Positions 1-64,000 of a stretch of DNA of 64,000 nt are shown here, one piece after another. This DNA comes from Epiperipatus broadwayi. Its lineage: Eukaryota > Animalia > Onychophora. Where the stretch lies: NCBI GenBank assembly GCA_028023455.1, contig JAQFVV010000003.1, positions 16,306,001 to 16,370,000 on the forward strand, written 5' to 3'. Below the pieces are notes generated by a model, which searched no databases, had not been told where the DNA came from, and was given only the letters and a program-made list of their open reading frames with translations. Each line of letters opens with the position of its first letter. The first letter of the stretch is position 1. The position numbers were made by a program, and so were the translations under genes.

Positions 1-600
1 ACCCATTTCATGATATCATCTCACTTTTTAGTAATAGTTCCGGTTTTTTTCTTTATTGCAGATATAAATTTCCTACCAATACCAAAATGTTGTTTTATAT
101 TTTTGAGACTTTTATTCTCTTCTACAGCTTTTCTTGCTAGTTCACAGTTATACTTTTATCATTTCCAACATTTTTCTGCACCATTTTACAGAATTTGAGG
201 TATTAAATCCTTTTTAATGCATCATTTTTGTATATTTTCATATTCCTTCTTTTCTTCATAAATTCTCTAGTCTCAGTAGAAATTTTATTGGTCAATTGCT
301 GATTTTTTCTACCAGATATCTTTGTTGCAGTTTTAAAAGTGTATCAGTTATTTTCTTATTAATTTCATTCAAATCTGAATCATGTTCAAAATTTACTAAT
401 ACTTGAAACCGATTTGTAAGTTCTAATTTAAATTCATTAGATTGTTTCTGAAGATTAGGAATATCAAGTGTAAATATTTTAGTCCTTAATAATTTTTGTG
501 TCTCTAGTTTTATTAACATATGTCAAAGAAATTGCTCAATTTGCCATATTTATTTGTGTCTACATTTCAGATTTAAAAGTTTCCAAGAATTCTTGTAGCT
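1..600 (-). mobile_element. Decayed RTE-type LINE fragment (endonuclease-RT linker)
   Basis: ORF 292..519(-) reads FKLELTNRFQVL..DLNEINKKITDTLLK, typical of the RTE linker. The broken frame towards position 1 reads ..KKTGTITKK*DDIMKW, resembling the I..RW motif that follows it. Multiple stops and frameshifts. Confidence 0.65.
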
Positions 601-621
601 GATGCCTTTGTAAGGAACCAT

Positions 622-1060
622 AATAGGAGAGAATATTTTTAAAAAAGTGGAAAATGTTTTAAGTAAATATGAATTTCAATGGAGCTTACTGGAATGAAGA
701 ATGATATGTGACAAAACAATACTAAGATTTTTTTTTTTTTAAAAGTAGTATGTCATTATTTCATGGATGTTTTAGAATTTATCAATTAACTTATTTTCTG
801 ATTTGATGAATAAGTACAAACATTTGGCTTATTTCACTAAAGTTTGCTGACTGTCTTGCCATCAGACATTAAAAAGTTTTTATGACATGAAAAATGCAAT
901 ATCATAGAATCACTTATCATACATCAATGATTTTAAATGTCAGTAAAATTTGGCCTTTGTGGTTGACCATTTCCATGTGTTTGAAGAAATTAGGAATCCA
1001 ACATCAAGATAGAAACAAGCTTATTAATCAAAACATGACATTATAAAAACTTTTCAGTTA
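622..1060 (+). mobile_element. hAT (Buster/SPIN, GTF2IRD2-like) transposase relic with internal deletion
   Basis: Hand translation gives ENIF KKVENVLSKYEFQWSLL, similar to the G.DIF..V..VL..Y.L.W..L block preceding TDGA, and later ..KIWPLWLT/DHF.., similar to F..KL.LW...L.HF. Heavily degraded. Confidence 0.5.
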
Positions 1061-1429
1061 AAACTTTGTTTCTAAAAAAATCGTGAAAAATAATATATTT
1101 TATTTTGAAACATGCAAATTATCAAGTTTGCATGTATTACATTTCGATTTTAACTCATACTTAACATTGTTTCTTTATTATTATTATAAAACAAATTTGA
1201 GCTCTGTTTTTTAGAATTTCATGTTGCTTAAATTGCAAGTTTAATTCATTTTTTAAATAGTGAAATATCTGATGACTTTTTAAATGAGGTTGTCAAAATA
1301 CAGTATAGTTTTGTTTTCAGCAAAAAATTTTAAGACTTAACTTTTATTTACTATCTGAATGCTTCAATAATAATAATAATAATAATTTGCGTGTAAAATT
1401 AACAACCTTTTTCTCTTACTATGGTTATT

Positions 1430-1900
1430 ATACCGTTTATCGGTAATTTAAGGTTTACACGTTATTAATTTTTAATGTATATCCGTTAACCTAGTTATGT
1501 TCGCATCTGATAATTCATTTATTTGAATATGCCAAATATTCTAGATAATGTAACTATTTTTCCTGGTCAAACAATCTGTTTATTCTAACTAAGTTTTAAT
1601 TTTGGTCAGGGAAGAACCAGCTTTTTATTTATTTTATAGGCACCAGGATTCATAAGTGAATCCACTGCTATCCCCCCCTCCTATTTCTAATATTCACGAC
1701 TGTATTTTGGTTTATTGTCCTCTGGAGGATTGTAATTTAAGGTAATGTATTGGCATCTATAATTGACAAAATTACCCAGACTTCAATAGTAATACTATAA
1801 CGATTAAATTAAATTTATGACAGAATAAATTATTTCTATGTTTTATCTCTCCCCCCCCCCCCATTACATTAATTCTACCACCCCTTCATTAATAATAATA
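1430..1900 (-). mobile_element. Penelope-like element 3' end / pseudo-LTR fragment (left palindrome arm)
   Basis: Reverse complement of ~4030-4445 and homologous to 48300-48700. Minus-strand translation IRNRRGDSSGFTYESWCL resembles the NRD.G..L...W motif at the end of PLE GIY-YIG ORFs. A degenerate hammerhead-like tail is visible in the 48405-48455 copy. Confidence 0.45.
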
Positions 1901-1989
1901 ACATAAAAGAATTTTAAAAAAATCACTCTTCAAATATAATATACATAAATTAATACCTTGAAATAACGAATATTTGAGTTCATAATATC

Positions 1990-2700
1990 AAAACTAATTT
2001 GTTTTTGTTTTTTTTTCTTCTTAATCAGCTTCTTCTAAAGTTTTATATAATTTCTTCTGAGCTAATTCTTCGTTGATATCATTTTCAAATCCTTTCTGAC
2101 AATGATTTAATATTTTTTTGAAATTCACACATTGGTTCTCTGGATCATCTTCTACAGATACTTTTATAGTTCCCGAACATTTGTACACGTGCATAAGCAA
2201 CATTAAAAGTGGGTTCATCCACAGTCTCATCAAAAACTAAATCATGGGCCTCAATTCATTGTCGATTTTCAGCTTCTATATTTGCTGGAAAAGAGTATCA
2301 AATTTTTGAGGTCTAAACTTATTTTGAATACCACGGAATTTATGATATAAATCTTCAGATTCTGCTTTTTCTGTAGTTTATTTTTCTGTTAAATTCTCAC
2401 CAACTTCTTTAAGATGAGGGAGGCACCATGCATTTTCAGTTTCATATAACTTAACATCTGTATTTAAGCTGACATTAGGTATAATTTTACAAGTTTCTCT
2501 TTGTTTGCCTTGCTGACATGTTCTGTGGCCCATGCTTCCTGGAAATCTTGGAGAAAACTTCACATAGTCTGGAGTGAAATCTGGAATACTACTAAATGAT
2601 GTCAATATATTGATCTTATTCATGATATGATTGCCATTTCAAGGTTTGTTAACTGTATCTTTAACGACTTCTAACTTAGGCAAATCATGTGGTTTTTCTA
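1990..2700 (-). pseudogene. eIF4G: eIF4G pseudogenic fragment (post-4E-binding linker + N-terminal half of MIF4G), left arm of palindrome
   Basis: Translates as KPHDLPKLEVVKD..PDFTPDYVK..QQGKQRETCKII..DVKLYETENAW..EDLYHKFRGIQNKFRPQKFDTL..DLVFDETVDEPTFNVAYA..VNFKKILNHCQKGFEND. This is collinear with eIF4G KPEGLP..PDFTP..RRSQQG.RKE.RKII..KL.KAE.AW..LNKLTPQ.F..EP.FSVAYA..VNFRKLLLNRCQKEFEKD. Contains stops, frameshifts and a deletion; no intron seen. Confidence 0.9.
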
Positions 2701-3420
2701 AATTAGAAGTTGTTAAAGATATAGCCAATAAACTTCAAAATGACAATCTTATCATTAATAATGTCCATGTATTAAGGTCATTTAGTAATGCTCAAGATTT
2801 CATTCCAGGTTATGTAAAGTCTTCTGCAAGACCTCCAGGAAGCATAGGCTATAGAACATATCATCAAGGAAAACAAAGAGACCTAGTAAAATTATATCCA
2901 ATGTTAGCTTAAATAAACATGTCAAGTTACATGAAACAGAAAATGCATGGCACCCCCTCATCTTAAAGATAAAGAAGTTGATAAGGAGAATTTAACAGAA
3001 AAAGAAGCTACAGAAAAAGCAGAATCGGAAGATTTATATTGCAAATTCTGTGATATTTTAAATAAACTTACATCTCAAAAATTTGATACTCTTCTCTAGC
3101 AAATATAAGAGCTGAAAATTGATAATAAATTGAGGTTCAAATGAGTTACTGATTTAGTTTTTGATAAGGCTGTGGCTGAACGTAGTTTTAGTGTTGTTTA
3201 TGCAAATTTGTGCAAATGTTTGGGAACTATAAAAATACCTATAGCAAATGGTAAAGAGAATAAATGTGTGAACTTCAGAAAAATATTATTAAATCGTTAT
3301 CTGAAAGGATTTGAAAAAGATATCAATGAAGATTTAGCTCAAAATAAATATATATAAAGTTTTAGAAACTGATTTGGAAGAAAAAAAAACAAATTAGTTT
3401 TGATATTACAACTCAAATAT
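2698..3420 (+). pseudogene. eIF4G: eIF4G pseudogenic fragment, right arm of palindrome
   Basis: SKLEVVKDIANK..QDFIPGYVK..HQGKQRD..ENAW..EDLYCKFCDILNKLTSQKFDTLL..DLVFDKAVAERSFSVVYANLCKCLGTIK..VNFRKILLNRYLKGFEKD (ORFs 2631..2912 and 3172..3357). Several in-frame stops. Confidence 0.9.
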
Positions 3421-3463
3421 TCGTTATTTCAAGTATTATTTATGTGTATTATATTTGAAGAGT

Positions 3464-4027
3464 TGTATTTTTATATTGGAAAATTTAACTTTATTTAAAT
3501 ATTTCAAATACATTCAACTGTTAGTAATATCACACCAAACAGGTTAGTATATGTACAATGTTTCAAGAGGTATAATTCTCCCCTCTTCTTCAGGTGTTGC
3601 TGGCCTAACCAGTGACAGTACTAGCATGGAATTTGAACCTGGACCCTTAGATTTTTGAGCATTGAATTTTAAGATAACACTCTATTTGAGATGTATTATT
3701 CTTCCCTCTTCTTCAGGTGTTGCTGGCCTGACCAGTGACAGTAGTAGCATGGGATTCAATACTCAAAAATCTAAGGTCCAGGTTCGAATCCCATGTTAGT
3801 ACTGTCACTAGTCAGGCCAGCAACACCTGAAGAAGAGAGAATAATACCTCTCGAAAAGTGCATATACTAATCTGTTTGGTGTGCTATTACTAACAGTTAA
3901 ATGTATTTGAAATATTTAAATAAAGTTAAAATTTTCTGAAGACATTCAATACGCATATTAGATGATGGAAATAGTCCATTATAAAAATACAACTAGAACA
4001 CTATCATCACAAACTTTCAGGAAAACA
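3464..4027. mobile_element. TSD-flanked fold-back insertion of a tRNA-head SINE-like unit carrying a hammerhead-like core
   Basis: 13-bp direct repeat ATATTTGAAGAGT at 3451-3463 and 4028-4040; the left palindrome arm has a single copy. Arms ~3482-3665 and ~3756-3933 are inverted, with an extra direct partial copy at ~3705-3757. B-box GGTTCGAATCCC at 3781-3792. CTGAAGA-A-GAGAG-loop-CTCTC-GAAA at 3827-3856. Confidence 0.7.
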
Positions 4028-4029
4028 AT

Positions 4030-4445
4030 ATTTGAAGAGTGTTTTTTTAATTCTCTTATGTTATTATTATTAATGAAGGGTGGTAGAATTAATAATAATA
4101 ATAAAAACCGAAAATAAACCATAGAAATAATTTATTTTGTCATATATTTAAGTGCTATAATATTCCTACTTAAGTTTTGGAATTTTGCCTTAAATTAAAA
4201 TCCTCCAGAGGACAATAACCCAAAACACAGTTGTGAGTATTAGAGATGGGGGAGGGGGGGCAGTGGATTCACTTATATATCCTGGCGCTTATGAAATAAA
4301 TAAAAAGCTGGTTATTCCATGACTAGAATTAAAACTTAGAATAAACTGGGGTTGTTTGACTAGGAAAAATAGTTACGTTATCGAGAATACTTGGCATATT
4401 CAAATAAATGAATTATCAGATGAGGACATAACTTAGTTAACGCAT
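4030..4445 (+). mobile_element. Penelope-like element 3' end / pseudo-LTR fragment (right palindrome arm)
   Basis: Reverse complement of ~1480-1940 (e.g. cagtggattcacttat..cctgg, aaaaagctggtt, aaaaatagttac..ttggcatattcaaataaatgaattatcagatg). Confidence 0.45.
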
Positions 4446-6711
4446 TACCAATAAACTGGTACTTTAGAGATTATAATATCTCTACTTTATAGATTATAAT
4501 ATCTCTACAGCTATTTTATATATATATTCTATAGATGTAAAACTGTATGTCTATAGCGATTATAACTTTTGCTTGGCTTGACAAGGAGCAAATTGCTTAC
4601 TTTATTTAAGTGGTCTCCTATACAAGCCTAGTGTATAGTTAATTGCTCATCATGAGAAAAAGAAAAATGACAATGAGTCATCAGCCTATGTAAAGTTATG
4701 GTCAGTGAATAAACTTATTTATAGTAGTGCATGAACAGGACTGCCACTTGCTCATCTATCATTTTAAGATTGACCCACTTGTCTCTCATCTGTCACTTTA
4801 AGATTGACCTGCAGTTACAGAAAACATCTATCGTTTGTATAATTCTACCCAAGGCTTTTTGACTAGCTTGTTTGTGGCAGTACACTACATTCTTTCTTTC
4901 TTAATTCTTTAGTTTGATAAAGCATATAACTAGTGATTTTTGCAATAATTGTATCATTTATGCTTTCTACAGCGCCTTTCTGGTCTACTGGTTTCCTGAT
5001 TGACTCTCTAGGAGCTCTGTTAAGCTATTATTTGAACTCTCTGTTGTATCAGTCTCATTGTTGCAATCTCTATTAATCAGTTTTCTGAGTCATTTATTTG
5101 GTCATTAGATTCTTCATTGATCAGTTGTGGGAGCTGTACATCTGGTTTCAGTTGACCTCTGTGTCATTTCTCTTCTGGTATTTATATAATAAATGATATT
5201 AAATTTTTTGGCAATCATTTACATTTCAATGATAAACTCTATACATGATTCTATCTTTTGGATATCACTGGGTTTTATCTGGATAAATGGTCTCTCTCTA
5301 AAACAAATTAAATTTGTTCTGAATTACTCTCGATAAGTAATTGTACAGAGAATTTTACCATAGTTGTTGGTAGGTATGGAGTGTTGTACTAAAAGTATTC
5401 ATGTGATTGGATGGTCCAGTTTCGACTTGATTCCTTAATGAATTTTTATTTATTCATATGGATTATCACTTTCTTGGTGAAATATAAGCAACAATATGAT
5501 TTTATACTAATACATTCACAAAAATCTCTGAATTAAGCTGAGATGAATGTTATCTCATTATTGAACATGATCACTTGAGATATCCATGGATAGGCTAAAA
5601 TTTTCTAAGAACTTCTATAATTACAGAAGAATGGGTTGAAAAATGTCTACAATTGTAATTCTTAGTATAGTCTATATGAATTCATGACCAGAGCTTTTTT
5701 AGCTATTGATCAAATTATATCTGGCATTTTTGCTGGCTTGTTCTATGCCAAGTTAGATATTTTTGATTTCTGGTTACCATATAAATGATCTTGAAATCAT
5801 TTTTATAAATATTCAAAAATATCTCTTGTACGGAAATTAAGACCTTGTAACCTTTCATGGGAATAACAACCTATACCCCTCCCAAGAAATATTATCAACT
5901 AAAGAAAGTTCATTGTAGCTGATCCAGAATGATTTGTGCAGAAATTTATAGCTGTTTTCTGGGCCAGATAAAGTTTATTATTATCTACCAGTTCTATTTT
6001 ATTTTAGTTTTTTTCTTCTCTATAATATAATTTAATTTTATTGACAGGTGATTCATTATTTTATCATTTGTTAAGTTTTAACTAAAAAATTGTATGTATC
6101 CAGCAGATTGTATCAACACACCATTCTTGGCCATGCCTTCAGTGGTAATTTATTTTCAATCCCCAGAAGTTATTTATAGTTTAAATTTATATGTTTATTT
6201 CTAGATTTAAATCATTAATATTTTTATACCTGTTGCTAAGGCAAGAACCAGTTTATCATTACGAGAATCATTATGTTCAGCTTTCTTTACTGTTCGTCCA
6301 TATTATTTTTTTCTAAAACCATCTTGTTGCTTTGAACAATTACTGACTCTATCACTATGGGTGATGCATTTCTGATCATTATTCAAGAATAGAGATCTAG
6401 ATCTCACATTTTAAAAGTATTGTTCCCTGCCTTTGTATATAATTATGAATGTGACTTACCTGCAGCATTGGACACCGTACCCATGTGGGTGCTGAATTCA
6501 TATTTTGAAAAGTCATTATCATGATATAAGGTTTAAATCATAATGAACTCAGGTAGCCAATGATTTCAAGCAAACATAGAATTTTGATTTCAAGTAGTTA
6601 ACCCAATCCAATTATATATGAGTATATTTCTATTATTAGCAAGTTGGAAAAAGGAAAAAAAATGTTGTCTAACAAAAATGTAGTAAATAGAAATGAAGAA
6701 TTGAATGATTG

Positions 6712-6820
6712 TTTTTTTTTTAAAGTGTCATAGCATCGGCCGGGACGCGAACCCGCAACCCGGGCAACTGCCTGCAAGTGCAAAGCAGTCGCGCTGACCT
6801 CTCGACCACCAATGCAAGAC
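6712..6820 (-). mobile_element. Short tRNA-derived SINE with A-tail and TSD
   Basis: Minus strand: GTGGTCGAGAGG (A-box-like) ... GGGTTCGCGTCCC (B-box-like) ... GCTATGACAC-TTT-A(n). TSD AATTGAATGATTG(TTT) at 6699-6711 and 6821-6833. Same family as 21361-21475. Confidence 0.8.
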
Positions 6821-6859
6821 AATTGAATGATTGTTTATTTATGCTTTTTAGTATCTATT

Positions 6860-8230
6860 CAATTAAATAGAATGGAAAAAATGAATAGAGGAATTAAAAT
6901 GATTGGAATTCATTTGGCATACAAAACAGAATGGTGATTACATCATATTGCAAGCATATGTTTTCTCTTATAATTAGCAACTTAATTTAGCTTGGTTCAT
7001 TTAGCATTTTATTTAAACTATTCTTTGATTATCAACAAAAAAAATTTAATTAATGTATGAGTGTATTTCACTTTAATTTACCATTTAAATTGGAAAGTGA
7101 ATATAAAGATCACAAGTAATAGCAGTAAATATGTTTAGTGTAGTTTTAAATTAGCACAGAGACAGATTGAACATATAGCAAGAGAAGAGAATAATTGATG
7201 GGGTTATACTGATTTAAAGAGATAATAAGATTTCTATCAAAAAAACTGATTTGAGATCAAAAGTTAAAAGGGTAAATCAGAGGATCTATACTCATACATT
7301 TATGACAGACTGTCTTTTTTTTTTCAGCAACACACTAACATTCATTTCATTGGCCTTCATTATCAGAGACTTCCTATAAAAATTGTTAGTTTTTTACATA
7401 GCAGCTACTAAGAAAAATTCTGACCTTGTCTATGAAATTTTTAACCATTTGAAAAAATCTCAAATACTAATCAAACTTAAATCCCTGAGCATCACAAACA
7501 ATTGCATTGTACCATACTATTGGCATCCTAACTAAATTTAAATCTCTTGAGCCAGGCAAAAAAGTACACTGCTTTATATTGTAGATTACATAATATAGTG
7601 ACTAGCTCATTAACACTTGGGTAGAATTTGAAAAAGATTTTTCAGAAACTGAGAATTTCTGAAGAAATGGTGTTTTCCTAAGGTGACAGTTTGTAGCAAA
7701 TGAATTATAAAGCTATTAGCTGCATATTAAAGTCCAGGCGCATTTGAGTTGATTAGATAAATAACAATGCACTGATTATTGGATTCTAACTCAGCTTTTA
7801 TCATTGGTGGGATAATGGTTATATAACACTCTAAAAAGAGTACAATACAATAGCTTTCTTTGAGAAGATAGAATTAAAGATAACAAAATAATGCAGAGAT
7901 ACAACTAGTAAAGGTACTGAAATCTTTCAGAGAAGAGAATGTTAATTTCCAGATTTAAAATATGTAGTAGAAAAATAAAAATGAGTTTGGAACTGAGAGA
8001 TTTAGAAAATACTTTTAATAGAATATGACTTTATATAAAATAAAAATCTGAACTACTTCTTTTGAAATGTGAGCAAGAGATAAATATCAAATATTTGTTG
8101 CCTTAACTGAAACTAGGACTATTGAAGTCCAAACAAAGTAAGTGAAACTATATCAATTATTTAGAAAAATTAAAAGGAATGTGGGAAATTGGATTTTGAC
8201 ATGCTCATAGAGAAAGATAAGTTTTTTTAA
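6860..8230 (+). mobile_element. Highly decayed RTE-type LINE ORF relic
   Basis: Purine/A-rich strand bias and patchy similarity to RTE endonuclease (..TW...NG.Y..I) and RT (..EFEKDF..) blocks; no intact frame. Confidence 0.35.
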
Positions 8231-9686
8231 AATAAATAAATAAAAATAAAACTGCTATTTCACATATTTGATTTTGTTTTTAATATAAAAACATCACAGC
8301 ACCCAAATCCTCTTTCTCACCAAAAACCAATTCAGAAACAAGAAATCAGCCGCTAGATAAATAATGTATATGAAATATTTAAAAATCATTTTTTTGCAAG
8401 TATCATTAATACTATAAATTCATCAATACTCCTTCATTATACTTTCAAATTTGGATACAAACTAGGGTCTTAATCTTAGTGAGAAGTTTGTAACCTTTTG
8501 AACAGTGCTTTAAACTAGGATTCACATAAAAATTTAAAGAATTAAAGAAAATTTTAGTATAGTTAAATTTTATTCTTAAGAATGCTGGCAGTCATAATAC
8601 TTGAATTACTTTTTAAAAAGAAATTTATTTTGAACTATATGTATATAATTCTAGAAATAAAAAATTAAGAAACTAAGTATTTAGAAGAAATTTTGGTACT
8701 TAAGTATTTAGTCTGGATACAAAGATTGTTTACGGATAAAAAATTTCTTAGACAAATAAATTAAAGATTAGTGATTAAAAAACAACTAATTACATCTTTA
8801 ATCTGATAAATTTTAATTATAGATAAAATTAGGTACTTAATTGATTTTATTTTAATTTACGTTTTTTATAAATGTACATATACATCACTTTTACAAACTG
8901 TCATTTAAAAAAAGAATTCAAACTGCCCTCACTTCTTTCTATTAATATTGCATATGCATATTTGTGAATATTCTTGCTGATTTGTCAGAAGGAAAAAAAT
9001 GAGATGAACTCACGATCTTAAGAAAATGTTTTTCCATGGCTGAACCTAACTATGAGCAGATCATCAATGAATGATATTTCATATATGCCTAAGACATGAA
9101 TTGTGTATAAGATGATAGAATTTCTCTTCTGTAATAATTAATATTCATAAAAGGAAAAAATTAAGAAAATAATTATTTATAATTTGGTCATCATAAGTTT
9201 AGTCAGGATTTAATAAAATAATTCGACATTTAAAGAGACAATATCACAAGATATAAAATAATTAAACGACACGTGATATATAAATGTTAACTGAATTTAA
9301 TTTTGAGCAGATAATCAATATGATGTGTCACATACATATATACGAGTAGTTGCTAGTTAATAAAAGATGCATTATTTTAAATGGAAAATAATTAACATTT
9401 TGCTGTACTCGAAATGATTATACTCGATTAATGACAATTACACATATCTGATATATTTTTATCTTACAACCAATTTTTTTCTAAAATTAATTTTTATTCT
9501 TTTTTTTTTTTGTTTGTTTGTTTAGATCTATTCTGTCGCCTCTCTTTTTATTTTTAAATCTAAGTAAGCTCTTTAAAAATTGAACTCAAAATGTTACAGT
9601 GAATTACTTTTGCTAGTTGATTTTAAGATCCGTTTATCTTTAATATTAACTTTTTTGTTTATTCTTATCCTAACAACGTCTTAGCT

Positions 9687-9699
9687 GTTGCCTGGCAAC
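9687..9699. promoter_or_regulatory. RFX X-box (GTTGCC-T-GGCAAC)
   Basis: Perfect palindromic X-box in a CpG-retaining patch (~9240-9990) that also holds an ETS-like ACTTCCGG at ~9960, ~390 bp upstream of the first reconstructed exon. Confidence 0.6.
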
Positions 9700-10085
9700 T
9701 GTCAATAATAGATATTATGTTCTGATATTTTGCGTGTTCTTTAACGAAATAAATCTACTAAGAATAATGAGTACTTTCTACTGTTAATTATTTTTGAAGG
9801 ATATATATATAGTATATTATTTATATATGTGTAAGCGTTTATGAAAACCTTGTTATAAAGTTAATTTTTAAAAATAAATTTAGTATTTCATTGTAAATTT
9901 TTACATCATTTATGTGTTAAACATTAACCTTAGGCATAGCGTCTAAATCACCCAAATAAACTTCCGGGTCAGTAATCTAAATTAGTACTCTATGACCTTG
10001 TCATTATATTATTGCTCTGAGCTATACCCATATCATTATCTAGTTTTAGGGAAGGCAAATCATAATAAAAATATGAATATTTTAG

Positions 10086-10120
10086 ATATCTAAACAGACT
10101 GCAGAAATATTATTCATTAA
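10086..10120 (+). CDS. Coding exon (phase 0 to 2) ISKQTAEILFI
   Basis: tattttttag| acceptor-type context, |gtaaga donor. Confidence 0.5.
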
Positions 10121-13100
10121 GTAAGACTAACTATCCACAAAAAGTCTTCAACTGCATGTAGTCTGCAGATATTTATATACTTTCCTCTTTTTCTTCCCAT
10201 ATCTTTCTACATTGATTATATTAAATCAAATATAAATAGGGTTTTCCACAGTTAATTATTTTTGAAAGATTTCTATACTTTATATTGTAGTGGGTACTTA
10301 ATTGGCAAGAATAACAAGTTGCCAAACATAAGTGGAGAGTATGAAGTTAGTCAAAAGGAAAGAGATTCCAATTGAATAATAATTTTTATTTTAATTATAA
10401 ATACAGCTTTACTTAAACTTCAGGCTAATAATTTAAAACTCATTTTATTATTTTAATACACATTAACCAGCTCACAGCCATTTTGAATTCTAAGAACCAC
10501 CCAAAATCCCTACTGATATATCCAAGCAATGATATCGATTAAGCTATATATGGTCACAATACGACCATTCTTATAAAATCGCGAGTAATTAAAAAATTAA
10601 AACAAATTTCATATAATACAATTATGCTTGATCTAATCATGTGACTAAAATATACAAAGTCACAATTTACATCAATAATTCTAAAATTAAGGAGCAACTT
10701 TCATACAACTATGCAATCATGATCTCATTCATTACAAAATCGGGAGGAAGTTACAATTTCCAACATTGGTTTAAATAATATAAAAGTTTAAGTTCTATTC
10801 TAAATTTTAAATAAAGTTTAAATAGGGTATTTTTTTTTTGAAATTAAGTCTTTTTTTTAAACAGATTTAATTGGTCAAAATCAGATTTTAATTGAGTCAA
10901 TTTTATTAGGTATGTTTTGCGAAAAGCAGTGTAATTATTTTAGGTTTAGGATCAAAGTGTTAATTGGATATGTTTTTGAAAAACAATATAATTAATTGAT
11001 ATGTGAACTTAGTAAATTGTTTATCAAATTCCGTAGAACTAGTGAGAAACCAAAAATGACTAGTTTTATTTAATCAATTGATTCCAGCTTGAAGAGATAG
11101 TCAGTCATGCTGTAAGTTTCTCTCTATAACAGTGATAGCTTGGAAAAGAACCACTGAAGTATCAGCAAAGTCTCAATGCTAACTAAATTAACTGCTAAAT
11201 GAAATAGAAGTCATGAATGAATAAATAAAAACCTATAGGATCTCTTTTGGATTGTTTGCCTTAACCAAAATGGTATTCAGAATATTACTTTCTATATTTG
11301 CCGATTGTGAATCATCCCCAAACTAATTATGAGAATTAACTCACTTAGGAGAAGTTACCTGACTATGACACTTATCAAATATATATCATCTTCTAGCAGA
11401 ATAATTCAGGGACAGGTCATATGAGTACTAACAGATCACCTAGATATAAAAAATACTAGATGTCAAACTGTTATTTGCATATGTATTTTACACAGACTTT
11501 CATGTATAAACTTTAGGGGGAAAAACTTAGTTAATAGATTCCAAACTTAAATTTAGTTATCTCATTCTTGATTTACTTTGATTTTCTTTTATTATGTTAT
11601 ATTACCCTTTATTATTGTTAAAAATGCATTGCAAGATCCACATAAAGGTGCACTGATAAGGGAAGGGAGAATCAAAAAATAATTATGCTGCTTACCATGC
11701 TGATTTAATAATGGTTGAAGAAAACAACTAATAAAATTAAAGAAAAAGATCTTGAGATGTATTTCCAGTAGTGCACTCTTATGAAACAAACATAAGTCTG
11801 AATAAAGTTGCACCAGCCTCTTGTTTTGTACCATTTTATTCAGATTTATATTTGTTTCACAAGACTGTGTTGCTAGAAAAAAATAATATTTAATTATAAT
11901 ATTTTAGATTTGAATTTCTATCAGTAATATTAACCCGGTTTTATTTCTTGAAAATTATATATTACTGCTTGAAAATGGTGTGTTGTTTAGTATTATGAAC
12001 CTTCATATTAAAATTTTTATGTTAACTATCACATGTAAAACAATGTCAAGGATTTAAAATAAGTTTTATAAAAAAAAATACTTAGATTTAAATTGATTTC
12101 TAACTCAATTACCAAACAAAATTTATTTAACAATAGTATTTGCATGAATATATATGTTAATAATGCAAATTTTGATTGATTAATGTATATATTTTTGAAA
12201 GTGAATGAATGAATTAATTTTGAAAGCATTACATTGATATTTGGAAAATCTGTAACTACTGATAATTTCTACCTTATTGAAATGTAATTAAAGTTAAAGA
12301 GAAAAAAAGATATTGAATAATGAGAATTTAAGTTAACCATAATAGAAATTTATACTTTATCTCTGAGACTGCATATAGTGGGAATTAATTGCCATTGAAT
12401 ACTTACAGAATGATTTTAAAGAATTAAATGTGAAATTGCATATACATTTACATTATGGAGTAATATAAATTATAAAATTATCATTGTTATTTATAATTAA
12501 TTCTATTTACTATTATCCATGCTCATGCATATGATTTAAGAAAAATGTGTTGATCATGGATTTAATCATTTTGTTTGCTTTTGTGTTTAAATAATAAATA
12601 TAATGTTAATATGTTAAAGATAAATTTATTTGCTATATGCAGTTAACTTCACCCTGCTCTATGTGTCTTTATGAGCATGTTTTAATTGATATTTTGTATG
12701 GGTATTATATTCAAGGATTTAGTGATATGATCGTACAACTTCATTGTAATTTTATTAATTAATTCCACCCTGAAGTACTGTAACCTTGATTAATTTCCAT
12801 TGTGATGCAGTATGGGCAATATCATTAAGATGATGATGACTTGAAATGATTATTTATGAAGATTAAGAAACCTTAAAGTTTCTGTCAACACACTATATTT
12901 GTAATGAACAAATTTATTATTAAAGTTCACTTCCAAAGTATTGGACATACCAGTCTAAAAATATGCTTAATGCACTCATGACATTATTTGAGTTACATTA
13001 AACACAATCATGTGATTCATTTTAGAGAAAAGAGAAAATGCCATTTAAATTTTAAGGTAAATTACTCAGAGAAAAGAAATCATTTAGAAAGTATAAAATG

Positions 13101-16100
13101 AAGTTCATCTAAATATTTATATGAAGGTGAAATTCAAAAATATTGAATTATCAACTAGTGATGGTTTTGTAAAGAACTTTGCATATGAATACATTTTATT
13201 ACCACATTTCTCAAATTAATATTAACTCATGTTTAGTTTCTTTATTGGTACATAGGTTGCAGAGAAACCAGAAATAATTGGATTGTGTGATGGTTATGGA
13301 CTGGAATAGTATAAAGAGGCATTCAAAGGCAATATTTTAATTGTTTTTATTGCTAGTTTATTTTATAATGTTGGAGAATATTGGCTAGAGTATCATTTAC
13401 TATATGAAGGAAGTTCAAAATAGAAAGGTTAGGGTAGGACCCGATGACATCCAATTGCCTCAACACAATATAAACATAAAAAATTTATCAATCTCTTCTC
13501 CAGCACTTTAAGCTCTTACTGTTCATATTGAAAACTAGCTTCATTTGAAGGTCTAACCATCCTACTGTTACAATATTATGTTTTATTTACATTTATCAAT
13601 ATGCTATTATAAAATCAATCTTAAAAATTAGATTTAATATTTCATTATAAATATTTATATTTGTGGTTAAATATAAAAATTCAGAAAACTATTGAACCTT
13701 CACAACAGTCACCTTGATTAAAGAATATAATAAAGAAATTGCACTGTTTTAAGTGTTTATGGAATTGAATGAATATTATTTATGTTTACAAATTTACTGA
13801 ACAAAAAAAATCTCAACAGATAGTTCATTTACTTATTCTTGAAAGCTCAGCCAAGACTATTTTTTCCTATTCAAAACAAACAATCACCTAGTGTTTTTAT
13901 TCTGAAGCTTGTCCTGAAAAACTGCCACAATTCATTCGTCAGTCAGTCAAGCAGTTGTTTATCTATTTCTTTTTAAATGTTCATATAACACAATGAAAGA
14001 TATTTAAAATATCCGAAATTGTCATTCTAGAAAGAAATTTAAACTGTGATTATCATACATGGTTTCAATTTTTTCGAGGCAAAGTTGCTTTAAAAGTAGC
14101 ATTGCTCATAGAATTATTGTAACCCGTCAATGCACTCTCATTTGCAAATTCTACATTATTCTATATCTACTTATTATTCATGCTTATATTCTGCTGACTT
14201 ACAATAGTATGATTAATCAGATATTCCATATATTTTTTCTCAAAAATAACAATTGATAAACTTCAACTATTCAAAGATTATGTTTCCAACTTCTGCATTT
14301 AAAATCATTTACCTGCATTAGTAGCAAATACTCATCACTAATGAATGATTGGGTATTATAACACAGTTATAATATTATTGCTTACATACTCCACCTATCT
14401 CTAGATAAAGAACTTGACATACAGGCAGACTTTAAGAATATGAAAAAGAGATAAGGATGACATAAGGGAATATAAGTTAGAACTGTCAATGAAAACTATA
14501 TAAAGGGTCAAAGTCTTTAAAAATATAGAGCAATATCTTGGTGTTAGAGCACTAACAAAAATAAAATTGTGCTATTATTAAAAATAGGGACAATGTCATG
14601 AATAAATAGAGGTGTAAAGAACTATATTGTGATAAAGAATCAGAAATCAAAGAAGCCTCTAATTATAAAATCTTTTGAAATTCTGGTGAGACATATGACT
14701 AAATATATGGCTTCATGATGAGATAGAATTATGATTTTTTTTAAAAAAAAACATCACAAAATAGAGAAATTATTGGCAAAGCTATATACCAAATATTTAC
14801 ATGCTAAATTTGTACCAGATGATTCGAAGCCAAAGTAATATTGATATTTAAGAAATATAGATATTGGAAATTATAGACTTGTCATTCTTCTGCTTTTATA
14901 CACAAGATGTTTATAGATATAATAAACACCTCCATACTTCCTCATTGTTTTTAAATTCATATAAATAAAGATACAATAAATGACAAATGATAAAAATCAG
15001 ATATATTAATATTTAACTGAGGTTTAAAGTTTATATCTGTGCTAGAGATAATCTCTAGTTTCGATAATGATTAGTAATAATCATTATTGTATTTATCTGA
15101 AATGGATGGCGTCAAAGTTGTGAGTAGAGGGAAGATGAAAATGTAACAAGATGTTTACTAAGATCATTGCAGCTTATTTAGTAAGAACTTTAGACATAAA
15201 CCAATCAAAATAAGATAAATGAATCTAAACATGTTTACAGTACAATGAATCACACTCAAATATTAAAATAAGTTACGGAAGAACCAATGAGTATGAATAG
15301 TCTTTTTTGTTGTTGTTAATAAAAAATCAAATTAAGAAATATATTTAAAAAAAGAAGAAAAACCATAACTTAAAATATATCAATAATGTATATAAATAAT
15401 ACAAAAAAAACTGTCAGATTGTGATAAACAGAGCAGCCAAAATTCAAAAAACATTAATCGCAAAGAACAATTTGCCAAGGGCTTTCAGTACAGTATACCA
15501 GAATCATGGAGACATATTGCACTGGAATATTAACTGTTCAGTTCCAATATGTCACCAGATTCTGATATACTGTACTGAAAGTGCTTGGCAAATTATTCTT
15601 TGCGATTAATGGTTTTTGAATTTTGGCTACTCTGTTTATCAAGATTTATATGTGAAGAATAATTTTCAATAATGTATATAGGTATATAATCTGAGGTAAT
15701 TAATATTATATATAATTAACATATTACTATAATATAATTGTTTTTGTTTGTTTAATATTATCTTATTTAATATAAAAATTGAAGAAAGATAATTATTTAA
15801 ATAATTTATGACAATCTTTTCTTACAATAAAAGCTAGATAAGGCTAACTAGAAAAAGAATGAAATTTTGTGTGAAATATATTTAATTTATATAGCTAACT
15901 AAATAATAATATAATAAATTTGTAAATTATGAGCATTCCAGTGTTAATTAAAGCTTAAGAATATTAAGAAAGACTCAACAATGATTATATTATGTGATGA
16001 TAATAAGGAATTAATATTGATATGAGTGTATAGCTGATAGTCCATACCTTCAAAGCTTTTTTCAATACTTTTATAAAAAGTATTTTGTGGAATTTACATG

Positions 16101-19100
16101 AGCAGACAAGAAAATAAAAATACATAGATAGTACTCAAATCAATTAGATTTTGTAAATGAAGTGGTTATTTTTGCAAATAATGCTTTTGAGATTCAAGAA
16201 ATAAAAGTTATTATATGAATGCAAGAAAGTAGGCTTAAAGTTAGATACTAAAAAGATTTTATTATTATTCATTGATTTAAAAAAAGAAAAAATAATTAAT
16301 TAAAAATATCTTAGATTATTAATGATGCTATGCATATGGAAACAATGGATAAAGTTAATTAAACTTGGATGAAAGTATGTACGGTTGTTATTAAAAAGAA
16401 AGGTGCATGTGAGAAAATGGGTCTGACAATGCTATCATATAGGATAATCAGTAGATATGAGCAATACTTAGACTGTAGATTACAAAGTAAAATACATGGG
16501 TGGAAGAATAAGCAGGTACCATTGACATTATTGAAAGAGATAAATGACTGAAGTGGAATTGAACTGAAGCCTGAGATATTGTGAAAAAGCCTAGAATAAG
16601 ACCACATATAAAAGAATAGACTATCAAGAAAGTTTTGGGGATTGATGTGGTAAAGAAAAGTTATGGATTAGACAACTGGATTACCCCACAACTTCTACAA
16701 TGCATATTTGTATTATAAATATTATAAAGTTACATCTGATACCGTTTTAGAGGAAAGTGTAGTTTTGTAATATAATTAAGGTTCCAAATTTGATTTTTAA
16801 TATTGTAAGCATTATTTACAATATGTGCTTATATAACCAGAGATTGCAAAAAATGGATAATAAAATTGCTTTTGTTTAGATTTAATTGATATAGCTTCTA
16901 CCTGGGATCAGTTGTTGGTTGCTTTCTTTTAGGAAATGAATGATCAAATATTATAATAAATACATTTGATTTTTATTATTGTGGAGATTTTTTACAATAT
17001 GTATTATAATATTTGTATAAAAAAAGTAGAAAAAAAATGTAGAAATAAAATTACTTACATTTAGACTAAAATGATATGGGATACCACTAAACCCCCAAAT
17101 AAGTAACATGAAACATATTATTTGATCAATTTTTCAAAAAAAAGTTATCGCTAGAAAGGTACCAAGATGACATCTGCTGAATATATAAAATTAAGGCACC
17201 AATATCTCAAACAAGTTCTTATTTAATAAATGCAACAAGAGAAAATATTTAAAACTCTATCTAGAATATTCCTATCCCCAGACCAATTAGTTTTGAGCTT
17301 ATGGCTCATCTCAATGAGGAGCTAGAACATTCAGATACGAGATCCAAAATATTAACTCAAAACCCAGCACTTATTTAAGACATATCTAATGAGAAGAAAA
17401 TCTGAAATTTTCAGACATAAAAATGTCTTTAAGTCCAGCTGCTTAACTCAAGTAGTTATATGGGACTGAACCAAATTCAAATCTACCATATATTAGCCTT
17501 AGCATCACCAAAGTTTTAAACGTAAAATTATAATAATCAATAAAGCAAGTCATATATAATGTGACATTGCTTTTAAAAAGCTTATATTTACAAATATGTA
17601 ATATATAATATAGGAAGCATACCAATAGCTCAAACAAGCTCTTATTTAATAAGTGTAATAAGAGAAAATATTTAAAATCTCTCTATCTAGAATATTCCTA
17701 TCTCCAGACCAATTGGTTTTGAGCTTATGGTTCATCTCAATGAGGAGCTAGAACATTCAGACACCAAATCTAAAATATCAACTCAAAACCCAGCACTTAT
17801 TTAATACATAACTATTGAGAAGAAAATCTGAAATTTTCAGACAAAAATGTCTTTAAATCCCACTATCTAACTCAAATTGCTTTTGTATTTAAACATATTT
17901 TTATGACTGAAAATTTCAGATTTTCTTCTCAATAGTTATGTATTAAATAAGTGTTGGGTTTTGAATTGATATTTTAGATCTAATCTCTGAATGTTCTAGC
18001 TCCTCCTAAGGTGAGCCATAAACTCAAAACCAATTGGTCTGGAGATAGGAATATTCTAGATAGAGATTTTAAATATTTTCTCCTACCACACTTATTAAAT
18101 AAGAGCTTGTTTGAGCTATTGGTATGCTCCCTATATTACATATTTGTAAATACAAGCTTTTTAAACGCAATGTCATGTTATATATGACTTGATTTATTGA
18201 TTATTAAAATTAAGGCACATTCTAGTAGCCGTTAATGGTTAGTTGAAGAGATTTTTATCTTATAGTGAATTGATAATGATTTAAAATAAAGATGTAGGCT
18301 TCAGTTTTGCATATCATATTGAAACATCTGTTTCACTTGTATTCAGCATTAGAGATGATCAAATTGCATGTTCATTCAGTATTGCCAGACTTTAAAATAC
18401 TTCCTGGATTTTGTGAGATTTTATCATATTTACAATGAACTATGCTAGAGTGTGCACAGCCAATGTTTCTATTAACAATAACTATAATGTTTGATCTTGA
18501 TGTGCATATGCTTGTTCTTCTTTTTGCCAAATGATCTCATAAATATCTTTATCCGTGATGAGCTGAATTGTTTGAAATCACATTTCATATTATTTTAATA
18601 TCATTGATATTTTTAAATCATTAGGATTTACAATACTATTGATATTTCATAATTGTGTTAACCACATGCATGCATCATATATATTGACCACAGCTTTTTA
18701 CTAATGTCAACTGTGTAAACTTACCATTGCTATACTAAATCCAATGGTTGTTAACCTTGATAATATCAGTCAAAAATATTTGCTTTATAATATTAATATT
18801 AAGTAATTAATATTTTATAAACTGTCATTCTCATCATGGAGTTAAAAATTATATTTTTAGGATTTATTTTATCTGGTAAATTGAAACTACTTTCTAGCAT
18901 CATCCAACTAAATAAGTCAAGAAAGCATTTGCAGTACTGTCTCTCCACACCACTACTTTTCACTATTTACATTGAACAGTTTATAGATGGCACTACCCTC
19001 TCCTTGTGTAGATGACATATTTCTTACATTTCCAGAAATCACTAATATACTAACATTTTTCAATAATTTCAGAATCATAATGGCTCAGATACCAGATTGT

Positions 19101-22100
19101 GTCAATTGGTCATAAATAGAAATATTTAATTAAGGTACTAAACTGCCCCTCACCTTTCCTTGGAATTTGAATATATTTCTTTAATGTCATGATAGGGCAG
19201 TATTTCAATAAATTACTTATTGAGAAATTTTATGTTTAACATTTCTCTCCTCCAACTTTACTAAATAATAAAGCTGAGAATCATCAATGTAGTTTTAATT
19301 AGCTTGATAGAATATTATGGTCCTTCGATTCAGATTCTTATGTAGTCATCTCTTATCTTCAATTTCTGTCTTACACAACTATTTTCCAATCACTCTGGAT
19401 GTCTAAATTTAATCTGTGTAGAAGTTTTCCACTGACTTTAACTTATATCTAACTGATCTTATTTTTACATTAGTTTCTCTATTTGTAATTTATTGTCTAT
19501 AGAACACATCCATCTTAGACTTTGTCATTGTATTTGTAAACCACTAAATGGGCTAAATTTGGTCTCACTAATAAATTTAATATTGTCATATTCTATTCAT
19601 ACTCATTTAAATTGCAAAAAACTTATTTCCATATTTGTACTCTGTAGAGTAATGTAAGATTTGTCTTTAGTTTTTAATCAAAATACTAATAATGATCACT
19701 AGAAACATATTTGAATCATGAAGTATTTTCAATGAGAGTCAATAGTAATTTCAGAGACTGCCATAATGCTGTTTTTAAGACAAAATAACATGATTTAAAA
19801 ATCTGGCAAGAAATGTTCACAATAATAGTTAAATATAAAAGATGACATGTTATAAATATAATTGTGTACACATATAGTAAATAACATAACCGTTTTTTTC
19901 TCTTTCCTCCTATTTGTCTATATTGCTTTTTGTTTATTGTATGGTTAATTTTTCAGTAGGTCAAGTAGCAAATTGATAAAAACATAATGGCTTCATTCAT
20001 TTTGTCAAATATTTCAATCTGAAATTGTTCCATAAACTTTTCACTCTGGATCTTCTTGGATGATGTTCATATTTCTTAGGAAAAGACAGCAATGAAATAA
20101 TATTTTTAATATTATAGAGTTAGAAAAAAGAAAAATGGAACAGACAAAAGCTAACCCAAAAATAGTCATTTTAAAATCATCTGATTCTCCAACTCTTCAA
20201 AGATTGGTTGAAGTTGTCAAGAGCAGTATGTAATATACTATATAAGATGAATGGATGCATGAGTAGTTAGATATAAACATCACATGATCACCATTTCTTA
20301 TGCTTGCTTAGAACTGTTATTAAAACAGGCAAAACTCTCAATACAGTATTGCCACTCAGTGCAAGCTAGAGTAATCAATGGTGCCAGAAGGCTTGTGATA
20401 AAATCCTAATCTAGTGCCTACTCATCCAATAACCCCAGACTAGTTTCTGGCTTATGGCCTTTGTCAGTGAGGTACCTTGGATCTGAGAGCACTGCACCTA
20501 GATCTAGGATCTAATACAATGTTCCAGCAGCCACCTTTTACCTCTACTTAATTAGAAAACTATGAATCTTGAATTAAAAACACAATATTTTCAATCCAAG
20601 CTCATTAGCATATATTGTCATGTAGGTCTGAACTCAGTGCAGTATCTATTTATTTTAGTGTCTTTGATTTTTTAATAATAATAGCCACCATGATCCTATT
20701 AGGCAGGTTTGGTTTTTTAAGCCAATAAACATCACATAATCTCCATTTCTTATGCTTGCTTAGAACTGTTATTAAAACAGGCAAAATTATCCATATAGTA
20801 TTGCCACTCAGTGCAAGCCAGAGTAATTAATGGTGCCAGAAGGCTTGTGCATAAAATCCCAATCTAGTGCCTACTCATCCAATATCCCCAGACTAGTTTC
20901 AGAGTTTTGCTGTTTTAATTTAGTTAGATAAATGTGGGTTCATTTATCATACTAACTAGATAATAGATAAATGTAAGATGAAATTACAACTAGTTCGGTG
21001 AAGTAATAACTATCAATTAAGTGGAGAGTTCCTTTCTTCTATTATTTTTAATAGTCACTTTTGAAATTAATTTTAAATAAACCATTATTGTCTCAAAACC
21101 AAACAAAAGTATAGAAAGTATTATTTTTGACTGGGTGAGTGTAGATGATTCACTGAAAATTTGCATATGGAAAAGAAAAAAAATCTGAAGAATTAAATAG
21201 GAAAATATTACATTGTTTTTTTTTTTTTGTTAATTATGAATAGTATAAATTAAAAATATTTATAGTATTCAAATACTAAATGTAAATTATACCGCAAATG
21301 TAAGAATTAATCGAAGTACATAATGTTTGTGAACTGATAATTCAGCAAATTAAATCAATCAAGCGCTGTTAGCCGAGAGGTCATCGCGGCCGCCTTGCAA
21401 GCAAGTAGTTGGTTGCAGACGGTTGTGGGTTCGCGTTCCGGCCGGTGCTATGACATATGAAAAAAAAAAAAAAACAATAACATTAGATGATTCTTTAAAT
21501 TGAAGAAGACATTCCTGGACTTGTAAAATCATTAATGGAAAGTGTGATTTTAGTTCTAGATTATTCTTTCTTTATATAAATGAACAACGCATTAATGAGA
21601 AAAATATTTTGGCTGCTTTTTCTTAATATAATGTTAATACATTGTACAGGCTTAAACCTGCATTTATATATGTAATATATGCGGGGTTCGCAATATGAGA
21701 TGGCAACTGAGAGTGGTGGGTTGTGTGAAAGTCTGAGTTCGAACTCCGCATATATTAATATAATGTTATAATTTTAAGATAGATTATCTAAAAATATATA
21801 TACAGTATAAGCAAAAAAAAAAAAAACGTCTATTATTTTATATATATTAAAGAATACTATTAAATCATGACAATGAAAATCGGCTTTTTACTAATTAACC
21901 TGGGGGGGGGGGGGCGACTAGTTCAGCAAAATCTAGCATTTGTGCAAATTAGAAATAATACAAATAAAAACAACAACTTCGTACTCAATATTGAATTGTT
22001 AGTAAACTGCAAAAAAAATTATCCCATAACAATAGATTCATGGATTCAATTTTTTCATGCAATACTTGAAAAATTAGCTACACAGATTATTACACAATTA

Positions 22101-25100
22101 GTGGCAATTTAAAAACAATCTAGTCGATAGGATTATATCTTCGAACTGTTGCTCATGTTTAACTTACCAGTAATTTATTATAGTAGAAGCATAATACTCT
22201 ACTTGGTTTGGTGCATTGGTAGAGTGCCAGACAGGATTTCAAAATCCTTGCATGTGCAGCCTAGTTTTCACTTCCAATAGAGCTTCTTAAGAACAATTTC
22301 TTTTTTTTATACAGAAACTTGGTCATATTAATATCTCTAATAAATGTAAATCTATGTATTTTTATTGACACCTCAATTGGTTTGAACGTTCCCACCCAAA
22401 AAGTTGCGTTTTAATTTGGAATGGAGTGTTGCCATATTGAATTTTTAAAGAATTGAGTTGAGACACAAATTTTCATAATAACTTCAGTTTTAAAAAAGTT
22501 AGAGCCAAAAGCTATAAATTAAGAAAAAAAAGAATTCCAATATCCTAAAAAATTATTACTTTTCTCTTTGTTCATAATTTTAATTCATTTTAAATAAGTT
22601 TTAAAATTACATTTTAATTGATAATTTCTATGTATTACTCACAAAATTCTGACTCAAAACATATATAATACTTTTGACCCGAAATAATCCATAGTTTCAG
22701 AACTTACAAAAAGAGAACGATAAGAATTTGTCAGTTTTTCTAGTATTCCAAAGGTTAAAAAATCACAAAGCATCTATAAGATAAAAGATACAAAATAAAT
22801 TATTTCTAAAAGATGGATATGCATTTGTAATCATAGCAATTGGCTACTTGTCTATCCAAAACTAGAAAATGAAGGTTATTGTGTTTATCAATGATAAAAT
22901 GAGTCTTCTCTCTCCATTTTATATTTTGTGTCCAAGAGTGATGCTATCTTGTTATATTTATTGTCCCACAGAGATGTAATTTGAATATAGCTCATTTGCT
23001 AGCTGTAGACTTGAAAATAATGTGATGTAAGATGTGGCAAAACTATTGACTCAACAGCATGAGTACCAAGGCATAGGCAAGAATCTGGATTTGATTCTTT
23101 GCCTGCATATAATTCCATGTGGTATACATAACCATTGTGGCTATCACCACTCACCCATTACTTGAAACCTCCATTGGTTTTAAGAGTTTATATTGTCACA
23201 TGTTACTATGCCCAATAAATTTTGTGATTGCTTCATTAACTGCAACCTTTCTGCACATCTGATAATCAGCCTTAAAATTTACATTATTATTCTACAATAG
23301 CCTAATTTTATAAATGTAATCAAAATCATTACTTGTTATACAAACACAAACAAGCTAGTACAAACACCCTAATACAAATATAGGCATGCTAATAAATTAT
23401 TAAACCTTTTCAGAGTCATTATGTCTATAAAATAAGGAAGTCTCAAACTTTGATCAGAGTCTCAAAATTCCATTCATATATTCAGCTATACATACAGTCA
23501 AAATCACTTTTGTTATACAAACACAGACAAGCTAGTACAAACACACTAATTATAAGTATTACTGACAATTAGGTTCATTAAATAATATCTTTTTAAAATA
23601 ATAATAATCAAGTAATAAAAAGTCTAAAATTGAATACTTACATTAATTATGTTTTGTTTTTGGGATGAAAGCTTTGAAACTTCAAAATCTTCGATGCATG
23701 TTGAAAATTAATTTTTTTCCATGAAAAATTTACGCCTTCTTTTCTCCCGATTTTAACAAGACATATATCATTTGAAAAATGCAATTAATCCACAAAGAAT
23801 GATGATATTGGCACATGTGTATTCCATTCAGTTTTTCCAAAATTTTAAAATGAAAACAAAGACATTATAATTTCAAATGAATGCAGCAATTGTGCTGCAC
23901 ATTGTGATGCAAATACCTAGTTGGCAAGATTATATCTTCAAACTATTGCTCATGTGATTTTAACTTACCTGTAATTGATTATAGTAGAAAGATAACACTC
24001 TACTTGGGATGGTCCTATAAACAAACATTTAATGTAATAGTACAAAGAAGGAAGAAAATAGTGGTTTACCTATTTGGATTATAATATAATGGATTAACTA
24101 ATATTTAAGGTATTATAATTTGTAGTTGATTTCATTTTTGCCTTTAATTATACCATAATATTTAAATGTTTCAGTTTATAAGATTGAATCACGTGTTTTC
24201 CCCACAGTTGGAGTAATCTTGGATTTGGTATTTATATGAATAATTTTACATGTTATGTTGAAGATGGCTTATGGTCAATAAATCAGTAAGATTTTTTTTT
24301 AAGTCTCAAAAATTGCCTTGGGAGAGCTGATTATTTTAATGTGATAGTAAACAGTGTAATTGTTAGCAATTAATTAATTGGCTGATTAGTTAATCTTTAT
24401 TAGTTGAAATTAATTTATATATTTATTTCAGTTTAGCAATACATGTATTTGAATTGTAATTCGTAATGTACATGTATATTCATAAGGATAAAATTTTAAT
24501 GATTACATATTTATATTGTGTAGATTTAGACTTGCAAAATTCCATATAAAAATCATGAGAAAAATAATTTGTCCTCTAGGATTTCAGGGCATATCCTTTT
24601 GGGTGGGGAATCAAAGAATTGCCTTCCTTTGGACTCAAATTTTATAAAAGACAAATACTAGAATTTATAAGCTATTGATTGGAATAAAAAATGTTGACAA
24701 TCTACCATTATAGATTTTGCAGGATATTATTGTATTAATGATCAATTTTTAAGTTTTAATTTTATCATTAATGCCATCTTATTGTAGGTACCAGAGAAAA
24801 AAAAATTCAGTGTATAAATGTGAATTTATTTGACCTTAAAGCTTTAATTGGAAGTGGAATCTGAGAAATTATTAATAGAATTTCTATTTCAACTATTCTT
24901 ACTTGCTTTTTTCTGCTTTAGTTGTATGGGGAAAAATTGAAAGGTATATTGCCCAAAAGTTCATATGAAGTTTAAACGTTGGAAATGATAGGATTGAACT
25001 GCAATCCATGAATTTAAGCTATAGATTTTGCCACTGCATTAAGCTATGCAGGACCTGTTTTCTAACATATTATTTTAAATTTATATGAAGAATAGATTTT

Positions 25101-25153
25101 GCAGTGAAAGTGGTGGTATTTTCCGCCCTGAATTAAAATGGTCACCAGTCTAG
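10086..25153 (+). CDS. Unidentified multi-exon host gene (>=109 aa, N-terminus not found), probable ciliary/sperm gene
   Basis: Seven AG/GT-bounded exons join in frame at all six junctions: 10086-10120, 10291-10345, 11088-11111, 13256-13292, 20118-20225, 24922-24943, and 25105 (or 25096)-25153. Product: ISKQTAEILFINGYLIGKNNKLPNISGEYELEEIVSHAVAEKPEIIGLCDELEKRKMEQTKANPKIVILKSSDSPTLQRLVEVVKSIVWGKIESESGGIFRPELKWSPV* (with the 25096 acceptor: ..KIERFCSESGG..). Exons were chosen by eye, so some selection bias applies. Confidence 0.6.
10291..10345 (+). CDS. Coding exon (phase 2 to 0) GYLIGKNNKLPNISGEYE
   Basis: tttatattgtag| acceptor, |gttagt donor, open frame. Confidence 0.6.
11088..11111 (+). CDS. 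24-nt coding microexon (phase 0 to 0) LEEIVSHA
   Basis: gattccag| acceptor, consensus |gtaagt donor. Confidence 0.5.
13256..13292 (+). CDS. Coding exon (phase 0 to 1) VAEKPEIIGLCD
   Basis: tttctttattggtacatag| acceptor, weaker |gttatg donor; phase fits both neighbours. Confidence 0.5.
15422..15641. repeat. ~220 bp hairpin / MITE-like inverted repeat (intronic)
   Basis: Arms of ~100 bp (tgataaacagagcagccaaaattcaaaa..catattg / caatatg..ttttgaattttggctactctgtttatca) with few mismatches and a short imperfect centre. Confidence 0.85.
16230..16640 (+). mobile_element. RTE LINE 3'-end relic
   Basis: ORF 16369..16551 ..SRYEQYLDCRLQSKIHGWKNKQVPLTLLKEIND*SG resembles the RTE C-terminus (RY..LQLILQGKI.GKR..GRPR..W...I.DW.G). 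Confidence 0.5.
17200..18204. mobile_element. Penelope-like pLTR/retrozyme insertion: partial tandem plus inverted copy, three degenerate hammerheads
   Basis: 14-bp direct repeat TAAAATTAAGGCAC at 17186-17199 and 18205-18218. Unit A at ~17201-17435, B+A at ~17525-17870, inverted (B+A) at ~17903-18206. Hammerhead-like CTCA-TTGAGA-T-GAGC-CATAA-GCTC-AAAA-CCAATTGG-TC-TGG at ~17277-17319(-), ~17703-17746(-) and ~18004-18044(+). Confidence 0.7.
18700..19200 (+). mobile_element. Non-LTR retrotransposon RT relic
   Basis: ..QYCLS-TPLLFTIYIEQ.. (similar to RQGC.LSPLLF.IYIE), followed by CVDDI (similar to YADD); broken frames. Confidence 0.45.
20118..20225 (+). CDS. 108-nt coding exon (phase 1 to 1) LEKRKMEQTKANPKIVILKSSDSPTLQRLVEVVKS
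   Basis: tttttaatattatag| acceptor, |gtatgt donor, 35 open codons. Confidence 0.7.
20274..20920 (-). mobile_element. Retrozyme/PLE-pLTR-like insertion with 453-nt hammerhead-to-hammerhead period
   Basis: 10-bp direct repeat TAGTTAGATA at 20264-20273 and 20921-20930. ~170-bp direct repeats at 20277-20447 and ~20728-20900. Minus strand 20471-20433 reads CTCA-CTGACAA-A-GGC-CATAA-GCC-A-GAAA-CTAG-TC-TGGGG; a second GAAACTAGTC-TGGGG lies at 20900-20886. Confidence 0.7.
21361..21475 (+). mobile_element. Short tRNA-derived SINE (same family as 6712-6820)
   Basis: TAGCCGAGAGG (A-box-like), GGGTTCGCGTTCC (B-box-like), GCTATGACA followed by poly-A. Confidence 0.75.
21675..21755. mobile_element. ~80 bp miniature inverted-repeat element in TA context
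   Basis: ATATATGCGGGGTTCG ... CGAACTCCGCATATAT terminal inverted repeats around an AGATGGCAACTG core. Confidence 0.55.
22130..24008 (+). repeat. Two ~80 bp dispersed direct repeats (22130-22206 and ~23929-24008)
   Basis: gattatatcttc(g/a)aact(g/a)ttgctcatgt..taacttacc(a/t)gtaatt..attatagtagaa..ata..actctacttgg occurs twice. Confidence 0.75.
24922..24943 (+). CDS. 22-nt coding microexon (phase 1 to 2) VWGKIE
   Basis: ttttttctgctttag| acceptor, aag|gtatat donor. Confidence 0.5.
25105..25153 (+). CDS. Terminal coding exon ESGGIFRPELKWSPV*
   Basis: ttttgcag| acceptor (alternative in-frame AG at 25095), TAG stop at 25151-25153. Confidence 0.5.
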
Positions 25154-27439
25154 AAAAAACTGATTTTTCTTTTCTTGATTTTAATATAGATTTTTTTTTT
25201 TTACTAATATATTTTTTAATTTGGATAATCTATTTTAAAATTATGAGAAGAAAAATCGGCTGATGATTCTACTATATACATTTTAATATATAGGGTATAT
25301 GAGCACAGACTTTCAGATGACCCATCATTCTCCACTTTATCAAATAACACTTATACACTCAAGCACATATATGCTGAAAAGATAAATAATCAATATACGT
25401 ATTTCATGCTAAACCAGCAATCATCAGTTGGTCCAGATTATTATCTCCCACACATATATACTATAAGTGCTCAGATATATATTAAGATAGACAATTTTCA
25501 TATATATATATATATATTACATATATAGACACAGGTATAGAATAAGCCTGTATTTTAGTTATTACATACATTTTAGAAATAGATATATTGAATTACAAAT
25601 GAATTATAATGTAATATGTCCTTTTTTTTTTTTTTTCTAGAGTAACCAGAATTTGAAGATGTCATTCCTTTACTCTTTATCCAGATTTGGAATTTTTTTC
25701 TTTAGAAATGTCAAGAATTTGAAGATATTACTTCTCTATCCAGATTTGGGACTTTCTGTAATACTCAACTATTTATTTGATAAATGTATTATAGATAAAG
25801 TGAAAAAATTAGAGATTTTTTTTTTTTGGATACTTTAAAAAGATGTAAGTAAAAATAGAATTATCATGTATTTACATAAAAAAATAAATAAATAATAAAA
25901 AGAATGTATTCCAGGTTGATATCACATGAAAATATTTATGTAACTCCAAAAAGTGTACATGAAATTGAGATTCACATATGTGATTATCTGCAACTGTCAG
26001 ATTCACTGTGTTTCTTTACAATTTGTCTTTCTAAGATTATTTATGTATGTTATATTAGTCTTATTTATTTCTGCACAAAGTGTTTTATATCTACAATTTT
26101 AGAAATAAATACTGGCAATGTAAGAAATCCTCTTATACAATTTCAAAAGTCACCTTGTAGATAATGAATAAACATTTTGGCCTCTAGAAAGTATTGCTCT
26201 CCACTCAATGGATATGGATTAACAAAATAAATTTATAGAGAATATATTACAGTTACATAATATATGAGGGATGGATAGAGGATAAATAAATTGGTTTGAG
26301 AAAATGAAATAAAGTTATAAAAATGAATGAAAAAATAGTTTATAGTTATATACTAAAAACAAATATATAAAATGAAAAGAATTACATTACAAGGAACTTA
26401 TTATTTGGTTCAAGGACAGAATCTTTGAATATATATTATAAAGCAATGGGTTCTGACCTTACATGACAGTAGACTTGGATAGGACATCAGAGTAGGTGAG
26501 AAAGTGTATTTAGGATTATATATCCACTCCGATCTCATTCCTAGGAAATGATGTATTAACACACAAACATATATCAAAAATCTATCTGTATACTCATCTC
26601 TTTTCTCCATGCTTGATTTCCATCATTCCCAGAATTTGAGCTTAAGGAGAATATGCATAATATTCTACTTCAGGAAATATTAATATTTCTAATTTTATTG
26701 TGCAAGAATGTAATAAATTGAGAACTGAATATAGAAAAAACACAAATGGCAGTCTTTAATTTAAAATTATATTTAACAAATTTACTCACAATTAACATAA
26801 TTTAGGCAATAACGTTATAACAAAAGTAAATAATTTGTTTAGATATCGATAAATATTCTTTGATTATTATGGTTAGTATTTATTAATCCAATTCCTTTTT
26901 CCCTTCAAAGAATAATCATTTGATATTAATTCTAGCAAAAAATTTAAATTAAGACTTGTTATTATTTATGTTTATACTTGCTTGCTAATTTAAAATTGTA
27001 GTTCATTATTTTCAATAAGTTTATTGATTACTTCACATCAATAATGTGGTGGGATTATGGGATCCCTCCTTCTATCATGTTTAGTTTCTACAAAGATAGG
27101 AAAGACCATTCACACTAGAGACTATATACTGAAAAACAAATAAATAAATGACAGAATAGTTAGTATTAACAAATGAAAAACAACAGTATCACTGTACAAG
27201 TGTTGGAATTTAATGTGTAAGAGTGTAAAATCTTACCTCTCCTCTGGTGATGATTAAATTCATCCACAAACAAGTTCATTTCTGAATCTATATTTTATTT
27301 CAATTTAAAATTAAACCTAATAATGCTTTTCCCTTCTCTAACATATTGAGAGGAGCTTCCCCCCCCCCCTTCAATCTAAAGTAAAGAAATAAATGAAAAA
27401 TTATATATAAAATAAAATGAGTTCATAAAGGAAAATATC

Positions 27440-28130
27440 CATTTCATGTTTCAGTTGGTGGGGTTTGAGTGTTCTAGAATGTACATGATGGTGATCAGAA
27501 GTTCTCTCTTCATATAGCCTGCTTTGAGATGTTGAGTTTGCAGCTTTACATTTAAATAGTAATGTTGTTGTTCACAGCATAAATGCTGGGTCGGATCGAA
27601 CTTGGTTTTGGCAGTTAAGGCTCCTTGGGTGATGACTTTTTTCTCACAATGTACTTCTCCTTTAGCAGCACATGGTTTTATGTGTTTCTATATATGTAGT
27701 TGATAAAAGTTACCAGGTTCGTTGAGAAGCAAGAAATTTGTGTTTAGAAATCTCAAGTTAGAATTGATCTACTTTTTGGCTCAAAATTGAAAATACTCTC
27801 AAAATATTGAATAGTTTAAAGCTGTCTTTGGGATTTATAATTCAAAATTCCTTAGTTGGCTCGGTTTAAATCTGTACACCTTTAATTTAGCTTTAATCCA
27901 TATCCTGCGAGATATTTCAGTTTTATGTTTTGATGGTGGCAGATTTTTCTGTTCGAACCATAAGTTAGATTTTCCACTCACAAAATGTACATATTAGTTA
28001 GATGAGAAGAGTTTTTGATTTGATTTTTGAGAAGATTGTTTATTTGTATCTTTGTTAATCACGAAAACGAGGTCATTGTTTTTGATGTGAATTTGATGTT
28101 TTCAAATAGCAGGTTCATGTTATGCTTTGA
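27440..28130 (-). mobile_element. Probable non-LTR retrotransposon (Jockey/I-like ORF1) relic
   Basis: CpG-richer, strand-biased segment; broken minus-strand frames with Cys-knuckle-like remnants (..LNCQNQ..). Family assignment weak. Confidence 0.3.
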
Positions 28131-28511
28131 ATTAATTATTTATATCATTGTTTATGATTCATATATATATATAGTGAATTAATAACAATAGAAAATATGT
28201 TTATTTCTTTCCTTTAATTTTTTTTTTTTTTTAATTTTCTTGTTTGCATCTAAATTTGATCATCCTTTCCTTGTATTTGCTGTAATGTGTGTAAATTAAA
28301 CAATTGACAGAGATTTTTATAATAAAAATAAATATTAATATCTAAAATTTATAGTTTAGATTATGTATTTATCATATGTTTATTAGATGTTTAATTATTA
28401 AAAAAAGTAAACGTTTAATTATAGAAACAATTGTTTCTCAGCTAATGTTTGTGACTAATTTCATCTTTCAGTAATAAGTTTAATTTGATTTGCATTCTCA
28501 TTAATATATAT

Positions 28512-30919
28512 TGTAATTGCACCCATACAACCCTTTTATTACTTCAGTTGTAACAATTTCCTGATGAGCATGTTGCAGAAAGGAACTATCGATTGGCATT
28601 CCCCAATGCAGATGTTACCCCCCCCTACAACAATATTTCCTGCTCATCAGAGGATGTAGCACCATAGAGACTGGAAGCATCTAGACATTTCTATCTTTGA
28701 TTTTCCAAATGGCGCCACTAGAGTTCCATCTCACTACAACCTGACCTACCTGGATCTAGTTATGCCAGACGTAGCTCAGGAGGCATGAGATTCTCATGAA
28801 CAAATGCACTGAATGATGAGTGATGCATTAAAAACTAAATAGAATTGAACAACTGGATAACTAAAATTAATTTTAAGTAACAATAATTTTATTTAATAAC
28901 AGGTTTAAATAAATGTCCATCAAGCAAAATATTTCATTAACAGTCCCTGTATCTCTTAGGCTTACTTCCAATAACATTTTAGATGGCTTAGAGAATGTAA
29001 TCTGTTGAGAGTATAATAAAGTCCTTCTCTCAAAAGTTCTTCAAGTTTTCATCTTTAATCATTTAGTTACTTTATAGAGAGGAGTGTGATGTATTAAGAC
29101 AACAGAGATAATAATGAAGACAACTAATAGCACTTGATTCAGAGTTCCACGTAATTGTGATTTGTATTATTTTAGGTAGTAGTCACATGTAATGTGGTTT
29201 AAATTATTCATGTATGAATAAATCCTTTACAGATATAATAATGAAGATAACTAATAGCATTGTATTTAATTCAGAGTGAGTTCCACTTAATTTTGATTTG
29301 TAATATTTTAGATAGTAGTCACATGTAATGTGGTTTAAATTATTCATATATGAAGATATTCTTTACAGACATAATAATGAAGACAACTAATAGCATTGTA
29401 TTTAATTCAGAGTTCCACTTAAATTTGATTTGTAGTATTTTAGATAGTAGTCACATGTAATGTGGTTTAATTATTCTTGTATGTAGATATCCTTTACAGA
29501 TATAATAATGAAGATAACTCCTAGCATTTTATTTATTAGCCCATTAGGGTTATGTGTAATAGCTCCGTATTTCTGACTCTTCTAAGTATACTTATTTGTA
29601 TATTAGTAATATAAATCGTTACAAGTAATCGTGTTTAGTTTTCTTAATTCAAATGTATCTGCAGATGAGACGTCAATCCTTACTAAAAATGCCTATTGAT
29701 TATAGATATTATTTTTTTATATTTATCATTAATGAAATGCATTTTCACATAATTCATTATAAGAAAAATATTCGTTTTTTTTTTTTTTTATTTCTTTAAA
29801 CACGTATAAGTATTGAATAAAATACCCTTTGATTATTGACATTTAAGACATCTATCATTTACAATTTATTATCAACAAAACGTATTTTTTTATGCAGCTA
29901 TTTTAATTAATAATTTTTTATTTATTTATAATAAAGATGTTTTGTTTGTCTTTTAAAAATACATATAATTTTAGTTTTATTTATAATAAACATATTTTCA
30001 TATAGCTACATTTATTCATAATTTTAGTTTAAGAAAGACATTTAGTCTTGTTTTTATAAACACATAAATATTGAATATTTTATAAAATTGTTACCTTCAT
30101 TTTTTTATATCCAGTCTGTTAATGGCATTGTTTACTTTCCATGATGCTAATGGCATTGTTTACTTTCCATGATGCTTACCCAGGTAAATCTTGGAGAAAC
30201 ATGGCATTGGAATGAAGAAAGCTGTTACTGTTTAGCTTTTCATCGTTGTTTTCCTTAAGAATGTTTTCTTTTTCCCATCATTAATAGTGGTTCTTTAACT
30301 GCTCTTAATATCTTTTTAAAATTAAAATTTTTTTTCAAAATTCTTCTTTAACATCTACTTGAAAAATATCTCTTTGAAAAAAATAACTCTTTGAAAAAAC
30401 TTTTTTAGAATCTCTCAAAAATCTCTTTGAAAAAACTTTTTTAAAAATCTGCTCTGAACTTGCAACTTGACTATATCTATTCTGATTCTTGGATTGATTA
30501 AGCAGCTCAACCCATGTATCTTAGTTGTCTCACCGCTTTCATTTTAAGTCCGATTGCCTTTCTCTTTCCAAGGATTGCACAATATTTTTTTCTGGGACAG
30601 ATAATGAACCAGGAGGATTAATTCATGTTTTCCAATTTATTAAGACTGCCTCAAGGTATTATCACACTTTATTCGAAAACATTGTTCCAAAAATTAAAAA
30701 TGTAATAATAATAATAAAAAAATGCCAGCTTTAAATAAATACGAGTGATATATTTAAATTATATTGTAATTTAAAACTATAAAATCAATAATGATTTTTT
30801 TTAACTATAAACTTTTTGCTTTATTTCTTTTTTAATTTGATCAAATCATGCTAGTCTTTTTTAAATGGGAGGGGGGGGATCTTTTGAATATATATACGTG
30901 GAACAGTATATCTGTTTCA
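28512..30919 (-). repeat. LTR1 (2408 bp; 3' LTR in element orientation)
   Basis: TGTAATTGCACCC...TATCTGTTTCA; three ~130-bp minisatellite units. Confidence 0.85.
29105..29525. repeat. ~130-bp tandem minisatellite inside the LTR (also ~34035-34475 and ~41605-42290)
   Basis: Unit agacataataatgaagataactaatagcattgtatttaattcagag..gtagtcacatgtaatgtggttt..cctttac; 3, 3 and 5 full copies in LTR1, LTR2 and LTR3. Confidence 0.9.
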
Positions 30920-31480
30920 TTACCCCTCACCAAATTTTGGGATGAAATCGCCTGGAAGTACGATTTTATTCCATATAATATACACATCATTTCTCATTAC
31001 TGCATCTTTTCTGGTTTTAGATGTGCTGATGAAATGGGTAAGACGAGTTGGAAAAGTGAATACATGAACTGTAGCCTCCAATGCTAGAGAAAGTAGATGG
31101 CCAAACACAACCTACCAGTACGCAATGCCCCATGGTGTCACGAGAAAATATCTCATTTTTAAGCACTACCTCTCTTGTACCTAAAAGGATCATCCACAAA
31201 GAGTAGGAGCCAGAAAAAAAACAATTTGGCACTCAGCCAACCCTGCTCAACTTCTGAGTCTTAAGGGCTTATTCATTTGGTCTATTTATAAGACTAAGGC
31301 CTATACATGAGGCCTATATATACATACTGCTGGACTACTCTCAGAGCTCAACATCCAGGTCTGGATAGTGCTGAGCATATACTTTGGAGCATCATAAACA
31401 CAATGCATCCAAGCAGGTCTGCTCAATCATCCACCCATCTCAACATGAAGAACACAAATTCATGCATCACTACATCCCAC

Positions 31481-33204
31481 TCATGAACTTCTTCCATCAG
31501 CTATCTTTATTTTATTGTTCTGTATCATAACTACAACCTGGCTTAGGAGACTGATGGTCATGATCAGTTCTCCTATAATCCTCTCCTGCATTATGAGGTG
31601 ACATACTTCTGGATTGTCTTTTTGTTGGGAGTTTCTCATGCTCAATATCACAGTGGTGGCTTGCTTCTTCACATATTGTCTTTGCAGATCCTTGTTACTG
31701 TTTGATCTTCTAATTACATGGATCTGGTATGGACCATGAACACCATCTGTGGTTTTTCTCTTGTTCCTTTTCCATAGTGGTACTTCATTTTTAGAAATAA
31801 ATAAAGGTCTATTTTTGAATAGTTTTTCTGCCATAGCAACTGTTTTGTTTATTTTTTTTTTGTTATTTGTAAAAGTTTCTTGTTGCTTAATTTTTTTCAC
31901 ATTTATAAATCCTGAGTTTTCAGACTCTTTTAGTTTCTTTTCGTGCATCAGCAAGTATATTTTTAATAACTGTCTTTGTAATTTTTTTTTGTACTCAATT
32001 TCTGATTTAAGCTGATTGAGTTTTTGTTTATGGTTTCTATATATGGCTGAGGACTAACATCCTTTTCTTTCAGATTTTATGGTTTTTTTTCTACCTCTGT
32101 TATTGTTTCAGAGCATGTATCAGACAATTTTTCTGAAATATTTTCTTTTATATTGGACAGTTCCTTAATTATATGCGAATTAAGTTTTTGATTATGTTCA
32201 TTTTCATATTTTTCATCTTCTTGAAGATCAGAAGATTTTAATTTTGCTTTATTAGATTCATTTTCATCCATTTGAAACTCTTTTATTGTGTTTGATAGTA
32301 TTTCAGTCTCAGCTTTCGTATATACTGCTTCTTTTTTTTCAATTTTGGAGATATATTCCACAATTAGAAGTTTTCCTGAAGGTGGAATGACAATTTTGAT
32401 ATCACCCTTTGTAATTTCAATTTCTTCCTTTTTAACAATCTCAAATTTTGCTTCATCAGTAATAGGATATTCAATTTGTGATTTATTTAAAATATCTTTG
32501 GTTGGAAATTCTAAAGTTTCTTCAACTTATTTTAATTTAACAGTATCCTCTGACTCCTTTTCTGCTTTAACATGTTCCTCACTAAACTTTTTTTCAATCA
32601 ATTCTGACATCTCCTTTTGAATATCAATGTGTAACATTTCTTTTATTAACTGGTTGAACTTTTCTTTTTGGATTTCGGTTATTTCTCTTATTTGTTCTTT
32701 CAATTCTCTTGTCTTCTTCTCTGTTCATCTCTTTTCTTGTTGTCTTTTTCTCTGTGTTCACTATGTTTTTTCTCTTCCTCTCTTTTCTTGTTGTCTTCTC
32801 TTAATTTTCTTGTTATCTTCCTCTCTTTTCTTGTTGTCTTCTTCTCTCTGTTCCTCTCTTTTCTTGTTATCTTCTTCTCTCTGTTCACTGTTCTTTTTTA
32901 TCTTCCTCTCTTTTCTTATTGTCTTTTTTCTTTCTTTATCTCTTTTCTTGTTGTCTTCTTTATCTTCCTCTCTTTTCTTGTTGTCTTCTTCTCTCTGTTC
33001 CTCTCTTTTCTTGTTATCTTCTCCTCTCTGTTCTTTGTTATTTTCTTTTATCATTTCCATTAACTGGGCTAACATGGACATCTCTCCTGTTCTCCGTGAT
33101 TGCTTTCGATCGTCTGCTTTGTCTTCTTGTTTATCTTCTTTCTCACGAAGATTCTCTATACTTTCTGTATTCATCATCTTTTTTGTTTTTGATCTGGTTA
33201 TCAT
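31481..33204 (-). pseudogene. Frameshifted gag-like coiled-coil ORF, internal region 1
   Basis: ORFs 32761..33204, 32700..32888, 32077..32361 and 31481..31954; MLAQLMEMIKE followed by REEDNKKREEQ repeats; premature stop near 32529. Confidence 0.65.
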
Positions 33205-33463
33205 TAATATTTTATTATATAGTTTATTTGTACTTTTTATTTCAATTTTGATAAGCTTCTCTCTGCATCCATACCATGATTTAACTCCAAGTCTTTGTTA
33301 TGCCTGTTTTATTCTTTATCTACCATTTATGCCATTCATTTTTGTTCTTTTTTATTTTTCCACCCTTTTTGAATAAATCACATCACTACATCACATGCAC
33401 TGTTAACATCACAGAATCGTGATCTGCTTATGCCTTTGGATAGGCTAGCTAGATAAGGCTAAA

Positions 33464-35901
33464 TGTAACCGCACCCTTACAACCCTTTTATTACTTCAGT
33501 TGTAACAATTTCCTGATGAGCATGTTGCAGGAAGGAACTATCGATTGGCATTCCCCAATGCAGATGTTACCCCCCCTACAACATTTCCTGCTCATTAGAG
33601 GATGGAGCACCATAGAGACTGGAAGCATCTAGACATTTCTATGTTTGGTTTTCCAAACGGCGCCACTAGAGTTCCATCTCATTACAATCTGACTTACCTA
33701 AGTCTAGTTATGCCAGACGTAGCTCAGGAGGCATGAGATTCTCATGAACAAGTGCACTGAATGATGAGTGATGCAATAAAAACTAAATAGAATTGAACAA
33801 CTTGATAACTAAAATTAATTTTAAGTAACAATAATTTTATTTAATAGCAGGTTTAAATAAATGTCCATCAAGCAAAATATTTCATTAACAGTCCCTGTAT
33901 CTCTTAGGCCTACTTCCAATAACATTTTAGATGGCTTAGAGAATGTAATCTGTTGAGAGTATAATAAAGTCCTTCTCTCAAAAGTTCTTCAACAGTTTGC
34001 ATCTTTAATTATTTAGTTACTTCATAGAGAGGAGTGTGATATATTAAGACAACAGAGATAATAATGAAGACAATTAATAGCACTTGATTCAGAGTTCCAC
34101 GTAATTGTGATTTGTATTATTTTAGATGGTAGTCACATGTAATGTGGTATAAATTATTCATGTATGAATATATCCTTTACAGACATAATAATGAAGATAA
34201 CTAATAGCATTGTATTTAATTCAGAGTTCCACTTAATTTTGATTTGTAGTATTTTAGATAGTAGTCACATGTAATGTGGTTTAAATTATTCATATATGAA
34301 GATATCCTTTACAGACATAATAATGAAGATAACTAATAGCATTGTATTTAATTCAGAGTGAGTTCCACTTAATTTTGATTTGTAGTATTTTAGATAGTAG
34401 TCACATGTAATGTGGTTTAATTATTCTTGTATGTAGATATCCTTTACAGATATAATAATGAAGATAACTCCTAGCATTTTATTTATTAGCCCGTTAGGGT
34501 TATATGCAACAGCGCCGTATTTCTGACTCTTCTAGGTATACTTATTTGTATATTAGTAATATAAATCATTACAAGTAATCGTGTTTAGTTTTTCTTAATT
34601 CAAATATATCTGCAGATGAGAAGTCAATCCTTACTAAAAATGCCTATTGATTATAGATTTTTTTATATATATATTTATCATTAATGAAATGCATTTTCAC
34701 ATAATTCATTATAAGAAAGATATTTGTTTTTTTTTTATTTCTTTAAACACGTATAAGTATTGAATAAAATACCCTTTGATTATTGACATTTAAGACATCT
34801 AGCATTTACAATTTATTATCAACAAAACGTATTTTGTATGCAGCTATTTTTATTAATAATTTTTTATTTATTTATAATAAAGACGTTTTGTTTGTCTTTT
34901 AAAAACACGTATGATTTTAGTTTCATTTATAATAAACATTTTAATATAGCTACATTTGTTCATAATTTTAGTTTAAGACATTTTGTCTTGTTTTTATAAA
35001 CACATAAATATTGAATATTTTATAAAATTGTTACCTTCATTTTTTTATATCCAGTCTGTTCCATCAAAAAGGGTTCATTTTATTTAAGCTGAATGACATT
35101 GTTTACTTTCCATGATGCTTACCCAGGTAAATCTTGGAGAAACATGGCATTGGAATGAAGAAAGCTGTTACTGTTTAGCTTTTCATCGTTGTTTTCCTTA
35201 AGAATGTTTTCTTTTTCCCATCATTAATAGTGGTTCTTTAACTGCTCTTAATATCTTTTTAAAATTAAAATTTTTTTTCAAAATTCTTCTTTAACATCTA
35301 CTTGAAAAATATCTCTTTGAAAAAAATAACTCTTTGAAAAAACTTTTTTAGAATCTCTTAAAAATCTCTTTGAAAAAACTTTTTTAAAAATCTGCTCTGA
35401 ACTTGCAACTTGACTATATCTATTCTGATTCTTGGATTGATTAAGCAGCTCAACCCATGTATCTTAGTTGTCTCACCGCTTTCATTTTAAGTCCGATTGC
35501 CTTTCTCTTTCCAAGGATTGCACAATATTTTTTGTGGGACAGATAATGAACCAGGAGGATTAATTCATGTTTTCCAATTTATTAAGACTGCCTCAAGCTA
35601 CTATCACACTTTATTCGAAAACATCGTTCCAAAAATTAAAAATGTAATAATAATAAAAAAAATGCCAGCTTTAAATAAATACGAGTGATATATTTAAATT
35701 ATATTGTAATTTAAACCTATAAAATCAATAATGATTTTCTTTTAACTATAAACTTTTTGCTTTATTTCTTTCAATAATGATTTTCTTTTAACTATAAACT
35801 TTTTGCTTTATTTCTTTTTTAATTTGATCAAATCATGCTAGTCTTTTTTAAATGGGGGGGGTCTTTTGAATATATATACATGGAACAGTATATCTGTTTC
35901 A
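33464..35901 (-). repeat. LTR2 (2438 bp; shared middle LTR)
   Basis: TGTAACCGCACCC...TATCTGTTTCA; three minisatellite units; shares diagnostic indels with LTR3. Confidence 0.85.
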
Positions 35902-36629
35902 TTACCCCCCACCAAATTTTGGGATGAAATCGCCTGGAAGTATGATTTTATTCCATATAATATACACATCATTTCTCATTACTGCATCTTTTCTGGTTTT
36001 AGATGTGCTGATGAAATGGGTAAGATGAGTTGGAAAAGTGAATACATGAACTGTAGCCTCCAATGCTAGAGTAAGTAGATGGCCAAACACAACCTACCAG
36101 TACACAATGCCCCATGGTGTCACGAGAAAATATCTCATTTTTAAGCACTACCTCTCTTGTACCTAGAAAGATCATTCACAAAGTGTAGGTGCCAGAAAAA
36201 AACAATTTGGCACTCAGCCAACCCTGCTCACCTTCTGAGTCTTAAGGGCTTATTCATTTGGTCTATTCATAAGAATAAGGCCTATTAATGAAGCCTATAT
36301 ATACATACTGCTGGACTACTCTCAGAGCTCAACATCCAGGTCTGGATAGTGCTGAGCATATACTTTGGAGCATCATAAACACAATGCATCCAAGCAGGTC
36401 TGCTCAATCATTCACCCATCTCAACATGAAGAACACAAATTCATGCATCACTACATCCCACTCATGAACTTCTTCCATCAGCTATCTTTATTTTATTGTT
36501 CTGTATCATAACTACAACCTGGCTTAGGAGACTGATGGTCATGATCAGTTCTCCTATAATCCTGTCCTGTATTATGAGGTGACATACTTCTGGATTGTCT
36601 TTTTGTTGGGGGTTTCTCATGCTCAATAT

Positions 36630-39264
36630 TGTAACAGTCAGAAAACGTGTGACTCATAAACATAGTGCAGAATTCGACCACCACACAGAACAGCAGCACC
36701 ATCGAGGTAGCGAAGCCACCTATGTTACTGAGTTCGAACATAGTTTATCGGTTCCATGAAACAACGCATCTGATGCGACATTAGTAAATATTTCCTTAGG
36801 CACGGTGGTCAGGGATATGAAAGAGATTCATGATTTTATTCTCGAGTTAGCCAATAATCAAACTAATATTAATTAAACATTCATATTTACATAATCTAGG
36901 AAATATTATATAGAATGGGTATCGAATAAATGAAACGTAACTGCAGACGTATAGTTTAAAATTATTTATTCACACATTTTAATAAAATCATTTACTAATA
37001 ATATTTTATGGATTCAAAGCTTCATTAGCGGGATTTGCAATACTATTATATTTTAAAGAATACATTTATTTATTTACATTATTTTATATTGAGGGCTTCA
37101 GTAGCGGTATTTCCGATACTGTAATGTTTACAAAAGGAATACATTTATTTGTTTCGACCGTATTTTATCTTGAGGACCTCAGTAACGGTGTTTCCAATAC
37201 TGTAATGTTTACAAAAGGAATTCATTTATTTGAAGGCGTAATCTAGCTACCTAAAATTCTCGAGTAAGTATTTCTAATGCATGCCTTGTGGAATTTATAC
37301 CTTTGCAATGCAAGAGTCTAAAGTAAGATTTAAGAGTAGCGGCGGACATATATTTATTTAATTAAAATATTTATTTATCACTAAGGGCAAACATTTATTT
37401 GAGAGTGAATTACGAAGATAATGGAAAGGCGGAGTGATATATAGAATAATAAAATTAAGTAAAGGAACACGTACGCTTTAGAAAGACGATATGGAATGGC
37501 AGTATATCGAAACTGCAATGATGTGAATGAGTTTATGAGAATGTCGGGCTGGTCTCTGCCATCGGCCTGACAAAGTAAGGTGTCACATAAGCATAACCAG
37601 GGACAAGCGGTCTGTGTCGCAGTTTGCCGGCTGGCTGCATGATGTCGTCGAGTCCTACGGGAGCATTTATTATGTCCGCTTGTGTAGGACAACTGGGGTT
37701 AATTTCAACCCTGAAGAATCCGGAAATTTCATGGCGGAATGGGTCATCGTGTCTCTAAAACGTAACATGTATAATGTATAAATGATTATGATATTTTAAA
37801 TAGATTTCTAACTCGGCCCTACATTATCAACATTTCCTAAAGAACGTTGGCGACTCTCAAAGAAATGTAATTTGATGGAATTATTCATTAAGATTTAATA
37901 TATACAAAACATATCTAAACTGGGAATGATTACAACTAATATGCCAGCCATTTGCGAAGTTGTAGACCCCTGCATTACAATAAATGAAGCATTGAATGCG
38001 TGTCGGTTTATATGAAAATTAAATTATTTATGAAAGTAATGTTAATGAAATCTGACATGCATTCACTATTCCAAGCGATCATAGATTTAAACTTTGAACA
38101 TCGAGACAATTATTAGCATGCAATAATTAAATAATAAATATAGATAAAATGTAGATCTTAGAAATACGCACCCAAGAAAGATAGAATGAAGGAAGCTAGA
38201 TTATTAGAGAAATTTACACATTAAGTTAATTATTCAATTTTAGTTATACAAATGGTAGTTTTTACATTTTACAATTTAGATAAGTAATATGAAGAATAGC
38301 TATAGCATGTTATTAGAGTACTCTAGAGTTTGAACATGGACAGGTACCTGTTTTATAAGAAGTTTTCTGATTCCATTAGTTTAGCAGCAAAAAGTTCACG
38401 AGTGGCAATTCTTTCTTGTATTTAGATATTTCATTTACTTTCACAGCAGCAGTAGCTTTCTCATTTATTTCAGACAGCAGATCTTCATGGTGAATTTATG
38501 ACGGGCAATGGAAAGTTCGGCATCCGATAGGCCATCTCCTGATGGAGAATAATTTAGGTGCTTTTACTCGGTCATACCTTGGCAGGAACAAATTATTTTT
38601 ATATTTTGGAGACTCTCAGTGATTGAGAGCAAAGCTAAAGTTGAAGTGAATGTCTCCAGCAAGTCTAAGATGGCCTCTTTTTTTATCTTGATCTTTCACA
38701 TTTTTGTTAAGGTATTTTTAGGTTCTACTTAATCTGCCCTGAGGATAATCAATGCATTTTGTTGGTTTTAATTAAAGAAAGCTGTCGTTCTATTGTTTAC
38801 ATTTTACATTTACTAATTACATTTTGGGGAATTTTTCTTTAATTAATCTATTATCTATCACTGACCGATGATTTTAAATTTCAAAGACAAAAAGGGAACA
38901 TAAGATCATTTTAACTTTTAATTAAATATTACATCAGATTTTTTTTTAGAATTATTATTAAACGAAATTTAAACAAAGCAATAAATACGAACTTTATAAT
39001 CCAAAATAAATGATTAAAATTATACAAAAATATATAACTAAAAGAAATCTAAATTATATTATTTTATCCCTATTTATTGCCTTTAATTTGAGATCGAAAT
39101 GTGTGCGTGTTTATGCTGAATTCTACATATATTTATACATTTTTAATATTGCTACACACACAACTCGATACCAAAAAGTTTAAATTTGGGTGGGATAGAC
39201 CGGTCAGTGAGAGACGACAGAAAAAGGTGAAACTTAAGATTCGAATACGAATCTTACTGTTTCA
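36630..39264. mobile_element. Nested solo LTR (2635 bp) of a related Gypsy-type family
   Basis: TGTAACAG...CTGTTTCA termini; ATAT TSD at 36626-36629 and 39265-39268; empty site (CTCA-ATAT-CACAGTGG) seen in internal region 1 at ~31641; CpG-rich; internal ~75-bp x3 repeat at ~37020-37230. Confidence 0.8.
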
Positions 39265-39660
39265 ATATCACAGTGGTGGCTTGCTTTTTCACTTACATAT
39301 TGTCTTTGCAGATCCTTGTTACTGTTTGATCTTCTAATTATATGGGTCTGGTATGGACCATGAACACCATCTGTGGTTTTTCTCTTGTTCCTTTTTCATG
39401 GTGGTACTTCATTTTTAGAAATTAATAAAGGTCTATTTTTGTTTCTGCCATAGCAACTGTTTTGTTTATTTTTTTTTTGTTATTTGTAAAAGTTTCTTGT
39501 TGCTTAATTTTTTTCACATTTATAAATCCTGAGTTTTCAGATTCTTTTCCTGCATCAGCAAGTATATTTTTAATAACTGTCTTTGTAATTTTTTTTTGTA
39601 CTCAATTTCTGATTTAAGCTGATTGAGTTTTTGTTTATGGTTTCTATATATGACTGAGGA

Positions 39661-40754
39661 CTAACATCCTTTTCTTTCAGATTTTATGGGTTTTTTTTCT
39701 ACCTCTGTTATTGTTTCAGAGCATATATCAGACAATTTTTCTGAAATATTTTCTTTTATATTGGACAGTTCCTTAATTATATGGGAATTAAGTTTTTGAT
39801 TATGTTCATTTTCATATTTTTCATCTTCTTGAAGATCAGAAGATTTTAATTTTGCTTTATTAGATTCATTTTCATCCATTTGAAACTCTTTTATTGTGTT
39901 TGATAGTATTTCAGTCTCAGCTTCCGTATATGCTGCTTCTTTTTTTTCAATTTTAGAGATATATTCCACAATTAAAAGTTTTCCTGAAGGTGGAATGACA
40001 ATTTTGATATCACCCTTTGTAATTTCAATTTCTTCCTTTTTAACAATCTCAAATTTTGCTTCATCAGTAATAGGATATTCAATTTGTGATTTATTTAAAA
40101 TATCTTTGGTTGGAAATTCTAAAGTTTCTTCAACTTGTTTTAATTTAACAGTATCCTTTGACTCCTTTTCTGCTTTAAAATGTTCCTCCACTAAACTATT
40201 TTTTTCAATCAATTCTGACATCTCCTTTTGAATATCAATGTGTAACATTTCTTTTATTAACTGGTTGAACTTTTCATTTTGACTTTCGGTTATTTCTCTT
40301 ATTTGTTCTTTCAATTCTCTTGTCTTCTTCTCTCTGTTCATCTCTTTTCTTGTTGTTTTTTTCTCTGTGTTCACTGTTTTTTCTCTTCCTCTCTTTTCTT
40401 GTTGTCTTCTCTTTCTTTTCTTGTTATCTTCCTCTCTTTTCTTGTTGTCTTCTTCTCTGTTCCTCTCTTTTCTTATCTTCTCTCTGTTCACTATGTTCTT
40501 TTTTATCTTCCTCTCTGTTCTTGTTGTCTCTTTTCTTGTTGTCTTCTCTCTGTTCCTCTTTCCTTATCTTCTCCTCTCTGTTCTTTGTTATTTTCTTTTA
40601 TCATTTCCATTAACTGGGCTAACATGGACATCTCTCCTGTTCTCCGTGATTGCTTTCGATCGTCTGCTTTGTCTTCTTGTTTATCTTCTTTCTCATGAAG
40701 ATTCTCTATACTTTCTGTATTCATCATCTTTTTTGTTTTTGATCTGTTTATCAT
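39661..40754 (-). pseudogene. Frameshifted gag-like coiled-coil ORF, internal region 2
   Basis: ORFs 40503..40754 and 39661..40491 (276 aa), homologous to internal region 1. Confidence 0.65.
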
Positions 40755-41011
40755 TAATATTTTGTTATAGTTTATTTGTACTTTTTATTTCAATTTTGAT
40801 AAGCTTCTCTCTCCATCCATACCATGATTTAACTCCAAGTCTTTGTTATGCCTGTTTTATTCTTTATCTACCATTTATGCCATTCATTTTTGTTCTTTTT
40901 TATTTTTCCACCCTTTTTGAATAAATCACATCACTACATCACATGCACTGTTAACATCACAGAATTGTGATCTGCTTATGCCTTTGGATAGGCTAGCTAG
41001 ATAAGGCCAAA

Positions 41012-44000
41012 TGTAACCACACCCGTACAACCCTTTTATTACTTCATTTGTAACAATTTCCTGATAAGCATGTTGCAGGAAGGAACTATCGATTGGCATT
41101 CCCCAATGCAGATGTTACCCCCCTACAACAATATTTCCTGCTCATTAGAGGATGTAGCACGATAGAGACTGGAAGCATCTAGACATTTCTGTTTGGTTTT
41201 CCAAACGGCGCCACTAGAGTTCCATCTCATTACAACCTGACTTACCTAAGTCTAGTTATGCCAGACATAGCTCAGGAGGCATGAGATTCTCATGAACAAG
41301 TGCACTGAATGATGAGTGATGCAATAAAAACTAAATAGAATTGAACAACTGGATAACTAAAATTAATTTTAAGTAACAATAATTTTATTTAATAGCAGGT
41401 TTAAATAAATGTCCATCAAGCAAAATATTTCATTAACAGTCCCTGTATCTCTTAGGCCTACTTCCAATAACATTTTAGATGGCTTAGAGAATGTAATCTG
41501 TTGAGAGTATAATAAAGTCCTTTTCTCAAAAGTTCTTCAACAGTTTGCATCTTTAATTATTTAGTTACTTCATAGAGAGGAGTGTGATATATTAAGACAA
41601 CAGAGATAATAATGAAGACAATTAATAGCTCTTGATTCAGAGTTCCACGTAATTGTGATTTGTATTATTTTAGATGGTAGTCACATGTAATGTGGTTTAA
41701 ATTATTCATGTATGAATATATCCTTTACAGACATAATAATGAAGATAACTAATAGCATTGTATTTAATTCAGAGTTCCACTTAAATTTGATTTGTAGTAT
41801 TTTAGATAGTAGTCACATGAAATGTGGTTTAATTATTCTTGTATGTAGATATCCTTTACAGATATAATAATGAAGATAACTAATAGCATTGTATTTAATT
41901 CAGAGTGAGTTCCACTTAATTTTGATTTGTAGTATTTTAGATAGTAGTCACATGTAATGTGGTTTAAATTATTCATATTTGAAGATATCCTTTACGGACA
42001 TAATAATGAAGGTAACTAATAGCATTGTATTTAATTCAGAGCTCCACTTAATTTTGATTTGTAGTATTTTAGATAGTAGTCACATGTAATGTGGTTTAAA
42101 TTATTCATATATGAAGATATCCTTTACAGACATAATAATGAAGATAACTAATAGCATTGTATTTAATTCAGAGTGAGTTCCACTTAATTTTGATTTGTAG
42201 TATTTTAGATAGTAGTCACATGTAATGTGGTTTAATTATTCTTGTATGTAGATATCCTTTACAGATATAATAATGAAGATAACTCCTAGCATTTTATTTA
42301 TTAGCCCGTTAGGGTTATATGCAATAGCTCCGTATTTCTGACTCTTCTAGGTATACTTATTTGTATATTAGTAATATAAATCATTACAAGTAATCATGTT
42401 TAGTTTTTCTTAATTCAAATATATCTGCAGATGAAACGTCAATCCTTACTAAAAATGCCTATTGATTATAGATTTATATAATTTATTATTAATGAAATGC
42501 ATTTTCACATAATTCATTATAAGAAAGATATTCGTTTTTTTTTTATTTCTTTAAACACGTATAAGTATTGAATAAAATACCCTTTGATTATTGACATTTA
42601 AGACATCTAGCATTTACAATTTATTATCAACAAAACATATTTTTTTACGCAGCTATTTTTATTAATAATTTTTTATTTATTTATAATAAAGACGTTTTGT
42701 TTGTCTTTTAAAAACACATATGATTTTAGTTTCATTTATAATAAACATTTTAATATAGCTACATTTGTTCATAATTTTAGTTTAAGACGTTTTGTCTTGT
42801 TTTTATAAACACATAAATATTGAATATTTTATAAAATTGTTACCTTCATTTTTTTATTTCCAGTCTGTTCCATCAAAAAGGGTTCCTTTTATTTAAGCTG
42901 AATGGCATTGTTTACTTTCTGTGATGTTTACCCAGGCAAATCTTGGAGAAACATGGCATTGGAATGAAGAAAGAAAGCTGTTACTGTTTAGCTTTTCATC
43001 GTTATGTTTTCCTTAATAATATTTTCTTTTTCCCATCATTAATAGTGGTTCTTTAACTGCTCTTAATATCTTTTTAAAGTTAAAATCTTTTTTCAAAATT
43101 CTTCTTTAACATCTACTTGAAAAATACCTCTTTGAAAAAAATAAGTCTTTGAAAAAACTTTGGTACTTATAACGTAATCGGGCTTGGCCACTTGATGGTA
43201 TTCTGGCTCACCAAAACACCTAACAAATGCCATTCACAAGGCCTGACTTATGGCTATAGAAAACATCTGTTTGTCTTAGCCATTAGACCGTTTATGATGT
43301 GTAACGCAAAAATAATATGGCCTATTTCTGCTTCGCGACAGTTATTGTGAATCCACACACTTATCTTTCATTTACAGTTTAATATATATGTGTGTTTAGT
43401 TGGATTAGTCAAATTTTTACAATATACGTTATACAATATTTGTATTTATAATTTATTTAATAAACATGAATTTATAGTAATTTTCTAAATGGCCACACCC
43501 TTGTTTAGAGAATGTGTAGTGTAAAAGCTTGCCGAGGGTAGGTAGAAAAGAATTCGGCTGATATCGCGTGTGAAATCTCGTTTTCACATGAAATACCATG
43601 CAGTTGATAAAATGGATGGCGATCAACTTTTTCCGCAGTTGCCGACAACAGAAGCCGAGTATTTCTGCTGTCCAATAAAAATATACATGATTTTTTGTAA
43701 ATTTCATAGAAAGCACATATTATAAACATGTTTAATAAGTAAATAAGACATTTATATGTGTTGTTGTTTAAAAAAGTTTTGAGTTTCTTTCTTTTGTCCT
43801 ATGGTTATGATTTTGATATCTTTTATTTTAGCATTACAAATAACAGAACACTAACCCTAAAACTAACCCTAACCTACACAGTTTTGTTATGTAGAAAGCA
43901 ATAATTAAGTGAAAGACATCGCTAAATAGACATCGCAGAGTAGCAGCTTTGTCCAAAAACAGCGATTTAAAAATAAAAAAAAATGGTCGTTTACCAATAA

Positions 44001-44938
44001 TTAAGAGAAAGACATCGCTAAATAGACATCGCAAAGTAGCAGCTTTGTCCAAAAACAGCGATTTAAAAATAAAAAAAAGGTTATCATTTACCAATAATTA
44101 AGAGAAAGACATCGCTAAATAGACATCGCAAAGTAGCAGCTTTGTCCAAAAACAGCGATTTAAAAATAAAAAAAAAGATTGTCGTTTACTAAATACAAAA
44201 TTAAAATTAAACAACTTTTTAAATAAAAAGGCATGAAAAAGGTTATAGCAATCAATAAATTAATAATCAAAAAAAAAAAAAACAGCGATTCGATTTAAAA
44301 ATATAACGCGGCCCTGAACATTGTATTGTATTGTTTTTGACTGCCAACAATGCCATCAAGTGGCCAAGCCTGATTACATTATAATTACCAAAACTTTTTT
44401 AGAATCTTAAAAAATCTTTTTGAAAAAACTTTTTGAAAAATCTGCTCTGAACTCGACTATAAATATTCTGCTTCTTGGATTGATTAAGCAGCTCAGCCCA
44501 CATATCTTAGTTGTCTCACCGCTTTCATTTAAGTCCAATTGCTTTTCTCTTTCCAAGGATTGGACAATATTTTTTGTGGGACAGATAATGAACCAGGAGG
44601 ATTAATTCATGTTTTCCAATTTATTGACTGCCTCAAGCTATTCACCCTTTATTCGAAAACATCATTCCAAAAATTAAAAATGTAATAAAAAAAAAATGCC
44701 AGCTTTAAATAAATACGAGTGATATATTTAAATTATATTGTAATTTAAAACTATAAAATCAATAATGATTTTCTTTTAACTATAAACTTTTTGCTTTATT
44801 TCTTTCAATAATGATTTTCTTTTAACTAAAAACTTTTTGCTTTATTTCTTTTTTAATTTGATCAAATCATGATAGTCTTTTTTAAATGGGGGGGGGGGAA
44901 TCTTTTGAATATATATACGTGGAACAGTATATCTTTCA
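41012..44938 (-). repeat. LTR3 (interrupted by 1230-bp TIR element; five minisatellite units)
   Basis: TGTAACCACACCC...TATCTTTCA|ATAT. Confidence 0.85.
43161..44390. mobile_element. Non-autonomous TIR DNA element, 1230 bp
   Basis: ~42-bp imperfect TIRs TGGTA(C/A)TTATAA(C/T)GTAATC(G/A)GGCTTGGCCACTTGATGG; TSD AAACTT at 43155-43160 and 44391-44396 (empty site in LTR1/LTR2); internal 3 x ~96-bp tandem repeat at 43899-44190; no ORF. Confidence 0.85.
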
Positions 44939-46968
44939 ATATATAGCTTGCTTTCTATTATATATAAAGAATCTGTTATTATGAGTATGGGTTTGAATTA
45001 GGTAAGGATACTTTTAATGGTTTTGGAGGAGCGTAAGATCACATCTTACAATAGGAAAGGAGGCAAAAATGAAATAAAAATTTGAATTTTAGAATATTGA
45101 AAAGAGATTCAAAATAAATTGTATGAAAATGGGTGGTAAAGAAATGAAAGAGATAATTTGTTGGTATTATGAGAACAGAATAAAACAAAAGTTTTTATTA
45201 AAATAATGTAGTAGGAAAAAAAAACATGACTATTGGGAGAATGATTTAGTAAAAGTAATAAAAAATAGATGGATTTATTGTGGTATTTAATATTTTCTGA
45301 AGGTGGGATGTTTAACTCATTTAACAAAGCATCTAAACTATGCAAATAAACTTCTGATTTCATTTAAGGAAAAACCATTGATACCACATCTTTTCTACTG
45401 TGATTTTCATTTGATTTGAAAATTGAAAGTCTTGAGCTTTTTAATGCAAGCCAAGTAGCTTGTGTATGTATATACATATAGGTTTTACATCACATATTAA
45501 CAATCTTTTGGTTACTTCATTTTTAAATTAAATATGTCGTGGATTTAAAACATTATGGTATTCTGAAAGTTGTATTTTTGGTGAACATTATACTGTAAAT
45601 TCAGCATTCTCTACAAGAAAACCAAGTAATTAGTTAAAAAAGTAATGTAAGTATGATTACTACTATCTAGTATCCAGTGATTTTACTTAATAAAAATGGC
45701 ATTGTGACTTCTAGAGTTATTACTTTAATGAACATAAGCTAAAGATAAATATTTATTAATACAGTTTCTTAAAAGTGTAATATTTTATTAAATAATTTTC
45801 TAATAAAAACAAATGTTATTTTCCCATTACACCCTATATATATATAATATTAATAAAACTAATGTAAAGCTATTTACAAAAATGACACATAGTCAATATA
45901 TTATCATATATGTTTAAATTTTTCAGCTTGACTTATATACATAATTAAGTCATATATTATTTTTCTTAACTAACTCAGCCATATGTAACATTTGTGTCTT
46001 ATTATTTATAATGAAAAAAATGAAATATATAAATGTATGTAATGATATATATAAAGAGAAATATGTAGGTATGGATATTACCAAACATTTATTATCTGCT
46101 TTAAGAGCATTGTAATCAATTAACCCAGATGATAGAGTATTGAAACTTTAAATCATTAATTTAAATAATAAAAAAGTAAAATGTTCGCTGGGTGTGCATT
46201 CTAGTGCTTGTCATTGCAACTACTCAGAAGAATTTTGTTGACACTAAATTTATCAGTATCCTTTTATTATTCATACTTATGATAGATACTTCCAGAATAT
46301 AGTGAATTATAGCTTTTAAGTTGTATAAATGTTGATGGCTTTATATGTGAATCAAAATGCTTCTTAAAATAGAATATGAGCGATTATATAAAAAATGTTT
46401 ATGGAATCTAAAGTGATTTATATCTATATTCAATTAAATTAAAGTGTATTTTGTAAATGGAATTGAAAGTACTGTGAACCAATAATTAAACTGTGTGAAC
46501 ATTCATCAATTTCATTTAGTATTGTTTTAATATTTATTGATGTAAGATAACTGAAAACTTGAGTGAACCTAATATTTAAATTATAAATTGTTAAACATGA
46601 ATTCTGAAGAAGATTGCTGGGGCAATCAAAACTGTAAAAAAGGATGGTAAATAAAGCATTGTGTAACAGTAGTAAAATGCTTGGATGATTTAGTATTATA
46701 TATAAAATTCTCTGTTGTTGAACTTGATACAAGATAACTTTAAATGTTAAAAGGCTATAAATTGTTGGGCAATTGGCTCTTCTGTTAAAAAATATAATTT
46801 AACACATCACTTTCTTATAAAAGCAAAAAAAAAATGTATTTTCATTTATAAGAAATATTTACTCGAGCTCTATGTAAAATTAACTTCATAGTGAAGTTGG
46901 TGAACTGTCAAGTGTATACCAATAATTATGTGAATTTGAAATAATTACTCAAGACAATGAGATGCAAA

Positions 46969-47445
46969 ATGGCAGCCGACCAGTTATCATCAACAGGTAA
47001 AACATATTTAGCTTCGTTATTAAGTTACCTTCAAAATAGAAATGGATTAAAATGATTTTCAGGACTTCAGAGAGTAACAATGTAGTATCAAATATTTTAC
47101 TAATTGCATTATTCAAAAGTATACTTAATGCGATTTTTTCATTAAATATTTTGTGATTGAACCATAACAGTATCATGGAGAGAATCATTATATATTGGTG
47201 TCCAACTAAAACTACACAATTTAACTAAATTTGATTTATTAAGTATAATTATAAGCATTACATTGTTTAGATCAATTCCCAATCCACTTGTAAATATTCA
47301 TACTCTGAGAAACTAATCATTATAGAAATGGTTTATATGCGAGAAATTGCACCACTATGTAATGAATATATTGTATAAAATTGAAACTTCTCCATCTTTT
47401 CCAGAAAATGAGTTACAGAAAAAGAGGATCCTAAACCTGCTCTAA
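46969..47445 (+). other. Candidate spliced small ORF or decayed first exons (MAADQLSST|ENELQKKRILNLL*)
   Basis: CAAAATGG start, ACAG|GTAAAA donor at 46996/46997, strong acceptor cttctccatcttttccag| at 47404, in-frame join, stop after 22 codons. Confidence 0.3.
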
Positions 47446-48299
47446 TTCCAAAACTATAATTGCAGATATGTAAAACTACATGAACATATTAGCTAAATTG
47501 TGGCTTCTGGTGAATTACTTTTATACTATCCCTAGAAGCAATGCCCAAACTTCACAGCATTTAATAATAATGATTTGAGTTTTTGATGTGTTCCTTGTAA
47601 TAGTAATCAATGTCATTATAATGAGAACTAGAAACAATTTTTGTATTGAGGGGTTTATCATAAAACTATTTTTACAGAATTATTAATATTGACTGTCCTC
47701 ATTGAAAAATCAAACTATTCATTTTTCTATTTTATTATTTCCATAGTGATGAAACAACGGTTGCAATAATAAAACTAGAATTGAATTCTTTTGGGATATT
47801 ATAATAAGTTTGAATTTGCACATATACAGTCTCAGACATGATTGATATTTGACTACCAGTCAAACAAAGCTTGTACTTCAATATTATTAATACCTATTGT
47901 AATTTTTGGATATTCTTGAGATACAAAATTTAGTCTCATTATCCCATTCACAAATCAGATTATCTACTCTTTTTATCTCTATTTCGTCTTCTGCCATATT
48001 TTGTGTATCTTTTCTACTTCTCAATTTCATACACTTATATTTTCAAAAAAATATATATAATTTTTTTTTGTATTATTTTTCCCATTATATACTTTGCTTG
48101 GTTTCTATTTATTACTTATCTTTTATTAACACATTTGCCGAAATTGCTCCCCCTGCTGTCACTTTACCTTACAAGCTATTTTATTTCCATCATTTTGCCT
48201 ATTCTTTTTTTTTTTACCTACATACGTGAAACAAAAAAAAAAAAAAAAATTTTTTTTTCCCCCGAAACTTATTTTTAAAATTTTATTATTCTATCATTT

Positions 48300-48700
48300 T
48301 ATTCCTATCTCAGGACATGGTTATTGTCAAAGCCTTGAGTTGGGCCACCATTGTACGTCCATGGTATAATTAGGGTTTTTATGAGTTAATTATCTTGTAT
48401 TCAATGACCAAGCTACGTTCGATTTGATAAATTTTCACCAGAAAATTTCAGTGAATTTTATTGAACACAGTTATTTTTCCTGGTCGCACAACTCGCTAAA
48501 CATAATTAAAGTTGAACAATAGAGAGGAGAGAACCAGCTTTCAATTTATTTGAAAAGGCACCAGGATTCTATGTAAGAATCCACTGGCTAAACCCCACCT
48601 ATTTATTTAGTCTCAATAAAATTACTTGGAATATCCGGAGGATTGTATTTTCAAGTACAGCATCGGCAATTTACTTAATCAAATTATAAGGGTTAAATTT
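48300..48700 (-). mobile_element. Third copy of the Penelope-like 3'/pLTR repeat family
   Basis: gaaccagcttt..aggcaccaggattc..gaatccactg..ggaggattgta is shared with ~1610-1745. The minus strand shows AATAAA then CTGAAA..hairpin..CGAACGTAG, a degenerate hammerhead-like tail. Confidence 0.5.
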
Positions 48701-49789
48701 AAATGAATTTACATAACTAATAATCAACAACTAAATGTCAACGTAGGTTATATTTAAATTTATTGATACATAATGAAATATTTAATATTATTGAGAGAAT
48801 AAAATAATATAGGGATTAAAACTACTACTAAGATTTAATTTTAATAGATATGACTCACGATGGCAGTTTATCACATTTAAGAGTTCAAGAAAAAGTGATC
48901 ACTGATATTGAATTAAGTTTCTTACCAATAAGTTTAACTGTTCACATATAATATAGAATTTACCATGCATGGATTTATCTTGGGAGGGATCCGCTGTTCA
49001 CTATTCTTGCAGTCTATAAGCACTCCATGATTTCCAATTTAGTAGATGACTTCACTTGTAGTTCATGACATCAGGTAAAAGCAACAACAGCAAACAAACT
49101 TCTACTCACACATCTTAGTATGATTTAACATGGTGAGAATAGTTTAACATGCTATTCATAATTTCTTCAATGCTTAATATTTATTTTTAACTTTTATTTC
49201 AGGAATAAATATCTAAGAACCCTGATGCACAATGTGTTTTTCTTTTTATAGTCCTGATTTTTTTAGGCTCTGCGCAACTCCTGTTAATTTAGACCAAATT
49301 TAATGTAATTTAGCCCACAAAGTTTTCCTTTTTTTTCTTGGGTTACCATCTATAATTACCGAAGGAATGCTGTGATTTTATTTTACATACTGCTAATGGC
49401 TTCATGATAAAGGTTTGTTTTATCTTTACAAAATACAAAGTCGTTTCCCTTTTTGTTTTTATTATACTCTTTATATCTTTTCTCTCTATTCAATTTCTTT
49501 TAACACACACAAAAAAAAATCTATACAACCATGTCTAAACTAAATTAATCAGATATTTAAATAAAAATATTCTCTTTTTAGGAATTTAGTTCTAAATTGC
49601 CAATGCAACTTGTACTAGAATAAAAATACAGTACAATATATATAATCAGTTAATTGAGAGGTATGTGCTAGTTTTTGAAATTAGATAGTTGTGGGCTGTG
49701 ACATGATATGATAAGAGAAAGGATTCTTGCAGTGATGAAAAATCTGATTTTTGAAATGAAGTTATTCATTGAGGATATATCTTAGTAAC

Positions 49790-50225
49790 ACTTTTTGTTT
49801 TTAAGTGCTTTTATTGAAGTTGCGAAATCTTTTTTTTTGCTGATATGTTTGTAAACTTATAATCTTTTTTAAGTTAGAATGAAATTTTTAAATTAAGATT
49901 TAAACTCGAAAGAATTTCTTGAAATTTGGTATATAATTAATTAATAACAGGTTAATCCATAAAAGACTAATCTTTTTATTAAATAACTTGGTTTCTTAGA
50001 TATGGAACAGAGGGCAGGAAAATATTGATATTTCAAATTTAAAAATTCTTCTTAGAACTTTTGTTTTAAGTAGGGAATACAAGAGGGTGATATAGAATTT
50101 TTTTCCATTCATAGTTAAGTCCAATATAATTTGATGAAATTTTGTATATTTTTTAAAAATCTATGAAAATGATAGGATATATTAATATTTTAAATAGGTC
50201 ACTTAGATATGAAAGAGTGGGAGGG
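49790..50225 (+). repeat. Unclassified interspersed repeat (second copy ~60975-61455)
   Basis: aagtgctttt(a)ttgaagttg..tttaagttaga(a/g)tgaaatttt..ttgaaatttggta..gtttcttagatat..caggaaaatatt..atagttaagt(c/t)caatataattt is shared between the two loci. Confidence 0.75.
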
Positions 50226-50722
50226 GAACTGGAATTTTTTAAGTAATGCGCTCTTGATTGCAATTGTAGCTTCATTTAAGTAATAAAAAAAATTGTTTAT
50301 AATGTAGTTTTGTTAAGCTTTTTCTTTTAAAAAAAAAAAAATTCAAATAAAAAGAAAAAAATGTCAAACAATTTTAAACAAAGAAGTTACTGATTTCTTA
50401 TATATAAATAATTATGTACACATACTATGATATATACATAAAGAGTATACTATTAATTTACAGCAGAAATATCCAGTGTTATATATATATGTGAAATTGA
50501 TTTAAAGTAAAATTATACATATTAAGTGAAATTCATGTACAATATAGATTTGGCAAGCATTTTTTTTAAAAAAAAAATTCCAATCAAAAGCAAAAATGTC
50601 AAACACTTCATTTAAAAGAATATTTTATATTTTTAATCACTTATACTCTATGTACACATACAAAATATATACACATAAGGGGTATATATTTTAACTTATA
50701 GCAGAAATATCTAGTGATATAT

Positions 50723-53700
50723 AGGTAGTAGTTTGGAGACCATATTGCCACCGTCATATGGCGCGACACCATCAACAACTGGTCTGAAACTTGCAAGTGA
50801 TAAATTTATTTACGAAGTGGCTGAAAATTGACAAATAAAAATGCCTAAGGCAAAATATGTCCACCAAATACATTGAAAACTACAAATTATAAAAAAAAAC
50901 CAAGACAATGCTAAAAAATTCAAATTATAAAAAAAAAAAGATGAATATATGAGAAAGAGCTACCCCCCTCCTAAAATCAAAATTTCTTCACTTAAATTGA
51001 CAAATAAAAATGCCTCAGACAATATATGTCCACCAAATACATCGAAAACTACAAATTATAAAAAAAAACCAAGAAAATGCTAAAAAATTCAAATTATAAA
51101 AAAAAATGATGAAAATACGAGAAAGAGCTACCCCCTCCCTCTAAAATATGAAAATTCACAAAGAAGCATGGCGGACAAAGAGCGGGAAATACGAAAACAT
51201 CAAATTATTTACTTTCAACATAAATATGCATCTAAGATCATATTAAAAAGCAATTAATTGTTCTCTGGCTTTCAAATTACTGCATATGTAAATTGAGCAG
51301 TAATATTTAAATAATCGAAAAGCAATACACAAAAAATAATTACCAACCCCTCCCCCAACTAATCAAATTATAACGAAATATGGAAAGCACCGAGTAACTT
51401 TTCTAAAATGTACTAAATCTTATCAATATTTTTAAAAATATTTAAGTAACAGCTATAATAATAACTCATAACACAGATTAATACATAGTAAATAATTAAA
51501 TATAATTATAGTAAGTTTGAAAGAGAAAGTAGAAAAATTACTTTGTTCCAGATTCGGTTCAGCGCCATTTGCACAATGATGAATTGATCATCACAATGTT
51601 CGCGATTCCCAGCAGATTAAAAAAATAATTTAACAGAAGAGATCTACAAACACTAGCAGTTATTTAAAGAAAGTTACGCACACACGTATATAATATACCA
51701 ATGCAATTTCCAATAATAAATGATTGTTTGCCAAAGAGAAAATATTTTTCTTAAAATATACTTTAGTATAATATTCTGTGCATAGTAAATATATATAAGA
51801 TGCATATTTCATTGTTTTATTTAAACAAAGTTGCAAATGCATTATATTTTTTAATGTGAGATGTCTAATTACCAACGTCAAATCCCTTTCTCCCCCCCCC
51901 CCAATAGCTTTAATCGACAAAGTAAGTCGGCATAGATTTTCAAAAAATATACTAAATACTTTTAAAAGACTTTCAACATCAAATTATTTATCTTTAAAGT
52001 AATTAATTTTTTTCTGGCTTTGAAATTACGGCATATCTAAATTCATTAATAATATTTAATAATTATCAAGTAATACACAAAAAATAATTACCGATTACTT
52101 CATTTATAGTAGGCATTTGGATTTTTCCAGTTTTTTTGGTTCAAGAAATTGTTTTTCATGAAATATAATACCAATGCAATTCAAAATACGAAATTATTTT
52201 TCAGCATTTTGCCAAAAAGAAAATACTTTCTTAAAAATATACTTTAGTACCATATTATGGAAATTATATATAAGATGCATATTTCATTGTTTTATTTAAA
52301 CAAAGTTACAAATGCACCTGTATTTTTTTCTAATATGCTGAACTTTGTTGAATTAAAACATTGTTTGCGCCTATATTTTTTTAATGTAAGAGCTATTACG
52401 TCACATTTCAATTTGCAACTTTGTTTAAATAAAACAATGAAATATGCATCTTATATATAATTTCCATAATATGGTACTAAAGGATATTTTTAAGAAAATA
52501 TCTCCTTTGGCAAAATGCTGAAAAATCATTCCGTATTTTGAATTGCATTGGTGTTATATTTCGTGGAAGGGTATTGTTTGCGCCTATATTTTTTTAATGT
52601 AAGAAAGAGCTATTACGTCACATTTCAATTTGCAACTTTGTTTAAATAAAACGTAATGAAATACGCATCATAATTGTGTAAATGTCATCAAGTGTGTTCA
52701 ACACAAAATAAACTTAATCTTCTATTACTATTCAAGTGTGTTAAGAGCTTCAAAATGAAATGTGATGTGATTTTTATATGAAAAACAATTTTGTGAACCA
52801 AAACTGGAAAAATCCAAGAGCCTACTATAAATGAAGTAAGTAATCGGTAATTATTTTTTGTGTATTACTTGTTAATTATTAAATATTAATGAATTTAGAT
52901 ATGCCATAATTTCAAAGTCAGAAAAAAATTAATTGCTTTAAAGATAATTTGATGTTGAAAGTCTTTTCTTTTAAAAGTATTTAGTATATTTTTTGAAAAT
53001 CTATGCTGACTTACTTTGTCAATTAAAGCTATTGTGGGGGGGGGGAGTGATTTGACGGTAATTAGACATCTCACATTAAAAAATATAGATGCATTTGCAA
53101 CTGTTTAAATAAAACATAATGAAATATGCATCTTATATAAATTTACTATGCACAGAATATTATACTAAAGTATATTTTAAGGAAAATATTTTCTCTTTGG
53201 CAAACAATCATTTATTATTGGAAATTGCATTGGTATATTATATATGTGTGTGCATAACTTTCTTTAAATAACTTTGCTAGTGTTTGTAGATATCTTCTGT
53301 TAAATTATTTTTTTAATCTGGGAATCACGAATATCGTGATTAACTCATCATTGTGCAAATGGTGCTGAACCGAATCTGGAACAAGGTAATTTTTCCATTT
53401 TCTCTTTTAAACTTACTATAATTATATTTAATTACTTACTATGTATTAATCTGTGTTATGAGTTATTATTATATCTGTTACTTAAATAATTTTTAAATAT
53501 TGATAAGATTTAGTACATTTTAGAAAAGTTACTCGGTGCTTTCCATATTTCATTATAATTTGATTAGTTGGGGAGGGGTTGGTAATTATTTTTTGTGTAT
53601 TGCTTTTTGATTATTTAAATATTACTGCTTAATTTACATATGCAGTAATTTGAAAGCCAGAGAACAATTAATTGCTTTTCAATATGATCTTAGATGCATA

Positions 53701-54060
53701 TTTATGTTGAAGGTAAATAATTTGATGTTTTTGTATTTCCCGCTCTTTGTCCGCCATGCTTCTTTGTGAATTTTCAGATTTTAGGGGGGGGGGAGCTTTT
53801 TCTCGTATTTTCATCGTTTTTTTTTTATAATTTGAATTTTTTAGCATTTTCTTGGTTTTTTTTATAATTTGTAGTTTTCGATGTATTTAGTGGACATATT
53901 TTGCCATAGGCATTTTTATTTGTCGATTTTCAGTCACTTTCGTAAATAAATTTATCACTTGCAAGTTTCAGACCGGTTGTTGATGGTGTCACAGCACCAT
54001 CTGGCGGTGGCAGACCCAGCACCATCTGGCGGTGGCAGTACGGTCTCCAAACTACTACCA
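50723..54060. mobile_element. 3.3 kb fold-back element (almost entirely inverted repeat, modular)
   Basis: Termini (A)GGTAGTAGTTTGGAGACC / GGTCTCCAAACTACTACCA; arms match from the ends to a centre near 52305-52415; internal duplications at ~50830-51140 and ~52570-52640; ATATAT on both flanks; no coding capacity. Confidence 0.85.
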
Positions 54061-54144
54061 ATATATATATATATCAACTATAAATGTTCCATCAATTTAA
54101 AGTACAATATACTTTTGCATTTTTATTTATTGTGCCCATACTAA

Positions 54145-54475
54145 AAAGTTGCAAATAATAGAGAGTTTTTTTTTTATTAAATGCTATTATTTATTGTATA
54201 CTAAAAAGAAAAAAAAATGTTTCTTCAATTCCAATTGGGGTTTTTAGATTTAACTTGAAATAAAAGCATGGGGGATCCAAAAATTAATTAAGTCAATCGC
54301 TACTTTTTATGAGGTTGACTTAATTAATTTCTGGAAACTCCTCTGCCCCAACCATGCTTTTATTTCAAGATAAATCTAAAAATCCCAATTGTGGTTAAAG
54401 AAAAAAGTTTTTTTCTGTTTAGTGCACAGTAAATAAAAGTATTAAATATATAAAAAAAATATAATCTCTATTATT
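54145..54475. repeat. ~330 bp imperfect hairpin
   Basis: ..ttagatttaacttgaaataaaagcatgg..aattaattaagtcaa / ttgacttaattaatt..ccatgcttttatttcaagataaatctaa.., loop ~15 nt near 54300-54313. Confidence 0.8.
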
Positions 54476-57400
54476 TAGACAATGGTCATTGCAATAGTTT
54501 ATAGTGATCTTTATGAACAGGAATTAAATTTATAAGTTTAATGGTAGATTTTTAATTCAAATTGATTAAAAGCAAAGAACCTCATCTTGACAATTTCCAA
54601 TGTGCTGCTATTGCAATTAAATTAAAAGGGTATTTCATCATAGTAATATAATTATTTCAACTAACCCTGTGCAGTGGTAGAATGACAGACTCAAAAGTTA
54701 TCTCTGGATCTAACTTCAACCTATCATTTTCAGTGATAAAACATACAAATTCTTGGATGAGTAACCATTAAATTATTTATTACTTCAATTAAACTAGAGT
54801 ATAAGATCATCATTCTATCAAATTTATTGTATGAGGATAAATTAGATCTCTTATCACTGGAAAAATAATATTTGAGGGTGTTCTGTAATATTTTGAATTA
54901 ATGAAAAAATCATAAGACCAATCGGTTTATTTTTCAATTTTTTAATAAATGATGATATTGAATCCCAATTATAAAGGTGCTCATATGAAACAATTTAATC
55001 ACAACAAGTTGAGATTATTTTTGTGGAATGGGAAGATCCTGCTTTTAAAAAGGCACACTACTGAATTATTTTCATTGATAATATGACTGAGAACAGAGTA
55101 TAATAGAAAACTTCAATTAAGCAAGATGTTGAAATATTTGAAATAAAAGTTCATTATAAAAGAACATAAACTAAAAAAAAAAAACTAAAGCAAACACTAA
55201 CATGAAATATATTTACAGTCATCACCAAAATAGTCTTCATTTTGTTTTTCTGGTATTGTTCTATTACATCGTGTCAGTCGCTTTATAACACTTTATATGC
55301 AAAAGCACATAAATATACCATTTACACGGCCACCACCACCTTCTAGGCCTATATATATCTATTCCACAAAAGCACAGAAAGAGGCCATTTAATAGGCAGC
55401 AGTCAGCCAGCACCAATGACATTATTTCTATGCTATAAAGACAGAAAAGATGCTGTTTATCAGCGGCAGCCAGCCTACTTTAGTGTTACACACTTTATTC
55501 CAATACTCACAGTTCAATGTTCACTACAGTATCATGTGAGGGGGTCTGAACTTCAGCCTGCCACAACTCTTCAAATATGCCTATCAAAGGAATTAGCTTA
55601 CAAGTCATCTGACCTACTATTATCTCCTAACAATTGTCAACCTTTGCTATACTTCTCTACTGAATGTGGAACCTTCAAAAAATTAGGAAAGTACATCAAA
55701 GCAAGATTTCGACCAGCTCATGTGAAAAGTCATGTTTGCGCGAGAACATGTCCATGATAAAATAAAATGGCTGACAGATCAAAATCGGGCCAACTACTGT
55801 CCACAGAAGCCGGCGTGCATGGGGATTGAATTTATTCTACTCTAATAGAATCTTTGCAATAAGGTAGGTCAATTGATAATGTTTTAATTCTTGTAGATAT
55901 GAAAAGGCATACCATCTGCCCTACATTGCAGGACTAAGATGAAATTTTTGGCCACTTGTAGTTAAAAAAGCTTTTTAAATTTTTATGGTGTAAAATTGTT
56001 CTCAACTAAATTACAGGCAATTGATTAAGGAAATCATTAAGCTTTGGAAAAAAAAATTATGACTGAAAATTCTCATAGTTCTATGCAGAGACCAAAAGAA
56101 ATTGTCCAAAGAATACATTTATTAATCTTTAAATTAAACTAAAAAACCAATCGAGTTGAAAATTAGTAATCATTCTTAGTAGGTGTGCCATTAATATCCA
56201 TTCACATCTTCTTTCAAAGATAGCTATTGTAATAAATCAATAAATAAATAATTATTTTTCCCTTTCAAAAATGACTAGAAAAAGTAAAAAAAACAACAGT
56301 TCAGTAATTAAAGCATTATCAGCATTTTTTTTTGCCACCACGATGTAGTTAGTTATGTCCCAAGCAATGCTAGTAGACTTTGTAAAGTTTGTGGGAAGGG
56401 AGGGAGGATGGTTTGGCCAGTCAGTGCTGGCATACATGGGGAATTTACAATAATAGAATATTTGCCATAATGTATGTTTATGTAAAATTGTTCCAATAAA
56501 TGTTAAGGAAATAAATGAATTATGTTAACCCGTATGATTATTATTCTTTCACAAAGAATGGGGTGGGCCTAGTAGCATTATATTGATGTGTTTTTGCATA
56601 GCAACAGTGCCATCAAGTGGCTGACACAATTTATTAAAACAGTACCATTTTTCTTTATTTCTCATCTTGAATTATGATGGCAGGGAATGAGACTGCATGT
56701 ATAATTACAATTTTTATATAATAAATTCAGTTCTATTTGTAATGTATTTGTAAAAGAAATGAAAAACATACTGTATAAAAATATATGTATTAAACTCTTT
56801 TTATAAAGATTAAAAAACTAATCAATAAAATATAATCGTTATCCATAGTAGTTTGTTTCCCATTTAACTCCTCAACTCATTCTAAATAATAAACTCCTTT
56901 ATCTTTTATTCAAACTAATAGGAATTAATACTGATTATGCATACATCTTAAGTGATATTTTATATTTAATAAGCTTTTCAATGGGGATACTGTGATTTTG
57001 TAACTTTATCAATAATTTTTGAGATATTTTTCCAAAACACATAATTTTTAAAGATTTTTTTTTATAAATTTAAAATAAAGAACAAACTGTACAATCATTA
57101 ATAGACATAAATTATATTAAATATTAAAATTTTTATATCTTTCAATTCTAAGAATAGTAAGATAAAAATGTATAAAGTCTCTGATGACTTAATATTTCAA
57201 ATTACTTTATAGAAGACAAAATTTAATTACATTACTATTATCTTAAAAAAAGTTAGTTTGCAGTCTATGTAAATAACTCCCATACATATACATGTATATA
57301 TGCATATTTGCTAAATGTGTGTATGCAGTTGAATATATTATTTTTAATAATCATTTCAGAAAAAAATACTGTGTAGTTTCAAATTTTCTTTATGTTAAAT

Positions 57401-60400
57401 AAAAAATAATATCCCTCAGTCACATGAGAAAATGAAATATATAAGCATTTCCAATTTTTATATACCATTTTAAATATAATTTTAAGAGGAATGTAATAAA
57501 GTTATTATTAAAATATAAATTTGAAAGCTTATCAAAATTCATAAATAGAAATTTTAAAAAAATATTAAAATTCTTCATATTTTTTTTTAATTTTATGATA
57601 ATGATTATATTTCCCCAACTTAATTACTGTCAATTTAGGACAACATACATTTTATTTTTGCATCATGTACACTGAAGATATTGTAAAAATAATATCTTCA
57701 ACTAAATCCATAAATATTACTCTTGACTAACTACTAATTGTTATTTTCAATTAAAATATTTTATTTCAAATAAAAAATGCATTAGACATCAATTTTTAAA
57801 AATATATAAATTCAATATACATATATGATAGGATGTTCCATAAGTCTAATTCAAAATAAAATTCAGAAATATTTTTTATTAATTTTAGTTGCATGTAAAA
57901 TATATAGTGTTTAATTAAAAACTTTTTAGAAAAAGATGAAACAAATTATATGCTTAGTCAATGAGATGGCCAGATTTTTTCATTATCATTACATAAAACT
58001 ATAATGGATTCCTTGCATAATGGCTTTAAAAGTGATTTTTTTTTTTTTAGAAAAAAGACTTACAGTCTCCTGATATATAATAGTAAATAAAATATTCACA
58101 AGATCATTTCACAATAAAAAAAATATATTAAAAAAAAATAAAAATACAGCTTCATTATTAAAATAAATCTGTTTGTTACATAATAAATTTAAAGAGATGG
58201 TCAAAAGTACAAATAATTAATAATTACAACAGTTAAATAAATACATATCAAGTTATTTACATTTTTCAAAAATATTCAATACACTTTCATTCTTTTTGCA
58301 TTACTTTTATGAAATAAATCTCTAAAAAATTCACTTCTTTGACTTTTCACTATGGTTTTTATTCCATTACCTGACAGTTTTGACTATCTAGTTGTCTTCT
58401 TCAGTGATGAAAAATACAAATGCATTATATTATTTATTTACACAAATATTTCTTTATATCACTTTAAATTTTATTTAATATATATATACACACAGACATA
58501 TATAGAAATATAATGGAGTGTGATCTACACTATTTTCAAGCCTCATTCACATTCAAAGGTATATAGCATATAACAGTAAACATTTAGTTGATAAACATTG
58601 ATTATAATATGTATTATTTATTGAGCTGCATGTGCAGTCTTTTCAATATACAAATATATATAGCATAGATACATTTTTATATATATAAACAAAATTTTAA
58701 ATAATAATATAATTATTAATAATAAATTGAGAGGGACATATTAATATTTATTTTACTGAGTGTGTATTCACTCATACATTTACTAAAGTAGTAAGAAAAA
58801 ATTAACTATCATATTTTTAAAATAAATAGCAAAATATTATACAGGAAGCATAAAATGTGTTTTCAACATAAAGCGAAGAAATTTTATTAATACATATAAT
58901 CATGTATGACACTCAGAGAAAAAAAAAGGCGGCTTTATTCAAATTTTAGTGTTTTGTGTGTATTTATTTACATCTTTGTTTATATCTCAATATAGTGTAT
59001 AATTGAAGTCATGTAATTAAATACAGCATAGTTTTTGGTTCCACTATACTATATATGTTTATATCTCTGCATACAATGTAATTTTATTACTAATTTTATT
59101 CAGTGATTTTAATGCAAAACTTTTAATTTGTTAATTGTCATTATCTATAAGATTTTATATAAATTTATAAAATGTAATAGTTCTTATAAATAATTAATTT
59201 TCAATATAATCATTTAAAACCAAAAATTTAAACTCAATAATAATTTGAAAACTATTTAAATATGCTATTCCTTTTTAAAATATTATTACTCTTCTATAAT
59301 ATCTATATTACTTTATAATTACTATAATATCGGATACCTGTTGTTCTTTTCTTTTCCTTATTAACATACTAACAGGTTTTTGAAATTTTTTTATTGTTTA
59401 TACTATTTCCTATTACTCCTCCTATTGGATTAAACTTGGAGAGATCTTTACCCTGCAGATCGATAACGGTTGAAAATGACGATGATAATTTAAATTTTAT
59501 TAAAATTAAAGACTATATTCATTTACTGTTGATAATGATAAACAAGACTTGCTAAAAAAAAATCACTTATATGTTTAATATATATATAAAGAGTTTACAG
59601 AATATTAAACAAAAATTCATCACTTGATATGAATTATTAAGAATGACAAACATACATTAACTATATTTTAAAACAGTTTATTTACATATAAAAATTATAA
59701 ATAATGAACCAAAATTTAATAAAATGGATGACGGATTAAATTCAATATATAATTTACAACATGCAGATAACTTTAACAATTTAAAAGTTATATTTACTTA
59801 ATAATATCATTACATTTAAATCAAATGCTTAAAGTTAAAGATTCAGCTGAAATTTCATTCATATATTGCTTATTCACGATATTTCTTTAATTTAATAAAA
59901 GTGTATTATATTAGTAGACAAAACAGATATAAAATTATAGTATTATGAAGCCTCATTAAGTCTTAATATTTATTTTCATACATTTTCAAAATAAAAGATA
60001 AATGAAAATACTTGTGCTACAAGGAATACTAAACTATAATGCAACAATAAAACAATGTTTCCAAATTACATTCCATATAAAGATCATAGATATTAAGTTT
60101 CACATTTATTAGAATCTAATGTTTATTTTGATTTTCCATCATAAAATTTAAAATAAATTTTGAAGTATGGTTCCAAATGATTGTCATTGGTTTACAATAT
60201 CTTTGTGGTTGAGGTGAATGGATAATAAAATTAATTACTAGTAAAATATTTTAATTTTGTGCTCTAAATAATTATGTCATGGATGTTTCAATGATTCCAG
60301 GAATCATTTATCACATATTTATATAATGTGAAAAGTTATTAAGATTTTTCTGAAAGTATGATTATAATTCTCTATTATTATCTTACAACAGAAAAATCTA

Positions 60401-61457
60401 ACAAAAATAGTTCAAATGTAGATGGATTCCATTCTAACTACACTTTTTTAAAATATAAAACTTTTTAAGGAAAAAAAAAACCCGTTGTAAGTTGTATTTG
60501 AAATCTAAACCAGGAATTACTTCAATGCATAAATTATTTAATTCAATCCTAAAAATATTTCTGAAACAAGATGAATCTGTTTGAAAACTGTGTGATTAAA
60601 ACAACTAAGTAGCCAGCCCATAGCACACCCAGGTAACCATCAAATATTTGGTCAGTAAATGGCTATATAGAATTATTATCTGGAACATAAAAATCTCAGT
60701 TTAATCTAGATTGGTCAGATAATTATCAAAAATAAATGCAATATAACTTTTGCCACTTGTGGAAAATATGCTCCTAGCGAGTATAGGATTTGCTATTATC
60801 CTTTTAAAACAAATTGCATTTCATATATAATGGCAGAATAAAATTCAAGTAGAATCAACTTTAAATTACAACATCCAATCCTTTCAAAATAAAAATCTTT
60901 AAATTGAAAGTAACATGGTTAAATTAATTTTAAAATATTTTTAATATTTATTAAATAAATTTTGCCTTATATCTTTTTTTAAAGTGCTTTTATTGAAGTT
61001 GGAAAATCACTTTGTTTGGTGGTATGTTTATTTGTAAACCTTTGATCTTTTTTAAGTTAGAGTGAAATTTTAAAATAAAGGTTTAATAGTTTTAAATTCA
61101 ATAAAATTGCTTGAAATTTGGTACATAACTAATCAATATCATGCTAATCCATACAGGACACAAATCTTTTGGTAGGACACCTAGTTTCTTAGATATAAAA
61201 CAGAGGACAGGAAAATATTAAATATTTTTGATATCAAATTTTTTTAAAAATTCTTTTTCAAACTTAACCAAGTCTCATGAAGGGTGGTATAGAGATTTTA
61301 TTTCTTTCAATTTAATAACATTTTAATATCAAGATTATTAATAATATAGTTAAGTTCAATATAATTTATTGAAATTTTATATAATTTTTAAAAATCTCTA
61401 TGAAAGTGATGAAACATTAATATTTTAAATAGCTGATTTAGTTTTAGATTTGGAAGA

Positions 61458-64000
61458 ATGAAGGGAAATAGTAGCAGTCCAGAGGGAGATATAGAAGGGG
61501 AAGTAAGTATGAGCAGGAATACAGAGGCAGAACTCAAGGAGAGGCCAGTATATATTAAGGAACAGTCTAGGGTGATACAGGAGCAGGGTCTGGAGGAGAA
61601 AGCAAATGCAGGCATGGATATGTTAACAGCCATATTCAAAATGATGGAACAAAACAAGGTAGAAAGGGAAGAGAAAAGAAAATTGAAAAGAGAAAGGGGA
61701 GATGTTGACTATATGTAGGAGGATAGAAGAAAGAGACAGTAAAGTAAGGGAGGAAAATGAAGCTAGAGATAGAAAAATGGGCAATAAACTCCAGGCCCTA
61801 GAAGAAAAAATGGAAAGCCTAAGAATAGCCTGCCAAAAGAGTTATATAGAGGTTCACCATAAATTTGAAGGACTCCTGGGGGACCATAAAAGGGGAAACA
61901 ACCGAGGCTCTACAGATATTGACAGGGGAAGTTGTTTTGGCTCAAGGCAAGGTAGCCAAGATAGAAGTGTTCTTCCATGGCATCACGACACAGATTCTCA
62001 TTGGCCTGAAAGAAAGATGAAGGTATCAGAAGGAAAAGGAGGATTATTAAGAACGTGGGAGTCACAAGAAGTGATACAAGAGCAGTTATATGAACTTAAG
62101 GAGAATATCATCCAAGGAGGTAAAGGAGCTGTGAAGGAAGGGCTGAAGAAAAAGGTAGCCCAGATAGTAGGAAATAATAGGGAAGCTGTAAGGGTTATTT
62201 TGGATGCTACAGATAAACTAGCCAGGCCAGTAAAGAAGCCACTGTGAGAATGGAAGTAGTGAGGAAGCATCATGGTGACCCCTTAGAGCCCGAACAGTTA
62301 GGGAAAGGTAGTTGGACCCACAAGGCAAGGAAACAAGAGAAAACAGCACTGGAGAAATGAGACCTGTCAGACAGTGGCCCATCAAAGAAGGTAAAGAAAT
62401 ACAGCAATTAGGAACCAAGGGTGTTTGAGCATCGGGAACAGTGAGGGAGAATGTGGCAGAGTTCTGCCGGAATCAACTGTAAACATGCAGACATACTTAT
62501 CAAAGTTTATCCAAGTAAAAGTATTCAAGGCCAAAGTAGGAGAAAGTCCAAGGACCCATATTGAAAGATTGTGAGAGCTATTCTGATTCTAGAAAATGGT
62601 ACAGGCAGAGCAGGTCGTTTTTATGACTCACTATCTACAAGGATATGTTCTATCATGGTGGGAGTGTTACATCAAAAAAACCTTTCTTTCAACTAATATA
62701 TCATGGCACTGGTAAAGACTTTCTGGAATGAAGACTGACAGGATGAAATCTACCATGCTGTTATCAGAGCAATAAGGGTCTGTTGTCAAAGAAATGCATA
62801 CACAGTTCTTCATGAGACAGGTCTCATTTGAGATCCTTAACAGCATTGCCTTTCACTGAGACTCAAATAAGAGCTATCCAGAAGAATATGCCTATACAAG
62901 TGCGACAGATGATAGTGGGGTGTCATATAAGGACTAGAGAAGAGATGGCCAAATTTCTTACCAATCATTAATTAAACACCATTTCCCAAGAAGCTTCCAG
63001 AGAAAGTACACCAAACTGAATACCCCAGATGTCAAGTGTCATAACCAGGCAAAACTGAGCTGCAGGGTTCCACATGCATAGGACAGATACCCAAACCAGA
63101 GAAAGAAGGCTATACCAAAATGAGCAGTTATTAATAACCAGATAGTTCCATTAGGCAATTCCCCTTACTGGCCACCCACAAAACTGAAAGGGAATTAAAA
63201 TAATATACCCCAATGAATAGGTACCACAAGACAATGACTGACTAGGTCCAGCCACAGGTAGTGTCAGGCCTTTGTCCCATGGTTGTTGTGAGCATTTATG
63301 ATATAGAAGTGTTAGCCCCGGTAGACACAGGAAGTCAGGTTTCATTTATATCCAAACATTGGTTGGCAGACATAGAGGCACAGGGATATCAAATGACAAA
63401 CTTCTGCTTAGGCAAATGCAGTTGGTCCTTGCGGATGGGAAGGAGACCAAGATTCAAAGTATGGTTAGAAGTGGGATGAGGTTGCCTTTCACTTGGCTAC
63501 ATGTTTCTGATCATGAAAGGTTTGCTGCCAGACATAGTGCTCGGTTATGATTTTTTGAAGACACAGAGGCATCACTGATTTGGAGGAAAATGTGGTAACC
63601 CTGAACCGGGAAGAAGTCAAACGAAGTCATATCCTCACCAATGAGAAGCCAAGCACTGTACCTAGAACCAGACCTTGAAGATCTCAAGATCAGAGAAATC
63701 TCTTGTATTAAAATGGAAGGTGAGAGATTATGGAAAGTTTTGGCGGACATCAGACAGGTTTTCTCCAATACCCCAAGAATAATTAAAGGCTATATTCACC
63801 AAATAAGACTCAAAGAAACGTATTTCCAGTCTTGAACATATCTGAGACCATTCCAATACCAGGAGGCAATAGAAGCCCAGATCTGACAAATAAGAGAATG
63901 GGGAGTAGTCAAGAAGGAACCCTTACCTTATAATAACCTGCTAGTCATTGTGAAGAAAAGAGACAGGTCTATAGGCATATGTCTGGATGCAAAGAAATTA
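61458..64000 (+). mobile_element. Decayed Gypsy LTR retrotransposon: gag, aspartic protease, start of RT (runs off window)
   Basis: Coiled-coil gag N-terminus (ORFs 61458..61718, 61702..62247); capsid-like ..VLSWWECY..TFWNED; protease VDTGSQVSFIS (~63322) and VLGYDFLK; RT N-terminus PFQYQEAIEAQI..YNNLLVIVKKRDRSIGICLDAKKL (similar to SPIVIVKKKDGSIRICLDARKL). Many stops and frameshifts. Confidence 0.9.

Follow-up and report, generated by a model that had tools for sequence, protein, structure and literature searches.

A 3-kb palindrome of eIF4G pseudogene fragments in the onychophoran Epiperipatus broadwayi, probably an old retrocopy

Reverse transcriptases are known to generate chimeric retrocopies and to carry out hairpin-primed (snap-back) second-strand synthesis. 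L1 twin priming is a distinct process, in which inversion affects different parts of a single element and no part is copied twice. Here we describe a palindrome of eIF4G pseudogene fragments from Epiperipatus broadwayi. It lies in a window of 64,000 nucleotides (GenBank assembly GCA_028023455.1, contig JAQFVV010000003.1, positions 16,306,001 to 16,370,000), which is the whole stretch of DNA that we analyzed. The locus resembles chimeric and snap-back products in that host RNA appears fused to the 3' part of a retroelement, a short loop and a microhomology mark the turn-around, and the copy with cDNA polarity is the longer of the two. It differs from the products of L1 twin priming: the same segment is duplicated, and neither poly(A) nor a target-site duplication is present.

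Inverted-repeat pseudogenes in mouse oocytes are reportedly sources of endo-siRNAs, as Tam et al. and Watanabe et al. are both said to have found in 2008. The palindrome is like these in being a hairpin built from pseudogene copies, in inverted orientation, of a gene that is expressed; however, the mouse loci are defined by sequenced siRNAs, whereas the eIF4G palindrome is defined by its DNA sequence. In Drosophila, the hairpin RNA (hpRNA) Nmy is said to be of retro-origin, a proposal attributed to Tao et al. in 2007. Functional Drosophila hpRNAs combine arms that match almost perfectly with Dicer-2-dependent siRNAs and a defined primary transcript; in most cases they are directed at young selfish genes, and their loci are born from their own targets, as Nmy was from Dox (PMC10317233, PMC10292708; 10.1101/2021.08.05.454923). 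Our locus shares with them (same sources) that it is an inverted repeat of a protein-coding gene fragment, that it lies away from its parent and that it is capable of forming a long hairpin. However, its two arms share 86% identity, two RNA-like runs of the species (X6 and X7) showed no transcript of it, and its target would be a core housekeeping factor.

Insertions of Penelope-like elements (PLEs) have been described as 5'-truncated, and next to them there is often a second copy, likewise 5'-truncated but inverted (Craig et al. 2021, PMC8557442). In vitro, a PLE protein has been found to cut both strands of its target and to extend them (Frangieh et al. 2024, PMC11167929), and PLEs have been reported to act in trans on the transcripts of host genes, retrotransposing intron-containing ones as well (PMC8557442, PMC11167929). 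As in PLE insertions (PMC8557442), the two copies at our locus stand 5' to 5' with their 3' ends outward, are strongly 5'-truncated and lack poly(A). In contrast to PLEs, no RT/GIY-YIG ORF, pseudo-LTR or hammerhead was detected in the arms, and the cargo is a host mRNA fragment. PLEs also have a 30-40-bp tail at one end only; here 35 nt (1446-1480) are confined to the left arm, but they are internal and deletion-like. We regard attribution to a Penelope-like element, made by analogy, as circumstantial.

Structure of the palindrome and its outer arms

A preliminary description of this DNA had proposed a palindrome of two head-to-head eIF4G pseudogene fragments, and on this point a repeat finder, blastn, tblastn and a Pfam MIF4G match all agree. 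Positions 1430-2679 and 2698-4461 form an inverted repeat with 1131 aligned bases, 86% identity and an 18-nt loop (Table 1). The repeat finder placed inverted arms at 2496-2687/2690-2881 that are 79% complementary, in keeping with the ~20% divergence previously estimated for the innermost ~190 nt, and collinear arm pairs extend out to 1471-1574/4352-4455. When the left half was compared with the right half by blastn, 1918-2679 matched 3472-2698 (80.9%, E 9e-170) and 1471-1937 matched 4455-4028 (78.8%, E 2e-76). The innermost stem, 2656-2679 against 2698-2721, is paired at 22 of 24 positions; within it, CTAA at 2698-2701 pairs with TTAG at 2676-2679, a 4-nt microhomology at the start of the right copy. 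The outer ends fall at 1430 and 4461 after allowing for the 35 nt at 1446-1480 that have no right-arm counterpart. Because a solo copy of the outer-arm repeat at 48.4 kb has a matching stretch, we read this asymmetry as most likely a deletion in the right arm. The window contains other large non-coding palindromes, such as that at 50641-54144.

Table 1. Features of the palindrome and of related sequences in the window
Feature	Position	Strand	Remarks
Left arm, outer part	1430..1993	-	Non-coding tail 3' of eIF4G fragment; repeat-derived; 3' end ~1430
35 nt in left arm only	1446..1480	-	Solo copy at 48.4 kb carries matching stretch
Left eIF4G pseudogene copy	1994..2702	-	Includes loop; first-strand-cDNA polarity on + strand
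Palindrome loop (apex)	2680..2697	.	18 nt; parent-derived; continues left eIF4G copy
Right eIF4G pseudogene copy	2698..3398	+	Sense on +; tblastn to eIF4G E 1e-19
Right arm, outer proximal piece	3399..3473	+	Before insertion; pairs with 1918-1993
Nested insertion	3474..4027	.	554 bp; head-to-head (3' ends out) pair of SINE-like element
Right arm, outer distal piece	4028..4461	+	Ends at 4461; pairs with 1430-1937
Solo repeat copy	48350..48686	-	Diverged, ~65% identical; aligns to 1427-1774

The inner ~700 nt of each arm is an eIF4G fragment full of stops and frameshifts, spanning from upstream of the MIF4G domain into the N-terminal half or middle of that domain. With eIF4G proteins as queries, tblastn gave E values of 1e-19 to 1e-21, and the Pfam MIF4G match lies at 3145-3354 (E 4.8e-6; model positions 37-95 of 203). 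The left copy, whose 5' end extends ~18-23 nt further than that of the right copy, translates as EKPHDLPKLEVVKD...ENAW...KFRGIQNKFRPQKFDTL...NFKKILNHCQKGFEND with 4 stops plus frameshifts, and stops and frameshifts disable the reading frame in both arms. The depth of the eIF4G part, 35-145, is essentially that of a single-copy sequence together with its parent. In an exhaustive phmmer search, an 85-aa piece of the left arm returned only 4 weak matches, and the parent eIF4G protein was not found. A word-indexed profile search, with arm pieces aligned on a fish MIF4G scaffold as the query, led to 120 eIF4G proteins, none of them more than ~60% identical to the arms. A look-up for proteins exactly matching the product of an ORF in the window was negative.

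Pairing had been said to continue beyond eIF4G into flanking non-coding DNA. It does continue, to 1430 and 4461, but the sequence involved is not flanking DNA: the outer arms appear to be the repeat tail of the copied unit. The outer ~560 nt of each arm belong to a moderately repeated non-coding family, with a summed contig depth in the DNA run of 316-2497 compared with ~35-38 for single-copy sequence, or ~8-70-fold repetition at ≥80% likeness. Between the arms, 1430-1993 pairs with 3399-3473 plus 4028-4461 at 90% identity. The end of the repeat family is also the end of the palindrome: one end of the solo copy at 48350-48686, which has no inverted partner in the window, matches the palindrome's outer end. 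The outer-arm repeat is also present in a low-coverage run from a second species (X5, 231 million letters), as is the SINE of the nested insertion, with essentially nothing of the eIF4G part.

The arms contain no ORFs, and no reverse transcriptase, endonuclease, RT/GIY-YIG remnant or pseudo-LTR was detected in them. Rfam matched nothing in the window at gathering scores, and with E up to 1 allowed it gave neither a hammerhead nor another ribozyme in positions 1000-5000. Sub-threshold Rfam matches in the arms and the nested insert were miRNA-like only, reflecting hairpins.

Two features go beyond the preliminary description: the outer ends at 1430 and 4461, and a 554-bp insertion that breaks the right arm. 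The inserted SINE-like element has a tRNA-like box and a very high copy number (summed contig depth 0.5-2.4 million compared with ~37). On either side of the insertion lies a target-site duplication of 21-23 bp (3453-3473 and 4028-4050). The left arm represents the empty site, and the insertion is later than the palindrome. Both structures have the same topology, with 3' ends out, the nested one within a single target-site duplication. An ARAGORN search of the window found no tRNA genes.

Parent RNA and decay of the arms

One 1093-nt contig from RNA-like run X6 (depth 125) lies on 2702..2422 and continues along 2954-3398. These two stretches are arm-equivalent, so the arms are colinear with this expressed eIF4G RNA over 730 nt. 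We take X6 to be RNA rather than DNA because SINE depth in it is ~24 times eIF4G depth, compared with ~50,000 times in DNA run X1. The contig shows 33 differences from the left arm in 281 nt (2702..2422), and 44 differences and 6 gaps from the right arm in 445 nt (2954-3398), so that parent mRNA and arms are 88-89% identical. Beyond 3398 the contig is unlike the arm. At the apex, it is only in the left copy that parent homology crosses the loop, ending at 2702. The loop, translated on the minus strand, reads K-P-H-D-L in frame with the left copy, which had been put forward as the signature of a snap-back duplication; the passage of the parent RNA across the loop bears out that the loop is parent-derived and belongs to the left copy.

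eIF4G introns shared by Mytilus (mussel) and Acropora (coral) map to 3028/2356, 3166/2224 and 3217-3229/2167-2170. Because both arms are uninterrupted at all three positions, the eIF4G copies appear to be processed. The basis for this reading is the RNA contig together with introns conserved in two distant animals, and an intron-poor parent eIF4G would weaken it. The eIF4G/repeat junction at 3398 matches a fourth conserved intron. After 3398 the arm reads GTTTTG, while the parent RNA reads EEIEDLENKV, resembling the start of the next Acropora exon (EEELQKRKSDLEDQV). Hence, the junction probably sits at a conserved splice donor.

Over 257 nt that could be polarized with the parent RNA, 18 differences were left-specific, at most 28 right-specific and 6 shared, with 3 three-way differences. 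This star-like pattern suggests that the arms split at, or very soon after, copying. Each arm would have accumulated about 0.08 substitutions per site since formation, by independent decay. Arm-to-arm substitutions are distributed 14/18/18 over the codon positions. CpG dinucleotides number 11 and 9 where 27 and 23 are expected, and CpG sites facing TG/CA in the other arm are left-only in 6 cases and right-only in 3. Transitions over the full arms that would be G:U-compatible in a + transcript number 58, against 49 for a - transcript (p = 0.44). The preliminary description had reported changes spread over codon positions, reciprocal CpG decay and an even split of wobble transitions, all of which recur here. 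Given the star-like pattern, the codon spread and the symmetric wobble, the decay of the arms looks old and neutral, as had been suggested.

The outer part is less diverged between the arms than the eIF4G part (90.1% versus 83.7% identity, Fisher p = 0.002). A gradient of divergence running outward from the apex might signal gene conversion or instability of the centre. By segment, identity is 77% in the innermost 100 nt, 93-96% in an AT-rich stretch and 82-89% in the remainder. The AT-rich stretch is the main source of the difference between outer and eIF4G parts, which is explained only in part.

Origin and function of the palindrome

We consider it probable that the locus is an old, inert retrocopy palindrome derived from a chimeric eIF4G/repeat RNA. 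The template would have comprised ~710-730 nt of spliced eIF4G coding sequence and then ~560 nt of non-coding sequence ending in the dispersed repeat. Its most likely source would be a partly spliced eIF4G pre-mRNA that read through the conserved splice donor into a repeat-bearing intron, in which case the intron after the exon ending ...CAAATTA would begin GTTTTGATATTA. A jump of the reverse transcriptase from repeat RNA onto mRNA seems a less likely source. Reverse transcription would have started at the repeat's 3' end and stopped inside the coding region, leaving a 5' truncation, and the product would have been two copies joined 5' end to 5' end.

Two routes could lead to such a product. 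In snap-back, the 3' end of the cDNA would fold on the 4-nt microhomology and copy itself. Alternatively, both cut target ends would each prime a cDNA, and the two would then be joined, a layout published for Penelope-like elements. In either case the arms would afterwards have undergone independent neutral decay, and the SINE pair would have inserted into the right arm. With the loop confined to the left copy and the 4-nt microhomology marking the start of the right one, we favor formation in one step, by snap-back or dual-end priming. Parent RNA, loop asymmetry and star-like substitutions together suggest that this step took place at retro-insertion.

Perhaps, instead, the mirror copy arose without a reverse transcriptase? 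A resident eIF4G retrocopy, or a genomic exon plus a piece of intron, could have folded back at the DNA level, by template switching during replication or through a hairpin cap formed on a broken end where there was a short inverted microhomology. A short loop and a 4-nt microhomology are also typical of DNA fold-back inversions, other large non-coding palindromes exist in the window, and the 6 shared differences in 257 nt permit a short single-copy phase. The lack of retrotransposition hallmarks would fit as well: there is no A-run at 1430 or 4461, and a search for a target-site duplication flanking the palindrome gave a flank alignment no better than chance (p = 0.42). However, the outer limits of the palindrome are also the limit of a dispersed repeat family; they do not fall in arbitrary DNA. 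Because the outer arms are a repeat tail ending where the palindrome ends, a retro-event is likelier than a chromosomal DNA duplication. The topology is that of the nested head-to-head SINE pair with its single target-site duplication, and three conserved introns are missing, so the copied unit is at least RNA-derived. Moreover, a chromosomal fold-back normally leads to a terminal or dicentric rearrangement and not to a neat 3-kb insert. We therefore judge a DNA-level fold-back to be unlikely.

Either strand of 1994-3398 is predicted to fold arm to arm, with minimum free energies of -731 (+) and -713 (-) kcal/mol compared with -276 kcal/mol for shuffles, and all ~600 predicted pairs are in symmetric register. 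A read-through transcript would thus still fold into a long imperfect hairpin. If retroelement machinery captured a partly spliced eIF4G transcript and in one event produced a perfect ~1.2-kb hairpin gene, this would have been a one-step birth of an hpRNA locus, yielding eIF4G siRNAs formerly or still at a low level in some tissue. We find this scenario improbable.

The preliminary description had gone further in naming the palindrome an hpRNA/endo-siRNA candidate. A working hpRNA gene would be transcribed, perhaps in the germline, into an imperfect hairpin of ~1.2 kb whose diced siRNAs tune eIF4G; besides the folding of both strands, the likeness of the arms to the expressed parent mRNA means that some siRNAs could match. 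X6 and X7 contained the parent mRNA but no RNA contig identical to the locus; the absence of transcripts is weak evidence in runs that are small (97 and 75 million letters) and in contig form. Since RNA-seq is depleted over hpRNA duplex arms (PMC10317233), a transcribed hairpin might yield no contigs. Several further observations argue against the candidate. Wobble-compatible transitions show no strand asymmetry, both strands fold with almost the same energy, and the substitutions are star-like and neutral. Perfect pairing between the arms in the eIF4G part never reaches 21 nt (the longest run is 20 nt), one arm is split by the 554-bp insertion, and the benefit of silencing an essential single-copy translation factor is not obvious. 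Judging from these sequence features, a present hpRNA/endo-siRNA function is unlikely, and we consider a working hpRNA gene that tunes eIF4G very unlikely.

A fold-back, long-terminal-inverted-repeat (Pack-type) DNA transposon that captured an eIF4G fragment in both terminal repeats would explain long inverted repeats with outer parts from a repeat family, but we hold it to be extremely improbable: apart from the two arms and the parent, the eIF4G part has no further copies (depth 35-145), the family's other copy in the window is solo, no short target-site duplication was found at the palindrome ends, and an intron-less fragment ending at the exact apex is better explained by a 5'-truncated cDNA than by capture of DNA.

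As a probable retrocopy palindrome, the locus would be a clean case, with a date, in which part of a host mRNA was copied into a mirror pair. It would tie the inverted insertion layout of Penelope-like and related retroelements to the birth of hpRNA genes from their targets. Old and neutral, this copy is by itself of modest interest. It illustrates a way in which hairpins directed against host genes can originate. Should captures of this kind be common in the genome, the young ones among them would be good candidates for hpRNAs with a function.

Geometry and coding content of the palindrome

The preliminary description reported a palindrome of two head-to-head eIF4G pseudogene fragments, and its geometry was correct: repeat finder, blastn and arm alignment agree. 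In a window that is AT-rich (28% G+C), the repeat finder returned collinear inverted pairs, from 2496-2687/2690-2881 innermost to 1471-1574/4352-4455 outermost, with the fold-back centre at about 2688/2689. Blastn of the left against the right half gave two minus-strand matches (1918-2679 with 3472-2698, 80.9%, E 9e-170; 1471-1937 with 4455-4028, 78.8%, E 2e-76). With the nested insert taken out, the global arm alignment comprised 1131 aligned positions. Identity is 86.3%, the K2P distance is 0.154, and there are 26 indel events. Divergence between the arms is higher in the eIF4G part (83.7% identity) than in the outer part (90.1%; Fisher p = 0.002), mostly owing to an AT-rich stretch (left 1817-2004, 93-96%) and the innermost 100 nt (77%). 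Near the outer ends, 35 nt (1446-1480) occur in the left arm only, and 16 further paired bases follow. A solo repeat copy elsewhere in the window has a counterpart of the 35 nt; hence, the gap in the right arm is most likely a deletion. The tandem repeat that starts exactly at the right-arm end may be unrelated slippage or an insertion scar.

Features of the palindrome and of related structures in the window
Feature	Coordinates	Description
Palindrome, outer ends	1430 and 4461	
Loop	2680-2697	
First near-perfect stem	2656-2679 and 2698-2721	22 of 24 paired
Nested insertion	3474-4027	554 bp; in right arm, missing from left arm
Tandem repeat	4460-4508	23-bp unit TACTTTAGAGATTATAATATCTC, 2.1 times, 96% identity
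Solo outer-arm repeat copy, diverged	48350-48686	about 65% identical; aligns to 1427-1774
Second kilobase-scale palindrome	50641-54144	arms about 1.7 kb, about 92% identical; 97-nt spacer (about 52314-52410); internal sub-repeats; without recognisable coding content; no sequence relation to the eIF4G palindrome
Short fold-backs	17316-18211; 15422-15641; 54166-54457	arms 80-120 nt, 83-94% complementary; spacers 50-500 nt

The identification as eIF4G pseudogenes was borne out too. The left arm, translated from 2698 on the minus strand, reads EKPHDLPKLEVVKDTVNKP*NGNH...KIIPNVSLNTDVKLYETENAW...KFRGIQNKFRPQKFDTL...NFKKILNHCQKGFENDINEE; plus-strand translation of the right arm yields the same protein, and each arm has several stops and frameshifts. 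The eIF4G proteins of fish, mussel and coral match both arms in tblastn (E 1e-12 to 1e-21). In Pfam, 3145-3354 hits MIF4G (E 4.8e-6; profile positions 37-95 of 203), so the fragment starts a little before the MIF4G domain and ends near its middle.

The parent RNA and the repeat tail

We compared public runs with 1300-4600 at a likeness of at least 80%. The DNA run, X1, yielded zero-difference contigs of the locus at a depth of about 30-38. Another run from this species, X6, contained no locus-identical contig across the eIF4G part at that likeness, and contained one 1093-nt eIF4G contig at depth 125. X6 behaves as RNA, because the SINE family nested in the right arm is only about 24-fold over the eIF4G contig there, versus about 50,000-fold over single-copy depth in X1. 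Bases 332-612 of the eIF4G contig lie on the left arm, from 2702 down to 2422, with 33 differences, and bases 613-1061 on the right arm (2954-3398; 44 differences and 6 gaps). Since 2422 is the equivalent of 2954 in the arm alignment, the contig is one unbroken eIF4G RNA that is colinear with the arms for 730 nt, at 88-89% identity. Beyond both ends of the arms it goes on with unrelated sequence whose translation has no stops. A further X6 contig, at a depth of about 36, aligns to the A-rich end of the left copy at 1999-2076; from there it continues in sense TCAATCTACAAGGGTCACGC..., which resembles neither the arms nor the parent contig. A paralogue, an isoform or a low-complexity misplacement could account for it.

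Intron positions were read from two distant animals, Mytilus galloprovincialis (P0041 on L001) and Acropora digitifera (P0034 on L002). Their exon boundaries coincide at three places (window 3028/2356, 3166/2224 and 3217-3229/2167-2170), and both arms are uninterrupted at all three. Colinearity with the RNA and these uninterrupted positions make a processed origin the best reading, and a likely one; the case would be weaker if the parent gene had few introns. In the pre-MIF4G/MIF4G region, three and probably four intron positions are common to the mollusc and the cnidarian, and are thus probably older than the cnidarian/bilaterian split.

Where does the copied unit end? The preliminary description took the outer arms for flanking non-coding DNA, a view that did not survive. 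Pairing goes on for about 560 nt past 3398 (right) and 1993 (left), where the parent RNA diverges. Summed DNA contig depth is 316-2497 over the left outer arm and up to 2595 over the right, whereas unique sequence is at about 37 and the eIF4G part at 35-145. The outer-arm sequence is also present in a second species, and one end of the solo copy corresponds to the palindrome's outer end. We conclude from the repeat-family tail and the matching ends that the copied unit was 5'-eIF4G fragment-repeat tail-3', ending at the repeat's end. A reverse transcriptase starting at the 3' end of the repeat would give such a copy. Searches of the tail for a ribozyme, a tRNA, an ORF or poly(A) were all negative. 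Conserved blocks of the solo copy and the arms contain two potential stems (GGATTC...GAATCC and CTGGT...ACCAG), which, in three copies only, hint at a structured RNA.

The fourth intron common to mussel and coral lies 17-20 residues past the EFEND/EFEKE motif, and the arm junction 28 residues past GFEND. Beyond the junction the arms read GTTTTGATATT; the parent RNA continues EEIEDLENKV, resembling the start of the next Acropora exon, EEELQKRKSDLEDQV. Given a retro-origin, we somewhat prefer a partly spliced pre-mRNA as template, in which this one intron would be retained and lead into a copy of the repeat inside it. The alternative is a template switch from repeat RNA onto mRNA.

Timing and route of the mirror copy

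We polarised the arm differences in 2422-2679 with 27 parent-versus-left-arm differences; six more were left out, so the counts are approximate. Eighteen were left-specific, at most 28 right-specific and six common to both arms, and at three all sequences differed. The tree of arms and parent is nearly a star, with at most about a fifth of the copy's history lying before the split; the six common changes may belong to the parent lineage.

As proposed earlier, the loop belongs to the left copy: only there does parent homology run through it, to 2702. The left arm on the plus strand has first-strand cDNA polarity, and the right copy starts at CTAA (2698-2701), complementary to TTAG (2676-2679). 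Hairpin self-priming of the cDNA (snap-back) would yield this layout. Alternatively, each cut target strand would prime a cDNA, and microhomology would join the two. This second route is consistent with the layout described for Penelope-like element (PLE) insertions, in which the 5' end adjoins an inverted, 5'-truncated copy (PMC8557442), and with the in-vitro activity of a PLE protein that cleaves and extends both target strands (PMC11167929). The ends of the two copies lie within 23 nt of one another, which speaks for snap-back or for a template whose 5' end was fixed. The data are compatible with both routes. A flank search for a target-site duplication at the palindrome ends gave nothing better than p = 0.42.

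The nested insertion is a local precedent for head-to-head, tails-out insertion. Both of its halves are copies of a SINE-like element of very high copy number; a tRNA-like GGTTCGAATCC box lies close to the centre, and the pair has a single, unusually long target-site duplication of 21-23 bp (3453-3473 and 4028-4050, ATATTTGAAGAGT.GT.TTTTT). The family's summed contig depth is 0.5-2.4 million versus about 37, and it also occurs in the second species. Each arm of the pair has a hammerhead-like CUGAAGA...CGAAA motif; Rfam called no hammerhead on the pair at E up to 1. Fold-back structures are frequent in the window.

Present function and classification

Might the palindrome act as a hairpin RNA (hpRNA) diced into siRNAs, as had been suggested? 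The structural part of that proposal held: 1994-3398 is predicted to fold arm to arm on either strand (-731 kcal/mol on plus and -713 on minus versus -276 for shuffles). Every constraint test on the hairpin was negative. The full-arm G:U strand-asymmetry test that had been called for was symmetric, with 58 G:U-keeping transitions for a plus-strand transcript versus 49 for a minus-strand one (p = 0.44). Substitutions between the arms fall evenly on the three codon positions (14/18/18), and CpG is depleted (11 and 9 observed versus 27 and 23 expected), with decay reciprocal between the arms, all in keeping with the old, neutral decay first described. Only four perfect duplex runs reach at least 21 nt, all in the AT-rich outer part; within the eIF4G part they reach 20 nt at most. 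Both the 554-bp insertion and the probable 35-nt deletion are in one arm. No transcript of the locus was seen in the runs, which is weak evidence because they are small and in contig form, and because hpRNA arms are under-represented in RNA-seq (PMC10317233). A present hpRNA function is very improbable.

In form, the palindrome is a processed-pseudogene hairpin of the sort from which Drosophila hpRNAs and mouse oocyte endo-siRNA loci arise; it has the structural features of an hpRNA locus and none of the functional ones that were testable. Its origin matches the head-to-head, 3'-ends-out layout of Penelope-like retroelements, but the cargo here is a host mRNA, and of the hammerhead and ORF of a PLE insertion neither was found in the arms. 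We file it among known kinds, as a chimeric retrocopy inserted in the form of an inverted pair; it is old, neutral and of modest interest.
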